Assembly: GCA_963707635.1 (NCBI GenBank)
Contig: OY970173.1
Span: 1,888,001 to 1,952,000 of the forward strand
DNA from: Candidatus Latescibacterota bacterium
GTDB taxonomy: Bacteria; Krumholzibacteriota; Krumholzibacteriia; WVZY01; JAKEHA01
Length of the DNA stretch: 64,000 nucleotides
Reading direction: 5' to 3'
A program made the position numbers and the translations under genes. Within the stretch, counting starts at the first letter, position 1. Each line of letters begins with the position of its first letter. The notes below the pieces were generated by a model, which was given only the letters and a program-made list of their open reading frames with translations, did not search any database and was not told where the DNA came from. Positions 1 through 64,000 of this stretch are shown here, one piece after another.

Positions 1-2
1 CG

Positions 3-1256
3 ATCGGCACCGACGGTCGCATCGAATCGTACGTCCTGAGCGACTTCGCGGACTACATCTGCGGCGACGCGCGCCTCGCCTACACGACGCACAGCCCGTA
101 CAACAACTCCGGGGTGCCGTATCCATGGAGCGACTGGTCGTGGGGACTGACCGGCGCCAACCCGGTGGAGCGCGCGCTGCGGCGCGTGGTCGTGGTGCGC
201 GGCGTCGGGTCGATCCCGTACTTCGTCATTCAGGACGATATCAAGAAGGACAGCGACGAACACCACTACGAATGGTGCATGCACGTCCCGGTCGACGCGA
301 GCGTGGATGTGGGCGGCAACGGCCCGATCCGGGTGTCCCGGAACGCGACGGCCCTCGACCTGCACGCGCTGCGTCCCCAGCGGGCGCAGCTCGCCGCGTC
401 CGTGTCGATCTTCGACAATCAGGGCGAAGATCCCAATTCACGCCTGGTGAAGCTCGGCACCGACATGGTGGAGCCGCGTTTCACGCTGCTGCTCGTCCCG
501 CGACGCGTGAGCGACGCGGAGCCGGCTGTGTCGTCGGCCGCCGGACCCGCCGGGACGACGACGACCGTCGCGTGGGCGAACGGAATGACGGACTATGTAT
601 TCTCGCGAACCACGGTGGTGGATCCTCCGCTGCCGGTGGTGGATCCGTTGCTGCAAGGGACGGCGTGTACGGGCTCGCTGGCAACCGACGCGATTCTCGG
701 CGTGGCACGGACGGCGGGCGGCGAGGTGCGCGGCTACGTGCTCGCGGACGGGACGGTGCTCGTGTGCGCATCCCGGGTGCTGGTGAGTATCGATGACGGT
801 CCGGCCACCGTCGTCTACGACGGATCCAGCGTTCACATCAGCCGGGCGAACGCGCGCTTTCGTATCTTCGCCCAGGGCGTGTCAGGCGTCCTGTATCGGG
901 GCAACCCCTTGCCCACCGTTCTCGAGGGTGAGTATCTGACCAACGCGCTCTACACCGGCGTCCGGCCGGCGCCTGCCGAACCCGACCTCGATTTGCGCGC
1001 GTTCCCGAACCCCTTCAATCCGTCGGTCCGGATCACCTTCGTCGTTCCCTGGCGAAGCGAGGTTCGCGCGGAGATCCACGACGCGGCCGGCCGCCGCGTG
1101 GTGGTGCTCGCCGCGCGCGAGATGGATGCCGGCGCGCACGCGCTGGAGTGGAATGGACGGGATGAAAAGGGTGGCGACGCCGCCAGCGGGGTGTACTTCC
1201 TGCGCGTGCAGTCGGGTTCGGCGGCCCGATCGATCAAGCTCGTGCTTCTGCGCTGA
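3..1256 (+). CDS. Secreted protein, 5'-partial: heparinase II/III-like C-terminal region plus FlgD-Ig/T9SS-like C-terminal sorting domain
   Basis: The frame is open from the window edge (IGTDGRIESYVLSDFADYICGDARLAY...). YFVIQDDI...YEWCMH resembles the heparinase II/III beta-sandwich. The C-terminus AFPNPFNPSVRITF...WNGRDEKGGDAASGVYFLRV...KLVLLR is a FlgD-Ig/CTD signature. Confidence 0.65.
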   Translation: MGTDGRIESYVLSDFADYICGDARLAYTTHSPYNNSGVPYPWSDWSWGLTGANPVERALRRVVVVRGVGSIPYFVIQDDIKKDSDEHHYEWCMHVPVDASVDVGGNGPIRVSRNATALDLHALRPQRAQLAASVSIFDNQGEDPNSRLVKLGTDMVEPRFTLLLVPRRVSDAEPAVSSAAGPAGTTTTVAWANGMTDYVFSRTTVVDPPLPVVDPLLQGTACTGSLATDAILGVARTAGGEVRGYVLADGTVLVCASRVLVSIDDGPATVVYDGSSVHISRANARFRIFAQGVSGVLYRGNPLPTVLEGEYLTNALYTGVRPAPAEPDLDLRAFPNPFNPSVRITFVVPWRSEVRAEIHDAAGRRVVVLAAREMDAGAHALEWNGRDEKGGDAASGVYFLRVQSGSAARSIKLVLLR

Positions 1257-2502
1257 GGTCCCCGATGATCGGTTCGAGGCGCGCGAACGCGGCGCGCAGC
1301 GCGCCCTCCACCCGTTCCGGGGTGTCCGAGCGCGCGAAAATGAACGCCACGTAGAGGAAGCCGTCGGGCAGCGGTGTCAGGTGCTGCCCGGGCCGCGCAC
1401 TCACCACCACCTCCTCGACGCCGGGAACCTCGGCGGCAGCGCTCGCCCCACGCAGCGATTCGAATCGCCCCGCGCGCGGGGCCTGGATCATCCAGACGCC
1501 GGCGGCGCGGGGCTCGCGCGGCGGGATCTGCGCGACGAGTCCGAGGGCGTGCTGGAGGATGACATCTTCGAGCGAGCGCCCGTCGGCAAAGCGCACCACC
1601 CGCGAGCACAGCCCTCCGATCGATCGCGCGTGCACCTCGATCGGGATCACCGCCCCGGCGCTCCCGCGGAGCTCGACGTGCACGGGGCCGCTCACGAGCC
1701 CCACCGCGCGCACGGCGGCTCCGGAGGTCTCCACGATCCGCTGCTGCACCTCCGGCGAGAGGCGCGAGGGCGTCACGTACATCGTCTCCGGGAAGACGGG
1801 TCCCTCGAGCGGGTCCGGCTTGTCGAAGATGGCGATCACGTCGAGGCGGCCGCCGGTCACGATGCCTTCCACCGCCACTTCCCAGCCGTCCACGTACGAT
1901 TCCGCGAGGACGTGACCGCGCGCGAGCACGTCGTGCGCAGACGGCGACGAACGCACCAGCCGGGCGAGTCGTTCGAACGCGGGCGCGAACGCCTTTGCGT
2001 CGTCGACTCTGAACACGCCCCGGCTCGCCGACATGGCGAGCGGCTTGAGCACGGCGGGATAGCCGACCGCGCGCGCCAGTTCGCGCTCGAGCGCATCCAC
2101 GGGCGCTTGCAGCGAAAGCAGCGCGTACTTCGGTATCGGAATGCCAGCCGCCCGCATCCGCTCGCGCGCGAGGTACTTGTTGACGGTAGCGCGCACCGCG
2201 TCGACGGGGTTATGCGGCAGGCCGAGCGCCTCGGCGATCGCGGCGGCCGCGAGCACGGAACGGTCGTCGACCGCCACCACCGCGTGCACCGGCGTCTTGC
2301 GCGCGAAACGCCGCGCCCGGGCGGCGGCGCCGATGGGGTCGTCGAAGTCGAACGACGGCAGCTCGACCGGGTGCAGGTGCGAGAGCGAGCTTTCCGTTTC
2401 CGAGGCGAGGCTCAAGTCCACCGGGAGGCGCCGCGCGGCGCGCACGAACGCGTCGGCGCGATAGGTGGACGTGGGAACGAGCAGGAGCAGGCGGGGCTTC
2501 AT
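1234..2502 (-). CDS. ATP-grasp domain protein (L-amino-acid-ligase-like)
   Basis: Motifs NKYLARE, GYPAVLKPLAMSASRGVFRV, LAESYVDGWEVAVEG and IEVHARSIGG, plus a C-terminal LAL-type extension. ATG at 2502 (MKPRLLLL). Confidence 0.85.
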   Translation of the reverse strand: MKPRLLLLVPTSTYRADAFVRAARRLPVDLSLASETESSLSHLHPVELPSFDFDDPIGAAARARRFARKTPVHAVVAVDDRSVLAAAAIAEALGLPHNPVDAVRATVNKYLARERMRAAGIPIPKYALLSLQAPVDALERELARAVGYPAVLKPLAMSASRGVFRVDDAKAFAPAFERLARLVRSSPSAHDVLARGHVLAESYVDGWEVAVEGIVTGGRLDVIAIFDKPDPLEGPVFPETMYVTPSRLSPEVQQRIVETSGAAVRAVGLVSGPVHVELRGSAGAVIPIEVHARSIGGLCSRVVRFADGRSLEDVILQHALGLVAQIPPREPRAAGVWMIQAPRAGRFESLRGASAAAEVPGVEEVVVSARPGQHLTPLPDGFLYVAFIFARSDTPERVEGALRAAFARLEPIIGDLSAEARA

Positions 2503-2524
2503 GGCGGCGGCGGCGCGCCGGCGT

Positions 2525-3160
2525 CTACTTGGACGACGGCGCGTAATACGGATTGCGGCCGGCGGCGTGATCGGTGGTATCGAGGATTTCGCCGACCTCG
2601 GGGACCTCTTCGCGGATGGTGCGCTCGACACCGTACTTGAGGGTGACGCTCACCATGCCGCACCCCTGGCACCCGCCGCCGAACTCGAGAAACACGGTGT
2701 TGCCGGTGACTTCGAGCAGGCTCACCACGCCGCCGTGGGCGGCGACCGCCGGATTGATGACGCCGTCGAGCACCTGCTGGACGCGCCGCTTCACTTCTTC
2801 AGGTGGAAGTTGCGTCTCCGTCACCGCCGGCGAAATCGGATCGGCACCCGTGGCGAGGGCGTCGCGGATGGCCGTGCCCACCGCCGGGATCTTGTCGTCC
2901 CAGGTCGAGTCGCCCACCAGCGTCAGCCGCAGGGTGTCGTGGTTGACGAGGATCTCGGCGATGCCCTCGATGGCGAACAGCCCGTCGACCAGTGGCGACC
3001 CGTGCGAATGCTCGCGCTCGCCGAAATACGCCGAGTGGTTGGGGTAGAGCGGCTCGCTCACCGTGAAGGTGCACTGCTCGGGGTGCGCCATCGACGGGGT
3101 CGCGGTGATCCGCACCGATCGTCCCTGCGGGAGCTCGAAATTCAGGCTGACTTCATCCAT
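2525..3160 (-). CDS. Nfu/NifU-family Fe-S cluster carrier (Nfu N-terminal scaffold plus NifU C domain)
   Basis: INPAVAAHGGVV...FGGGCQGCG...TLKYGVE...DTTDHAAGRNPYY, with an N-terminal SPLVDGLFAIEGI scaffold motif. Confidence 0.9.
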   Translation of the reverse strand: MDEVSLNFELPQGRSVRITATPSMAHPEQCTFTVSEPLYPNHSAYFGEREHSHGSPLVDGLFAIEGIAEILVNHDTLRLTLVGDSTWDDKIPAVGTAIRDALATGADPISPAVTETQLPPEEVKRRVQQVLDGVINPAVAAHGGVVSLLEVTGNTVFLEFGGGCQGCGMVSVTLKYGVERTIREEVPEVGEILDTTDHAAGRNPYYAPSSK

Positions 3161-3169
3161 GGCACTTCG

Positions 3170-3198
3170 ATGATAGGTGAGGCGCTGGCCGGGCGCAA
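3170..3198 (-). promoter_or_regulatory. Putative sigma70 promoter of the nfu gene
   Basis: TTGCGC-N17-TATCAT, 9 nt upstream of the ATG at 3160. Confidence 0.45.
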
Positions 3199-3212
3199 GC
3201 GTCGATGCCGGG

Positions 3213-4649
3213 TCACACGCCCGCGCGTTCGAGAGAGCCAAACTGGCTCTCGGTGGGTTCGGCTCAGCAGAACCAGTCCTCGGTGAGGCGCGGCGATGGC
3301 CCCGCCGGCTGCGGCACGGCGAGCGCGGCGCGGCCGGGCGCGACCACCGCATGCACGCGCGCAAACGCCTCCTCGGCGGGCCAGTGGCCCGCCGCCGCGT
3401 CGGCGGCGACGCGAGCAAGTTCGTGCTGCAGACGATCCATCCCGGGATCGGGATGGCGCCAGCGATAGGAGAGCGTCTCGGGGTCGAAGGGGCCGAGGTG
3501 TTCACGCATGGGCTCGTGGCGCAACAGCAGGGAGCCCTCCGGGACGAGCAGGCGGATCGAGTACTGCACCGGGTCGACCCGACCGACGAGTCCCTCCCCG
3601 GCGACGATGTCCAGGAGCTCGCCGAGACTCGCGCGTGTCTCCCAGGGCGTGAATGGTACCAGCGAGGGCCGCAGCGCGATACCGAGGCCGCCGACGAAAC
3701 GAATCACCTCCAGCGCCTGCGCGCGGGTGTGACCCTTGTCCAGGTGTGTCAGCACCTCGTCGTTGAACGATTCCACCGCCGATACCATGAACAGGTTGCC
3801 CAGGTCGCGGAGTTCTCTGACGGCCTCGCGATGACGAAAGAGGTGTTCGATCTTGGCGGTGTAGTCGAACGTCACGCCGGCGAAGCGCCGGTGCAGCTCA
3901 CGCGCCACGCGCAGCGCGTGGGTGGGGCCGTTCAAGAAGTCCGCGTCGGCGAAGGTGACGTGCCGCGCACCTCTGGCGACGACGCCGGCCACGTCGTCGA
4001 GGACGCGCGCGACCGGGATGGCGTAGAAAGAGCCGGCGTACGCGGCCGGAAGCGGACAGTGACGGCAGAGGTGCTTGCAACCGCGCGTCGTCTGTACGTA
4101 TCCCACCGGGCTGCGCGCGCCGCCGGAGTCGAGCATCACGTAGCGGTCGTGCCGGGTGAGACCCGGCCGATGCGGGGTGAGGTCGAGCGAGCGCGCAGCA
4201 GGCGCAGGCGACGGCGGCACGACCGATCGCGGGTGGGAAGCGTCGAGTGTCGCGCGGGCGAGCTCGAGGAGAGATGCCTCGCACTCCGCACCCAGACAGC
4301 TGTCCGCGTGGGCCGGAACCAGATGACGCGCATTCAATCCCGCGTAGAGTCCGTAGAAACAGATGTGGGCGTTGGGATTCAAGTCGCGCACGCGTGCGGC
4401 CACACGCACCCCCAGTCGCAGCGCGGTGTGCATCGGGGTCGAGATCGCCACCAGCTGCGCGCCGGCAATCGCCGCCGTGTCGAACTCATCCACCGCCACG
4501 TCCATCGTGCGCGGGACGATGCCCGCGCGGGCGAGCACTCCCGCGGGAACGGCGATGCCCAGCGGCTCGTGGCCGAGCTCGTAGCACGAAACCAGTACGA
4601 CGCGGCCGTCGGTGGCTTCGCGGGGGGATGATACCGGCGCGGACTGCAC
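3213..4649 (-). CDS. CUAEP-tail radical SAM selenoprotein (B12-binding-like N domain; Sec at UGA 3264-3266)
   Basis: CxxxCxxC motif (TRGCKHLCRHC). The ORF track stops at ...LTEDWFC, but read-through gives WFC-U-AEPTESQFGSLERAGV* (stop 3213-3215), matching the CUAEP/CCAEP tail. A hairpin follows the UGA. Start at GTG 4649 is uncertain. Confidence 0.88.
3233..3251 (-). promoter_or_regulatory. Bacterial SECIS-like hairpin
   Basis: mRNA GAGAGCCA-GUU-UGGCUCUC is a perfect 8-bp stem with a G-starting loop, beginning 12 nt after the in-frame UGA. Confidence 0.75.
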
Positions 4650-4800
4650 GCGACGGAGTATAATGACACCGGAGCCAGGTATGCAACGAGCCCGGCTCCG
4701 GTGGCGAACGCGCGTGAAGTCGCCGCCTTGCCGGTTTCCGGCGCGGGCGCCGCACCCATCGTGTATACTCCAGTCGGGTTCGCAAACGCGGGAGGTAGGG

Positions 4801-6849
4801 ATGGCCACAGAGGAGATTCACCGCATGCAGCCGGCGCGACTGCGGACCGGCATCACGCTGGAGCAACTCCCCACGTCAGAATCGTCGTCGTCCGGGATCG
4901 ACAGCCGGCGTGTCATTCGCGGCACCGCATTGATCTTCTGGGACCCGAAACGTCCCGGCCACAAACTCGACGCGATCGACACGGACCAGATCACGCCGGC
5001 CAAAGACTGTGTATCCGAGAGCCTCGATGCGCTCGACAAGCGGTGGAAGGAGGGCGCGTTTCGCTTCCTGATGCCGGACTTTCGCGCGCGCGTGCACCGG
5101 GGCGAGACGTTCCTCGTCGCCGGCGATCGGTTTGCGATCGGCTCCTCGCGCGAGATGAGCCCGGCGGGATTGCGTGCCATCGCGGAGGAAGACGGGCGCG
5201 AGATGGTGATCGTCTGCGGCCACAACATGGGCGACATTTTCCGCCGCAATGCGCTCAACCTGGGGCTCGAGGTGGTGCAGGCCCCCGAGGCGGTGGTGGA
5301 CGCGCGCGACGGAGACGAGTTTTCCTACGAACCGGCGACGCGCCGGCTGGTGAACGAGTCGCAGGGCCGGCAATACACCCCGGTCGCGCTGACGCCCAAA
5401 GAGGACGAGATTCGGAGCACCGGGGGCATCTTCGCCCTGGGCCGGCGCGAGTTTCAAGACTCCGCCCGGAGCACTCCGCGGGCAGAGTGGCCGGACCCGG
5501 AGACCGCGCGCGGACTCACGACCACCGAACAGATCGTGTGGGCGCACCGCGTCGACCGGCAGGCGCGGGTCGAACCGGGGCGAACGCTCCGCGTCTACGC
5601 CGACCTCCTCCCGGCGTCCGACGGCACTGCACCCTTTGCAATCCATACCTTCAATCAGATCACGGGAGGAAACACCATCTTCCCGCGCCAGGCGGCGATC
5701 GCGAACGACCATTTCGTGTTCACCGGTGCCGACGCCGACGACAAGCAGACGGGGATCGGGCGCGAGTTCGCCAGGCAGCACGGCATCGAGAAGCCGTACT
5801 ACGCGACGCCGGGCGACGGCATCTTTCATTTCTACTTTCCCGAGCAGGGGCTGATCGTGCCCGGGCAGTTCATCCCCGGCGCGGACTCGCACAGCCGCGC
5901 GTACGGCGCGTACGGCGCGGTGGGAATCGGCGTCGGCTCGACGACGCTCGGGTTCGGATGGGCCACGGGGTATATCTACTTCACGCCGGCGCGCTCGCGC
6001 CGGGTGGTGTTCACCGGCAAGTTGCAGCCGTGGGTGTCGGGCAAAGACGTCGTGCTCAAGCTGCTCGAGCGATGGGGAGCGAAGCAGTCGCAGGGAATGT
6101 CGGTCGAGCTCGTGGACGCGAATCGACAACTGCCGGTCGCGTACCGCAACACCATCGCCAACATGATGGCCGAGGCGGAGGCGATGAACGGGATTTTCGC
6201 CTGCGACGAGGTGACCCTCGCCTGGTACGCCGCCAAGGGCATGAAGGAGCTCCCGTATCCGCCCCTCGCGCCCGGCGCCAACGCCTGTTTCGAAATCGAC
6301 GAGACCCTCGACCTGTCGGACGTGGTCCCGATGGTCGCGAAACCGTTCAGCCCGGGAAACGCGTTCCCGGCCGAGGACGTCGCCCGCGAGCGCCTTACCT
6401 TCGACAAGGCGTTCATCGGGTCGTGCACCAACGGCAGCTATGACGACCTGCTGCAGGCGGCGATGGTGGTCAGGCGCGCGCGCACGCTCGGGTTCGAACG
6501 GTCGAGCACGCCGTTCGTCGTGTTTCCGGGCTCGGGGGGTGTGAAGAAACTGATCGAACGGCCCGACCCGCGCCTGGGTGGGGAATCGGTGGCGAACGTG
6601 CTGCGGTCGGTCGGCGCGGAAATCCGGGCGTCGTGGTGCGGCCCGTGCTTCGGCCAGGGACCGGATGCGCTCAAACGCGGCGAGCGCGCGATCACGTCCT
6701 TCAACCGCAACTGGCAGAACCGCATGGGCGTCGGCGGGGAGGGCTACCTCGCCAGTCCGGCGGTGGTCGCCGCGTCCGCGCTGCTGGGCTACATGGCCGG
6801 ACCGGGAGAGCTCGGGATCGAATGGAACGCGGAGGCGTTCGCGCTCTAA
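4801..6849 (+). CDS. Aconitase-family hydro-lyase: fused LeuD-like swivel (N-terminal) and LeuC-like Fe-S domain
   Basis: N part has [16 protein letters not shown] and [12 protein letters not shown] part has [30 protein letters not shown] and [20 protein letters not shown] before ATG 4801. Confidence 0.85.
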
Positions 6850-7841
6850 TGGAATTCCGCCATCTGGGGAGATCGGGGCTGAAGGTATCGGCGTTGTCGC
6901 TGGGGGCCTGGGTCACCTACGGCGCCCAGGTGGGAGAAGACGCCGCCTACCAGTGCATGACCGCTGCGTTCGACCGCGGCGTCAACTTTTTCGACAACGC
7001 GGAAGCGTACGGCTCCGGCAACGCGGAAACCGTCATGGGGAACGTGATCCGGCGCGCCGGCTGGAAGCGTTCCGACCTCGTCGTCTCCACCAAGCTCTTC
7101 TGGGGCGGGAAAGGGCCGAACGACCGGGGCCTCTCGCGCAAGCACATCGTCGAAGGCATCCACGCGTCGCTGACGCGGCTCAAACTGGACTATGTCGACC
7201 TCCTGTTTTGCCATCGCCCGGATGTCGAGACGCCCATCGAGGAAACCGTCCGCGCGATGAACCACGTGATCGACCGCGGGATGGCCCTGTACTGGGGCAC
7301 CAGCGAATGGAGCGCGGACCAGATCATGGAGGCGGCGCTGGTCGCCTCGCGCGAGCACCTCATAGGCCCGCTCATGGAGCAGCCGCAGTACAACATGCTC
7401 CACCGCGACCGTGTCGAACGCGAATACGCGCGCCTCTACCGCGAGCTCGGCCTGGGCACGACGATTTGGAGCCCGCTGGCAAGCGGCTTGCTCACGGGAA
7501 AGTACGACGCCGGTCTTCCCGGCGGCACGCGGGCGAGCCTCCCGGGGCTCGAATGGCTGCGCGAGGAGCTGGTGGGAGCAACGTCGAAGCCGCGCCTCGA
7601 GAAGGCCAGGCAGCTGAAACCAATTGCGGACTCGCTCGGGTGCACGCGCGCGCAGCTCGCGATCGCGTGGTGCCTGAAGAACCCGAACGTGAGCTCGGTC
7701 ATCACCGGGGCGACGCGGCGCGAGCAGGTGGAGGAGAACATGGGGGCGCTCGAGGTGGCGCACGCCCTGACTCCCGCGGTGATGGAGTCGATCGAAGGCG
7801 TGCTCGGCAATGCGCCCGCGCCCGGGGAGCAATATCGATGA
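6849..7841 (+). CDS. Aldo/keto reductase (Kv-beta-like subfamily)
   Basis: [55 protein letters not shown]. The start overlaps the upstream stop (TAATG). Confidence 0.92.
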
Positions 7842-7882
7842 TGGCATGCCGCGAGAATCGGCCACCGCGCGACGCGCGGGAG

Positions 7883-7919
7883 AAAAAAAAGAATCCCGGG
7901 CGAAACCCGGGATCCTTTT
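7883..7919. terminator. Intrinsic, probably bidirectional, terminator
   Basis: A8-G-AATCCCGGG-CGAAA-CCCGGGATC-CTTTT. U8 tail on the minus strand and U4 on the plus strand. Confidence 0.8.
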
Positions 7920-7954
7920 CAAGCGCTCAAGAATTGAACGCCATAGTGCAGGGA
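7883..7954 (-). ncRNA. Candidate small RNA (~70 nt)
   Basis: Minus-strand TTGCCC-N17-TAGAGT with an extended TG (7960-7988), followed ~70 nt later by a hairpin and U8. There is no sizeable ORF (only MAFNS*). Confidence 0.45.
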
Positions 7955-8226
7955 GCGTTACTCTAGCACGGCGGGTGGGGGTGGGCAAGCGGGATTTTGG
8001 ATGGCGTGTTTATCTTTCTATGGTAGAATAAGTTAAGCGTCCGCCCAACGCTTGGTTTGACACTGGAAAACGGCGTGTGCTAATTATCCTCGGCCGGCGC
8101 ACCGACGAAACGGCGCGCCGCGCACGGCTGCCGGCGTCGCAGAGACGAGCCGCCAGCCGTTTTCGTGTCCGGCGAGACCGCCATGCGGCGCCGGGCGAGT
8201 CGCCTTTGAAACAGGTTTTGATCTGA

Positions 8227-10728
8227 ATGAAAACTACCCGACCGATGAACGTGCAACCCGCCACGATCGTGACGCCGGCGAGCCTTCCGGACCCGCTGGC
8301 GGATGCATTCCGCCGCTGGGGCTATCTTCTCTGCGACCTCGACCCGCTGGACCGAATGCCGCCGTACGAGCATCCCGACATCACGGATGCCGTCGCGGTT
8401 GCCGGCGAGAACGAAGCGCGGAGGTGGCGGGAGATCTACGGCGGCCCGATCGGCTTCGAGTTCATGCACATGCCGGAACGCGATCGCGTCGAGTGGATGC
8501 GCGACGCCGTCGAAGCGGGCCCGCCCGCGACCGATTCGCGCTGGATTCTCTCGCGCCTGATGGAAACCGAGTTGTTCGAGAAGTTCCTCCACTTGAAGTA
8601 CGTGGGGAGCAAACGCTTTTCGGTCGAGGGCGTGGCGGCGATGATCCCGCTGCTCGACTCGGTGCTGGATGCGTCCGCGGAATTGGGAACCGAGTACCTG
8701 TACATGGCGATGAGCCATCGCGGGCGCCTCAACGTGATGAAGAGCATCGTCAACATTCCGGTGGAGGACATTTTCGCGGGCATCGAGGACGTCGACCCCC
8801 GGAGTGTGCTGGGCAGCGGCGACGTCAAGTATCACATTGGCGCCACCGGCCGCTACCGCACCCATTCGGGGCGCGACATCGAGGTGCATCTCTCGTCGAA
8901 TCCGAGCCACCTGGAGGCCGTCGACAGCGTGATCATGGGGCGCACGCGCGCCCGCCAGGAGCGCTGGGGCGTCACCGGCGCCGACCGCATACTCCCCGTC
9001 ACCCTGCACGGAGACGCCGCATTCGCGGGGCAGGGGATCACGTCGGAGACCCTGAACCTGGCCAACCTCGCGCACTACTCGGTGGGCGGGACGATCCACG
9101 TGATCGTCAACAACTTCATCGGATTCACCGCCGAACCGGCAGTGCTACACAGCGCGCGCTTTTCGTCGGAGGCGGCCAAGCGCGTATCGATGCCGATCAT
9201 CCACGTGAACGCGGAGGAGCTCGACGCGGTGTGGTGGGCGGGGAGGCTCGCCGCCGCGTACCGGAACCGGTTCAAGAGCGACGTCGTGATCGATCTGATC
9301 GGATTCCGCCGCTACGGTCACAGCGAGGTCGAGGATCCGACCATCACGCAGCCGCTCCTCTACGAGCGAATCGCCAGGCACCCGCTGGCGTGGGAGGTCT
9401 ACGCGGAGCGCCTCGAGCTGGACGCGGCGGCCGTCGCTGCCATGAAACAGGAAGCGACCGCGGGGCTGACCGAGGGCCAGGAGAAGGGCCGGGCCCACCA
9501 GCAGCGCCCCGTGTTCTGGAAGCTCCCCGAGTTCTGGGGCCACTACCAGGGCGGGCCCTACGACCCGAGCTTCGAAGTGCCCACGGCGGTCGACGCCGAG
9601 CGGTTGCGCGACGTCGCCGCGCGCATCACGGCCGTGCCTCCCGGGTTTGCGCCGCACCCGAAGATGTCGAAGCTGCTCCTCCAGCGCGCCGACATGGCGG
9701 CGGGGAATCGCAAGGTGGACTGGGGGATGGCGGAGGCGCTGGCCTTCGGCACGCTGGTCACGGAGGGCGTGCGTGTGCGCCTCACGGGACAGGATTCGCG
9801 CCGCGGCACGTTCAACCATCGCCACGCCGCGCTGATCGACGTGAAGACGGGCCGGGACTATCTGCCGCTCGAGCACGTCGCGGACGGGCAGGCGTCGTTC
9901 GTGGCCGTGGACACGCCGCTTTCGGAAGCGGGCGCGATGGGGTTCGAGTACGGCTACAGCCGCGAGTTTCCGGATGCGCTGGTGCTCTGGGAGGCGCAGT
10001 TCGGCGACTTCGCCAACGGCGCGCAGATCATCATCGACCAGTTCGTGTGCGCCGGCGAAGACAAGTGGAATCTGCTCACCGGGCTCGTGCTGCTCCTGCC
10101 GCACGGGCACGAGGGGCAGGGGCCCGAGCACTCGAGCGCGCGCATCGAGCGCTTCCTGCAAGTGGCGGCGCAGGACAGCATCCAGGTCTGTCAGCCATCG
10201 ACGGCGGGGAACTATTTCCACCTCCTGCGCCGGCAGGCGCTTCGCTCCTGGCGCAAACCCCTGGTCGTGTTCACGCCGAAGAGCGTGCTGCGAGCCGAGT
10301 CGGCCGGCTCCGACGTGTCCGAGCTCGCCACCGGCTCCTTCCGCCCGGTGCTCGGCGACTCCGAAGCGTCGAACGTGCGCGCGATCCTGATTTGCTCGGG
10401 CAAGATCGCGCACGAGCTGCGCGCCGAACGGGCCGCGCAGGGAGCCATGGACCGGGCCATCGTGACGGTGGAGCAGCTGTATCCGTTCCCGTCGGCGGCT
10501 CTGGCGGAAGCTCTCGGTCAATTCCCCGAAACCGCGAAGATCGTGTGGGTCCAGGAAGAGCCCGCGAACATGGGCGCCCTGGGCTACATCCGCCCCCTGC
10601 TCAAGTCGGTCGCCGGCGTCCGCCACGTGACCAGCATCAAGCGCTACGAGAGCGCCAGCCCCGCCACGGGGTCCGCGAAGGCGCACGCGCTGGAGCAGAA
10701 AGCACTCATCAAACTGGCGTTTGCTTGA
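8227..10728 (+). CDS. sucA: 2-oxoglutarate dehydrogenase E1 component
   Basis: KRFSVEG, MSHRGRLN, GDVKYH, HGDAAFAGQG (ThDP), GQDSRRGTFNHRHA, WEAQFGDF, GPEHSSAR. The start may be 8245. Confidence 0.93.
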   Translation: MKTTRPMNVQPATIVTPASLPDPLADAFRRWGYLLCDLDPLDRMPPYEHPDITDAVAVAGENEARRWREIYGGPIGFEFMHMPERDRVEWMRDAVEAGPPATDSRWILSRLMETELFEKFLHLKYVGSKRFSVEGVAAMIPLLDSVLDASAELGTEYLYMAMSHRGRLNVMKSIVNIPVEDIFAGIEDVDPRSVLGSGDVKYHIGATGRYRTHSGRDIEVHLSSNPSHLEAVDSVIMGRTRARQERWGVTGADRILPVTLHGDAAFAGQGITSETLNLANLAHYSVGGTIHVIVNNFIGFTAEPAVLHSARFSSEAAKRVSMPIIHVNAEELDAVWWAGRLAAAYRNRFKSDVVIDLIGFRRYGHSEVEDPTITQPLLYERIARHPLAWEVYAERLELDAAAVAAMKQEATAGLTEGQEKGRAHQQRPVFWKLPEFWGHYQGGPYDPSFEVPTAVDAERLRDVAARITAVPPGFAPHPKMSKLLLQRADMAAGNRKVDWGMAEALAFGTLVTEGVRVRLTGQDSRRGTFNHRHAALIDVKTGRDYLPLEHVADGQASFVAVDTPLSEAGAMGFEYGYSREFPDALVLWEAQFGDFANGAQIIIDQFVCAGEDKWNLLTGLVLLLPHGHEGQGPEHSSARIERFLQVAAQDSIQVCQPSTAGNYFHLLRRQALRSWRKPLVVFTPKSVLRAESAGSDVSELATGSFRPVLGDSEASNVRAILICSGKIAHELRAERAAQGAMDRAIVTVEQLYPFPSAALAEALGQFPETAKIVWVQEEPANMGALGYIRPLLKSVAGVRHVTSIKRYESASPATGSAKAHALEQKALIKLAFA

Positions 10729-10920
10729 GCGTGGTGCCCATCGGGCACCGGACTCCGCCGCGCGGGTTTCGACCCCGTCCTTCGACGTCCTCTTGGTTCC
10801 TCATCGCACCTCGGTGTGACGGAAAAACATTCCTCCTGCCGGCGTTTCTCCTGTTCCGCGATTGTGTATCGTTCTTGCTCTGCCCGCTGCGATTAACTGC
10901 GGTCTGGGAGACCGTGTCCA

Positions 10921-12600
10921 ATGTGGATCGTGCCGTTCAACAGGGTCCGAAAGAGTTTCTCCGCCAAGATCATCCTGCTGGTCGCGCTGAGCGTGATCGT
11001 CACGTCCTTCGTGGTCGGGCTGGCGACGACGCATAGCACCGGCCAGTTCCTCACCGAGCGGATGAAGGATCGCTTCCCGTCGACGCTCACCATCACCAGC
11101 ACACGACTGCGGCTCTGGCACGACCGCCAAATGCGCGAGCTCGCCCGGCTGGGCACGTCACGCACCCTGCAGGAGAGCCTGTTGCGCATCGCGAGCGTGG
11201 GCGACCCGAAAGCGAGCGCGCGCTACCGGGCCGACGCGGGGCAATTTCTCAAACTCGTCCATCCCAGCTACACCGTGTTCGAGGACCTGCTGGTGCTCGA
11301 CGCGCACGGAAAGCTCATTGCCTCCGCCGCGGGTGCGAGCGCCGCGGATGCGGCGGAAGCATGGGCCCAGCTCGACGAGCTGGGGCTGGAGCCCGGAGTT
11401 TCTCCTCCCATGCCGGGTACCCACGGCTTCCACCAGTGGTTCTACGTCCCTGCCGCCGATTCCACCCGCCTGACGGAAAAGCACCCGTGGATGGTGGCGC
11501 GCGTCAACCTGGCAACGATGAGCGACATTCTCGGTGAGGTCAAACTCGGCGACGGTGGAGACCTGTACCTGCTCGAGGGACAAGGACGGTTTCTGACCGA
11601 ACCTCGCCTGGCGACCGCGTGGCTGGTGGGCACGGAGGGCATGCAGGTGCCCACGCGTCAGACCGGGCCCGTGGTGGTGGAACGCCGCAAGAGCTACGGC
11701 GGGCGCGAGGTCTTTCACAGCAAGATCCATTTCGAAGAGCTTGGGTGGTGGCTGGTCTACGAAGAGGACTACAGCACCGCGATGGCGCCCGTGCTCGAGG
11801 CGCAGCGCCGCATCTGGGTATCCGTGCTCGTGGTCGGGGCGATGGCGATCCTCGCCGCGCTGCGCATCGCCCAGTCCATTCTCAAGCCGATCAAGGGGCT
11901 GGCGGTCGGTGCCAGCCGCATCAACGAGGGGCTCGTGGGCGTCAAGATTCCAAAGGGCGCCGACGACGAGATCGGCATGATGATCGACACGTTCAACGAG
12001 ATGGCGACCAAGATCTCGCTGTCGCAGGCCGAGCTCCAGTATAAGAACAAGATGCTGAATTCATCGAACGAGCGCCTGCAGGACATGAATGACCAGCTGG
12101 AAAAACTCTCGGTCACCGACGGGCTGACCGGCCTGTTCAATCATCGCCACTTCTGGAATCTCCTGAACACGGAGCTGACGCGTGTCAACCTGCACCAGGG
12201 ACACCTGGCCCTGGTGCTGCTCGATCTCGACGACTTCAAGAAGGTGAACGACAAGTTCGGTCATTCCGTGGGGGATCTGCTCCTGCAGACAGTGGGGAAC
12301 GTGTTGAGCGATACGGTGCGCGACACCGACATCGTGGCGCGTTACGGCGGCGAGGAGTTCGGCGTCCTCCTGCCGGACACCGACGAGAGCGGCGTCCAGC
12401 AGGTCGCCGAGAAGATACGCGCCTCCATCGAGGCGATCCGCTTCAGCATTCCCGACACCGACATCGTGCTCAAGGTGACCGTGAGCATCGGCGTGTCGGT
12501 GTTCCGCGGCAACCGCCGCGAGTTCTTCAACGCGGCCGACCGTGCGCTGTACAAGTCGAAAGCCGCCGGCAAGAACTGCGTCCACTACGCGCTCACGTAG
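10921..12600 (+). CDS. Membrane diguanylate cyclase (TM-Cache-TM-HAMP-GGDEF)
   Basis: Two TM helices, a HAMP domain (DDEIGMMIDTFNEMA), TDGLTGLFN, an RDTD I-site and RYGGEEF. Confidence 0.92.
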   Translation: MWIVPFNRVRKSFSAKIILLVALSVIVTSFVVGLATTHSTGQFLTERMKDRFPSTLTITSTRLRLWHDRQMRELARLGTSRTLQESLLRIASVGDPKASARYRADAGQFLKLVHPSYTVFEDLLVLDAHGKLIASAAGASAADAAEAWAQLDELGLEPGVSPPMPGTHGFHQWFYVPAADSTRLTEKHPWMVARVNLATMSDILGEVKLGDGGDLYLLEGQGRFLTEPRLATAWLVGTEGMQVPTRQTGPVVVERRKSYGGREVFHSKIHFEELGWWLVYEEDYSTAMAPVLEAQRRIWVSVLVVGAMAILAALRIAQSILKPIKGLAVGASRINEGLVGVKIPKGADDEIGMMIDTFNEMATKISLSQAELQYKNKMLNSSNERLQDMNDQLEKLSVTDGLTGLFNHRHFWNLLNTELTRVNLHQGHLALVLLDLDDFKKVNDKFGHSVGDLLLQTVGNVLSDTVRDTDIVARYGGEEFGVLLPDTDESGVQQVAEKIRASIEAIRFSIPDTDIVLKVTVSIGVSVFRGNRREFFNAADRALYKSKAAGKNCVHYALT

Positions 12601-12624
12601 CGCCTCTTGAGCTTTTCGGATCTC

Positions 12625-12720
12625 CGCGGGTCCTGTCGCCGACAGCCCGGGGCGGCTCGCTTCGTCCGCGCCTACGCACTAGACTCGCTCGCCGCCCGGG
12701 CGCCCGTCGGCGCCACCCGC
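12625..12720 (+). repeat. Structured dispersed intergenic repeat, copy 1
   Basis: Aligns with 41988-42084 (cgcgggtcctgtcg..cc.acagcccg...gcgcct.cgcact...cgggcgcccgt.gg..gccacccgc). Confidence 0.75.
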
Positions 12721-12810
12721 TCGTCCCACACTAACCTGCGCCTGGCCGACACGGCGTGCATCGGTCAGGCCACAGGACCCGCGTTTGGATAGGTGTCGGG
12801 AAACTCGAAA

Positions 12811-13554
12811 CTAGCGGACGACGGAGGTGTGGATCCAGCCTTCGGCGCCGGACGTCGCGCGCACGCGGTACCAGTCGCCGGAGAGGTCGAGGCAAACCAG
12901 CGTGGCCTCATGGTTGAGGCGCTCGACCACGTCGTAATTCTGACCCGGGCCGTTGCGGAGGTTGGCGGTGTCCACCACGACTGAAACCGACGCGGGGAGG
13001 ATACCGAGGCGTGCGCGACGTTCCGCGCCGCTCATCATGTGATCCGCGCGCTCGGAAAAGAAGAGCGCGGCGGTGTAGTTCTGGTCTCGTATGAGGCGTT
13101 CGGCCGTATTGATGAGGCCGAGGACGTGGGTCGCGGTCGTATCCGATGCGGAAAACAGGTGGTCGCCCTGCATTCGGTCGTACCGGATCCGGGCCTCCGC
13201 CGTCGCGGTGACCGCGGACGCCTTGCCGTAGTTGCTCGCCATCTGCTCTTCGAAGGCCACGAACTGGTTTTCGACGAGCTTGAAGTCCTCGTGCGCCCAG
13301 TTCAGTTCGTCCTGGAGTATCGCGTTGGACTGCGCGAGCCGTTCGCGTTCGCGGCGCAGCTGCTCGACTTCGGCCGTGAGTCTGTCGTTGGCCTTCTGGA
13401 GGCTCTCCGGGCTGCCGCTCGACTTGCTGCGGCTACGCCCGTGACGATCGGAACGGTCGCCCCCTTCGCCCGCCGGCACGGTTGCACAGCCCGCGGAGGC
13501 CACGATCAGGGTGGCGGCGATCAGCGCGCGAACACTTGAAGCGTGGGTGATCAT
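12811..13554 (-). CDS. Lipoprotein with coiled coil and C-terminal SH3b domain
   Basis: Lipobox-like SAGC, a coiled coil, and ANLRNGPGQNYDVV...GDWYRV...EGWIH. Confidence 0.8.
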   Translation of the reverse strand: MITHASSVRALIAATLIVASAGCATVPAGEGGDRSDRHGRSRSKSSGSPESLQKANDRLTAEVEQLRRERERLAQSNAILQDELNWAHEDFKLVENQFVAFEEQMASNYGKASAVTATAEARIRYDRMQGDHLFSASDTTATHVLGLINTAERLIRDQNYTAALFFSERADHMMSGAERRARLGILPASVSVVVDTANLRNGPGQNYDVVERLNHEATLVCLDLSGDWYRVRATSGAEGWIHTSVVR

Positions 13555-13660
13555 ACCGTCCTCTCGGTGGCAAGGGGCGTGCCACCGGTGACGCGCCGTG
13601 GTCGGGGCGCTGCGAGAACGGCCCGGGAACAACGGGAAACGATCGGGTGCGCGGGCGCCG

Positions 13661-14284
13661 CTATCGGCGGGAGTAGTGACGAACCAGGGCCTGCGAAGAG
13701 CGATGGATCGACGTAGCCGCCGCGATCTTGAACGCGTCGCCGGGCAAGAACGGGACGACGCCCACCGCGAGCGACCGTCCGAGATCGTGGGTGTAGAAGA
13801 CGGTCAGATACAGAACACCCAGCGCGAGAATCAGCACTTTGCCGACGGTAAAGGAAAACACCTGCCAGCGGATCGAATTCGAACGACGCAGCAGCGCGCC
13901 GACCACCCACGGGGTGACGAGAAAGCCCAGCAGGTACCCGCCGGTCGGACCGGTCAGGACCGAAACGCCCCCCGCACCGCCGGCAAACATCGGAAGCCCG
14001 GCGACGCCGAGACCCACGTAGAGGATCTGACTGAGCGAGCCCCACCCCGAGCCGATCGATGCGCCCGCGAGGAGAACGAACAGGGTCTGCATCGTGATGG
14101 GCACGGGCGAGATCGGGATCACGATGTTGGCCCCGACCACGGTGAGCAGGGTGAACAGGACCGACAGGGCGATGCCCACGGCGACGCGACGCGTGCCCGC
14201 GGCCGGGAGCACCCAGGCTGCGATGGGGGACGCAGTTGCCACCGCGGCGGTGCTTGAGATGGTTACGTCTCGCTTGATCGACAT
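13661..14284 (-). CDS. bioY: Biotin transporter BioY
   Basis: PVPITMQTLFVLLAG, GLPMFAGG, GPTGGYLLGF, PFLPGDAFK. Confidence 0.92.
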   Translation of the reverse strand: MSIKRDVTISSTAAVATASPIAAWVLPAAGTRRVAVGIALSVLFTLLTVVGANIVIPISPVPITMQTLFVLLAGASIGSGWGSLSQILYVGLGVAGLPMFAGGAGGVSVLTGPTGGYLLGFLVTPWVVGALLRRSNSIRWQVFSFTVGKVLILALGVLYLTVFYTHDLGRSLAVGVVPFLPGDAFKIAAATSIHRSSQALVRHYSRR

Positions 14285-14375
14285 TGGCTCACTCCATCCA
14301 GAGAGGTCCTGGCCATCGCCCCGGGACGGCGGCGGTGGCCACGGTTCCGTATGTTCGCGACGAACGGGGCCGCTG

Positions 14376-15518
14376 TCAAGGCCTATCGCCGCACCCGATG
14401 CGCGCAAGGAAATCGGCACCCGCTTCGAGCGCGGCGCCGGGCGGCGTGCCGAGCAAACGGTCGACGCGGTCGCACACCAGGTCCGCGTGCGCGAGCAGCG
14501 AATGCGAAAACCACGTGGGGTATCCGTCGTGCGCAAGCAGCCAGCCCCAGGGGGACGCGTCGCGCGGCGCCGCGAGTTCGGATACGACGAGCGCGGTGCG
14601 CCAGCCGAAGGAGCGCGCGGCGATCACGTCCGTGCGCAGATTGTCGCCGACGTAGAGAATGCGGTCCCCGGTCGCGCCGAGCCACGACTCGACGTCACGG
14701 GCGCTCCAGCCTTCCCGCACGATCGTGTCGCCGTGCGTGCCCTCCGGGACGGATCCCGTGGGGCGGCCCGGCTCGAAAAACGCGGGCTTGCCTGCGTCGA
14801 CTATGACTCCCTGGAAGAGCGATCGCCAGGCGGGCCCGATCACGTTGTCCAGAACCACCTCGGCGTAGTCGCGATGAGAGTTCGTGACGACGAAGAGACG
14901 TTTTCCCGCATCCAACCACGCGCGGAGAAGATCCTTCGCGTTTCCGGCTGCCGAGACGTAGCGACCGAGGTCGCGGGTGACGCGGCCCTTGAGCAACCCC
15001 CGGGTGTGCGCGACATCGAGCAGCCTCCGGATGTCGCCCGCCAATCCCACGAACGCGGACGAACCGTCGCGCGACGCAGCCACCCGCGGCGCCAGCTGCT
15101 CGAACAACCACGCCACCGGCGTGTCGAAGGGGGAATGGATCGCCGAGATCGTGGCGGTGGCGCCGTCCGTCCTCGCGTAGCGAGTCAGGATCTCCCGCTC
15201 GTGAAGCCATCGATGGCTTTGCCGCGCGAGGCGCACCCGCGTCCGTGCGTCCACCTTGAGGATGGCCCCGTGGCGAAGGTCGAGCGCCATGGTTCGCACC
15301 GGCGGAATCGGATCCGTCGGCATGGCGTCGAATGCGCGCGGCGAATAGCCGGCTTGCTCGATCAACAGGTCGATCGTCTCGGCCACGGCGAGCAGGTTCA
15401 GCGCGTGGTCGTCGTAGAGGGCGAGGGTGTGATCGAGGTCGAACCCCACCGCGTCGATCCTGGAAAGGTCGACCGCGCGGTTGACGTGGAGTCCGAACGT
15501 CGACACAGCGGAGTACAT
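14376..15518 (-). CDS. HAD-IG family 5'-nucleotidase
   Basis: GFDLDHTLALY, LFVVTNS, AGKPAFF, YVGDNLRTDV, GWRTALVVSEL. TTGACG-N17-TACGAT promoter at 15528-15556. Confidence 0.85.
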   Translation of the reverse strand: MYSAVSTFGLHVNRAVDLSRIDAVGFDLDHTLALYDDHALNLLAVAETIDLLIEQAGYSPRAFDAMPTDPIPPVRTMALDLRHGAILKVDARTRVRLARQSHRWLHEREILTRYARTDGATATISAIHSPFDTPVAWLFEQLAPRVAASRDGSSAFVGLAGDIRRLLDVAHTRGLLKGRVTRDLGRYVSAAGNAKDLLRAWLDAGKRLFVVTNSHRDYAEVVLDNVIGPAWRSLFQGVIVDAGKPAFFEPGRPTGSVPEGTHGDTIVREGWSARDVESWLGATGDRILYVGDNLRTDVIAARSFGWRTALVVSELAAPRDASPWGWLLAHDGYPTWFSHSLLAHADLVCDRVDRLLGTPPGAALEAGADFLARIGCGDRP

Positions 15519-15801
15519 GAGCAAGGAATCGTAATCCGGCGCGACACCGGCGTCAATCCGGCATCTGCCGGATCTCAAATGGGTTGCGCGGGCGGATTCG
15601 AGTTGGATGGAACCTCCGAAGCCTAACGGTGTCGCTGCGTGAAACCTTGCACAAGAAGCGATGGGGAATTACGCTTGCTTTTTAGGCATTATCGGACTAC
15701 CTATACGCTAGTAATCGGAACGCGTGACGCTAGGGGCAGAGAGGTTTGGCAGGCGGGGGAAGGTGTTCCCTGCGGCTACCGGGTGTAGTTAAGGAGTTCG
15801 C

Positions 15802-16227
15802 ATGAACCCCAAGTTTTTCACGGTCGAGGAAGCAAACGCCTTGATCGGCTTTCTCGAGAACACCCTCGAGCGCATTCGGCGCAACCGCCAGCGCTACCTG
15901 TGGTTGCTCGAGGAAGTGGCGATTCTCAAGCTCATCGTCGAGTGCGGGGCCGACCAGGCCAACCGGGATTCCGTCGAGCTCGATGAGAAGAGCCAGGAGA
16001 TCAAGGCAGTCGAAGCCGAGATCGAAAAAGCGCGCGGATCCGTTCGCGACGCCGGGTGTGTGCTGAAGGACGAGGAGAAGGGAATGGTGGATTTCTTCTC
16101 GATCCAGAACAACACCGTCGTTTATCTGTCGTGGAAAAAGGGGGAGGACTCGGTTCGGTTCTGGCGGTCCATTCGCGACGCCGACACCAACGTGAGGCGC
16201 CCCCTGGAAGGATCCCCGTCGACCTGA
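15802..16227 (+). CDS. DUF2203-like protein
   Basis: FTVEEANAL...GCVLKDEEKGMVDF...YLSWKKGE..FW pattern, with an AAGGAG RBS. Confidence 0.8.
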   Translation: MNPKFFTVEEANALIGFLENTLERIRRNRQRYLWLLEEVAILKLIVECGADQANRDSVELDEKSQEIKAVEAEIEKARGSVRDAGCVLKDEEKGMVDFFSIQNNTVVYLSWKKGEDSVRFWRSIRDADTNVRRPLEGSPST

Positions 16228-16300
16228 TGCGTCGCGGGGAATCCCGGTCTCCCGAACGCCGTCCGGCCGCCCGGACGGCGTTTTCTTTTGCCGCCGGCGC

Positions 16301-17989
16301 CTACAGCACCGTGTAGTTCGGTCCCTGGCCGCCTTCCGGCGGTGTCCAGCGGATGTTGTCCAGCGGGCACTTGATGTCGCAGGTCTGGCAGTGCACGCAG
16401 TTGGCGAAGTTGACCTGCAGGCGCAGCGCGCCGCCGTCGGTTCCGATCATCTCGTAAACGTTGGCGGGGCAGAAACGATTGCACGGGTAGCGGTACTTGG
16501 ACACGCAGGTGTCGTAGCATTTGGTGGTGTCGAGCACCTTGAGATGCGAGGGCTGGTCTTCTCCGTGCATGGTGCCGGAGAGGTACACGTTGGCCACCTT
16601 GTCGAGAAAGCGCGTGCCGTCGTACCCGGGCGGCGGCGGCAACTCGCGGTCGACCGCGTAGTACTCCGCCACGCTCTTGAGCGTGTAGCGATCCTCCTTC
16701 GGGTGCGGGGCGCCCAACGCGTCGGCCCCGCCGGTGAGCTGCTGCAGCCCCAGGTGGAAGAACGCGCGCGGCATGCCGAGCGACATCGCGTGGTGGAAGT
16801 GTCGCGACTTGCGCATCTGGCGGCCCACGTAGCTCTCGTCCACCGCCTGCTGGTAGGGGGCGAGCGCCTGCTCGGAGAAATCACCGGCCACCAGCGCGTG
16901 GTAGAGCGTCTGCGCGGCCAGCATCCCCGATTTCATCGCGAGGTGGATCCCTTTCAGGCGCGCCATGTCGACCAGGGAGGCGGCCTCGCCGATCAGGAGC
17001 GCGCCGTCGGTGTGAAGCTTCGGGATCGAGTAGTACCCGCCGGCGCTGATGACCTTGGCCCCGTAGTACGCGCTCTTTCCGCCCTCGAGCAGCTTGGCGA
17101 TGGTCGGGTGGGCCTTGAACTGCTGGAGCTGCTGGTGCGGGTCGATGAACGGGTCCTTGTAGTCGAGCGGTGTCACCAGCCCCAGCGACACCAGATTGTT
17201 GCCCATGGTGTAGATGAACGTGCCGCCGACGCAGTCGCTGCGGAACGGGTAGCCCATGGTGTGGATCACGCGTCCAACGTCGGTGCGCCCGGGGGGCAAC
17301 TCGAACACTTCCTTCACCCCGGTCTCGAACACCTGGCGCGACTTTCCATCGAGCAGGTTGCGCCGCTCGATCAGCTGCTTGGACAAGTACCCGCGCGGCC
17401 CGTCGCCGAACACGGTGACCTTCGCACGCAGGTCGATGCCGGGCTCGAAGTTGGCCTTGCGCTCACCGTGCCGGTCGATGCCCTTGTCGCCGGTTCGCAC
17501 TCCGACGACGGCGCCATTCTCTTCCAGAATCTCCACGCCGGCGAAGCCGGGGAAGATGTTGACGCCCGCCGCCTCGACCAGCCCGCCCAGCCAGCGATTG
17601 AACCGGCCCAGCGCCACGATGTAGTTGCCGTGGTTGCGTAGCGGCGGGGGTGTCACGGGAAAGCGCAGCGCGTGGTTCGCCGTGAGGAAATACACGTCCT
17701 CGGCGTCGACGGTGTGCTCGATGGGGCAGCCTTTGTCCTGGTAGTCCGGGACCAGCTCGCGCAGCGCGATGGGGTCGAGCACCGCGCCGGAAAGCGAGTG
17801 CGCCCCCACTTCGCTGCCCTTTTCGATGATCGCGATCACGGGGCTCAAGGTCGCTCCCGGCCCGCCCTGCGAGACCCGTTGGTTGTGGGCCTCGATCATT
17901 CGCTGAAGGTGCAGCGCTCCCGCCAGGGACGCGGCCCCCGCGCCCACGAACAGTACGTCGACCTCCATGATCTCTCGATGCTCGGTCAT
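16301..17989 (-). CDS. Electron transfer flavoprotein-ubiquinone oxidoreductase
   Basis: IEKGSEVGAHSLSGA, KGIHLAMKSG, and C-terminal FCPANVYE...NCVHCQTCDIKCP...WTPPEGGQGPNY. GGAGG RBS. Confidence 0.93.
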   Translation of the reverse strand: MTEHREIMEVDVLFVGAGAASLAGALHLQRMIEAHNQRVSQGGPGATLSPVIAIIEKGSEVGAHSLSGAVLDPIALRELVPDYQDKGCPIEHTVDAEDVYFLTANHALRFPVTPPPLRNHGNYIVALGRFNRWLGGLVEAAGVNIFPGFAGVEILEENGAVVGVRTGDKGIDRHGERKANFEPGIDLRAKVTVFGDGPRGYLSKQLIERRNLLDGKSRQVFETGVKEVFELPPGRTDVGRVIHTMGYPFRSDCVGGTFIYTMGNNLVSLGLVTPLDYKDPFIDPHQQLQQFKAHPTIAKLLEGGKSAYYGAKVISAGGYYSIPKLHTDGALLIGEAASLVDMARLKGIHLAMKSGMLAAQTLYHALVAGDFSEQALAPYQQAVDESYVGRQMRKSRHFHHAMSLGMPRAFFHLGLQQLTGGADALGAPHPKEDRYTLKSVAEYYAVDRELPPPPGYDGTRFLDKVANVYLSGTMHGEDQPSHLKVLDTTKCYDTCVSKYRYPCNRFCPANVYEMIGTDGGALRLQVNFANCVHCQTCDIKCPLDNIRWTPPEGGQGPNYTVL

Positions 17990-18055
17990 GTTGCCTCCCG
18001 GCGGGACGTGACACCGCGCTCGCCGACGCGGCTGGGCGCCCGGCCCGCGCCGCGA

Positions 18056-18132
18056 ATCATACGGGCTTCGCGAACGCGCGTCAAAGCGTAACCCGGGAAT
18101 TGCCTTGACATTGGCCGGTTGTCGGGTAGATT
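18056..18132. promoter_or_regulatory. Divergent sigma70 promoters (ETF-QO and nuoI)
   Basis: Minus strand TTGACG-N17-TATGAT (18056-18084). Plus strand TTGACA-N16-TAGATT (18105-18132). Confidence 0.55.
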
Positions 18133-18195
18133 TAGCCTCACGTGAACTGAAGAACAAGCCGCCGCGGGCGCCTGTGCTCGCACGACTGGAGACCC

Positions 18196-18729
18196 ATGGC
18201 CACCCGCGTCATCACCACCGCACTCGATCAGCCGCGTTCCTGGTGGGAGCGAACCTACCTGGGGGAAGTCTTCCGCGGCCTCGGGATCACCATGGCGCAC
18301 ATGGTGAAGAACCTGGCGGAGCTGCGCAACGACCGGGTCGGAATGACTTACCAGTGGCCCGAGCAGCCGATGCCGCTGCCGCCGACATTCCGCGGCGAGC
18401 ATCGATTGATGCAGCGCCCCGACGGCACGCCGCGCTGCGTGTCGTGCAACTGCTGCGCGACCGCGTGCCCCGCCAATTGCATCGAGATCGTCGGCGCCGA
18501 TACCGGCCACGACGGCGTCGAGAAGTACCCGGTTCGATTCGACATCGACATCCTGCAGTGTGTCTACTGCGGTCTGTGCGTCGAGGCGTGTCCCTGCGAC
18601 GCGATTCGCATGGACACGGGGAAGATCACGGACGCGTACTTCGAGGGCCCGGTCAAGATCCTCGACATCGACTACCTCCTCAAGAACCACCCCGACGACA
18701 AGAGTCCCCTGAGCGAAGCGATCTACTGA
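18196..18729 (+). CDS. nuoI: NADH-quinone oxidoreductase subunit I (stand-alone)
   Basis: FRGEHRL...RCVSCNCCATACPANCI...FDIDILQCVYCGLCVEACPCDAIRM (2x 4Fe-4S). Confidence 0.88.
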   Translation: MATRVITTALDQPRSWWERTYLGEVFRGLGITMAHMVKNLAELRNDRVGMTYQWPEQPMPLPPTFRGEHRLMQRPDGTPRCVSCNCCATACPANCIEIVGADTGHDGVEKYPVRFDIDILQCVYCGLCVEACPCDAIRMDTGKITDAYFEGPVKILDIDYLLKNHPDDKSPLSEAIY

Positions 18730-18750
18730 TGAGCGAAGCGATCTGCTGAT
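18711..18750 (+). repeat. 20-bp tandem duplication spanning the nuoI stop codon
   Basis: gagcgaagcgatctactgat / gagcgaagcgatctgctgat, 1 mismatch. Confidence 0.85.
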
Positions 18751-18758
18751 CGCGCGGC

Positions 18759-20171
18759 TCACGGGTCGGGCAGCAGCTTGCCGGGGTTGAGAATTCCGAC
18801 GGGGTCGAACGCGCGCTTGATCGCGCGCATGATCTCGATCTCCTGGCTCGAAAACGCAATCGGAAGATACTTCTTCTGCACGTAGCCGATGCCGTGCTCG
18901 CCCGAGATCAGCCCGCCGAGCGACACGGTGAGCTCGAACATCTCGCGGATGGCGGGCTCGAGCGCGTGGTTCCACCTCTCGTCGCTCATGTCCATCTTGA
19001 GGATATTGACGTGGAGGTTGCCGTCGCCCGCGTGCCCGTAGCACACGGTACGGATGCCGTGGCGCGCGGCGATCTCCTTGACCCCGAGCAGGAGCGGGAC
19101 CAGGCTTGCGCGCGGCACCACCGTGTCCTCCTCTTTGTAGATCGACTCCGACTTCACCGCCACGCCGATCGCGCGCCGCAGCGCCCACATTTCGTTCATG
19201 CGGGCGCCGGTGTCCGCGACGAGCACGTCGGTGGCGCCCTCGCCCAGCGCGATCTCCGCCACTCGTTCGGCTTCGCGCTGGATGACGCCCTCGTCGTTGC
19301 CGTCGAGCTCGATCATGAGCTGGGCGGCGGCGCCGGGGTTGGGAAACGCCTTCCCGAGGTGGCGCTGCGTGATTTCGATCGCGTCTCGCTCCATGAACTC
19401 GAGCGCGGATGGAATCACGCCGGCGTTCATGATCGCCGGGACCGTGCGCGCGCACGCTTCGAGCGAATCGAAGGGGACGAGAAGCATGGTGCGATGGCGC
19501 GGAATCGGGAGCAGGCGAAGGTAGATCCTGGTGATGATCGCGAGCGTCCCCTCGGAACCGACGATCAGCTGCGTGAGGTTGTAGCCGGTCACGTTCTTCA
19601 AAAGTTTCCCGCCGTGCCGGATGAAGTCGCCGTTGGGGAGCACCGCCTCGATGCCGGTGACGAAGTCGCGGGTGACGCCGTACTTGACGGCGCGGGGGCC
19701 GCCGGAGCATTCCGCCAGGTTGCCGCCGAGGAAGCAGCTCCCGCGGCTCGCGGGGTCGGGAGGGTAGAACAGGCCGACGGCCTCGACTGCCTCCTGAAAC
19801 ACCTGCGTGATCACACCGGGTTCCACCACCGCCATCAGGTTGTCCCGGTCGATCTCGACGATGCGGTCGAGCGCGCGCGTCGACAGCACGATCCCACCGT
19901 GGACGGGGAGCGCGCCGCCGGAGAGCCCGGTCCCGGCGCCGCGCGGCGTGACCGGCACGCGGTGCGCCCCCGCGATCCGCATCACGGCCGCCACGCCGCT
20001 CGCATCGGCGGGCGTGACCACGACCTCGGGAGGGAATGCGAGGTCTTCGGTCTCGTCGGAGGCGGCGTGGGCGAGCGCGTCGGCGTCGGTGTGGACGGCG
20101 GCGGCGCCGAGTGCGGCGCGAAGCGCGTCGATCACCGCCGGCGAGACGGGGTTGAAGGGTGAGGCGTTCAT
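18759..20171 (-). CDS. FAD-linked oxidase, GlcD/D-lactate dehydrogenase-like
   Basis: PRGAGTGLSGGA, YPPDPAS, GGPRAVKYGVTRD, GHAGDGNLH, SGEHGIG, DPVGILNPGK. Confidence 0.9.
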   Translation of the reverse strand: MNASPFNPVSPAVIDALRAALGAAAVHTDADALAHAASDETEDLAFPPEVVVTPADASGVAAVMRIAGAHRVPVTPRGAGTGLSGGALPVHGGIVLSTRALDRIVEIDRDNLMAVVEPGVITQVFQEAVEAVGLFYPPDPASRGSCFLGGNLAECSGGPRAVKYGVTRDFVTGIEAVLPNGDFIRHGGKLLKNVTGYNLTQLIVGSEGTLAIITRIYLRLLPIPRHRTMLLVPFDSLEACARTVPAIMNAGVIPSALEFMERDAIEITQRHLGKAFPNPGAAAQLMIELDGNDEGVIQREAERVAEIALGEGATDVLVADTGARMNEMWALRRAIGVAVKSESIYKEEDTVVPRASLVPLLLGVKEIAARHGIRTVCYGHAGDGNLHVNILKMDMSDERWNHALEPAIREMFELTVSLGGLISGEHGIGYVQKKYLPIAFSSQEIEIMRAIKRAFDPVGILNPGKLLPDP

Positions 20172-20330
20172 GGCGCAGCGCGCGCTCCCGCGCGGGAGCG
20201 AATGTAGCATCGGAGTTCCGGTGCGGCAACGTGCTTTGCAGACCGTCGGCCGGTCCTTCTTGACCCGAAATACAAAGCGCGCCCCCCGGGGCCCGGGGAG
20301 CGCGCTCCGTGCGCAATTCTGCTCGTCTCG

Positions 20331-21575
20331 CTAGCGGTAGAGGATTCGGATCACGTTGTTCTCCGTGTCCGAGATCCACACGCGCCCGCGCGCATCCACT
20401 TCGACCCCGATGGGGGCGGTGAGATTGATCTCCGCCGCGAGTTTCCCGTTCTCCGCGCGCACGTTCTCCGGCGCGAGCGGCAGGGCGTTGGGCGCGCGTA
20501 CATGGCCGGCCACGGTCGAGATGGTACCGTCCGTTGCGACCATGCGGATCACGTGATTGCCGGTGTCGGCGATGTAGACGTTGCCGTCGGCGTCCACCGC
20601 GACGTCGCGGGGCTGGCGCAACAGAGCGGACGTTGCCAGACCCCCGTCGCCGCCGAACCCGGGGGTGGTCCCCACGCCGGCGAACTGGTGGATGATTCCG
20701 TTCGTGTCGACCACGCGCACGCAATGATTCACCGTGTCGGCGATATAGAGATTCCCGTTCGCGTCATAGACGATCTTGCCACCCGGATCCGCCACCTGGC
20801 CGCGGTCGAAGCTCAACTTGGCCGCCGTCGCCGGCCCCTCGTTGCCCGAGAAGCCGGCCCCGTACTGGAGCACGCCGTTCACCAGTACCGGCGCCGTCCC
20901 CGCGATGGTGGTGATGATCCCGTTGTCGTCGATGCGGCGCACGATCATGTTGGCCTGGTCGGCGAAGACGAGCAGGCCGTTCGGATCGAAGGCCAGTCCC
21001 ACCGGCAGGTCGACGAATGCCTGCGCGGCCGGCTGGTTGTCGCCGTTGAACGAGCGGTTGCCATTGCCGCAGAAGCGGTCCATCAGCCCGGTGCCCAAAT
21101 TGAGACGGAGCAGCATCGAGTTGTGCCACGCGCACAGGATCATGTCGCCGTTGTTCGGGTCGAAGACCACGTGCGTGGGGTGGTTGAGCTTGGCGTTGGT
21201 CGCCACGATGCCGGTGCACGGCGCCGGCGCGCCCGGGCACGGGTCGCCGAAGTCGCCGTCGGCCACGCCGACCACGAGCTCGAACTCGCCGCCGGCCGTG
21301 GTCCTGATCACGCGATGATTGTTCCAGTCGAGAACGTAAGGCGTGCCGGCGGGCGAGAAGACGACGTCCAGCGGCCAGTAGAGCTGGGTCTGAGCGGGCG
21401 CTTCGCCCATCGGGCCGTATCCCGGCGCGCCGTTTCCCGCCCAGTTGTACACGTGCCCCGGTTGCGGGGTCGTGTCCTCCGGCTCGGCAGGGCTGTCGGA
21501 GGAGCCGCAGCTCGAGAGCATCATTCCTCCGACTACTGCGGCGAGGCAAAATGAACGCTTGATCCAGATGTTCAT
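20331..21575 (-). CDS. NHL-repeat beta-propeller lipoprotein
   Basis: Lipobox LSSC and repeated GNLYIADT.NH.IR motifs. Confidence 0.85.
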   Translation of the reverse strand: MNIWIKRSFCLAAVVGGMMLSSCGSSDSPAEPEDTTPQPGHVYNWAGNGAPGYGPMGEAPAQTQLYWPLDVVFSPAGTPYVLDWNNHRVIRTTAGGEFELVVGVADGDFGDPCPGAPAPCTGIVATNAKLNHPTHVVFDPNNGDMILCAWHNSMLLRLNLGTGLMDRFCGNGNRSFNGDNQPAAQAFVDLPVGLAFDPNGLLVFADQANMIVRRIDDNGIITTIAGTAPVLVNGVLQYGAGFSGNEGPATAAKLSFDRGQVADPGGKIVYDANGNLYIADTVNHCVRVVDTNGIIHQFAGVGTTPGFGGDGGLATSALLRQPRDVAVDADGNVYIADTGNHVIRMVATDGTISTVAGHVRAPNALPLAPENVRAENGKLAAEINLTAPIGVEVDARGRVWISDTENNVIRILYR

Positions 21576-21588
21576 GATCGGTTGCTCC

Positions 21589-22806
21589 TCAATCGTGCAT
21601 CTTCACACGGCGGATCCGGTGATTGTAGGTGTCGGCGATATACAGATGGCCGTCCGCGTCGAAGCCGACTCCGTACGGCCATGCGAGCTTCGCGCTGACG
21701 GCGGCGCCGCCGTCTCCGTCATAACCCTTGGTGCCGTTGCCGGCCACGGTCGTGATCGTGTTGGCGGTGAAGTCGACAGCCCGGACTCGATTATTGTACG
21801 TATCCGCGATGTAGAGTCGGCCATCGGGCCCAAAGACAATGTCGAGCGGCGAATTGAGCGACGCGAGCAACGGGTCGCCGCCGTCGCCGCCGAATGCGGC
21901 CGCGCCGTTTCCCACTACGGTCGTGATCAGGGGCGTGCCGAAGTCGACACGGCGGATACGGTTATTGTTGGTGTCGGCGATGTACAGCCGGCCCTGGCTG
22001 TCAAGCGCGACACCGCCCGCCGGAGGATTCGGATTGCCGCCGGTCGGCATGCTCAGGCGGCCGTCGGTGGGCGCTACGTTGTCGACGAACGAGCCCGGCT
22101 GCGTGTTGCACTGCGGTACAGACACCACCGTGGAAACCACCCCGGTGCTTCCGTCGATCTTGCGAATGCACTGGTTGCGCTGGTCGTTAATGTAAAGCGA
22201 GCCGTCCGGGGCCTCGACCACGTGTGCGACCTGGTTGAGCAAAGCGGTTGGCAGCGAGGCGCCGCTGCCGTCGCCGCTGCATCCAGGTCCGCGCCCCATG
22301 ATCACCATGATATTGCCCGTCGCGGGGTCCCACTCACGCAGCTTGTGATTGTGCCAGCACACGATCAGCAGCTTGCCGTTCGAGCGCTCGAATACCTGTG
22401 TCGGGTGGTTGAGGTCGCAGTCCGTCCCCGGAACTCCGGGCGCCACCAGATCCTTGCCCACGTCCGGCGGCGGGGGACCATCGCCGATGCTTGGCGTGCC
22501 CACGATGGTCTGACAGTTGCCCGGCCCGTCCACATGGCGGATGCGATGGTTGTTCCAGTCGGTGATAAAGACGCCCAGGTTCGGTGTGAACTCCACGTCG
22601 ACCGGCCAGTAGAACTGCGTATTGGTGCGCGAATGGCCGTCGCCGTTGTAGCCGGCGCGGCCGGTGCCGGCCCAGGTGGTGATCGTCCCGACCGCGTCGG
22701 TGGGCGGGTTGTCCGGGGGCGGTGGAGACGTCGAGTCGTCGGAGCAGCTGATCGCGACAGTCGCCACAACGGCGAACGCGACCACGAGTACGCGAAGAGG
22801 GCTCAT
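21589..22806 (-). CDS. NHL-repeat beta-propeller lipoprotein (paralog of the downstream gene)
   Basis: Lipobox AISC and repeated LYIADT.N.RIR motifs. Shares YWP.DV.F, DWNNHR and LNHPT with 20331-21575. Confidence 0.85.
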   Translation of the reverse strand: MSPLRVLVVAFAVVATVAISCSDDSTSPPPPDNPPTDAVGTITTWAGTGRAGYNGDGHSRTNTQFYWPVDVEFTPNLGVFITDWNNHRIRHVDGPGNCQTIVGTPSIGDGPPPPDVGKDLVAPGVPGTDCDLNHPTQVFERSNGKLLIVCWHNHKLREWDPATGNIMVIMGRGPGCSGDGSGASLPTALLNQVAHVVEAPDGSLYINDQRNQCIRKIDGSTGVVSTVVSVPQCNTQPGSFVDNVAPTDGRLSMPTGGNPNPPAGGVALDSQGRLYIADTNNNRIRRVDFGTPLITTVVGNGAAAFGGDGGDPLLASLNSPLDIVFGPDGRLYIADTYNNRVRAVDFTANTITTVAGNGTKGYDGDGGAAVSAKLAWPYGVGFDADGHLYIADTYNHRIRRVKMHD

Positions 22807-22930
22807 GGTGGTGGTGACTTCCGGGGCTAGGTGTTTGGAGATGCAGACGGCGGAACCGTCCAGCCAAGTAACCTGGAAACGGAAACGAGTTTATCACAGT
22901 TCGGGCGCTTGCGTCAACAGGCACAACCGC

Positions 22931-23323
22931 TTACGGGTTTACCTTGACCGTCCCCTTCATCCCGGACGCGAAATGAGGCCGGCAGAAGTAGGGGAAGGTT
23001 CCCGCCGAGGTAAAGCGGTACCCGAATGTTCCCGATGATTTCACCCCGGAGTCGAACAGACGGCTCGGGTCCTGTGACGGATCGGGCGTGGTGCCCTGTG
23101 TCACCGAGTGCGAACCGCCCGCCCAGCGCCACGTCACGCTGTCGCCGACCGCGATGGTGACCGAGGAGGGGGAGAAGCTGGTGTTCTGGACGGTGATGGT
23201 TCCGTTGAACGGGCCCGGAGGCTCGCCCGGACCAGTGGAGTCGCTGCCGCAGGCGGTCACAAGCCCGGCTGCGACGACGAGCGCGCACGCGAATCGGCGC
23301 GCCAGAGATGCACGAATCTGCAT
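22931..23323 (-). CDS. Plastocyanin/azurin-family cupredoxin lipoprotein
   Basis: Lipobox VTAC. Type-1 Cu ligands H (GSHSV) and YFCRPHFASGMKG. GGAGG RBS. Confidence 0.88.
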   Translation of the reverse strand: MQIRASLARRFACALVVAAGLVTACGSDSTGPGEPPGPFNGTITVQNTSFSPSSVTIAVGDSVTWRWAGGSHSVTQGTTPDPSQDPSRLFDSGVKSSGTFGYRFTSAGTFPYFCRPHFASGMKGTVKVNP

Positions 23324-23371
23324 GGGTGGTACCTCCTGGAGAACCGGTGCGGGGGGCAAGAGGGAGTATAG

Positions 23372-24445
<1,074 letters not shown>

Positions 24446-24479
24446 GCGCGGCGGCGGTTTTGAACCGGAGGTCAGGATA

Positions 24480-25241
24480 ATGAAACGCTGGTCCCTGCTG
24501 GTGGCCGTGTTCTGCCTGGGGTGTGGATCCGTGCGCGCGGTAGCCGACGGCGCCGACGCTGGCGCCGTCTCGCGCGCGGCGGCCAAGTTCTACATGACAA
24601 TAGAGACGGGTACGCCCGGCCAGGCGGACTACCGCTTCGTCTACACCGACCGCGCCGGGCACGTCCACGTCTACGCGATGAAGGACGGAGCGCTGAATCT
24701 GGCGTGGGAGGCGACCACGCTGGGCTCGCGCGCCACGGCCATGTTCGTGACCGATCTGTACGGGGACGGAAAGCTGAAGCTGGTGGTGAGCACTGTGGGC
24801 GGCCGGGTGCTGATCTGGGACTTCGCCTCCTACGAGCTGGAGTGGGAGAACCTCCAGCAGCGGTACAATCGCATCGACTACATGGAGCACGCGAATCTCG
24901 ACAACGATCGCCAGCAGGAAGTCGTCATCCTCGCCGATGACCGTGTGTTTATTTTCGACGGCTACAACCGCAACATTCAGTGGAACAGCACGACCCAGAT
25001 GATCGCGAAGTTCATGGTGATCGGCAACGTCGACGACGATGCGCAACTCGAGATCATTCTCAACACGGGTCGCATCATCGACAGCCGGTTCTACAACATC
25101 CAGTTTGAGACCGACTCGCCCTTCGGCGACCGGATGATGCTGGCCGACGTCACCGGCGACGGTTACTCGGACGTGATCGGCGAGTTCCCCGACCGGACCG
25201 TGCGCGTCTTCGACGTCTGGCGCGGGCGCGAGGTCTGGTAG
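24480..25241 (+). CDS. Secreted protein with FG-GAP/VCBS-like repeats
   Basis: Signal peptide and four Ca-binding-like loops: DLYGDGK, NLDNDRQQE, NVDDDAQLE, DVTGDGYSD. Confidence 0.6.
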   Translation: MKRWSLLVAVFCLGCGSVRAVADGADAGAVSRAAAKFYMTIETGTPGQADYRFVYTDRAGHVHVYAMKDGALNLAWEATTLGSRATAMFVTDLYGDGKLKLVVSTVGGRVLIWDFASYELEWENLQQRYNRIDYMEHANLDNDRQQEVVILADDRVFIFDGYNRNIQWNSTTQMIAKFMVIGNVDDDAQLEIILNTGRIIDSRFYNIQFETDSPFGDRMMLADVTGDGYSDVIGEFPDRTVRVFDVWRGREVW

Positions 25242-25250
25242 CGCCGGTCG

Positions 25251-25898
25251 TCACTTCCGCTTCTCGAAATCGATTCGCACCCGCGTCGACAACGTCGCGG
25301 GCCTGCCGTCCACCGAGCCGGGCAGGAACCGGATCTGGGCTGCGGCGTTGAGCGCGGAGCGCAGACAATCTGCCGGGAAATCCCGATCGACCGGCTTCAC
25401 CTCGAGGACGGTGCCGTCCTCACCCACGCGAATATCCACGTCCACGTGGCGACCGATACACTGCTTCAAGCGGCTGGTCTCCGGCCACGTCATCTCGACC
25501 GGGCGCGGCAGGATGACGCGGTTGGCAGTCGCCGGCGCGCGGGTCGCTGCCGGGGCACCCGCCAGGTCGAGGGAGTCGAGTCCGCCGTCGTCGCCGCCTC
25601 CCGGCGAATTCGTAACCGTGGTTTCCGCGGCGGCCGGCGGGACGGCCGGGGGTGGGAGCGGTTCGTCGGGGATCGGTGTCACGTCGATCGGCCGCAACCG
25701 GTTTTCGACGTCGACCTGGATGGCGATGACCGCATCCGGCACCGTCGCGACGCCGAGGGGCGGCTGTGCGGGCGGTGATTCCGCCTCGTGCGGGTGAACT
25801 CCAAACAGAGACGGTCGCACGGTCGCGAGTGCCAGCAGGAGCAGCACGACGGCGCCTGCGAGCATGACTCGCGCGCGGGTTTTGGTGGTGCGGCTCAC
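25251..25898 (-). CDS. TonB-family energy transducer
   Basis: N-terminal TM, a Pro-rich linker, and a TonB_C-like end (VDIRVGEDGTV...SALNAAAQIRFLPG..DGRP). Confidence 0.75.
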   Translation of the reverse strand: MSRTTKTRARVMLAGAVVLLLLALATVRPSLFGVHPHEAESPPAQPPLGVATVPDAVIAIQVDVENRLRPIDVTPIPDEPLPPPAVPPAAAETTVTNSPGGGDDGGLDSLDLAGAPAATRAPATANRVILPRPVEMTWPETSRLKQCIGRHVDVDIRVGEDGTVLEVKPVDRDFPADCLRSALNAAAQIRFLPGSVDGRPATLSTRVRIDFEKRK

Positions 25899-25963
25899 GC
25901 GTGGACCCCGCGGGTGATGGTGCCCGGGACGCGTGTATGGTATCGTGCCCGACGGAGCAAGCC

Positions 25964-26590
25964 GTGCATCAACGCCTCACGCTTCCGAACATACTCACCG
26001 TCGCCAGGATCGGGATGGCTGGAATCGCCGGGTGTCTGGCGGTGGTGGCGCGCGCCGACGCGGCGGCCGTCGCCGTGCTCATCGCGGCCGCGTTGCTCGA
26101 TGCCTTCGACGGCTGGTACGCGCGGACGTTCTCGCAGTGTTCGGCGCTGGGAACACACCTCGACCCGTTTGCGGACAAGTTGCTGATGGGGGTCGTCTAC
26201 GCGTGGATCGGAGTCGACGCGGGTTCGACGCTGGTGTGGACGTTGATCGCACTCGCCGGCGCGCGCGAGGTCGCCATCACCGCGCTTCGTTCCTACAGCC
26301 TGCGGCGCCACGGGCGTTTCATCCCCGCCAGCCGGCTGGGTCGCGCCAAGATGCTCGCGCAGAGCGTGGCCGGGCTCACTATCCTGTCGGTGTCGCACTT
26401 CCTCGGGCGCTCCGTTCCGACCGGGATCGTCGCTGCCGCGGTGCTGGCCACTCTGGCGGTTTCGTATGCCGGGGGCATTGCGTATGTGGTGGAGTGGCGG
26501 CGTGGGGGGCCCGTAGACGGGCACGAAGGCAAAGGGGCCTGCCGCCGACCAGAAGCAGACCCACTTTGCGCTACCCACATCCATGGTTAG
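25964..26590 (+). CDS. CDP-alcohol phosphatidyltransferase (PgsA-like)
   Basis: TLPNILTVAR, and DAFDGWYAR...LGTHLDPFADK (DGxxAR...G...D..D motif). Confidence 0.88.
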   Translation: MHQRLTLPNILTVARIGMAGIAGCLAVVARADAAAVAVLIAAALLDAFDGWYARTFSQCSALGTHLDPFADKLLMGVVYAWIGVDAGSTLVWTLIALAGAREVAITALRSYSLRRHGRFIPASRLGRAKMLAQSVAGLTILSVSHFLGRSVPTGIVAAAVLATLAVSYAGGIAYVVEWRRGGPVDGHEGKGACRRPEADPLCATHIHG

Positions 26591-26663
26591 GCTGGTAGCA
26601 CACCAAAGGTAGGCGAGGCCTTCGCGATTGTCAAGGCAGCCGCCCGACGCTATCTTCCGAGTA

Positions 26664-27014
26664 GTGCTCACCGATCGGCTGAAACAGTTCATCGTGCTTG
26701 TGGTTTGTGCCGCGCTGGTCGCGGCCGGATTCCCGCATGGCCCGGCGCGCGCGGCGGGCTCGGCGAGTCCCGGGAACGAATACCTGCTGCGCGACGCGCT
26801 CCCCGCCGTCGCCCACGCGTCGGAGCCGCCGGATTCCAGCGAAGACGAGTTCTTCCTCCCCAAGGAAACGGACAACAAGAAACTCATCCGCGACATCACC
26901 GTGTTCGTCATCGTCTCGGCATTCGTCGCGTTCTTCATCATCAAGGTATTCATCGAGAAGGACGAAGACCCCCCGCCGCCGGATAACAACGGCAAGCCGC
27001 TCCCGCCGTACTGA
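26664..27014 (+). CDS. Hypothetical small membrane/secreted protein
   Basis: Signal-like N-terminus, one TM and an acidic/Pro-rich tail, with typical codon usage. Start uncertain. Confidence 0.55.
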   Translation: MLTDRLKQFIVLVVCAALVAAGFPHGPARAAGSASPGNEYLLRDALPAVAHASEPPDSSEDEFFLPKETDNKKLIRDITVFVIVSAFVAFFIIKVFIEKDEDPPPPDNNGKPLPPY

Positions 27015-29070
27015 TCAGCGCTCGCTCACGTCGGGTGAAGGCTCGCGGATCAGCGGGGTGTGGGCGACCGCGCGGTTTCCGCTGTGCAGATCCGTGACCT
27101 CCACCACCAGGCGATAGCCCCCCGGCCGCAGCGCGTCGATGTCCACCGCCACGCTCTCGCTGTCGATGTGCGTGTGCCCCTCGCGGCGGAATGTCTGTGC
27201 CACCGCCGGCTCGCCCTCCACCAACCCCACGGCCTCTGCGGCCCGACGACCCCAGTCCAGCCACGACGAAGACTCGTCGTCGGGCGCGGGATAGATGGCG
27301 ATGCGCACCTCGTACGCGGAGACTCCTGCCGCCACGTCCAGGTTGTACGCTTCGAGGTAGAGGTTTACCGGTTGCCCCGCCGCATAGCGGTGATTGACGC
27401 GCGGGCGCATGCGCGTGCCGCCGCGGTCGATCGTGCTGCGGGCGGAGCCGTCCGGCAGCGGCGCCCCCGGGTCGAAGAGCAGAATATCGCTTAAAGAGAG
27501 ATCGTCGCGGGCGAAACGGGCGGCGTCCGCGTCCTCGCGCGCAACCGCGCGCACCAGGGCGGCCTGGTCCTCGAACGCGAACGCGACGTGGTAGCGACCG
27601 AAGGGGACCGACAGCCGGCACACCCGTTCCAGCACCTGGCGGTCCCCGAGCCGACGCTCGCTCGCGCTCGACGCCCACGACGTGTCTGTCACGCCCCCTT
27701 CGCGGTTCCACGCCGCGTCGAAGTAGGCGCACCGCGTCACCAGATAATCGACGCGGGAGAGGTCCACCGCCGCGCGCAGGCTGTCCGCGTCGACGTGCGC
27801 GGCCACGTAGATCGAGCCCGACATGTCGTCGTCGCGGAACACGATGACGTCCGCGGATGCGGGGAGCGGCACCACGCTCGGCTCCACGGTCGATACCGCC
27901 GGACTGTGGCGCACGAAACTCAGGAGGAAATCGAGCAGGTATGGGATGCGCGGGTTGCCGTTGAGAAACTCGTCCACGAACATGAACTGGTGGAACACGC
28001 CACCCAGCACGTAGGACCAGGTCTCGATCACGCCGTCGAACATGTTGTCGCCCAGCGTATAGTCGGTCGTCAGCGGCCGTCCGAACTTGACGAACACCTC
28101 GCCCCGGTCGGTGTCCCAGCCTCGTTGCCTGCCGGCGGGGTGCGAGAAGCGCACGTCGGCGAGAAACATCCGGCGCGCGTGCTCCAGCGCGAGTTCGTTC
28201 ACCGGGGTGGTCGGGTCGGGATCCGCGCCCAGCCAGTACCCGCGTTCCATGGTCGCGCGGGCGTCGGCGATCGCGCCGTCGTAGCGGTCGCGTTCACCCG
28301 CCGGCAGGACCGGCGCCAGCGTCGCGAAGGCGTCGCGCTCCCCGGGGCCGGCCACCTCGAGGCCGCGGGCAAAGCGCTGCGCGCATTCCGGATAGCGGCC
28401 CGCGTCGAAGTCGAGCAGGCCGCGGAGCATGTACAGTTCGAAGCGGTCCGGGTGCCGCGCGAGCTGCTGGTCGCACTCGGTGCTGGAGGTGTCGCCGAGG
28501 ATGTAGCTCGCGTAGAGGTACATCAGGGCCGCGTCCACGTTGGCCGGGTCGCAATCGACGACCGCGCGCAGTTCTCTCCGCGCCGCCGCCAGGTCGTCCA
28601 GATATTCGTTCAGACCGCTTCCAGTTCAGGTAGTAGTACGAGCCGACCATGAAACGCGCGTCGCAATCCTTCGGATTCCGGGCGAGGACCGCGCGGAAGC
28701 AGGTGAGACCGTCGGGGTAGAAGCCCTGCGCGAAGTACGTGCGTCCCAATTCGAGCAGGACGGTGGGATCATTACCGAAACGGGCGCGCGCGGCTTCGAG
28801 CACGCGCTGGGATCGCAACCGCGCCTCGATGGTCCCGCGTTCGCGCCACAACCGCCCCAGCAGGACATGGGCGCGCGGGTCCGGTTGATCGTCGAGGTGG
28901 GAGTGTTCGAGCAGCCGGATGGCCGAGAGGGTATCGCCCTGCGCCAGGCAGTGCTCGGCGTCGTGGACGGCGCGCGAGTCGTGCGACGAGGCGCACGCGG
29001 CGATCCCGCGGCCGGCGCCGGCGGCCAGCAGCACCGTGACCATCATGGCCGCATGAAACCGTGTCTGCAT
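27015..29070 (-). pseudogene. TPR + GWxTD domain protein, interrupted by a frameshift near 28614
   Basis: The N part (MQTRFHAA..., TPRs, ...YYLNWKR) continues in another frame as LNEYLDDLAAARRELRAVVDCDPANVDAAL... with RGWDTDRGEVFVKFG. There is one extra base in aagcggTctgaac. Confidence 0.75.
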
Positions 29071-29209
29071 GCCTCGTGGTTCGCCGGGTGGGCGGCTGCC
29101 TCCGCCTCCAAATATACGCGGGTATCGGGCGATCGAGAAGTCCGGATGCAAAACGGCGCGAGAAAGCACATGGCTCTCTCGCGCCGCTCGTGCCGGGGCC
29201 CTGGCCCGT

Positions 29210-29587
29210 CTAGAGATTCAGCGGCAGCCCGATAGGCTCGTCCTTGCCCTGGAAGGCAAGCGTCAGCGCGGCGGACGGTTCCGTCGTCAGCAGCCTGAAC
29301 TCCAGCGAGTGGCCCGATTTCACCGGGTTGTCGCCGGTGCGGAACAGCACGCGGTTGCCGGACGCGACGCCCACCCAACCCTTCGGGGCGCGGATGTCGT
29401 CGAGATTCGCGCCGGACATCCAGACGGCGAATACCTCGTCGCCCGCCGACGAAACGGTCACGGCGAGGATCGAAATGCCGTCCGCTTCACCGAGGACGGC
29501 CTTGGTCGCCGACGGACCTTCCGCGAAAGCGGGGACGGCGACGATCGCCGCAACCATGAGAAGTGAGAGAAAGAAAAACCGCTTCAT
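29210..29587 (-). CDS. Hypothetical secreted protein
   Basis: MKRFFFLSLLMVAAIVAVPAFA signal peptide, AAGGAG RBS and a beta-rich mature part. Confidence 0.75.
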   Translation of the reverse strand: MKRFFFLSLLMVAAIVAVPAFAEGPSATKAVLGEADGISILAVTVSSAGDEVFAVWMSGANLDDIRAPKGWVGVASGNRVLFRTGDNPVKSGHSLEFRLLTTEPSAALTLAFQGKDEPIGLPLNL

Positions 29588-29866
29588 TGTCGATCGAACT
29601 CCTTGCGATGCGATACCTGTGGGTGCAACTACGGTCGATGGATCGATCACGCGACGAGTCACACCCGGATCCACCCGGGGCTGCCCCGGGCGGGTGAGCG
29701 TTCCTCGTAGTTCATTTAGTGGAGTTATTCTACCACGAAACGCCCGGTGGTGTCGAGGTGCGTGGCGTCGGTACGCGATAAAACCGGGTAGGCCTATTTG
29801 CTTGTGGGGGAGCGACCGGGCCGCTATCATCGCGCGTCTCACCTCCCCTACTGGAAAGCGAGCACC

Positions 29867-30751
29867 ATGAACGCGAAGCGACTTGTCCTACTGGCGGTCC
29901 TGACCGCCGTCACCATCCCGATGGCGGCCACGGCGGAGATCGTGCGCCTCAAGGACGCCTCGACCCTCATCGGCCGTCTGGTGAGCGTCGAGGGCGACAG
30001 CCTCAGCTTCCGGTTGAGCATCGGCGCCACGGTTCCGCTCCACCGCGCGCAGGTGCTCTCGATCGTATTCGACGATTCGACGACGGTCCCGGCCCCGGCG
30101 CCCGGGGCGGCGCCCGCCGAAATTGTGCGCCTGCGCGACGCGTCGAGCCTCAACGGCCGCCTGGTGCGGGTCGAAGGCGACAGCCTCACCGTTCACCTCG
30201 GGGTCGGCCCCACCGTCCACCTCCACCGGTCGCAGGTGCTCGCGATCGTGTTCTACGAAACGGCCGCGCCCGTCTCCCCCGCCGTGGCGGCGGCCGAACC
30301 CGGCGCCACCGGGTCCGGCACGATCGAGGTGGCGTTCAAGGACCGTGAGCTATCCAGCAAGATCGCGATCGAGCTGAAGAAGGACTGGGATGGCCACGTG
30401 CGCGCGAATCACATCGTGGTCGAGTTCCTGGTGGACGGGGTGGTGGCCTACTCCTCCGTCGACACCACCATGGACAAGCGGATCTATCACGGACACGAGA
30501 CCGAGCTGAAGAACAGCATCAAGCTCCCCGATTTCACGGTCGCGGCACCGGCGGGGATGCGGCAGTGCAAGCTGATCGTGCGCAACCGAGGCGTCGACGA
30601 GTATCTCGAAGACTTCGACCCGGACCCGCTGAACCTGGTGCTCGCGTTCAACAATCTGGTGGTGCGCGGCGGCGAAATCACCCGCCTGGACGTGGGCCTG
30701 GCGCGGGGCAAGCTGAAGATGGGGAAGCCGCGCCTCTATCGCATCGAGTAG
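29867..30751 (+). CDS. Secreted protein with two tandem ~46-aa beta domains
   Basis: Signal peptide. AEIVRLxDASxLxGRLVxVEGDSL...LHRxQVLxIVF occurs twice with a 183-nt period. Confidence 0.75.
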   Translation: MNAKRLVLLAVLTAVTIPMAATAEIVRLKDASTLIGRLVSVEGDSLSFRLSIGATVPLHRAQVLSIVFDDSTTVPAPAPGAAPAEIVRLRDASSLNGRLVRVEGDSLTVHLGVGPTVHLHRSQVLAIVFYETAAPVSPAVAAAEPGATGSGTIEVAFKDRELSSKIAIELKKDWDGHVRANHIVVEFLVDGVVAYSSVDTTMDKRIYHGHETELKNSIKLPDFTVAAPAGMRQCKLIVRNRGVDEYLEDFDPDPLNLVLAFNNLVVRGGEITRLDVGLARGKLKMGKPRLYRIE

Positions 30752-30764
30752 TCGCGACGCGCGG

Positions 30765-31910
30765 TCATTTCGGGATGGTGTCCAGCGCGGAGCGGATGCG
30801 GGCCCGCAGCGCGCCGTCGGAGCCGGCGGCGTCGAGCGCCATTTCGAGGTAGGATCGCGCGAGCTGCGGGTTCTCCAGCTCCGCATACACCTGCCCGAGC
30901 CGGTAGAGCACCTCGGGGTTGTGGGGTGCGTGGACCAGCGCGCTCTTGAGCGCCGCCTCCGCTTCGAGGAGGTCGCCGCCGGCTTCGAGGGCGGCGCCGA
31001 GACCCAGGTAGGCTTCGGCGTAGTCGGCGCGCCGCAGCACCGCGTCGCGGTAGAGGGCGACCGCCTCCGGGTAGCGGCCGCGCGCGGCGAACGCGTCCCC
31101 CAGACACTTGCTCGCGCGCGCGTCGCGCGGCGCCAGCACCAGCGCGCTCTCCAGGATGCGCTGTGCCGAGTCGTAGTTCCCCAGCCGCACCTGACTGTCG
31201 CCGATGCCGACCATGGCCTGCACGTTGGTCGAATCCGACACGTACACCTTCTGAAACTCCGGCAGCGCGTCCGCGGGCATGTTGCGGGCGAGATAGGATT
31301 CGCCCAGCCCGATGCGACCGTACACCGAGGCGGGGTCGACTCGCAGGCCGCGCACGAAGTAGTGCGTGCCCTCCACCGGGCGGCCGGTGCGGATATAGAC
31401 CCAGCCCAGATAGAACTGCGCCATCGCGTGGTCCGGCTTGAGCGAGATAGCCTCGAGCAGCTGGTCGGCGGCCGCCTGGTATTGCCCGGTCTGCATCAGC
31501 ATCTCGCCGTAGCCCGTGTGCGCCTCGACCAGCCCGGGGTCCAGGCGCAGCGCGGTTTCGTACTCGGTGCGCGCCGGCTGCGTGCGTCCCAGCGCCTTGT
31601 AGGCCTCGGCCAGATTCACGTGGATGGTGACGTCGTTGGGGAGCATTTCCTGCGCCCGCTGAAACTCTGTGAGCGCGCGCTCGGGCTGGCCGGTCCCCAG
31701 CAGCGCCACCCCGAGGTTGACGTGCGCATCCGGGTCGGAAGCGCGCTTCGCCACCGAGCTCTCGAAGTGCTCCAGCGCCGCGGCGGTGTCGCCGCGCTCG
31801 AGTGCATCCACGCCGAGGTTGTAGTCGTCGAGCGCCGAATCGGGGCACCCCAGCGTCATCGCCAGCAAGGCGAAGGCGAGCAACGTCGAGTAGGGAAAGA
31901 AACGGTGCAT
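30765..31910 (-). CDS. TPR-repeat (lipo)protein
   Basis: Lipobox-like TLGC followed by about 10 consecutive TPR motifs. Confidence 0.88.
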   Translation of the reverse strand: MHRFFPYSTLLAFALLAMTLGCPDSALDDYNLGVDALERGDTAAALEHFESSVAKRASDPDAHVNLGVALLGTGQPERALTEFQRAQEMLPNDVTIHVNLAEAYKALGRTQPARTEYETALRLDPGLVEAHTGYGEMLMQTGQYQAAADQLLEAISLKPDHAMAQFYLGWVYIRTGRPVEGTHYFVRGLRVDPASVYGRIGLGESYLARNMPADALPEFQKVYVSDSTNVQAMVGIGDSQVRLGNYDSAQRILESALVLAPRDARASKCLGDAFAARGRYPEAVALYRDAVLRRADYAEAYLGLGAALEAGGDLLEAEAALKSALVHAPHNPEVLYRLGQVYAELENPQLARSYLEMALDAAGSDGALRARIRSALDTIPK

Positions 31911-31994
31911 GGTGTGCGGCGGACGCGTGCGGGACGCGAGCGCGGATGATAGCGAACCCGGTCCGCGCGTGTCAAAAGGAGAGCGTGAAAAATG

Positions 31995-32429
31995 TCAGCG
32001 CGCCGGGGGGGCCTGGGGGAAGGCGGTGGCGAGCGAGCACAGCTTGACGCTGCGCGTCGAGGCGTGGATCACGAAGATCTTCTCGTTGTTGCTCGACGGG
32101 TCGCCGGGAAACACGAAGAAACCGAAGCCCTGGGGCGAATAGTTGAGGGTGTACCCGAAGAGGATCTCGCCGTCGGCGAACTCCACCATGACCTTCTTGC
32201 CGTTGTTCTGGCGCGCGAAGAAGCCCTTGCGCTCGTCGTAGTCGGGGTTGCCGTTGTACTCGCGCACGAAGAACAGCGCCTTGAGCGAGGAAAGGCCGAT
32301 GTCGTGGAGGTAGGGTCCGTCGTTGAGGTGAAAGTGGGCCCGCAACGGCGAAAAATCGATCGTGGTGCCACGAGCGAGGGTGCCGTCGCGAAAGCGTACG
32401 ACCACCCGGTTCTCCAACTTGGGTGCCAT
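31995..32429 (-). CDS. DUF6982-like protein (duplicated small beta domain)
   Basis: VVVRFRDGTLARG.T.DF...LKALFFVREY.G...VEFADGEILFGYTLNY...GFFVFP.D...NN.KIFV. Confidence 0.65.
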   Translation of the reverse strand: MAPKLENRVVVRFRDGTLARGTTIDFSPLRAHFHLNDGPYLHDIGLSSLKALFFVREYNGNPDYDERKGFFARQNNGKKVMVEFADGEILFGYTLNYSPQGFGFFVFPGDPSSNNEKIFVIHASTRSVKLCSLATAFPQAPPAR

Positions 32430-32617
32430 ACGCCTCCGAGAATGCAACGGGCGTACCACGGCCGGTGGGAGGGGACGCGGGTTCCGCGCGAGTCTCTGCC
32501 CGTCCCCGGGATTACCGGTTGGGTGTCACCCGTGTGGGTCCGGGCCGCCCGCGTCGGCGCCGGGCTGCGGAAGATTCCGCGCCGGGTGGGGAAGAATCGC
32601 CAGCGACGCGTGCCCGG

Positions 32618-33382
32618 CTACGACGTCCCCGCGCTGCGGCGGAGGTTTCGCAGCAGGGGTTCGAAGAGGTCGATCGGCACCGGGAAGATGATGGTCGAGT
32701 TCTTTTCCACCGCGACCTCGGTCAGCGTCTGCAGGAACCGGAGCTGGAGCGACGCCGAGTTCTCCGAGAGCACGTCCGCCGCCTCGCGCAGCTTGGCCGC
32801 CGCCTGGAACTCGCCGTCGGCATGGATGACCTTGGAACGGCGCTCGCGTTCCGCCTCCGCCTGTTTCGCGATCGCGCGCTGCATCTCCACCGGCAGGTCG
32901 ACGTGTTTGACCTCGACCATCGAGACCTTCACCCCCCACGCATCGGTCTGCTCGTCGATGATGCGCTGGAGGCGCTGGTTGATGACCTCGCGCTCGGAGA
33001 GCAGCTGGTCGAGTTCGAATTGTCCCACCACCGAGCGCAGCGTGGTCTGCGCGAGCTGGGTGGTGGCGTAGAGGTAGTCCTCCACCTCCGTGATGGCCCG
33101 CGCGGGGTTCATCACGCGAAAGTAGACCACCGCGTTGACCTTCACCGACACGTTGTCCTTGGTAATGACGTCCTGCGGCGCCACGTCCATGGTCACCACC
33201 CGAAGCGTCACTTTCACCATCTTGTCGACGATCGGGACCAGCAGCACCAGGCCGGGCCCGCGCGCGCCGGCGAGCCGGCCGAGGCGAAATACCACGCCGC
33301 GCTCGTACTCGCGCAGGATCCGGATCGCGCTGGCTATCAGCATGAACGCGATGAAGGCGATGGCGATGAAAGAAAGTTGCAC
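32618..33382 (-). CDS. SPFH/slipin (stomatin-like) protein
   Basis: [54 protein letters not shown] before the GTG. Confidence 0.93.
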
Positions 33383-33402
33383 GGGGGCCTCCTTAGGGAA
33401 CG

Positions 33403-34746
33403 TTAGGTCTTTGGTCTCACGCGCACGCGCATGCCGTCGACGTCGACCACCACGACCGCTGTCCCGGCCGCGATGGGGTCGTCGCTGTGCGCGTTCCAGA
33501 ATTCGCCGTGCACGAACACCGATCCTTCCTCGTGCACGGCCGTCTTGGCCACTCCCGCTTCTCCCACCAGGCCCTCGTTCCCGGTGGTGACCCGGCGCCG
33601 CTGGGCGCGCACGCCCATTCCCACCGCGAACAGGAAGAACAGCGCGGTGAACGCCACCGCCGGGATGATGACGGAGAGGGACACGCGCATGAACGGAAGC
33701 GGGGAATCGATGAGCATGATGGAACCGATCAGCATTGCCACCACCCCTCCGATGGCGAGGGCGCCGTGCGAGGCGATTTTCACCTCGAGAACGAAGAGCA
33801 CGATCGCGATTGCGATCAGCGCCAGCCCCGTCCAGTTGATCGGCAACATCTGCAGTGCGAAGGCCGCCGATATCAGCGCGATCGCGCCGACCACACCCGG
33901 GAGGATCGCGCCCGGATTCTGGAGCTCGAAGAAGACGCCGAAAATGCCGGCGAGCAGGAGCAGGTAGGCGATGTTCGGCTCCGAGATCCGCGCGAGGAAC
34001 CGTTCGCGAAACGAGGGCGGCGCGTCCTCGATCCGCGCGCCGGCGGTGTGCAGCGTGACCGCACCGGAATCGGTCTCGACGATCCGGCCGTCCAGGCCGC
34101 GCAGCAGTCGGTCGAGGTCGGGCGCAACCAGGTCGATGACCCGCTCCGCCAGCGCCTCTTCTGCGGTGGACGAAATGCTCTCGCGCACCACGCGCTCCGC
34201 CCAGTCCACGTTGCGTCCGCGCCGGGCGGCGATGCTGCGGGCGTACGCGGCGGCGTCGTTGGTGACCTTCTCCTCCATGACGTCGTCGGGTTCCTCGCCC
34301 GGACGGCCGCCCGGGCCGATCGAGACCGGGTGGGCGGCGCCCAGGTTGGTGCCGGGCGCCATCGCGGACACGTGCGCGGCCAGCGCGATCAACGCGCCCG
34401 CGCTGGCGGCGTGGGCGCCGCCGGGAGACACGTACGTGGCGACCGGTACGGGGCTTGCAAGAATCGCCTGGATGATGTCCCGCATGGAGGAGGAAAGACC
34501 ACCGGGGGTGTCCATGCGCAGGACGACGCAGACCGCGCCTTGCGCGCGCGCGTCCCGGAGCAGGCGCTCAACATAGAGTGCGGTGGCGGGACCGATGGCT
34601 CCGTCGATGTCGCCGACGAGAACGCTCGGCGCCGCGGCCGGCGACGGCATGGATTCCGTCTGACCGGTCGCGCGCGGCGCGAACAGCGCGACGACGACGG
34701 CGAGCCCGACGACGGGCGCGAGGAACCTGGGTGTGGGAGTGCGCAT
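33403..34746 (-). CDS. nfeD: NfeD-family membrane-bound serine protease (long form)
   Basis: [24 protein letters not shown], a TM block and a C-terminal OB fold ([10 protein letters not shown]). Adjacent to slipin. Confidence 0.92.
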
Positions 34747-34927
34747 GTTCGATGCGCCGGCGCGGAGCGACCTCGGCACACGCCGGGGCGTCGTCGCCGG
34801 CTTCGCGAACATGGTAGCGCAGCGGTGGGGGCGCGAGAAGGGCAAACCCCGCTGCGAATTGGGTTTGATCGCAGGCGCGCCCGGGTGGTAGCCTTTTTGG
34901 CAACTTCGTTGCCTCACAACGCTAGGG

Positions 34928-35467
34928 GTGAGTTCGTTCGAACACGTTCTATTGCTCAACGCGTCGTTTGAGCCGCTAAACGTAATCGGCTGGCAGCGCG
35001 CGATCAAACTGGTCGTGCTGGAAAAAGCCGAGATTGTCGAAGCGACCGATCGCCACGTGCGGTCAGTGTCCCGGCACGTGCCGGTTCCGTCGGTCGTGCG
35101 GCTTACCTGTTTCGTGCGCTTCCGCCGCCGCGAGGCCAAGTTCTCGCGCCGCAACATCTACTCCCGCGACGACCATCGCTGCCAGTATTGCGGGGAGCGC
35201 CTCACTCCCGGTGACCTGACCTGCGACCATGTGATCCCGCGCTCGCGCGGCGGCCAGACCGCATGGGCGAACATCGTGACGTGCTGCGTTCCCTGCAATC
35301 GCCGCAAGGGGGGGCGCACTCCGTCGGAAGCGGGGCTGCGTCTGATTCGGTCACCGGGACAGCCCACCTGGCTCTGGGGCGTGCAGAACCGCTTCGCCAA
35401 CCGCCGGCCGCCGAAGGCCTGGCATATCTACCTCTACATCGACCGGGAGCTCGAAGGGGTTTCCTGA
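34928..35467 (+). CDS. HNH endonuclease
   Basis: VLLLNASFEPL, PSVVRL, SRRNIYSRDDHRCQYCG, TCDHVIPRSRGG..W.NIVTCCVPCNRRKG. Confidence 0.9.
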   Translation: MSSFEHVLLLNASFEPLNVIGWQRAIKLVVLEKAEIVEATDRHVRSVSRHVPVPSVVRLTCFVRFRRREAKFSRRNIYSRDDHRCQYCGERLTPGDLTCDHVIPRSRGGQTAWANIVTCCVPCNRRKGGRTPSEAGLRLIRSPGQPTWLWGVQNRFANRRPPKAWHIYLYIDRELEGVS

Positions 35468-35508
35468 CGCCGCGCCGATCGTGCGGAGGGCGCCGGGAAG
35501 AGAGAGCT

Positions 35509-35595
35509 TGGTGCCGGAGGTCGGAATCGAACCGACATGGAGTTGCCTCCGGGGGATTTTGAGTCCCCTGCGTCTACCAGTTTCACCACTCCGGC
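35509..35595 (-). tRNA. tRNA-Leu(CAA)
   Basis: GCCGGAGTGGTGAAACTGGTAGACGCAGGGGACT-CAA-AATCCCC...GGTTCGATTCCGACCTCCGGCACCA, with a long variable arm and encoded CCA. Confidence 0.96.
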
Positions 35596-35692
35596 ACCAC
35601 CAGGAAAGTGTCATTATCTACCGCAACGGCAGGCGGTTGTCCAGACATTCCACTTGACGAAGCGGGCCGGTCTGGTAAGGTGGATCCGGTAT

Positions 35693-35768
35693 GGGGTTGT
35701 AGCTCAGCTGGGAGAGCACTTGACTGGCAGTCAAGAGGTCACGGGTTCGATCCCCGTCAACTCCACCA
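35693..35768 (+). tRNA. tRNA-Ala(GGC)
   Basis: GGGGTTGTAGCTCAGCTGGGAGAGCACTTGACT-GGC-AGTCAAG...GGTTCGATCCCCGTCAACTCCACCA, with the G3:U70 pair. Confidence 0.96.
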
Positions 35769-35789
35769 TCTTTCACTCCTCCCAGCCGA

Positions 35790-37223
35790 TTGTCGACGAA
35801 CCTCTGCATTTTCGAAGACAAGAAGTTCTCGAACTTCTTGCCGCTTTCGTTGAGTCAGCCCGTCTTCGACCTGCGCGTCGGGTACGGGACCCTGCGGACG
35901 CGGCTGGTTGACGCGCTGCCGCGCCACCGCCTCTCGCTCATCTGCCGCGACTACCTCGCCGACGTGGCGAGGATCGTGGCGGCGCCGGCGTCGGTCAACG
36001 AGACCCCGGCGGGTACCACGCTGTTCTTGAACGGCCGCCTGCTCTGTTTCGGCGACGAACGCGCCCGCCTGCTGAAACAGCTCGACGACGACACCGTCGC
36101 GGTCAAGGGAGGCTACATCGTCGCCGCGCGCCTGAACCGCGCGGCCGCGGTCGAGGTGGCCGCGTATCTGCTCAAGCGCGTCAACGACGACGCGGTCGAG
36201 CAGATGTGCGCCGCGCTGCGCGCGCAGGCGACGGGGACGGTGGAACCGGCGCGCCGGCGCAAGGCGACGACGCGAGCGTCGAACGCGGCGCAGGGCACCT
36301 ACGAAGACCTCCACGCGATCGGCCAGGACGACGTCGAAGAGAAGCTGCCGCTGGAGCTGGAGCGCGTGTTCGACGCGCGCAGCATACGGCGGGTGGAATG
36401 GCCCGAAGCGCGGCTGGTTTCGTTCCCGTGGCAGTTGATAGAGTTCAACGGCGCCGCGATCGCGGACGATTTCACGCGCATGCCGTTTCGCGGGCAGGCG
36501 GAGGACTGCGTGGTCTACCCGGGCGTCCACGTGATCGAAGCGGACAACGTGGTGATCGGGGAGAAGGCCGTCATAAGGGCCGGCGTCGTACTCGACGCGA
36601 CCGGCGGGCCCATCGTGGTCGGCGACCGGGCGGTGGTCATGCCCAACGCCTGCGTCGTGGGCCCCGCGAGCATCGGCCCCGATTCGATCGTCAAGGCGGG
36701 GGCCAAGATTCTGGAAGGCACCTCGATCGGCCCGGTGTGCAAGGTCGGCGGCGAGGTCGAGGAAACCATCCTCGGCGCCTATTCGAACAAGCAGCACGAC
36801 GGATTCATCGGCAACTCCTACCTGGGTGAGTGGGTGAACATCGGCGCGGCGTCGAACAACAGCGATCTGAAGAACAACTACAGTCCGGTCCGCATGTGGT
36901 GCGCGGGGAGCATGCGCGAGACCGGGCGCCAGTTCCTCGGGCTCCTGATGGGCGACCACACCAAGACCGGGATCAACACGCTGTTCAACACCGGCACGGT
37001 GGTCGGCTTCAACTGCAATATTTTTTCGAGCGAAATGCCCGCGAAGTTCGTTCCCAGCTTTTCGTGGGGACACGGCGAGCACATGACCGGCTACGACCTC
37101 GACAAGGCGATGAACACCGCGGCGGTGGTGATGGAGCGTCGTCGCGTCAAGTTCACCGCGGCGCACCAGCAACTGTTCCGCCGAATCCATGAAATGAGCG
37201 AGCGCGCCGGCCGCAACCTCTGA
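35790..37223 (+). CDS. GlmU-related putative sugar nucleotidyltransferase/hexapeptide transferase
   Basis: NFLPLSLSQPVFDLRVG N-terminus, a left-handed beta-helix, and KVGGEV...SNKQHDGFIGNSYLGEWVNIGA..NSDLKNNY. Confidence 0.85.
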   Translation: MSTNLCIFEDKKFSNFLPLSLSQPVFDLRVGYGTLRTRLVDALPRHRLSLICRDYLADVARIVAAPASVNETPAGTTLFLNGRLLCFGDERARLLKQLDDDTVAVKGGYIVAARLNRAAAVEVAAYLLKRVNDDAVEQMCAALRAQATGTVEPARRRKATTRASNAAQGTYEDLHAIGQDDVEEKLPLELERVFDARSIRRVEWPEARLVSFPWQLIEFNGAAIADDFTRMPFRGQAEDCVVYPGVHVIEADNVVIGEKAVIRAGVVLDATGGPIVVGDRAVVMPNACVVGPASIGPDSIVKAGAKILEGTSIGPVCKVGGEVEETILGAYSNKQHDGFIGNSYLGEWVNIGAASNNSDLKNNYSPVRMWCAGSMRETGRQFLGLLMGDHTKTGINTLFNTGTVVGFNCNIFSSEMPAKFVPSFSWGHGEHMTGYDLDKAMNTAAVVMERRRVKFTAAHQQLFRRIHEMSERAGRNL

Positions 37224-37752
37224 TCACCCGCCACCACCGCCGGGAATCCCAACACCGTGCACGCCGCGCGGCTCCCGGCCCGTCCACTCGCCGCCATCAG
37301 GAGATACCGCGCCGTGACGCGCGACGCGTCCTCACCCGAACACCGGCGTGCGTCCATCTCGTTACAGCGGAGCAGACTCCCGCTTCGTGACTCCAGACGG
37401 CTGCGCCGTGTCCCGCAGCGGCGCGCCGGCGACGAATCCGCCGCGAACGCCATCGTCGCTTGCAACCGCTTGCACGGCTTTGAGCTGCCCTTGCCAAGCC
37501 CGCGAGGCGATGCGTCGCGGGGGCGTGGCACATGCCTTGATAGGTCCAGGGTGAAAAGGCCGCTGCTTCGCCCGTGTCTTGCTTCGGCGTGGGCCCATTC
37601 CCTCAAGGACATTGCGTTTCCCGAGACCAGGCACACGGCGCGGCGGCGCCTTTTCGTTTTGCCCCCGGATCCCGCACCCGCCGCCGCCTCCGGATACTCC
37701 CACCGCGCCCAGCCGCGGGAATCGAGCCCGCCGCCGCTCTGTAAGGTCTTAT

Positions 37753-37781
37753 TTGACAGAGGTTCCGTGGTGTGATAGGTT
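37753..37781 (+). promoter_or_regulatory. Putative sigma70 promoter of the HU operon
   Basis: TTGACA-N17-TAGGTT. Confidence 0.55.
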
Positions 37782-37914
37782 GGTCGCCGATCTCATTGCC
37801 GGTGTTCGACCCCGGGGCTCCGTCGTCCAGGCGGCGACGGAAGCACCGCGGATCGGTCCGGTGGTTCGCGACGCGTTTGCGACGCAACCCATTGTTGTCA
37901 ACTGGGAGAGAACC

Positions 37915-38199
37915 ATGACGAAAGCAGACTTGGTCGAGGATATCTCGAGGGTCACCGGGCTCAACAAGAAGGACACGAGCATCATTGTCAATGAGGTGAT
38001 CAACAATATTTGCCGCGCGTTGGCCGAGGGCGACAAGGTCGAGCTGCGCGGATTCGGGAGTTTCAAGGTGAAGGAGCGCCGGGCCCGGCAGGCGCGTAAC
38101 CCGCGCACCGGCGCCGGGGTTCAGGTGCCCGCGAAGTTGGTGCCGTTCTTCAAGGCGTCCAACGAACTCAAGGCGCGTGTCAACGATTCCACCGTCTGA
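37915..38199 (+). CDS. HU/IHF-beta family DNA-binding protein
   Basis: MTKADLVE...VELRGFGSFKVKERRARQARNPRTG...PFFKASNELK. Confidence 0.93.
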   Translation: MTKADLVEDISRVTGLNKKDTSIIVNEVINNICRALAEGDKVELRGFGSFKVKERRARQARNPRTGAGVQVPAKLVPFFKASNELKARVNDSTV

Positions 38200-38224
38200 A
38201 CGCGAAGAAAGGGAGTATTCGGGA

Positions 38225-38320
38225 ATGCCTTGCGGACGCAAACGTAAACGACAGAAGATCAGGACTCACAAGCGCAAGAAACGCCTGCGCAAGAACCGCC
38301 ACAAGAAGAGATTGCGGTAG
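38225..38320 (+). CDS. Small basic AURKAIP1/COX24 (bS22/mS38-like) protein, 31 aa
   Basis: MPCGRKRKRQKIRTHKRKKRLRKNRHKKRLR*, with a GGGAG RBS. Absent from the ORF track. Confidence 0.85.
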   Translation: MPCGRKRKRQKIRTHKRKKRLRKNRHKKRLR

Positions 38321-38406
38321 TCGACGGGCGGCGGCCGGTGAATCCGGCCGCCGCCTTCGTTTGAACTCGAAGTGCGGGATTCATCCGCAGGAGGTCAAAG
38401 AGGTCG

Positions 38407-38760
38407 ATGACACGAGTCGAACGACGCTCCGCCGCCCGGTTGCCGGCGCGGCTGGCCATGGAGATCACGCTGGGTGCGGACCGCGCGCGCGCGGAAAGCC
38501 TCAACGTGAGCGCCAACGGCGTGTACTTTTCGTCCAAGGCCTACATACCGCTGCTGACGCGGCTGCGGATCACGCTCGAGCTTCCGGAGGAGCCCGGTTC
38601 GACGTCGCGGGTGGCGTGCGACGGGGTCGTGGTGCGCACCGAGCCGGAGGTGGAAACCGCGTCGGCCAGCGAGTACGAGGTCGCCTGCTACTTTACGGAT
38701 ATGTCCGACACCGACCGCGACCGCCTCGAGTCGTATATCCTTCGCCACGTACCGTTTTGA
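38407..38760 (+). CDS. PilZ domain protein
   Basis: ERRSAAR (RxxxR) and NVSANG (D/NxSxxG). Confidence 0.85.
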   Translation: MTRVERRSAARLPARLAMEITLGADRARAESLNVSANGVYFSSKAYIPLLTRLRITLELPEEPGSTSRVACDGVVVRTEPEVETASASEYEVACYFTDMSDTDRDRLESYILRHVPF

Positions 38761-38783
38761 AATATAGACGGTTGTCTCGATGG

Positions 38784-38812
38784 GTGGCCGCCCCCGGGGG
38801 TGGCCACTTTTT
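38784..38812 (+). terminator. Intrinsic terminator after pilZ
   Basis: GTGGCCGCCCC-C-GGGGGTGGCCAC hairpin followed by TTTTTGTTT. Confidence 0.75.
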
Positions 38813-38878
38813 GTTTGCCCGCGTTTTTGGCCCTGTGGTAAGCCTGTTACCACTTTCGAGCGGCCGGAGGCTATCAGG

Positions 38879-40531
38879 TTGAAAAGGAAGATCCCAAGAT
38901 CACCCCGCGACGGTACCCCGGCGCCTGTGGCCCACGTGGCCTCGCCCGTCGTCGCCGAGCCGCTCGAGCGCGTGGCCGCGCAGCTCAAGACGCTCTACCA
39001 GATGGGGCGCGATCTGGGGGACGACGAAAACTGGAGCGACGCGCTCGACCGCTTCCTGATGGCGTTGGTGACGTTCATGGGGGCGAGCGGGTCCGGATTG
39101 CTCCTGTTCAGCGACCGCGAGCGTTCGCTGTCGGTGCGCGCCGTGTTCCACGTGGACGACGAGCTGGTGGAGCGCGCGATCGCGACCATCCGCGAAGGCT
39201 GGCACCAGCACGCGCGCCGCGCGGAGATGCACAGCCTCGAGAGCTACCGCGAGCGCCGCCCCACCTCGTGCCTGGAACGCACCACGCGCTGGGCCGTCAC
39301 CGTGATCCCGCTGCGGCACCGCGGCCGCGCGCTCGGATTCCTGCTGCTCGACAAGGTGTATACGAGTGCCCCCGACTTCCAGCGCGACTATCATTTCTTG
39401 AGCGCGTTGCAGACGATCTTCGCGGAAGAGATCGCGAACGCGTCGTACATCAGCGACCTGCGGCAGTTGAGCCGGTTCAACCAGAAGGTCCTCGATAATA
39501 TCCGCAGCGGAGTCGTCACCACCGACCTGGAAGGCAACATTCGCTATTCGAACTCGTGGGCCAGCGACATGTGCCCGCGGCTGCGCTCGGTCGCGAAGAC
39601 GACCATCGCGTTCGACGACCTCTTCCACGGCTCGCCCCCGCCCGGCCTGTTCCGGCGCTTCCGGGACGCGCCGGGGGACAGCGAGGTGGTCGAGGTGGAC
39701 TGCCATGGCGGGCGCGCTCACCCGTTTCCGGCGCGACTCCGGCTGGCGAAGATGCACGACGACCACCTCAACGGCACGGTCGTGATCGCGATCTTCGACG
39801 ACCTTTCCGAGCACAAGCGCATGGAAGAGGCGATTCGTCGCAACGACCGCCTGCGCTCGCTGGGGCAGTTGTCGGCGGGTGTCGCGCACGAGATTCGAAA
39901 TCCGCTGGCGGGGATCGCCACCACCGCCGAGGTGCTGGCCTCGAAACTGCGCGGCGACGAGGAGAAGACCAAGTACGTCGACGTCATGCTCGATGAGGTG
40001 AGCCGGCTCGACGGCATCGTGCGCAACCTGCTCGCGTTCGCGCGCCCGCCCAGGCCGCAGCTGGCCCCGTGCCTGGTCGGCGAGATCGTGGAGCGCGTGC
40101 GCGTGCTGCTCGCGGACCAGGCGCGGGCCCGCAGCGTCGCGGTGGACGTCGAAGTCGGGGCCGCTGCGCGTTGTCTCGCCGACGCGTCGCAGCTCACGCA
40201 GGTTCTGCTGAACCTGGCGCTGAACGCCGTGCAGGCGTGCGCCGCCGGAGACCGGGTGTCGATCGGGGCGCGGCGCGAGACGGACGCGGAGCAGGAGTGG
40301 GTGTCGATCGAGGTGTCGGACACCGGCGCCGGCGTACCGAGCGAGGTACGCGAGAGCCTGTTCGAGCCGTTCGTGACCACCAAGACGCAGGGAACCGGTC
40401 TGGGCCTCGCGATTACGCGCCAGATCGTCGAGGACCACCGGGGGACGATTGCGTGCACGTTCCTCGAGCGCGGGACCACATTCACCGTCCGCCTGCCGGC
40501 GTACGCGGAGGTCGGCACCGGGGCGCGCTAG
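38879..40531 (+). CDS. Sensor histidine kinase (GAF-PAS-HisKA-HATPase)
   Basis: LGQLSAGVAHEIRNPL, QVLLNLALNA, DTGAG, FEPFVTTK, GTGLGL. Start uncertain. Confidence 0.9.
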   Translation: MKRKIPRSPRDGTPAPVAHVASPVVAEPLERVAAQLKTLYQMGRDLGDDENWSDALDRFLMALVTFMGASGSGLLLFSDRERSLSVRAVFHVDDELVERAIATIREGWHQHARRAEMHSLESYRERRPTSCLERTTRWAVTVIPLRHRGRALGFLLLDKVYTSAPDFQRDYHFLSALQTIFAEEIANASYISDLRQLSRFNQKVLDNIRSGVVTTDLEGNIRYSNSWASDMCPRLRSVAKTTIAFDDLFHGSPPPGLFRRFRDAPGDSEVVEVDCHGGRAHPFPARLRLAKMHDDHLNGTVVIAIFDDLSEHKRMEEAIRRNDRLRSLGQLSAGVAHEIRNPLAGIATTAEVLASKLRGDEEKTKYVDVMLDEVSRLDGIVRNLLAFARPPRPQLAPCLVGEIVERVRVLLADQARARSVAVDVEVGAAARCLADASQLTQVLLNLALNAVQACAAGDRVSIGARRETDAEQEWVSIEVSDTGAGVPSEVRESLFEPFVTTKTQGTGLGLAITRQIVEDHRGTIACTFLERGTTFTVRLPAYAEVGTGAR

Positions 40532-40573
40532 CCCGGTTTCCGGCACGAAGGCATCAACCCGAAGGAGTGATTC

Positions 40574-41971
40574 ATGCCGAAGACGATTCTCATCATCGAC
40601 GACGAGAAGACCATTCGCTGGTCGCTGGCCGAGGCGCTCAATGCCAGCGGCTACGAAACGGTCGACGCGGACGGCGCGGCCGCCGGCATCGCCCGCTTCC
40701 GCGAGGCCACCCCGGACCTGGTGCTGCTCGACATGAAGCTGCCCGACGGGTCCGGGCTGGACGTGCTCAAGTCGGTAAAGAGCGAGGACCCGGGGGTCCC
40801 GGTGATCATGATGACCGCGTACGCGGAGGTGGAGACGGCGGTGGAAGCGATGAAGAACGGCGCGTACGATTTCGTCGCCAAGCCCTATTCGCTGGAGAAA
40901 CTTCGCGTCGCTATTTCGAACGCGCTGGAGAACGAGCGGCTGCGCACCGAGATCGCGTACCTGCGCTCGGGCACCACCGGCGGCGCCGTCTTCAAGTCAT
41001 TCATCGGCCGCAGCCCGGCGATGCTGGAGATCTTCGAGAAGATCCGCAAGATCGGGCAGAGCAAGGCCAACACCATTCTGATCACCGGCGAGAGCGGGTC
41101 GGGGAAGGAACTCGTCGCGCGCGCGATTCACTCCTGCAGCCACGACGACGCCCGCCCGTTCATGGAAATAAACTGCGCGTCGGTTCCGGAGACGTTGCTG
41201 GAGAGCGAGCTGTTCGGGTACGAAAAGGGCGCATTCACCGACGCCAAGACCCGCAAGAAAGGCTTGGTCGAGCTCGCCGAGGGCGGGACCCTGTTCCTGG
41301 ACGAGATCGGAGAGATGGGCATCACGCTCCAGTCGCGCCTCCTGCGCGTGCTCGAAAACAAAACCTTTCGGCGCGTCGGGGGTGTCAAGGACCTGACCGT
41401 GAACACGCGCATCGTGTCGGCGACCAATCGCGACCTCGGCCAGGCCATCAAGGACAAGGTCTTTCGGGAAGACCTGTATTACCGGCTCAAGGTGATCCCG
41501 CTCCACATTCCGCCGCTGCGCGAGCGGCGCGAGGACGTCCCGCTGCTCGTCAATCACTTCGTCGAGCGTTTCAATCGCGAGCTCGGCAAGCAGGTGGCGC
41601 CGCCGGAACCGGCCGTGATGGACTACCTCGTGCGCTACGACTGGCCCGGCAACGTGCGCGAGATGCGCAACGTGATCGAACGGGCGATGCTGCTCGAGGC
41701 CCAGGACGAACTGCTGGTGTCACACCTCCCGAGCGAGATCCGCGGGCATGCGGGAGGCGACATTCCGACCGTGCGCTCGTCGGCGGTGGTGGTCGATTCG
41801 TTCTTCCCGATGACGCTGCGCGACGTGGAGCGCGTCCAGATCGAGCGCACCCTCGAGCAGACGCACGGCAACAAGTCGCGCGCGGCTGCGATCCTGGGCA
41901 TCTCGCGGCAGACGCTGCGCGAGAAGCTCAAGACGTTCCACGGCGACGAGGCGACGGTGGCCGGGCCGTAG
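40574..41971 (+). CDS. Sigma-54-dependent response regulator (NtrC/AtoC family)
   Basis: REC (IIDDE, LLDMKLP), GESGSGKE, ESELFGYEKGAFTDA, WPGNVRE and a Fis HTH. Confidence 0.95.
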   Translation: MPKTILIIDDEKTIRWSLAEALNASGYETVDADGAAAGIARFREATPDLVLLDMKLPDGSGLDVLKSVKSEDPGVPVIMMTAYAEVETAVEAMKNGAYDFVAKPYSLEKLRVAISNALENERLRTEIAYLRSGTTGGAVFKSFIGRSPAMLEIFEKIRKIGQSKANTILITGESGSGKELVARAIHSCSHDDARPFMEINCASVPETLLESELFGYEKGAFTDAKTRKKGLVELAEGGTLFLDEIGEMGITLQSRLLRVLENKTFRRVGGVKDLTVNTRIVSATNRDLGQAIKDKVFREDLYYRLKVIPLHIPPLRERREDVPLLVNHFVERFNRELGKQVAPPEPAVMDYLVRYDWPGNVREMRNVIERAMLLEAQDELLVSHLPSEIRGHAGGDIPTVRSSAVVVDSFFPMTLRDVERVQIERTLEQTHGNKSRAAAILGISRQTLREKLKTFHGDEATVAGP

Positions 41972-41987
41972 AGGCTTCTCGTAGGGG

Positions 41988-42084
41988 CGCGGGTCCTGTC
42001 GGCCAACAGCCCGCGGCGGGCTCGCCATTCGCGCCTTCGCACTCGGTGGCTCGCCCTGGCGGGCGCCCGTTGGCCGCCACCCGC
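41988..42084 (+). repeat. Structured dispersed intergenic repeat, copy 2
   Basis: Homologous to 12625-12720 and forms a long interrupted hairpin. Confidence 0.75.
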
Positions 42085-42247
42085 GTGCGCCTTTCCGGCT
42101 ACCGGACAATTCTTTCCCACCCACGCGGGCATCGGTGCCGGAAACTGGTCGCACGTCGGCCAGCGGCGTGCGGATCGCCGCGGCACCACGCCTTTAACCT
42201 TATTTATACCAGCTAGATAACGTCGGCGCCTGGCGTCGCGTTGCCGA

Positions 42248-42263
42248 AGGCACGTGCTTTGCG
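42248..42263 (+). promoter_or_regulatory. Sigma-54 (-24/-12) promoter
   Basis: aGGCACGtgctTTGCg (GG-N10-GC). It is preceded by an AT-rich tract (42192-42220) and lies 13 nt before the GTG at 42276. Confidence 0.7.
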
Positions 42264-42275
42264 CTTCGGCGCGGC

Positions 42276-43079
42276 GTGAACCCATCGAACGATTCCGAGC
42301 GAGAGTCCTACGTGGCCCGTGATCAGGCGCGCGTGCGCCGCCGGCGCGCCGCGGAAAACCTGCTCGTGGACCTCGGCGCTCGTCCGGCACCCGAGCTGAC
42401 CGCAGACGACCGCGCCACCGTCCGCGCGCTCGACGCGCTCCTCGCCCAGACCGTGCGGGCCGGCCGCCACTCGTCGGGGGCGATTCGCGCCTACGCGTCG
42501 CTGATCGAAGACGCCCATCCGGCCTCGAACGCGAGTCACTGGGCGGAGAAGATCGCGCGTTCGGCGGGCGAGCTGGATGCGTTCGTGGCCCGGCTGGCCA
42601 CGTTGCGCGTGTGCGAGGGCGAAAAACCGACTCCGATGGAATGGGGGGACGCGATGTCGCGCGTGGCCGATCGCTGCGCGTCCATCGGCGTCTGCACAAT
42701 CGAAGTCACCGACCGCTCGCGCGGTGCGTTCCGGCAACGCGCCGAGCTGGTGGGCAGAATCCTGTTTCAACTGGTACGAAACGCGGTCGAGGCGGCGCCG
42801 CGTGGGGGGCTGGTGCGCGTGCGGGTCGACGAGGCCAGACTGGATGGCGCGCGCGGCGCACACATCCGTGTGGGCGACGGCGGCGAGGGAATGACCCACG
42901 ACCGGGTCGAGGAAATCTGGCGGCCATTTGTCAGCGACAAGCGCGGGCACCCGGGCCTGGGGCTCGCGTATGTCGCCACGTGCGCACCGCTGGTCGGCGC
43001 GCTCGCCGGCATCCGCTCCACCGACGAAGGGACCGAGGCGCACCTGATTCTGGAAGAAGAAGGAGGACTGGAATGGTAA
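42276..43079 (+). CDS. Degenerate histidine-kinase-like ATPase (no sensor domain, altered H-box)
   Basis: QLVRNAVEA, DGGEGM, IWRPFVSDK and GLGL boxes. The H-box region reads AQTVRAGRHSSGAIRAYASLI instead of HEIRNPL. Confidence 0.7.
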   Translation: MNPSNDSERESYVARDQARVRRRRAAENLLVDLGARPAPELTADDRATVRALDALLAQTVRAGRHSSGAIRAYASLIEDAHPASNASHWAEKIARSAGELDAFVARLATLRVCEGEKPTPMEWGDAMSRVADRCASIGVCTIEVTDRSRGAFRQRAELVGRILFQLVRNAVEAAPRGGLVRVRVDEARLDGARGAHIRVGDGGEGMTHDRVEEIWRPFVSDKRGHPGLGLAYVATCAPLVGALAGIRSTDEGTEAHLILEEEGGLEW

Positions 43080-43648
43080 GGACGATTTTACTCGCAGGCG
43101 TGGGCAAGGCGTGGGTTACCGGCAGCGACGTATCGATTCTCGTCGCGATGCTCGGCGCGGAGGCGCTCGATTTCCTGGCGCGCCGTTCCTGCGACGCGGT
43201 CGCGGTCGGAAACGTCCCCGACCTGGCGCAGACGGACCTGGCGGAACGCATCCACGCGCGCTACCCGCGGCTGCCGATCGTGTTCGTCGGCGAGCAGGTC
43301 CCGGTGATCGCCCCGGTCTGGGAACACGTGCCGCCGTCATTGCTCGACCGGCTTCCGGCCGTGCTCGAACGCGCCGCGGAGGTGGGCTGGCTGCGCCGGG
43401 AATACGACCGTTTCGCGCAATCCACCGCCGAGGCGCAGCCGCGGGAAGTGGAGCTGACATTCGAACAGGGATCCATTCGTGAGATGGAACGCCTCATGAT
43501 CGTCGGCCGGCTGGAGCGATTGAACCAGAACCGGACGCGGTCGGCGGAGTCGCTCGATATCAGCGTGCGCACCCTTCGCAACAAGCTGCGGGAGTATCGG
43601 GCGCGCATCGCGTCCACGGGCCAGAAGCGATCGCTATTGACAGACTGA
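43073..43648 (+). CDS. Degenerate receiver-like domain plus Fis-type HTH (FleR/FlbD-like, lacking the AAA+ domain)
   Basis: GGAGG RBS. C-terminus NQNRTRSAESLDISVRTLRNKLREY. Only 191 aa with no Walker A or GAFTGA. Confidence 0.7.
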   Translation: MVRTILLAGVGKAWVTGSDVSILVAMLGAEALDFLARRSCDAVAVGNVPDLAQTDLAERIHARYPRLPIVFVGEQVPVIAPVWEHVPPSLLDRLPAVLERAAEVGWLRREYDRFAQSTAEAQPREVELTFEQGSIREMERLMIVGRLERLNQNRTRSAESLDISVRTLRNKLREYRARIASTGQKRSLLTD

Positions 43649-43668
43649 CAGACCGTCGATAGTGTTCG

Positions 43669-45174
43669 TTGCGGTGGAACCCGTTGAATTCACCGCAGCT
43701 TCAGATTCTGGCCCTTTCGGCTGATCCGACAATCCGCCAGTCGCTCGAGGCGGCCGCGGTCGCCGACATCGGGCCCGTCCGGTTCAGCGACGACGCTGCC
43801 GGGCTGCTCGATGCGCTGACCTCGGCGGCCGGTGCGATCCTCATCGACGAGCTCGCGGAGCCCGCCTATGTCTCCCTCATCAAGCGGGCGCGCAAGACGG
43901 CGCCCGGTGTCGAGGCCATCGTCGTGGGCGGGCCGAAGTCGGACGCGGTTCGGCGCGACGAGCGCCGCGACGCCGTCGATCTGTACATCGAACGTCCGCT
44001 CGAGCCCCGCACCCTGCGCTCCACCCTGACCCACCGATTGACGCTGGCGGCGCTGAAGGCGCGCAGCGGCATCATCGGTCGTTCTCCCGCGCTCGAAGAA
44101 CTGCTCGAGAGCGTGCTGCTGGTGGCGCCCACCGAGGTTCCGATCCTGATCCAGGGCGAGAGCGGGACCGGAAAGGACGTCATCGCGCGCGCGATCCACG
44201 CGTGCAGCCGTCGTCGCGATCGTCCGTTCGAGGCCGTCAACTGTGGGGCGCTCGCGGAGGGCGTGCTCGAGAGCGAGCTGTTCGGCCACGAACGCGGCGC
44301 GTTCACCGGGGCGGTGTCGCGCCGCCCGGGCATGTTCGAGCGCACCGACACCGGAACCATCTTTCTCGACGAGGTCGGCGAGACGAGCCCCAACATGCAG
44401 GTCCGGCTCCTGCGCGTGCTCGAGTCCGGCGAAGTGCTCCGCGTCGGGGGCGTGACGGGACTCCGCGTTGACGTGCGCGTGATCGCGGCCAGCAATCGCA
44501 ACCTCGGCGAAGCGGTTCGCTCGGGCGCGTTTCGCCAGGATCTCTATTACCGGCTCAAGGGCGTGAGCCTGCACCTGCCGCCGCTGCGCGAGCGGCGCGA
44601 AGACATCCCGGTGCTCGTGCAGCATTTCATCGCCGCGGCGAATCGAACCAATCAGAAGTCGGTGCGGGGTGTCGACGCGGACGCGATGAATCGCCTGGTC
44701 GCGTACTCGTGGCCGGGGAACATTCGCGAGCTGCGCAACCTGGTGGAGACGTTGGTCGTGCTCGCGCCGGGCGCCCGCCTCACGCGGGAGCTGGTCGACG
44801 CGCAACTGTCCGACGCCGGCGGACCGACGCGCGCGGAGGCGCTCCTGCCGGTGGCCGTGGGCCGGAGCCGGGACGACGCCGAGCGCGAGTTGCTCTACGG
44901 GTCGATACTCGCCCTGCACCGCGACGTGCGCGAGATCCTTCGCCTCTTCCACGAGGGGTCCCGGCCGCAGCCGGGGGTGGTGTGGGACGGGCTGCGCGAG
45001 GTCGGAACCGAACGGCCGCGCGAGGAGACGAATCTGAGCCTGGGTCATCTCGAACGCGCGGCCATCCGCGAGGCGCTCGTTCGCGCCGGGGGGAACCGCC
45101 GCAAGGCGGCGGAGTACCTGGAGATCTCGGAGCGCACGCTGTACCGCAAGATCAAGGAATTCGGGCTGGCGTGA
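43669..45174 (+). CDS. Sigma-54-dependent transcriptional activator (atypical receiver)
   Basis: GESGTGKD, ESELFGHERGAFTGA, WPGNIREL and HTH ISERTLYRKIKE. Start uncertain. Confidence 0.92.
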   Translation: MRWNPLNSPQLQILALSADPTIRQSLEAAAVADIGPVRFSDDAAGLLDALTSAAGAILIDELAEPAYVSLIKRARKTAPGVEAIVVGGPKSDAVRRDERRDAVDLYIERPLEPRTLRSTLTHRLTLAALKARSGIIGRSPALEELLESVLLVAPTEVPILIQGESGTGKDVIARAIHACSRRRDRPFEAVNCGALAEGVLESELFGHERGAFTGAVSRRPGMFERTDTGTIFLDEVGETSPNMQVRLLRVLESGEVLRVGGVTGLRVDVRVIAASNRNLGEAVRSGAFRQDLYYRLKGVSLHLPPLRERREDIPVLVQHFIAAANRTNQKSVRGVDADAMNRLVAYSWPGNIRELRNLVETLVVLAPGARLTRELVDAQLSDAGGPTRAEALLPVAVGRSRDDAERELLYGSILALHRDVREILRLFHEGSRPQPGVVWDGLREVGTERPREETNLSLGHLERAAIREALVRAGGNRRKAAEYLEISERTLYRKIKEFGLA

Positions 45175-45300
45175 CCGGGCCCGGCCCAAATCACTCGTTG
45201 TGCGCCGTGCGGCCGGCCCTTATAATCATCTGGTGCCCCTCCCCTGGTAGTAGCTCCCGAATAAGATGGTTTTTGCCTTCCCCTCGCTGACGATCGAAGG

Positions 45301-46332
45301 ATGATTATGCGGTTTCGCACCGTTGGCTTCTGCATGCTGGGTGTCCTCGCGGCATCCCCGGTTCACGCGACCAAGCTCGCCGGCGAGTTCATGGCGCTCG
45401 GAGGAGGTGCCCGCGCCCTCGGGATGGGCGGCGCGTTCGCGGCGGTGGCCGCCGATGCGTCCACCATCTTCTGGAATCCGGCCGGGATCGCGGGGATCGA
45501 ACGGCGCCAGGTGCTGGCCATGCACGCGGAGCAGTTCGGCGACCTCGTGAACTACAACTTCGGGGCCTACGTCCAGCCGACCTCACTGGTCGACGCGTCG
45601 CACAGGCCGGCGTTCGGGGTGGCGCTGATCCACCTGGGAGCTCCCGACCAGCCGATCACGAACGACCTGACCGCGGTCGACGCGAACGACGATGGAATCC
45701 CCGAGTACTTCATCGATCCGAACGGCCGGGCCATCTACCCCAGCGAGTACGACTCGATCCGGCGCGAATCCGACAACAGCTTCGCGGGTTTCGGCACCTT
45801 TGCGATGGAGACGGGATTCGGGAACGTGGGGGGGACGCTCAAGCTCATCTACCAGGACGCGATCGCCGGGGAATCCAGCATGGGGATCGGCATCGACCTG
45901 GGATTCCTCCGCCGCGGTTTTCTGACCAAGGACCTTTCGGTCGGCGCCAAGCTGCAGGACGCGACCGGGACCTACATCAGCTGGAGCACCGGGACTACCG
46001 AGTTCATCATTCCGATGCTCAAGCTCGGGGGCGCGTATCGCATCGCGCCCGAGGGTCTCCATGGGGCGATCCTGCTCGCGGCCGATGCGGACTTCTTCTT
46101 CGACAACCGGCAGACGGCGTCGGAATTCTGGGTGGAGACGGTCAGCGCCGACCTTCGCCTCGGCGCCGAGTTGAGCTTCGATGACCGGGTGATGATCCGG
46201 GGAGGGGTGGACGGAAGCAACCCGACCGCGGGCGCCGGGCTCTACTTCTCCATGGTTGGGCTGGACTACGCCTACCTGCACCACGACGACTTCGAGGCGA
46301 CCCACCGCGTGTCGCTGCTCGCCAACTTCTAG
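45301..46332 (+). CDS. PorV/PorQ (UPF0164)-family outer-membrane beta-barrel
   Basis: Signal peptide, GGGARALGMGGAF.A.A.DAS.IFWNPAG, and C-terminal DYAY...THRVSL...F. Confidence 0.8.
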   Translation: MIMRFRTVGFCMLGVLAASPVHATKLAGEFMALGGGARALGMGGAFAAVAADASTIFWNPAGIAGIERRQVLAMHAEQFGDLVNYNFGAYVQPTSLVDASHRPAFGVALIHLGAPDQPITNDLTAVDANDDGIPEYFIDPNGRAIYPSEYDSIRRESDNSFAGFGTFAMETGFGNVGGTLKLIYQDAIAGESSMGIGIDLGFLRRGFLTKDLSVGAKLQDATGTYISWSTGTTEFIIPMLKLGGAYRIAPEGLHGAILLAADADFFFDNRQTASEFWVETVSADLRLGAELSFDDRVMIRGGVDGSNPTAGAGLYFSMVGLDYAYLHHDDFEATHRVSLLANF

Positions 46333-46356
46333 TCGCCGCTTTCGGCGGCACCGCCG

Positions 46357-48273
46357 TCAGCGCTGCAAATCGGATTCGTCGATCGAGCCCACGCTGCGCG
46401 GCCTCCACACCACCAGCACGTCGCCGGGGCGGATGGTCGAGTTGCGCGCGCGCCCGTTCCACGCCATCAGGTCCTGCACGGCGACGCCGTAGGTCTTACT
46501 GATCGAATAGAACGTCTCGCCGCGCTCGACGACGTGGCGCTGCTTTTCGAAGCGCGACTCGTCGACCGACGCGGTCTTCGTCGTCTCGGGGACGGCCTCA
46601 GGCTCGACCCGGGACGACGCCACGTAGATGGCGAGCTTCTGGCCCGGGTAAATGTGGCGGCGGGAGAGGTCGTTCCACGAACGGATGCGCGATGCGCTGG
46701 TGCCGTGGCGCTGCGCAATCTCGCTCAAGGTATCGTTGGGACGGACCGTGTAGACGATCCGGGTCTTGCCGGCGGGAGGCGCCGACGTCCGCTGCGCGTA
46801 GCGCTCGAGCGCGTCGCGGTTGATGGCCGACTTCGGGTTCATGTACGACGGCTTCGAGTTCTCTCCCGCGGCCGAGGGAATGTGACCGCCCGCCACCGGG
46901 ATCATCACGACCTGGCCGACCTGCAACATGCTCCTGCGCTTCATTCCGTTGGTGTCGCGCAGCGCTTCCACCGACGTTCCGTAGCTGGCAGCGATCCCGG
47001 AGAGGGTGTCGCCCTTCCTGACCCGGTGCTCCTTCCACGACACGCGTTTTTCGGGCGGCAGCTGGGCGAGGTTCTGGCTGCAGAGCTCTCCCGAGCCGCG
47101 CGGCACCTTGACGTGGATCTCCATGTTGGGCGGCGTCGCGCCACGGCGCAGATGGGGATTCATGTCCCGAATCACTTCGGTGCTCGTCCCCGCGCAGCGC
47201 GCGAGTTGCTCGAGGTCGGTTGCCTCCGTGACCGTGACCGCGTCGAAGCGGATCGGTTCGACCCGGGGTATCGTGAAGCCGTACTTCTCGGGCTCGCGCA
47301 TGATATAGAGCGCGGCGAGGAACTTCGGCACGTAGCGTTCGGTCTGCAGCGGAAGGTCGAGCTCCCAGAAATTCTCCGTCTTCTGACGCGCGACCTGGCG
47401 CGCCACGCGGTACTCGCCGCAGTTGTAGGCGGCGAAGGCGAGAAACCAGTCGCCCCAGATCCCGTGCAGGTCCTGGAGGTAGTGACCCGCCGCGTAGGTC
47501 GACGCCACCACGTCGCAGCGCTCGTCGTACCACCAGTTCACGCGCAGTCCGTAGCGGCGGGCGGTCCCGTTGATGAACTGCCACGGCCCGACCGCGCGCG
47601 CGGAAGACACCGCCTTCATGGCGAAGCCGCTCTCGATGAACGCCAGGCAGACGAGTTCCTGCGGGAGGTCCATCTCATCGAGAATGGCGGCCACCGTCGG
47701 GCGGTTGAGCTGCATCCGGTAGAGGGCCCGTTCGAACCGTTCGCGACCGGGACCCGTGAAATAGGTGAGCCAGAAATCGATCCGGCTGTTTTCGATGTAG
47801 GGGAACGCCGTATCCGTCTTGCTGAACAACGGTCCGTCGTCGATCGACCCCAGCTCGGGCCAGCGCGCGTTGGCGAGCGCCAGGCTGTCGTCCAGCGCTG
47901 AATATCCGTCTTCCACCACCAGGTCCACGGCGAGGGTGTCGAGCGCGGACAGCGCGTTCAAGACGCTCGCGAACTCGGGGTCGTGTTCGGCGTGGGGATG
48001 AGTGCGGATGAACTCGTTGACGTCGAACACCAGCGAATCACGCGCCGCGACGAAGCGGGTCCCGTCGCCGGCGGCCTGCAGCGCCTGCGTGGCGCTCACC
48101 CGGGTTTGAAAGCCGCGCACCGAGGCCGAAACCTCCTGGGCGGCGTCGATCGAAGGCTCGTTGGCGGCTCGCGTGGCCTCCGCACGCTGGTGGGAGTCCG
48201 ATGAGCAGCCGGCTGCGAGTGCCAGGGCCATTCCCATGATGGCCAGTTGTACGGCAGAGTTCTTCAGGTTCAC
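46357..48273 (-). CDS. MltD-like lytic transglycosylase lipoprotein with three LysM domains
   Basis: Lipobox AAGC, IESGF, AVGPWQF, AAYNCG and TERYVPK, then three LysM repeats. GGAGG RBS before GTG 48273. Confidence 0.92.
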   Translation of the reverse strand: MNLKNSAVQLAIMGMALALAAGCSSDSHQRAEATRAANEPSIDAAQEVSASVRGFQTRVSATQALQAAGDGTRFVAARDSLVFDVNEFIRTHPHAEHDPEFASVLNALSALDTLAVDLVVEDGYSALDDSLALANARWPELGSIDDGPLFSKTDTAFPYIENSRIDFWLTYFTGPGRERFERALYRMQLNRPTVAAILDEMDLPQELVCLAFIESGFAMKAVSSARAVGPWQFINGTARRYGLRVNWWYDERCDVVASTYAAGHYLQDLHGIWGDWFLAFAAYNCGEYRVARQVARQKTENFWELDLPLQTERYVPKFLAALYIMREPEKYGFTIPRVEPIRFDAVTVTEATDLEQLARCAGTSTEVIRDMNPHLRRGATPPNMEIHVKVPRGSGELCSQNLAQLPPEKRVSWKEHRVRKGDTLSGIAASYGTSVEALRDTNGMKRRSMLQVGQVVMIPVAGGHIPSAAGENSKPSYMNPKSAINRDALERYAQRTSAPPAGKTRIVYTVRPNDTLSEIAQRHGTSASRIRSWNDLSRRHIYPGQKLAIYVASSRVEPEAVPETTKTASVDESRFEKQRHVVERGETFYSISKTYGVAVQDLMAWNGRARNSTIRPGDVLVVWRPRSVGSIDESDLQR

Positions 48274-48336
48274 CGGAGCCTCCTGGATGGTGGGACGGCA
48301 GGACCTTGGATCTGGGGCAATATGGATGATGATTTG

Positions 48337-48352
48337 AGCAACTTGCAAGCCA
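48337..48352 (-). promoter_or_regulatory. Putative sigma-54 promoter of the mltD-like gene
   Basis: Minus strand TGGCttgcaagTTGCT (GG-N10-GC), ~65 nt upstream of the start. Confidence 0.55.
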
Positions 48353-48460
48353 AAAGCGGGGTTCCTCCAAGCGGGTGATCCACCCTTGTGATACCGGTGG
48401 AAGTGTCGCTGGTAACTAGTGTAAACTAATTGCAGTAGAATAATCCACCCTGAAGAAGGT

Positions 48461-49867
48461 ATGGCTGCCGTGCGCATCTATGATCAGGACTTCCGATACC
48501 TTCTCCTCCACCTGGTGCCCCAGCACCGGCTGTCTCCCGGACTCCGGCGAGACGTCGACCATGCGCTCCGGAACGGGGAGACCGGCGCACTCCGGCGCGA
48601 GGCGATCCGAGCGCTCGAGGAGCTTTGCGAGAGCGCCTACTTCGAGCGCACGGGGGTGCGCGCCGAGAACGGCCGGGTCGTCGTCGGGTACCGACGCCGG
48701 GGAGGGAGCTACCAGTTGAGTGTCGCCCTCCCGCGCGCGGAAGAAGCGTGGCTCCTCCCGGCCGCGCCGGCAGTTCCTCCCGCAGCGCCTCCCGCCCCGG
48801 ACGCGGTGGAATCGACCGAAACGCTCCGCACCACGAATGCGGCGCCGGCGCCGCATGTCGCCGGGCCCGACGATCGCGCCGCGGTTCCGCAGGCCGATGA
48901 GATCATCCCCGTCATCATGCGCTCGTTCGCGATCGTCGATCGCGCGATGCCCGTGCTGGAACGAATCGACGTGCTGCTGGGTGCGCTGGAGCGTTGGCTC
49001 GGAATGAGCAACGTGGGGCTCGACGTGCTGGAAGACACGCTGGTGGCGGGTGAGGCGGACCCGCGGGCGCGCGTGCGGGTGCTTTCCGAGGCGGACCTGC
49101 GCGCCTCCGAAGTGGCGCGCGCCGCCATTGAATCGGGTACCCGCCGGCTGATCCCGCGCGCGAACCTCGACGCGCCGGGCCCGGGGGGCGCGGCGTGGGA
49201 TGTGCTCGGCATCGCGCCGATCTTCGCCCTGGGCAAGGTGGTCGGCGCGCTGCGGGCGTGCTTTCCCGCGGGGCTCGACCGGACCGCCATGGACGCCGCG
49301 CTCGAGACGGCGACAGGGGTGGTGCGGCACGTGATCGAGTTCCACCACCAGTTCGAGAACCTCACCTCGGTGGACTCTCTCACGGGTATCTACAACCGGC
49401 AGTTTTTCGATCGCCAGTTGCCGGTCGAAATCGAGCGCGCGATGCGCTCCGGGACGGCGCTCTCGATGCTCGTCGCCGACATCGACGATTTCAAGCGCAT
49501 CAACGACGACCTCGGCCACAAGAAGGGCGACGAGGCTCTGGCCGCGGTGGCCGACATCATCCGGCGCAACCTCCGCAAGATCGATACTCCGTTCCGCTAC
49601 GGCGGCGAAGAGATCGTCATCCTCCTCCCCGGCACGCCCGAGTTCGAGGCGGTGCACACCGCCGAGCGTCTGCGGCGCGTCATCCAGCAGCACCGCGGCT
49701 TTCGTGACGGTCGCGGAAACCCGCGCGAGGTCACGGTGAGCGTCGGCGTGGCCGTCTACCCCGACACGGCGAAGACCGGAGACCAACTCTTCTCCCAGGC
49801 CGACGAGGCCATGTACCGCGCGAAGCAACGCGGCAAGAACCAGGTGGTGCTGTACTCCAACTCGTGA
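48461..49867 (+). CDS. Cytoplasmic diguanylate cyclase (unknown N domain, GAF-like, GGDEF)
   Basis: DSLTGIYNR, DIDDFKRIND.LGH.KGD, an RKID I-site and RYGGEEI. Confidence 0.9.
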   Translation: MAAVRIYDQDFRYLLLHLVPQHRLSPGLRRDVDHALRNGETGALRREAIRALEELCESAYFERTGVRAENGRVVVGYRRRGGSYQLSVALPRAEEAWLLPAAPAVPPAAPPAPDAVESTETLRTTNAAPAPHVAGPDDRAAVPQADEIIPVIMRSFAIVDRAMPVLERIDVLLGALERWLGMSNVGLDVLEDTLVAGEADPRARVRVLSEADLRASEVARAAIESGTRRLIPRANLDAPGPGGAAWDVLGIAPIFALGKVVGALRACFPAGLDRTAMDAALETATGVVRHVIEFHHQFENLTSVDSLTGIYNRQFFDRQLPVEIERAMRSGTALSMLVADIDDFKRINDDLGHKKGDEALAAVADIIRRNLRKIDTPFRYGGEEIVILLPGTPEFEAVHTAERLRRVIQQHRGFRDGRGNPREVTVSVGVAVYPDTAKTGDQLFSQADEAMYRAKQRGKNQVVLYSNS

Positions 49868-49888
49868 GCAACCGCGCGGCAAACGCGC

Positions 49889-51376
49889 GTGTGGGTGGGG
49901 TGGTGGGGGATGGTGTGGGTGCTCTCGGCGTGCGTCGTGCTGGGGACGGCGGGACGCTACGGGTTCTCGGGAGGAATAGCCGCGTCGCTGCTCGGCTGGG
50001 CGCTGTGGCGGCGCGACGGGAGCGCGGCCGGTTACGCGCTGCTGGCCGCTCTGTGCACCGCCGTCGGCGCCGGCGCGACGCTCCGCCACGACGCGGACGC
50101 CCGGTGGGTGGCGGCGGCGGCGGCGCGCGCCGGAGGCGCCCTCGTCGAGCTGCACGGGCGCGTCGACGACTTTCCCCGCACCAGTCCCTACGGCGTCTCC
50201 TTCGCATTCGCCACCGTCATCGACGGGCGTCCGGTCCGGCTGCTGGTGCGCGCGTCCTTCTTCGACGTCACGTACGGGGACCGCTATTCGCTGCGCTCGC
50301 GACTCGCCGCGGCGCCCCCGGCCTCGCGCGCGGCCTTCGATGCCCGCGGTCTCTCGGGTTGCGCGCGCGTCGAGCTTCGAAACGCGCGGCGACTCGAAGG
50401 AACGGGCGGATGCCCGGTGACGCGCGGCGTGCTGTGGCCGCTGCACCTCGCCGCACGGGTGCGTCTGACGCGCGCACTCGGCGACCGTGCGGCGCTGGCG
50501 AACGGAGTCCTGCTCGGCGAACGGAGCCAGTTCGACCGGCGCACGCAGGCGGCGATCAACCGCCTCGGCATCATGCATCTGATCGCGATCAGCGGCATGC
50601 ACCTGACCACGGTGGCGGCGTGCGCGGTGGCGATCGGCCGTCTGGCGCCGCGCTGGAGCGGCGTGTGCGTCCTGCTCGCGGTCTCGCTGTACGCCGGCGT
50701 GGTCGGCGGCGTGGACTCGCTGACTCGCGCCTACGTGATGGCACTGATCCTGTTCGGCGCGCGCGGACTGGTGCGGCCGCTGCGCCCGGTGGACGCGCTC
50801 GGCAAGACGCTCTGGCTCATGCTGCTCGCGTCGCCGCTGTCGATCCGGTCCGTCGGTCTCCAGCTGTCGGTGGCCGCGACCTTCGCCGTGCTGGTGGTGC
50901 TTCCGGAGTTGACCGCGCGCCCGCGCCCGGCGGCCTCCTGGCTCACACGGGCGCTGGTCTCGAGCCGGCGGGCCGTCGTCGGCGCCTTCGTGTTGAGTCT
51001 TGCGGTGGAAGTGTTCATCGCACCGCTCCAGCTCCACTATTTCGGCGCGGTCAGCGCCGTCGGCCCGATGGCCACCGTCGTCTTCTTCGTGCCCGTGTCG
51101 ATCGTGCTCGTGGGGGCGCTGGGGCTGGCCGCGTTCGCCGGTATTCCGCTCGCCGGGCCGGCGCTAGCACGCGCACTCGAGTGTGCGTCGGAGTCCACGC
51201 GCACGCTCGCGCTGGCGCTGGCCGGTTGGGTGCCCGACCCGGTCGCGCTCCCGGTACCGCACGCGTTTCCATATTACGGCGGGGTCGCGTGGGTGTGGGC
51301 GACCCGGCGCCGGCCGTGGCTCTGGCCCTGGGGGATCGTGGCCATCGCGGCGTCGTTCCGGTCTGGACCGTGGTAG
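49889..51376 (+). CDS. comEC: ComEC/Rec2 competence protein (no C-terminal MBL domain)
   Basis: GVLLGER, LGIMHLIAISGMH, SLTRAYVM and GLQLSVAAT, with many TMs. The start may be ATG 49910. Confidence 0.8.
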   Translation: MWVGWWGMVWVLSACVVLGTAGRYGFSGGIAASLLGWALWRRDGSAAGYALLAALCTAVGAGATLRHDADARWVAAAAARAGGALVELHGRVDDFPRTSPYGVSFAFATVIDGRPVRLLVRASFFDVTYGDRYSLRSRLAAAPPASRAAFDARGLSGCARVELRNARRLEGTGGCPVTRGVLWPLHLAARVRLTRALGDRAALANGVLLGERSQFDRRTQAAINRLGIMHLIAISGMHLTTVAACAVAIGRLAPRWSGVCVLLAVSLYAGVVGGVDSLTRAYVMALILFGARGLVRPLRPVDALGKTLWLMLLASPLSIRSVGLQLSVAATFAVLVVLPELTARPRPAASWLTRALVSSRRAVVGAFVLSLAVEVFIAPLQLHYFGAVSAVGPMATVVFFVPVSIVLVGALGLAAFAGIPLAGPALARALECASESTRTLALALAGWVPDPVALPVPHAFPYYGGVAWVWATRRRPWLWPWGIVAIAASFRSGPW

Positions 51377-51455
51377 CGCGTGACGGAAGAATTTTTCGTG
51401 TGTGCCTTCGGGGGCGGATGCTATAGTGGCCCCTCCGACGACGGGAAGGGTGTTC

Positions 51456-52082
51456 GTGACCTCCGTACGATGCCGAGTGGCCGTTCTGGCCTCGGGCCGC
51501 GGCAGCAACTTTAGAGCCCTCGCCGAGCGCTGTCAGGATGCGGCGTTCCCCGCCGAGGTGGCGTGCCTCGTCACCGACGACGATCAGTCCGGCGCGGTCG
51601 CCGTGGCCGAGAGCCTCGGGATTCGCTGGCACGCGGTCGACGCGGGGGAGCGGCGCGGCCGGCTCCGCGCAGGCGCGGAGGCCGAGATCGTCCGCATTTG
51701 CGAAGCCGAGCGCGCGGGGCTGGTGTTCCTCGCGGGATTCATGCGCGTCCTCGAGGGCGAACTCCTCTCCCGGTTCGACGGGCGGATCTTGAACGTCCAC
51801 CCCTCGCTGCTGCCGAGCTTCAAGGGACTGCACGCGCAGCGCCAGGCGCTGGAGTACGGTGTGAAGGTGGCGGGGTGCACGGTGCATTTCGTCGATGCGT
51901 CGGTCGACGGCGGGCCGATCGTGTTGCAGGCCGCCGTCGGCGTGCGCGACGACGATTCGGTGGAGAGTCTGCGCGCCCGCGTGCTCGAGGCCGAGCACCG
52001 GATCGTTCCCCGCGCGGTGGAATTGTTCGCACGCGGACGGCTCCGCATCGAGGCCCGACGCGTTCTCGGAACCGATGACTGA
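51456..52082 (+). CDS. purN: Phosphoribosylglycinamide formyltransferase
   Basis: VLASGRGSNF, LAGFMRVL, NVHPSLLPSFKG, GCTVHFV, DGGPI. Confidence 0.95.
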   Translation: MTSVRCRVAVLASGRGSNFRALAERCQDAAFPAEVACLVTDDDQSGAVAVAESLGIRWHAVDAGERRGRLRAGAEAEIVRICEAERAGLVFLAGFMRVLEGELLSRFDGRILNVHPSLLPSFKGLHAQRQALEYGVKVAGCTVHFVDASVDGGPIVLQAAVGVRDDDSVESLRARVLEAEHRIVPRAVELFARGRLRIEARRVLGTDD

Positions 52083-52137
52083 CTCCCGGCCGGCGCGGGC
52101 AGCGGCGCCGTCACGGGTCCGACACGAAGGAAACCCC

Positions 52138-53037
52138 ATGACTCGCTCACTCGCCAGCACCCGCGACCTCGGGCTTTCGCCGGATCGCGCGGGGAAAGTC
52201 CGCGACGTCTTCGACCTCGGCGATCGGCTCCTGATCGTCTCCACCGATCGCATCAGCGCGTACGACGTGATACTGCCCACGCGCCTGCCCGGCAAGGGCG
52301 TCCTGCTGACGCAAATCACGCTCGGCTGGTACGAACACTTCGGCGCGTCGCTCAAGACGCACTTCCTGACCGCGGAGACGTCCGAGTACCCGGCGCCCTT
52401 CGGCGGGCGGACCGAACTCACCGGCCGCAGCATGCTGGTCGCCAAGGCGCGGCGTTTCGACGTGGAGTGCGTGGTTCGCGGATACTTGAGCGGGTCGGGC
52501 TGGAAGGAGTACCAGCGCTCGAAGTCGGTGTGCGGGATTCGCCTGCCGGACGGGCTCACCGAATCCGCCGAGCTGCCCGAACCGATCTTCACCCCCGCCA
52601 CCAAGGCGGACAGCGGCCACGACGAGAACATTTCCTTTGCCCAGATGTGTGAGATCGTCCCGCGTGCGACGGCCGAGAAGCTCCAAAGTATGAGCATCGA
52701 CTTGTACGCGCGGGGACGGGACTACGCGCGCGGTCGCGGCATTCTCCTGGCCGACACGAAATTCGAATTCGGGTTGATCGACGGCGAGGTCACGCTCATC
52801 GACGAGATGCTCACCCCCGATTCGTCGCGCTTCTGGCCCGCCGACCGCTACGCGCCCGGGGGGCCGCAGGAGAGCTTCGACAAACAATTCGTGCGCGACT
52901 ACCTGGATCGGAGCGGGTGGGACCACAACCCGCCCGGGCCGGAGCTGCCGCCCGACGTGATCGCCCGGACCATCGCGCGTTACAAGGAAGCCCACGACCT
53001 CCTGTTTCCGCACCGCCACGTGGAGAAATATCTGTGA
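52138..53037 (+). CDS. purC: SAICAR synthase
   Basis: GKVRDVF, TDRISAYD, ECVVRGYL.GSG, ADTKFEFG, TPDSSRFW, DKQFVRD. Confidence 0.95.
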   Translation: MTRSLASTRDLGLSPDRAGKVRDVFDLGDRLLIVSTDRISAYDVILPTRLPGKGVLLTQITLGWYEHFGASLKTHFLTAETSEYPAPFGGRTELTGRSMLVAKARRFDVECVVRGYLSGSGWKEYQRSKSVCGIRLPDGLTESAELPEPIFTPATKADSGHDENISFAQMCEIVPRATAEKLQSMSIDLYARGRDYARGRGILLADTKFEFGLIDGEVTLIDEMLTPDSSRFWPADRYAPGGPQESFDKQFVRDYLDRSGWDHNPPGPELPPDVIARTIARYKEAHDLLFPHRHVEKYL

Positions 53038-54596
53038 AGAAGACAATGAAAGCCGTGACCGCCCTGGTGAGTGTCACCGACAAGTCCGGGCTTGCGGAGC
53101 TCGCGACCGCCTTCGCCGAATGCGGGGTGCAGATCATCGCCTCGTCCGGGACGAAGGCGTTTCTCGAGTCGAGCGGGATTGCGGTGGAGGAAATCTCCGC
53201 GTACACGGCCAGCCCCGAGATTCTCGGGGGGCGCGTGAAGACGCTGCACCCGAAGATCCACGGCGGCATTCTGGCGGACCGCGACAACCCCGAACACCTC
53301 CGCACGCTCGAGACGCACGGCACCCGCCCCATCGATTTCGTCGTCGTCAACCTCTACCCGTTCGAAGAGAAGTACCGCTCGGGCGCGAACGCCGACGACA
53401 TGATCGAGCACATCGACATCGGCGGGATCACGCTCATGCGCGCGGCCGCGAAGAACCACCGGCACGTCACCGTGTTGACGAACCCGTCGCAGTACGCGGC
53501 CGTGATCGAACAATTGAAGAAGGACGGCGGCACCTCGCCGGCCACGCGCGCGCGTCTGGCGGGCGAGGCGTTCGCGTTGACGGCGACCTACGACGCCGCC
53601 ATCGGGCGCTATCTCCGGGACCAGGCCCCCGGCAACGGATTCCCGGAACGGATCGCGATCGGGCTGACCAAGGTGACGGACGTCCGCTACGGCGAGAATC
53701 CCCACCAGCGCGGGGCGCTGTACCGCACCGTGGCCGACTCGCCGTTCGTCGCCATGTCGCAGACGCAGGGGAAAGAGCTCTCGTTCAACAACTATCTCGA
53801 CGTGATCGGCGCGTTCGCGCTGGTGCGGGACCTGGGAGCGGGCGGGGTGGCGATCATCAAGCACAACAACCCGTGCGGTGCCGCGTGGAAGCGGGACGTG
53901 CTCGAGTCGTGGCGGCGCGCCCTCCAGACCGATCCGGTGAGCGCGTTCGGCGGGGTGGTGGCCGTCAACGGGTCCGTGAGCGCGGCGCTGGCGGAAGAGA
54001 TGGGCCAGGTGTTCCTCGAGGTCGTGCTCGCGCGCGCGGTGGACGCCGCCGCCGAGCCGATTCTCGCCAGGAAGAAGAACGTACGCGTGGTGACGATCCC
54101 GGACCGGTACTGGGAGCCGGCGCCGGCCGGCGCGATGGGCGTCTGGACGCACGACGTCATGCTGGTCCAGGACGACGACGCCGGATTCCCGGAGCTTGAC
54201 CGGATCGAGACGGTGACGCGGCGCGCGCCCACCGACGCTCAGGTGCTCGCGCTCAAGATGGCGTGGAAGGTCGCCAAGAACGTGAAGTCCAACGCCATCG
54301 TCGTGGCCGACGTCGACGGGACGGTGGGAATCGGCGCGGGGCAGATGAGCCGTGTCGACTCGTCGCACCTGGCGACGCGCAAGGCGGCGACGGCGGCGCT
54401 CGCGGTGGCGGGCGCGGTGGCGGCGTCGGACGCGTTCTTTCCGTTCCCGGACGGCGTGCTGGAGCTGGCGCGCGCGGGCATCGCGGCCGTGATCCAGCCC
54501 GGCGGATCGATTCGCGACCGCGAGGTCATCGACGCGGCGAACGAAGCGAACCTCGCGATGGTGTTTACCGGCAGACGGCATTTCCGTCACCTGTAG
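53034..54596 (+). CDS. purH: Bifunctional AICAR transformylase/IMP cyclohydrolase
   Basis: SVTDKSG, GGRVKTLHP, IDIGG, RYGENPHQ, KHNNPCG, GAGQMSRV, TGRRHFRH. The start may be ATG 53046. Confidence 0.95.
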   Translation: MKKTMKAVTALVSVTDKSGLAELATAFAECGVQIIASSGTKAFLESSGIAVEEISAYTASPEILGGRVKTLHPKIHGGILADRDNPEHLRTLETHGTRPIDFVVVNLYPFEEKYRSGANADDMIEHIDIGGITLMRAAAKNHRHVTVLTNPSQYAAVIEQLKKDGGTSPATRARLAGEAFALTATYDAAIGRYLRDQAPGNGFPERIAIGLTKVTDVRYGENPHQRGALYRTVADSPFVAMSQTQGKELSFNNYLDVIGAFALVRDLGAGGVAIIKHNNPCGAAWKRDVLESWRRALQTDPVSAFGGVVAVNGSVSAALAEEMGQVFLEVVLARAVDAAAEPILARKKNVRVVTIPDRYWEPAPAGAMGVWTHDVMLVQDDDAGFPELDRIETVTRRAPTDAQVLALKMAWKVAKNVKSNAIVVADVDGTVGIGAGQMSRVDSSHLATRKAATAALAVAGAVAASDAFFPFPDGVLELARAGIAAVIQPGGSIRDREVIDAANEANLAMVFTGRRHFRHL

Positions 54597-54602
54597 TCGA
54601 CG

Positions 54603-56141
54603 ATGGCAGCCAACGGCGTTCTCATTCTGGATTACGGCTCGCAGTTCACGCAGCTCATCGCGCGCCGCATACGTTCGAAGGGCGTGTTTTCGGAAGTGCT
54701 GGCGTGGAACACGCCGCGCGCGCGCGCCCTGGCCAACCACCCGCGCGCGGTAATTCTCTCCGGGGGCCCGTCGAGCGTCTTCGAGCCGGGGGCGCCGACG
54801 CTGCCCCCCGACCTGTGGTCGTGGGGAATTCCGGTGCTCGGGATCTGCTACGGCATGCAGCTCGTCGGGCGCGAGCTCGGCCTCGAGGTAGTTCGCGCCG
54901 GGGCCGCCGAGTACGGGCACACGCGCGTGCGCGTCCAGACCGAGCACCCGCTGTTCCGGCGCACGCCGGCCGAGCAATCGGTGTGGATGAGCCATGGCGA
55001 CCGGGTGGTGGGCGGCGACGCCGACCTCCGCGTGCTGGCCACCTCCGGCGACGACGAGATGGCCGCGTTTCATTACCCGCCCCGCAACGTCTACGCGGTC
55101 CAGTTCCACCCCGAAGTGCACCACACCGCCTACGGGGACACGATTCTCGAGAACTTCCTCTTCGACGTGTGCGCGTGCGAGCGCACCTGGTCCGCGGGCG
55201 CGATCGTGGACGAGATGGTGCGGGAGATTCGCGAGCGCGTCGGCAACCGTCGCGTGATCTGCGCGGTGAGCGGGGGCGTCGACAGTTCGGTGGTCGCGTG
55301 CCTGGTCGACCGCGCCATCGGCATGAACCTCTTCTGCGTGTTCGTGGACAACGGGCTGCTCCGCGCCGGGGAGCGCGAGGGGGTCGTCGAGTTGCTGGGA
55401 TCGCACCTGTCCGCGCCGCTGGAAGTGGTGGATGCGCGCGCGCGGTTTCTCGCTCGTCTCGCCGGGGTCGACGACCCGGAAGAAAAGCGTCGCCGGATCG
55501 GCAACCTGTTCATAGAGATCTTCGAGGAGGTCAGCACCGCGCGCGGGCCTTTCGATTTCCTGGCGCAGGGGACGCTCTACCCGGACCGCATCGAGAGTTT
55601 CTCGACCGGGGGGCCGTCGGTCACGATCAAGACGCACCACAATGTCGGCGGACTTCCGGAGAACATGCGCTTCCAGCTGGTGGAGCCGCTGGCGCTGCTC
55701 TTCAAGGACGAAGTGCGCGCGGTGGGCGCGCAGCTGGGGCTGCCGGCGGAACAGCTTCGCCGCCACCCGTTCCCCGGGCCCGGGCTGGCGGTGCGCGTGC
55801 TCGGCGAGGTGACCGAAGAGAAACTCGGGATTCTCCGCCACGCGGATCGGATCTTCATCGACGCGCTCAAGGAGTACGGGCTCTACGACCGGGTGTGGCA
55901 GGCGCTCGCGGTGTTGCTGCCGGTGCGCAGCGTCGGCGTGATGGGTGACGCGCGCACGTACTCGTTTCCGGTGGTGTTGCGGGCGGTGACGAGCACCGAC
56001 GGGATGACGGCCGACTGGGCGGATCTCCCCGCCGATTTCCTCCGCGAGGTCTCGAACCGGATCATCAACCAGGTTCGCCACGTGAACCGGGTTGCGTACG
56101 ACGTGAGCTCAAAACCCCCGAGCACAATCGAGTGGGAGTGA
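54603..56141 (+). CDS. guaA: GMP synthase (glutamine-hydrolysing)
   Basis: LDYGSQF, GICYGMQ, QFHPEV, SGGVDSSV, IKTHHNVGG, KPPSTIEWE. Confidence 0.97.
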   Translation: MAANGVLILDYGSQFTQLIARRIRSKGVFSEVLAWNTPRARALANHPRAVILSGGPSSVFEPGAPTLPPDLWSWGIPVLGICYGMQLVGRELGLEVVRAGAAEYGHTRVRVQTEHPLFRRTPAEQSVWMSHGDRVVGGDADLRVLATSGDDEMAAFHYPPRNVYAVQFHPEVHHTAYGDTILENFLFDVCACERTWSAGAIVDEMVREIRERVGNRRVICAVSGGVDSSVVACLVDRAIGMNLFCVFVDNGLLRAGEREGVVELLGSHLSAPLEVVDARARFLARLAGVDDPEEKRRRIGNLFIEIFEEVSTARGPFDFLAQGTLYPDRIESFSTGGPSVTIKTHHNVGGLPENMRFQLVEPLALLFKDEVRAVGAQLGLPAEQLRRHPFPGPGLAVRVLGEVTEEKLGILRHADRIFIDALKEYGLYDRVWQALAVLLPVRSVGVMGDARTYSFPVVLRAVTSTDGMTADWADLPADFLREVSNRIINQVRHVNRVAYDVSSKPPSTIEWE

Positions 56142-56185
56142 CGCGTCCGGTTGTCCAGGCCCCGCGTCCGCCGTATACTCAAACC

Positions 56186-58540
56186 ATGACCCGTCGTTCG
56201 GTCATGGCGGCCATCGTAGCCCTGCTTGCGGGTGTGACGCTCGTCCACCCCGTCGATCCCCGGGCCTCCAAGGTCAAGGACGCTATATCACCAGGCAACA
56301 TAACAACTTACGTGGCATCGCGCTCCCGGGTGCTCGCGACCCACGGGGAGTGGGCGCTCGCGTGGGACGCGCTGCAGACGGAGAGCAGTCGCGCCTCCGC
56401 CGATCTGGCGGTCAGCGTGCTCACGCGACTTCGGCGCTACGCTGCCGCGGAGAGCGTCCTCTCTCGACTCCTCGTCGACAGCGATCGGGACCGTTTCTTC
56501 CGGCAGGTGCAACTCGCCCGGTTGCAGCTGGAAGCCGGGCAGGTCGAGCGCGCGCTCGAACGGCTCGCGGCCATCGAGGCTCTCTCCGACCCGGTGTACG
56601 GGGCGTATCGGGATCTCGTGCTGGCGCAGGCGCGGTTCGCCGCGGGTGACGCGCCCGGGGCGGCGGGCGTGATCGACCGCGCGCTGCGTTCCGGCGCACC
56701 GGCCGCCGTGCATCCCGCCATCGACGATGTGCGAATCGACGCGCTGCTCGCGCTGGGGCGCGCGCCGGAGGCGCTCGCGGCGGCCCGCGACGCGATCGCG
56801 GATGCGCGCGACGCGGACACCCGCGCGCGCATGCTGCGCCGAGGCTACGACATTGCCACCGACTCCGGCGACCGCGTCGAAGCCGCGCGCAGCGCGAGCG
56901 CGCTGTTCGACGAGCACCGGCGGTCGCGCGACGCGCAGGAATGCGCCACCGATTTCGTGGGCCGGGCGGCGGCGGCGCAGGCGGCGCCCGGGGTCCTGCT
57001 CTCGTGCGCGTCGGTGTTCCAGGCACACGGCCGCGGTGCCGAGCTGCGGCGAGCACTGCGACTGTTGGATGCGCGGGCGCTCACGCCCGCCGAGGCGGAG
57101 TTGCGGCGCCTGCTCTGGGGCGAGTATCACTTCATGAGCGGCGACTTTTCGCGCGCCATCGCGCTGGCGCGGCCTTCCTATGCGGACGACGGGTTGCGGC
57201 GCCGCTCGATGCTCCTGCTCGCGCGCTCGTTTCGCCGGGTGGCGCGCGCCGCCGATGCGGCGAGCGTATACGCTGCCTTCGCCACCGCGTTTCCCAACGA
57301 CCCCCTCGCGGCCGAGGCGATGTACACGGCTGCCTCGCTGTACGCGGACGCCGGCAGGGCCTCGGAAGCGAATCTCCTTCTGGACAACGTGCGGCGCGCG
57401 TATCCGTCGACGTTCTACGGATGGGCGGCGGCGCTGGAGCGCGCGAGCCGGTTCGAAAACGACGGACGGACGCAGGACGCTGCGGACATTTACGAGCAAT
57501 GGCTCACGCGGTCGCGGCGCACCGACGAAGCCGCGTTGTTCTACCTCGCGCGCGCCCGGGCAAGCAGCGGCGCGCAGGGGGAGCCGCGGATGCTGCTCGA
57601 CGAACTCGCGGCGGTGAACCCGTTCTCGTTCTACACCCGCCCGGACGTGACGGGCTGGGCGCTCGGCCCGCGCGCGGCGGTGGGGGACGCCGAGCGCCGC
57701 GACGCGCTTTCCGACTGGCTCGCCGGCACCGAAGCGCGCCGCGAACAGGCGTACCGCCGCGTGCTCGCGTCGGCGAAGGCGGCGTCGGCCCGGGACGGCG
57801 ATGCGGAGGTCGGGCTGGTTCGCGCCCGCCGATTCCTCGAGGCCGGGTTCGACGACTGGGCCCAGGAGGAACTGGAGGTTGCGTTGCGCGAAGGACTCGA
57901 CGGGGCCCCGGAGGCGCTGCGCATGGCGCGGCTCTTCGATGAAAACGCGATGCCGTGGCGCAGTGTACGCCTCTACGAGCGCGCGCGCGCCGGCATGCCG
58001 TGGGAAGACCGCCGCGCGCACGCGGATGATTTTCGTCTCCTGACCTATCCGATCCCGTACCCGGCGCAAGTATTCGAAGCCTCGTTCGCCAACGACCTCG
58101 CCCCGCACCTGCTGTACGGGTTGATTCGGGAAGAGAGCCATTTCGAAAGCGAGGCGGTGTCGCGCGCGGGTGCGGTCGGGCTGATGCAGCTCATGCCGGA
58201 GACCGCGAGCCGCGTGGCGGCGCAGATGGACCTCTCCTGGGAAGGCCCCGATCAACTCGGGAGCCCGGACGTAAACGTGGCGATCGGCGCCTGGTACGCC
58301 GCCGACCTGCTCCGCGACGGACGCGGGAGCGTGGCGTGGATGCTCGCCGCGTACAACGCGGGGCCGGGCGCGGCGAAGCGCTGGATCGCGCCGGGAACCG
58401 TGGGGGAGGCGGTGATCGACGCCGTCGAGTCGATCGACTACCGCGAGACGCGAGGGTACGTGAAACGCGTGGTCGAGTCGGCGAATGTCTACCACGATCT
58501 CTACTTCGGTGGTGGAAGGGCGACCGGCGCTCCCCGCTAG
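56186..58540 (+). CDS. TPR-containing soluble lytic transglycosylase (Slt-like)
   Basis: Signal peptide, helical repeats, and IREESHF, GAVGLMQLMPETA, AAYNAGPG, ETRGYVKRV. Confidence 0.9.
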   Translation: MTRRSVMAAIVALLAGVTLVHPVDPRASKVKDAISPGNITTYVASRSRVLATHGEWALAWDALQTESSRASADLAVSVLTRLRRYAAAESVLSRLLVDSDRDRFFRQVQLARLQLEAGQVERALERLAAIEALSDPVYGAYRDLVLAQARFAAGDAPGAAGVIDRALRSGAPAAVHPAIDDVRIDALLALGRAPEALAAARDAIADARDADTRARMLRRGYDIATDSGDRVEAARSASALFDEHRRSRDAQECATDFVGRAAAAQAAPGVLLSCASVFQAHGRGAELRRALRLLDARALTPAEAELRRLLWGEYHFMSGDFSRAIALARPSYADDGLRRRSMLLLARSFRRVARAADAASVYAAFATAFPNDPLAAEAMYTAASLYADAGRASEANLLLDNVRRAYPSTFYGWAAALERASRFENDGRTQDAADIYEQWLTRSRRTDEAALFYLARARASSGAQGEPRMLLDELAAVNPFSFYTRPDVTGWALGPRAAVGDAERRDALSDWLAGTEARREQAYRRVLASAKAASARDGDAEVGLVRARRFLEAGFDDWAQEELEVALREGLDGAPEALRMARLFDENAMPWRSVRLYERARAGMPWEDRRAHADDFRLLTYPIPYPAQVFEASFANDLAPHLLYGLIREESHFESEAVSRAGAVGLMQLMPETASRVAAQMDLSWEGPDQLGSPDVNVAIGAWYAADLLRDGRGSVAWMLAAYNAGPGAAKRWIAPGTVGEAVIDAVESIDYRETRGYVKRVVESANVYHDLYFGGGRATGAPR

Positions 58541-58635
58541 GGGGCGAAAACCCGCCGCTTGCACAATGCCCGCCGTCGGCGCGCCTCCAATCTTTCTCTT
58601 ATCGGCGCGGCTGCAGTTCGCTACCATCCGCCGCG

Positions 58636-59262
58636 ATGATGAGCCGCCCCCCCGATCGCACCGCCGCCGCGCCGCCGGGCCCGCGGACGCTCAAGCACGA
58701 ACTGCAACGTAAGTCGTTTCATCTCGGCATGATAATCGTGCCGGTCTGGGTGTACTTTCTACCCCCCACCCCCGCCCTGCTTGGCCTCATACTTGCTACT
58801 TTCGTCACCGTCGCGATCGACTTGCTGCGACTAAGCGACCATCGGCTCCGAACATTTTTTCTGCGATTGTTCCGATCGCTGATCCGCAGCCACGAGGAAG
58901 AGCACCTGCTGGGGTCGACGCACTACATGATCGCGGCGCTGTTGAGCGTGGTCGTGTTCGACCACGCGATCGCCATCGCCGCGCTGGCGTTTCTGGTCCT
59001 CGGCGATGCGGCCGCGGCGATCGTCGGTAAGCGTTTTGGGGTGGCGAGGTTCTGGGGCAAGAGCCCGCAGGGATCGTTCGCCTGTCTGACGGTGTGTTTG
59101 CTGGTCGGGTCCCTGCTGCTCCCGAGCCTGTGGCTGGCCGCGATCGGGGCAGTGGTGGCCACGGTAGCCGAGGCGATGCCGTCGCCTCTGGACGACAACA
59201 TGCGGGTTCCCATTTTCAGCGGCATCGCGATGCAACTGGCGGCGCGGTTCCTGCAGGGGTAA
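58636..59262 (+). CDS. CTP-dependent polyprenol/diacylglycerol kinase family (phytol/dolichol kinase-like)
   Basis: ELQRKSFH, LGDAAAAIVGKRFG, KSPQGS, LDDNMRVP. Confidence 0.85.
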   Translation: MMSRPPDRTAAAPPGPRTLKHELQRKSFHLGMIIVPVWVYFLPPTPALLGLILATFVTVAIDLLRLSDHRLRTFFLRLFRSLIRSHEEEHLLGSTHYMIAALLSVVVFDHAIAIAALAFLVLGDAAAAIVGKRFGVARFWGKSPQGSFACLTVCLLVGSLLLPSLWLAAIGAVVATVAEAMPSPLDDNMRVPIFSGIAMQLAARFLQG

Positions 59263-59268
59263 GTAAGC

Positions 59269-60213
59269 ATGTTCCTTAAGCGACTGTTCGCATTCATTCC
59301 GAAGAGCGAGTTTTCCAAGGCTCTGAACCTCTTCAATTCGGGCGAGTACCGCAAGGCGCTGGCCCGTTTCCAGGAGCTGCAGGGCATCGCGGAACAGGCC
59401 AGCGACGTCGACCGCGCCACCCTCGACCTGTATACGTGCGAAGCGCACGTGGCGATCGCGAAGGAGTGCGGCGTGGCGGGCGACACCGCGGGCGCGATGC
59501 GCGAGATGGAGGCGGCGGTGGCGATCAAGCCGATGTTCGCCGACCTCCACTACAAGCTGGGCGTGCTGTATTCGCAGACCGGTCGCCTGGAGGACGCGCG
59601 CAACTGTTTCCGCAATTCGCTCGAGATCAACAACAAGTTCTTCCGCTCGCGCGTGTATCTCTCCATGATTTCGCGCCGCATGGGCGACCTGGACACGGCC
59701 GTGCGGGAAGCCGTCAGCTCGAAGCACAGCTGCCCGAACTTCTATCGCGAGACGCTGGAGTCGCTGGTGATGACGCTGCGCACCGGCAGCGAGGACGAGA
59801 TCGCGCGTCTGTACTCGGAACTGATCGAGGAGCGGCCGAGCTCGGCCCAGATCAGCCGCGAGCTGGCGATCGAGGCGATCCAGAACGGCAACATGGACGA
59901 AGCGATCCGCGAGCTCAAGAAGGCGATCGCGCTCAAGCCGGATTACCCGGATCTCCACAACTACCTGGGCATCGCATACGGCAACAGCGGAATGGTCGAC
60001 GACGCGGTCCAGGAATTCGAAGTGGCGCTCAAGATCAACCCGTACTACCTGAAGGCCCGTCTCAACCTGGCGCTGCTCTATTATGAAAACGCCCGCTACG
60101 ACGAGGCCCAGGCGCAGCTCGACATGGTCCTCAAGGTCCAGTCCGACAACCAGCTCGCGAACAATCTCCTGCACGAGCTTCGCGTCGTGGCGTCGGGCCG
60201 GACCGGGAAGTAA
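59269..60213 (+). CDS. Cytoplasmic TPR protein
   Basis: Repeated P.FADLHYKLG / PDYPDLHNYLG / ARLNLAL TPRs. Confidence 0.88.
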   Translation: MFLKRLFAFIPKSEFSKALNLFNSGEYRKALARFQELQGIAEQASDVDRATLDLYTCEAHVAIAKECGVAGDTAGAMREMEAAVAIKPMFADLHYKLGVLYSQTGRLEDARNCFRNSLEINNKFFRSRVYLSMISRRMGDLDTAVREAVSSKHSCPNFYRETLESLVMTLRTGSEDEIARLYSELIEERPSSAQISRELAIEAIQNGNMDEAIRELKKAIALKPDYPDLHNYLGIAYGNSGMVDDAVQEFEVALKINPYYLKARLNLALLYYENARYDEAQAQLDMVLKVQSDNQLANNLLHELRVVASGRTGK

Positions 60214-60241
60214 CACCAGCGAGACCCGGAGCGCGGCCATC

Positions 60242-61021
60242 ATGGAACAGAACGTAAAGTTTATCGACTACTACGAGGTGCTGGGGGTGTGGCCGACCGC
60301 CGACACCGACACCATCAAGAAGGCGTACTTCAAGCTGGCCAAGCTGCACCACCCCGACATAGCGGGCGAGTCGGCGGAGAAGGAAGCCGTCGATTTCAAG
60401 CTGATCAACGAGGCGTTCGCGATCTTGAGTGACGCCGCGCAGCGGCGCGAGTTCGACGAGCGCCTGAAGAAGAAGTTGGGCGGGACCCAGGCCGAGCGCC
60501 GCGAAGCGGACAAGCGGTCCGCCCAGCTCTCCTACGACCAGGCCCGGGCCGCCATGCGCCAGAATCGATACGACAAGGCCGCGGTGCTCCTGAAGGCCGC
60601 GATCAAGTTCGACGAATCGAATCCCGCCTACCACAGCTGGTACGGATTCTCGCTGGGAGTGCTGCGCACCCAGCTCCACGAGGCGCGTGACGCGTGCAAG
60701 AAGGCGCTGGAAATGGAATTCTACAACGCCGACTACCATGCGAATCTCGGTTTCGTATACATGCAGGCGGGACTCGCCAGCACGGCGATGGAGTGTTTCG
60801 AAGAGGCGCTGAAGTGGGACCCGGAGCACCCGGTGGCGTCGCGCTACTTCAAGAACGGCAAGGACGGCAAGCCGGTTGCCAACCTGAACGGGAAGTCGAA
60901 GGGCAGCGGGCTGTTCGGCATTTTCCGGCGCGGCGGCGACGGCGACGACAAGGCGACCGCCACCGCGACTCCCACCATCCGCAAGTCGAAGTCCGCCCGC
61001 CGTTCCACGCGCCGCTCGTGA
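60242..61021 (+). CDS. J-domain (DnaJ) protein with TPRs
   Basis: DYYEVLGV...IKKAYFKLAKLHHPD...FKLINEAFAILSD, followed by TPRs. Confidence 0.9.
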   Translation: MEQNVKFIDYYEVLGVWPTADTDTIKKAYFKLAKLHHPDIAGESAEKEAVDFKLINEAFAILSDAAQRREFDERLKKKLGGTQAERREADKRSAQLSYDQARAAMRQNRYDKAAVLLKAAIKFDESNPAYHSWYGFSLGVLRTQLHEARDACKKALEMEFYNADYHANLGFVYMQAGLASTAMECFEEALKWDPEHPVASRYFKNGKDGKPVANLNGKSKGSGLFGIFRRGGDGDDKATATATPTIRKSKSARRSTRRS

Positions 61022-61109
61022 CCCGGTCGCGCTCCCGCTTTCGCCAGCCAACATTGAGTTGACACCCTGAAAGGCGCACGCCTACGCTCGATCCCGCCGA
61101 GCGTGCGCC

Positions 61110-63041
61110 ATGAATCGATCCATTTGCTATATGCCCGTTGCGAACGGGCCCGACGAGCGACGCGACCTCGCCTACGCCGAGGGATCGGCGCGCGCGAAGA
61201 GCCTCCACCTCCTCTTCCAGGACACGGGACCGCGCTCCTCCGACGCCCGCATGCGCTTTCTCAAGGCCGGGTACCGGGACGTGGTTGCGCGCTACCTCGA
61301 CCCGTCGCACCCCCGGACCGCCGCCGCGCTGCTGCGCGACGTCGTCCGCGCGCTCGACCAGCTCGCCCGCGGCGTCGACACCCGGCTCGACGACTACCGC
61401 GAGCTGGGCGTGTACGTGCTCGCGGGCGAGATGGACGTTTACTATCTGCTGTGCACACGGGGTGGCGCGGCGAGGGTGCGCCGCAACGGCGTGTTCATTC
61501 CCGTGAACCCGGCGACGCTCGCGGGCGTGCGCGAGCTTTCGATCGACTCGGCGCGCGCCCAGCGGGACCTGTTCACGCCCACGCTCCCGGACAGCCTGGT
61601 TCTGTTTCGTATCGAGGGGCCGGTCGTCGCGGGTGGCTCGCCGCTCGAGCTCCTGCTCGGCGGCGATCCCGACGACGCGGGTGCCGCCATCGACGCCCTC
61701 GACGTGCCCCGACCGCAGGGCCACCACCTGGCGGTGTCCGAGCGCGGCCGTCACGCGGTCATGTACGTGGCCTTCGAGCCGTCCTCGCGCGGCCGGCCGA
61801 CCGCGGCGCCGGCGGCGGCGCCGACGCGAGCGTCGTTCCCACTGCGCCGGGCGACCTGGGTGGCGAGTACGGCGTTGCTGGCGGCCGTCATCGCCGGGCT
61901 CGTGCTGACGAAGCCGTGGGACGCGCGCGACGGCCGGGGCGATTCGAACAACGCACGTGCGTCGCAGGAGCGGGTCGCGGCGCTGGCGGCGCGGCGCGCG
62001 CCGGTCGAGCCCGCGCCCGAGCCGGTTGCGCCCGCGGCGACGGAGCAAGCGGTTCCGGCCCCGGAGGCCTCCGGCTTTCGCGTGGCGTGGGAAAAGGCGT
62101 ACCGCGCGGCGGTGACGTCGTCTCCTTGTGCGCTCGGGGGCGCGGTCGTTTTCGGCGCGCGCGACGGCAAGGTCTACGCGCTGGATCGCGCGAGCGGGGC
62201 GAAGGTGTGGACGCACGCGGCATCCGCCGGGGTGGGCGCGTCGCCGCTGGTGCGCAACGACGCGGTGGTGGTGGCAGACTACACCGGGACGGTGGTCCGC
62301 CTCGCGCGGGGCGACGGCCGCGTGGCGTGGAAGCGGGCGCTGCACGAACGGGTGGTGAGCACCCCGGCGACCGACGGCGTGCGCGTGGCGGTGGGAACCG
62401 CGACGGGAAACGTGTACGCGCTGTCGCTCGAAACCGGACGGGTGTTGTGGAAGTTCCGGACCCGGGGGCAGATCCGCGGCGCCATCGCGCACGCGCGCGA
62501 CACCTACTTCGTGCCGTCGCACGACGGACGGCTCTATGCGCTTGCGGAGGACACGGGGGCGCGTCGGTGGGCGCTCGCACTCGGCGGGCCGGTCGCGTCG
62601 TCGCCGGCGAGCGATGGGTCCGTGGTCGTGGTAGGCACGGCGCGCGGCGAAATCGTGGCGCTGGACGCGGCCAGCGGCGCGCGGCGCTGGGCGGTTTCCA
62701 CCAGCGGTGAGGTCAACTCCGGCGTGGAAATAGATCGCGGGCGCGTATACGCCGGCAACGCCGACGGGCAGGTGTACTGCGTGGACGCGGCGAGCGGCCG
62801 GGTCGTCTGGCGCGCCGAGACGTCGGGTCCGGTTCTGTCCAAGCCGTTCGTCGGTGACGGGCTGGTCGTGGTCACGTCGTACGATCGCCGCGTGTATTGC
62901 TTCGACGCCGGCTCGGGAGAGGTGGTGGATCGCTACGAGACGAGCGAGGCGATCTTTTCCTCTCCGGCGCTGATCGAGGGCCGCGTCTACTTCGGCAACA
63001 ACGCGGGCCGGTTCTACTGTCTGGAGGCGCCGCGCTCCTAG
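61110..63041 (+). CDS. Membrane protein: cytoplasmic N domain, TM, PQQ/BamB-like beta-propeller
   Basis: TM near [11 protein letters not shown] and eight G.VYALD..SG...W repeats. TTGACA-N18-TACGCT upstream. Confidence 0.82.
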
Positions 63042-63139
63042 CCGGGGTCGGTGCGGCGGGTCGGTCGTCGCCCGCCTTGCGCCCCCACCCCCGGTTTGCT
63101 ACCTTCCGGCATGCACGTCACGAAAGGCCGTTCGCGTCT

Positions 63140-64000
63140 ATGAGTCTGCTGCAAAAGTTCTTTAAGCCTAAGTCACAGCGTGACTTCCAGCGAAACTCTC
63201 CGCTCCTTGACGAGGTCAATCTCCGCTTTCGGGAGTTCGACGGGTTCACCCCCGAGCAGTTCAGGGCCAAGACCGACGAACTGCGCGCGCGGGTCGCCGA
63301 CGGGGAGACACTGGACAGCGTGCTGCCCGAGGCGTACGGCCTGGTCAAGGCGGCGTGCAAGGCGCTCGTCGGCACCACCTGGAACGTGTGCGAGATTCCC
63401 ACGCGCTGGGAGATGGTCCCCTACGACGTGCAGATCGTCGGCGGGATCGTCCTGCACGAAGGAAAGATCGCCGAGATGGCCACCGGCGAAGGCAAGACCC
63501 TGGTCGCCACCATGCCGCTGTACCTGAACGCGCTCTCGGGGCGCGGCGTGAACTTGATCACCGTCAACGACTACCTGGCCCGGCGCGATTCGGAGTGGAT
63601 GGGACGGGTGTTCGAGCTCCTCGGCGTCACCGTCGGCTGCATCCACGCCGACATGCCCAACGAGGCGCGCAAGCAGGCGTACGCGCGCGACGTGACCTAC
63701 GGCACCAACAACGAGTTCGGGTTCGATTACCTGCGCGACAACATGAAGACGCGCGCGGAGGATCGCGTCCAGCGGGGGCACTACTACGCCATCGTGGACG
63801 AAGTCGACAGCGTGCTGATCGACGAGGCCAGGACCCCGCTGATCATCTCCGGGCCGGTGTCCCACAGCCAGTCCTCGGATCTCTTCGCGCGCTTGAAGCC
63901 GAAGGTCGAGCGGGTGGTGACCCTGCAGACGCGCCTCATGAACGACCTGGTCGCGTTCGCAGAAAAGCACCGCGACGACCCCGAGCAGGAAGAAGAAGTG
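63140..64000 (+). CDS. secA: Preprotein translocase subunit SecA, 3'-partial
   Basis: [15 protein letters not shown]..., [65 protein letters not shown]. It runs off the window and is absent from the ORF track. Confidence 0.97.

Follow-up and report, generated by a model that had tools for sequence, protein, structure and literature searches.

A Cys-Sec-tailed radical SAM enzyme of a sister family to ArsL and its near-obligate L-amino-acid-ligase-type partner: a candidate two-enzyme pathway beside Fe-S carrier genes

Introduction

The radical SAM enzyme ArsL cleaves SAM to MTA and an aminocarboxypropyl (ACP) group, and the atom to be alkylated is held by its tail, in which three cysteines bind As(III). 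Among radical SAM enzymes with the canonical motif, it is the only one for which cleavage at the ACP bond of SAM is reported, and a review states that neither ArsL homologues nor AprD4 bind cobalamin. The CUAEP/CCAEP family NF040546 is uncharacterised according to the accessible part of Haft and Gwadz (bioRxiv 10.1101/2022.07.06.499078), a text that contains no hit for 'ATP-grasp' and mentions neither a ligase nor an Fe-S carrier as a partner. Our literature searches found no description of a module consisting of a radical SAM enzyme and a ligase. As stated in the available portion of PMC8593673, low-molecular-weight thiols overlap functionally with Nfu/SufA.

Here we analyse a window of 64,000 nucleotides from a Candidatus Latescibacterota bacterium (contig OY970173.1, positions 1,888,001 to 1,952,000). 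A preliminary description had proposed that a radical SAM selenoprotein encoded there alkylates a metalloid or soft metal bound to its Cys-Sec tail, and that an ATP-grasp ligase then attaches the product to an amino acid.

Results

The three genes of the locus proved to be tightly packed and co-oriented, as first described. All lie on the minus strand (Table 1) and are separated by 52 and 22 bp, the 52 bp between the radical SAM gene and nfu presuming read-through of a UGA codon. The radical SAM mRNA is likely leaderless, because the predicted promoter lies only 7 nt before the GTG. A probable internal promoter precedes nfu and would also serve the ligase gene, and a TAT(C/G/T)AT box was present 7-20 nt upstream of the nfu ATG in 15/15 related loci for which the start was found (18 examined). 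A promoter scan at its threshold returned 0 sites, and both promoters rest on reading by eye and conservation.

Table 1. Genes and predicted elements of the locus, in coordinates of the window
Feature	Position	Strand	Description and basis
CUAEP-tail radical SAM selenoprotein, NF040546	3213..4649	-	478 aa; GTG start; profile match, AlphaFold model, trees
Nfu-type Fe-S carrier	2525..3160	-	211 aa; Nfu_N and NifU domains, CQGC
L-amino-acid-ligase-type ATP-grasp enzyme	1234..2502	-	422 aa; ATPgrasp_N, ATP-grasp_4 and LAL_C2
UGA as predicted selenocysteine codon	3264..3266	-	Cys-Sec pair of WFC-U-AEP; family codon counts, Sec machinery in genome
Predicted SECIS hairpin	3233..3251	-	8-bp stem from 13 nt past UGA, G in loop
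Probable promoter of radical SAM gene	4657..4686	-	TTGCAT-18-TATACT, 7 nt upstream of GTG; by eye
Probable internal promoter, nfu and ligase	3170..3198	-	TTGCGC-17-TATCAT, 9 nt upstream of ATG

The radical SAM protein scored 551.9 bits against NF040546 when truncated at the UGA and 566.4 bits when read through, above the cut-off of 500 and hence as a member, and 259.3 bits against the ArsL model NF040542, below the cut-off of 450. Its cluster motif CxxxCxxC reads CKHLCRHC. The AlphaFold model (pLDDT 93.5) gave AprD4 as the top fold match. The cobalamin-binding domain PF02310 was matched at 23 bits, under the Pfam cut-off of 32.1, and dependence on B12 was rejected on this score and on the review of ArsL homologues and AprD4.

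Read through its in-frame TGA, the radical SAM gene encodes the tail WFC-U-AEPTESQFGSLERAGV. At the tail codon, TGA was present in 70 of 80 GTDB loci and TGC in 5, the codon not being visible in the other 5, and the genome to which the window belongs carries tRNA-Sec, selA, selB and selD. The SECIS stem was intact in 92/103 distinct UGA sequences versus 4/23 controls with UGC/UGU (Cys), and showed compensatory pair changes; taken alone, the hairpin of the window was not significant (z -1.47; z -0.35 against synonymous shuffles). On this comparative evidence the UGA of the radical SAM gene is evidently decoded as selenocysteine via a conserved SECIS, and the locus displays both the C-U/C-A-E-P tail of NF040546 and the attributes of Sec decoding (UGA, SECIS, sel genes). 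For the 'TEDWFC' tail we also rejected a function as a LysW-like carrier, since this motif does not end the protein and the ligase differs in type from LysX.

In a phylogeny built with ArsL (FastTree and quick IQ-TREE, with long outgroup branches), the CUAEP and ArsL proteins clustered together against 8 other B12-like radical SAM proteins with SH support of 100. By these trees the family is a sister family of ArsL and not itself ArsL, which bears out the suggested kinship. The two share 46 conserved columns, 24 of which are not conserved in the outgroup. The sister family is widespread, with at least 593 carriers in GTDB and an occurrence in 82/301 Chloroflexota and 31/201 Acidobacteriota sampled, and is often a selenoprotein. 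An amino-acid ligase was also present in 3/4 ArsL loci inspected (Alicyclobacillus, Priestia and Pantoea); because these ligases are only 23-27% identical to that of the window, we regard them as a precedent and not as orthologues.

The ligase has the domains and fold of the LAL type, and its nearest solved structure is BL00235 (3vot; E 1e-30, TM 0.82), an enzyme that prefers Met or Leu at the N-terminus. It scored under the cut-offs of the BacD and DdaF models, and its orthologous group has invariant YR, FDKPDP and R-x-IGG-x-C motifs. It very probably forms peptide bonds.

The ligase is near-obligate wherever the enzyme occurs, and the two are found together in many bacterial phyla. A ligase orthologue lay within 10 kb of the radical SAM gene in 40/80 loci, with shuffled order and orientation, and elsewhere in the genome in 36/40 of the remainder, giving 76/80 radical-SAM genomes overall; the partnership put forward in the preliminary description was thus substantiated by the neighbourhood survey. 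The enzyme occurred without the ligase in four Planctomycetota MAGs. Counts of both genes, enzyme only, ligase only and neither were 80, 2, 21 and 198 in Chloroflexota (301 genomes) and 30, 1, 5 and 165 in Acidobacteriota (201 genomes); genomes in this survey are related, so that all its counts overstate independence. Among 41 genomes of relatives, the enzyme was found in 22 and the ligase in 21, every one of them among those 22. Links were weaker in 80 short metagenome loci (ligase in 20/80, Fe-S gene in 26/80); where 2 kb was available on both sides (n=32), the ligase was present in 12 and an Fe-S gene in 13. Enzyme and ligase distances correlated (rho 0.86, 35 loci); this value, obtained without a housekeeping control, carries no weight here. 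A ligase-radical SAM fusion (P0246) is a singleton that may be a read-through of two adjacent genes, and is treated as weak; a second such fusion was found neither by a metagenome scan nor by a protein search, which returned only the query. DUF169 was rejected as a fourth core gene, being present in 9/80 GTDB loci and not found in the window's own genome.

An Fe-S carrier gene (Nfu/NfuA, IscA, YggX or CDGSH) lay within 3 kb in 56/80 enzyme loci. Among Chloroflexota, 26/30 enzyme loci had YggX at no more than 1.5 kb; for comparison, four other such sites exist in the 3.2-Mb genome of the window. Lone ligases had an Fe-S carrier gene within 3 kb in 18/20 loci, and in Gemmatimonadales metE, nfu and the ligase form one unit. 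The nfu product of the window matched the NifU C-terminal domain PF01106 at 73.8 bits. It is the only Nfu of its genome, and Nfu was present in 18/19 relatives without the radical SAM gene; a pathway-dedicated Nfu failed this test, being neither restricted to pathway genomes nor a second paralogue. Nfu is a general carrier co-located with the pathway and not a dedicated subunit, in line with the earlier caveat that it might be a housekeeping gene with its own promoter, which the conserved -10 box also upholds.

Discussion

We propose, with a probability of roughly 0.3, that the radical SAM enzyme and the ligase form a two-enzyme housekeeping pathway of ACP transfer to S or Se followed by dipeptide formation for Fe-S upkeep. 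The enzyme would move the ACP group of SAM onto an S or Se atom held by the Cys-Sec tail, the ligase would join a homocysteine-like amino acid into a dipeptide, and this dipeptide would stay inside the cell and support Fe-S cluster traffic or repair. ACP chemistry, by analogy with ArsL, is somewhat favoured for the radical SAM enzyme; if it applies, S or Se as the acceptor falls slightly short of an even chance. Which step comes first, and what the pathway does for the cell, are inferences. Ordinary metabolism can supply a homocysteine-like substrate too, and this would account for ligases that stand alone; metE is part of the Gemmatimonadales unit described above. Several points tell against the proposal: deriving homocysteine from SAM appears uneconomical if selenium is not the purpose, identity to ArsL is just 27-33%, the cluster motif and the linker ahead of the tail depart from those of ArsL, the four Planctomycetota MAGs lack the ligase, and the links are weaker in the short metagenome loci.

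Alternatively, the ligase may come first and make a dipeptide from ordinary amino acids, tied to the function of NfuA or YggX, with the radical SAM enzyme as an optional tailoring step by ACP transfer or 5'-dA chemistry. We consider this a tentative possibility of some weight. Dependence runs in one direction: genomes with the enzyme almost always have the ligase, while the ligase occurs without the enzyme in 5/35 Acidobacteriota and about 19/101 Chloroflexota. NfuA or YggX still adjoin lone ligases, and the ligase probably shares a promoter of its own with nfu. The tail of ArsL carries an atom for alkylation, however, and not a peptide, and incomplete MAGs may explain some of the ligase-only cases, 2/21 of which had enzyme fragments at contig ends. 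The order 'alkylate, then ligate' is in any case weakened and not proven, since the ligase is also found in genomes that lack the radical SAM gene.

An arsenic substrate now appears unlikely. The tail would bind As(III) or methylarsenite for conversion by the enzyme to an amino acid resembling arsinothricin, which the ligase would build into an arsenic dipeptide. The sister relationship to ArsL and the ligases of three ArsL clusters favour this, methylarsenite might suit two ligands, and in one clade (9 loci) an ArsC-family selenoprotein is convergent with the enzyme gene and adjoins it. An arsM gene also lies about 45 kb from the enzyme gene in the window's own genome; it was rejected as a selenoprotein, since the gene ends normally. 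Against these points, 80 GTDB loci contained no ars genes beyond weak partial methyltransferase matches, while control ArsL loci were positive in 4/4 cases; 80 metagenome loci held one ArsR fragment, and an ArsB-like gene was present in just 2/40 Chloroflexota regions. ArsM was rarer in enzyme-positive Chloroflexota (36/82, 44%) than in enzyme-negative ones (138/219, 63%). No exporter, regulator or resistance gene is conserved, the genes are chromosomal and single-copy, the tail offers two ligands versus three cysteines in ArsL, and an arsenic-amino-acid ligase would be useless where the ligase stands alone. If the arsenic version were true, organoarsenic chemistry would be far wider than known. 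The preliminary description therefore holds in part: the ligase, the kinship with ArsL and the caveat on nfu stand, while the arsenic substrate and the order of steps have lost ground.

It is still less probable that the pair makes no free metabolite and acts instead on a protein, such as an Fe-S carrier, to modify or repair it. NfuA/Nfu is the most constant neighbour of the ligase, whether the enzyme is present or not, and no transporter or peptidase is conserved near the enzyme and ligase loci. The neighbours (Nfu, IscA, YggX, CDGSH, SufU/SufT) have unrelated folds, however, for which a shared regulon fits better than a shared substrate, and the ligase belongs to the LAL type, which acts on free amino acids, and reaches only 33-35 bits with RimK/LysX models. 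Most doubtful of all is a defence in which the Cys-Sec tail captures an Fe-S-poisoning metal (Hg, Cu, Te) for alkylation or chelation: CU motifs are linked to heavy-metal handling in the accessible part of Haft and Gwadz (bioRxiv 10.1101/2022.07.06.499078) and a MerB-like domain is fused to one homologue (P0133), but this lead was dropped, the fusion being a singleton with a MerB-like gene in 0/160 loci, and metal exporters or regulators are not conserved nearby.

Returning to the housekeeping pathway, its product might be a low-molecular-weight thiol or selenol not yet described, a (seleno)homocysteine dipeptide for which a Cys-Sec-armed radical SAM enzyme makes the C-S or C-Se bond from the ACP group of SAM, and which would work alongside NfuA and YggX in Fe-S cluster traffic, in the manner of glutathione, in a large proportion of uncultured phyla. 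We regard this as speculative. The phyla concerned are Chloroflexota, Acidobacteriota, Methylomirabilota, Gemmatimonadota, Krumholzibacteriota, Planctomycetota, Myxococcota and Nitrospirota. If correct, it would add a new core metabolite and make arsinothricin synthesis a specialised offshoot of housekeeping chemistry. The product would not simply substitute for a missing thiol, because BshC-like genes were found in 3/5 genomes tested, the window's own among them, so that bacillithiol genes can co-exist with the pathway; mshC and gshB were below cut-off in all five. Replacement of a missing thiol pathway is accordingly not supported in this sample, which is too small. Given its near-obligate ligase and its Fe-S context, what was an orphan family is now part of a defined pair of enzymes with few candidate substrates, and natural Cys-Cys versions in cultured hosts (for example Thermomicrobium-type Chloroflexota) make it tractable without Sec recoding.

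Comparison with known systems

The window enzyme has the CU tail in common with the NF040546 family and shows no sequence difference from it. The window ligase shares three Pfam domains and the fold with the L-amino acid ligases BL00235 (3vot), BacD/YwfE and RizA, at about 25-30% identity and with its own invariant motifs (YR, DKPDP, GGxC); unlike them, it is linked to Fe-S carriers and lies outside any secreted-antibiotic cluster. No thiol is known to arise from a radical SAM enzyme acting together with an L-amino acid ligase. The conserved neighbours here, NfuA/Nfu, IscA and YggX, are carriers in Fe-S traffic, in which low-molecular-weight thiols (glutathione, bacillithiol) also take part.

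The CUAEP enzyme and ArsL both have a B12-like N-domain with a radical SAM barrel and a C-terminal vicinal chalcogen pair, and some ArsL clusters contain an amino-acid ligase too. They differ in the tail, which is RCCLKC/CCxxC with three As-binding Cys in ArsL and only Cys-Sec (CU) in the window enzyme; in the cluster motif, CxxxCxYC in ArsL and CxxxCxHC in the CUAEP enzyme, where His replaces Tyr; and in the linker, with about 40 more residues ahead of the tail in the CUAEP enzyme. ArsL is accompanied by arsM, arsQ/MFS, arsN and arsR in ars islands on plasmids, whereas the CUAEP gene, found without these, is single-copy and chromosomal in phyla of soil, sediment and marine habitats.

Organization of the locus

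The radical SAM selenoprotein with a CUAEP tail (family NF040546; the enzyme) and an L-amino-acid-ligase-type ATP-grasp (the ligase) constitute a real, widespread and uncharacterized two-enzyme module with an Fe-S context. No description of this module was found in a literature search that covered few subscription journals. The three co-oriented, closely spaced genes of the preliminary description were all recovered on the minus strand, with the same gaps, and the nearest named homologs come from Candidatus Krumholzibacteria. The arrangement with a divergent dehydratase gene beside the radical SAM gene is also present in loci L032-L034.

Features of the window locus and of compared loci
Feature	Position	Strand	Remarks
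Radical SAM gene	4649-3213	-	NF040546 passed, ArsL model failed
nfu	3160-2525	-	Gap to radical SAM gene 52 bp
ATP-grasp ligase gene	2502-1234	-	Gap to nfu 22 bp
Aconitase/LeuCD-type Fe-S dehydratase, small and large subunits fused	4801-6849	+	Upstream, divergent from radical SAM gene
Large secreted protein, FlgD-Ig/T9SS-like sorting domain at end	3-1256	+	Downstream, convergent; stop overlaps ligase gene end by 23 bp
ArsC-family (seleno)protein gene	L043 plus 8 related loci, near 11430-11680		NF041106-like C-terminal part; convergent to radical SAM gene
Ligase, nfuA and EgtB ergothioneine sulfoxide synthase gene, adjacent	L227:6088-9157		Relative G037
ATP-grasp ligases in plasmid ArsL clusters	L223:1430-2662; L224:1735-2958; L225:6566-7771		L-amino-acid-ligase type; ArsL tail RCCLKC

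Selenocysteine in the enzyme

The radical SAM reading frame reaches an apparent stop after WFC, and past the TGA comes AEPTESQFGSLERAGV. The genome contains tRNA-Sec, selA, selB and selD. Among the best 80 of at least 593 confirmed GTDB matches, the Sec-position codon was TGA in 70 and TGC in 5, and could not be seen in the remaining 5. Across the loci collected, 92 out of 103 distinct TGA sequences retain an intact 5-bp stem located 14-19 nt past the codon, versus 4 of 23 Cys-codon controls, and the stem pairs swap G-C/A-T/C-G on both sides. This stem agrees with the bacterial SECIS consensus. The selenoprotein nature of the family was already known, because the Haft and Gwadz preprint (bioRxiv 10.1101/2022.07.06.499078) lists it as an uncharacterized CU-motif selenoprotein.

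selD lies within 6 loci among the best 80 of at least 593 GTDB matches, and adjoins the ligase in Blastocatellia-type loci (L039, L056, L066, L070, L079). Some Chloroflexota CCAEP enzymes (L203, L204) have long tails with additional Cys-Cys pairs.

Co-occurrence of the enzyme and the ligase

Conservation of the ATP-grasp with homologous radical SAM genes, on which the proposed pathway depended, held up. Among the best 80 of at least 593 confirmed GTDB loci, 40 contained an orthologous ligase (43-64% identity), 41 an Nfu and 34 both, and the placement of the ligase (upstream, downstream or convergent) varied with the lineage. In the remaining 40 genomes, a profile built from the in-locus orthologs detected a ligase outside the locus in 36 (one partial), orthologs scoring about 490-650 bits and other ligases at most 158 bits; the four misses were Planctomycetota MAGs.

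Of 41 relatives, 22 carry the enzyme, in some cases as a fragment at a contig end; 21 of these also carry the ligase, which no other relative has. Of 301 Chloroflexota genomes, 80 had both (52 of them within 10 kb), 2 only the enzyme, 21 only the ligase (2 with contig-end enzyme fragments) and 198 neither. The corresponding counts for 201 Acidobacteriota genomes were 30, 1, 5 and 165, and four of the five ligase-only genomes, when re-examined, contained no enzyme ortholog. The signal was weaker in an independent metagenome set than in the GTDB set, with a ligase in 20 of 80 shorter loci, and in 12 of the 32 with 2 kb on each side. The pattern recurs across three samples, despite the counts including related, non-independent genomes and incomplete MAGs. 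Unpublished genome G343 contributes one both-present count, a single row among the SECIS controls and one locus to the 30 of an Fe-S-neighbor count; unpublished genome G403 contributes one ligase-only count.

One singleton (P0246; listed with P0241, P0245 and P0265) joins the ligase in a single protein with a radical SAM from a divergent clade that has a CCAAP tail. Gemmatimonadales loci (L121, L123, L126, L127, L129, L131) show a metE-nfu-ligase run separate from the radical SAM gene.

Nfu and other Fe-S neighbors

The caution that nfu, having its own predicted promoter, may be a general gene proved justified. The Nfu at the locus is the only one in the genome, 18 of the 19 relatives without the enzyme encode an Nfu domain, and all 15 loci with an nfu start found (18 examined) have a -10 box ahead of the gene; Nfu is therefore housekeeping.

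In other lineages, Nfu is replaced by IscA, YggX, CDGSH, SufU/SufT or an Rrf2 regulator. Among the best 80 of at least 593 loci, 56 have an Fe-S gene no more than 3 kb from the enzyme. Such a gene is also located within 1.5 kb of 19/30 ligases separated from the enzyme, and within 3 kb of 18/20 lone Chloroflexota ligases (those in genomes without the enzyme). YggX occurs within 1.5 kb in 26/30 Chloroflexota enzyme loci, and NfuA adjoins 3/4 lone Acidobacteriota ligases. The metagenome set contained an Fe-S gene in 26 of 80 shorter loci (13/32 with 2 kb on both sides).

Several other neighbors were observed. In several phyla a DUF169 gene recurs next to the enzyme or next to the ligase (L035, L041, L046, L063, L072, L073, L075, L093, L101, L218, L219, L234), including some genomes without a detected ligase. 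The L043-type loci with a convergent ArsC-family gene have iscA upstream, a BrxA/BrxB bacilliredoxin gene follows the radical SAM gene in the Gemmatimonadales locus L050, and singleton P0133 combines a CCAEP radical SAM with a MerB-like domain.

Relation to ArsL and proposed reaction

The comparison with ArsL, the radical SAM of arsinothricin synthesis, suggested in the preliminary description, placed ArsL as the sister group of the enzyme, with SH support of 100 in both of two trees from fast searches (64 proteins: 46 CUAEP-type, 10 ArsL, 8 outgroup with long branches) and identity of 27-33%. A CCAEP protein, P0205, falls between the two groups. The closest match to the predicted enzyme fold is AprD4, and cobalamin binding is unlikely, judging from the domain scores of the enzyme and from PMC12931638.

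ArsL forms MTA and an Fe-aminocarboxypropyl (ACP) species, and the arsenic that attacks this species is bound by three cysteines of the tail (Yao et al. preprint; Serrano et al. preprint). The enzyme tail has Cys-Sec only. By analogy, the enzyme would generate the same ACP species from SAM, its Cys-Sec arm would present a soft nucleophile to it, and the ligase, which is closest to BL00235, would afterwards produce a dipeptide. The opposite sequence, with the ligase acting before the enzyme, is nearly as likely.

Arsenic, within the metalloid or soft-metal class first proposed, is less favored as the acceptor than sulfur or selenium. The sister relationship of the enzyme to ArsL and the amino-acid ligase within ArsL clusters of Alicyclobacillus, Priestia and Pantoea speak for it, but those ligases are just 23-27% identical to the window ligase, and the surroundings of the enzyme are nearly empty of ars genes. 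Thirteen ars queries matched 4/4 ArsL control loci. Among the best 80 of at least 593 GTDB loci, their sole matches were weak and partial ones to a methyltransferase, in 3 loci. Elsewhere they matched an ArsB-like gene in 2/40 Chloroflexota regions, an ArsR fragment in 1/80 metagenome loci and, in part, a methyltransferase gene beside one lone ligase. ArsM was present in 36/82 enzyme-positive versus 138/219 enzyme-negative Chloroflexota. The Fe-S context, the lack of ars genes or exporters, and the persistence of the ligase alone point more to sulfur or selenium than to arsenic.

The plasmid ArsL clusters of these three hosts also carry a gene for a CobW-like GTPase, together with a small gene that is either CMD-like or hypothetical. 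Because an ATP-grasp ligase lies inside them, their sequences suggest an arsinothricin-containing dipeptide as a possible product; our literature search found no paper on an amino-acid ligase in ArsL plasmid clusters. Separately, a singleton JGI sequence (P0237) joins an ArsN2-like acetyltransferase, ArsM and ArsL in one protein. The module is a variant of the kind seen in ArsL clusters with an amino-acid ligase.
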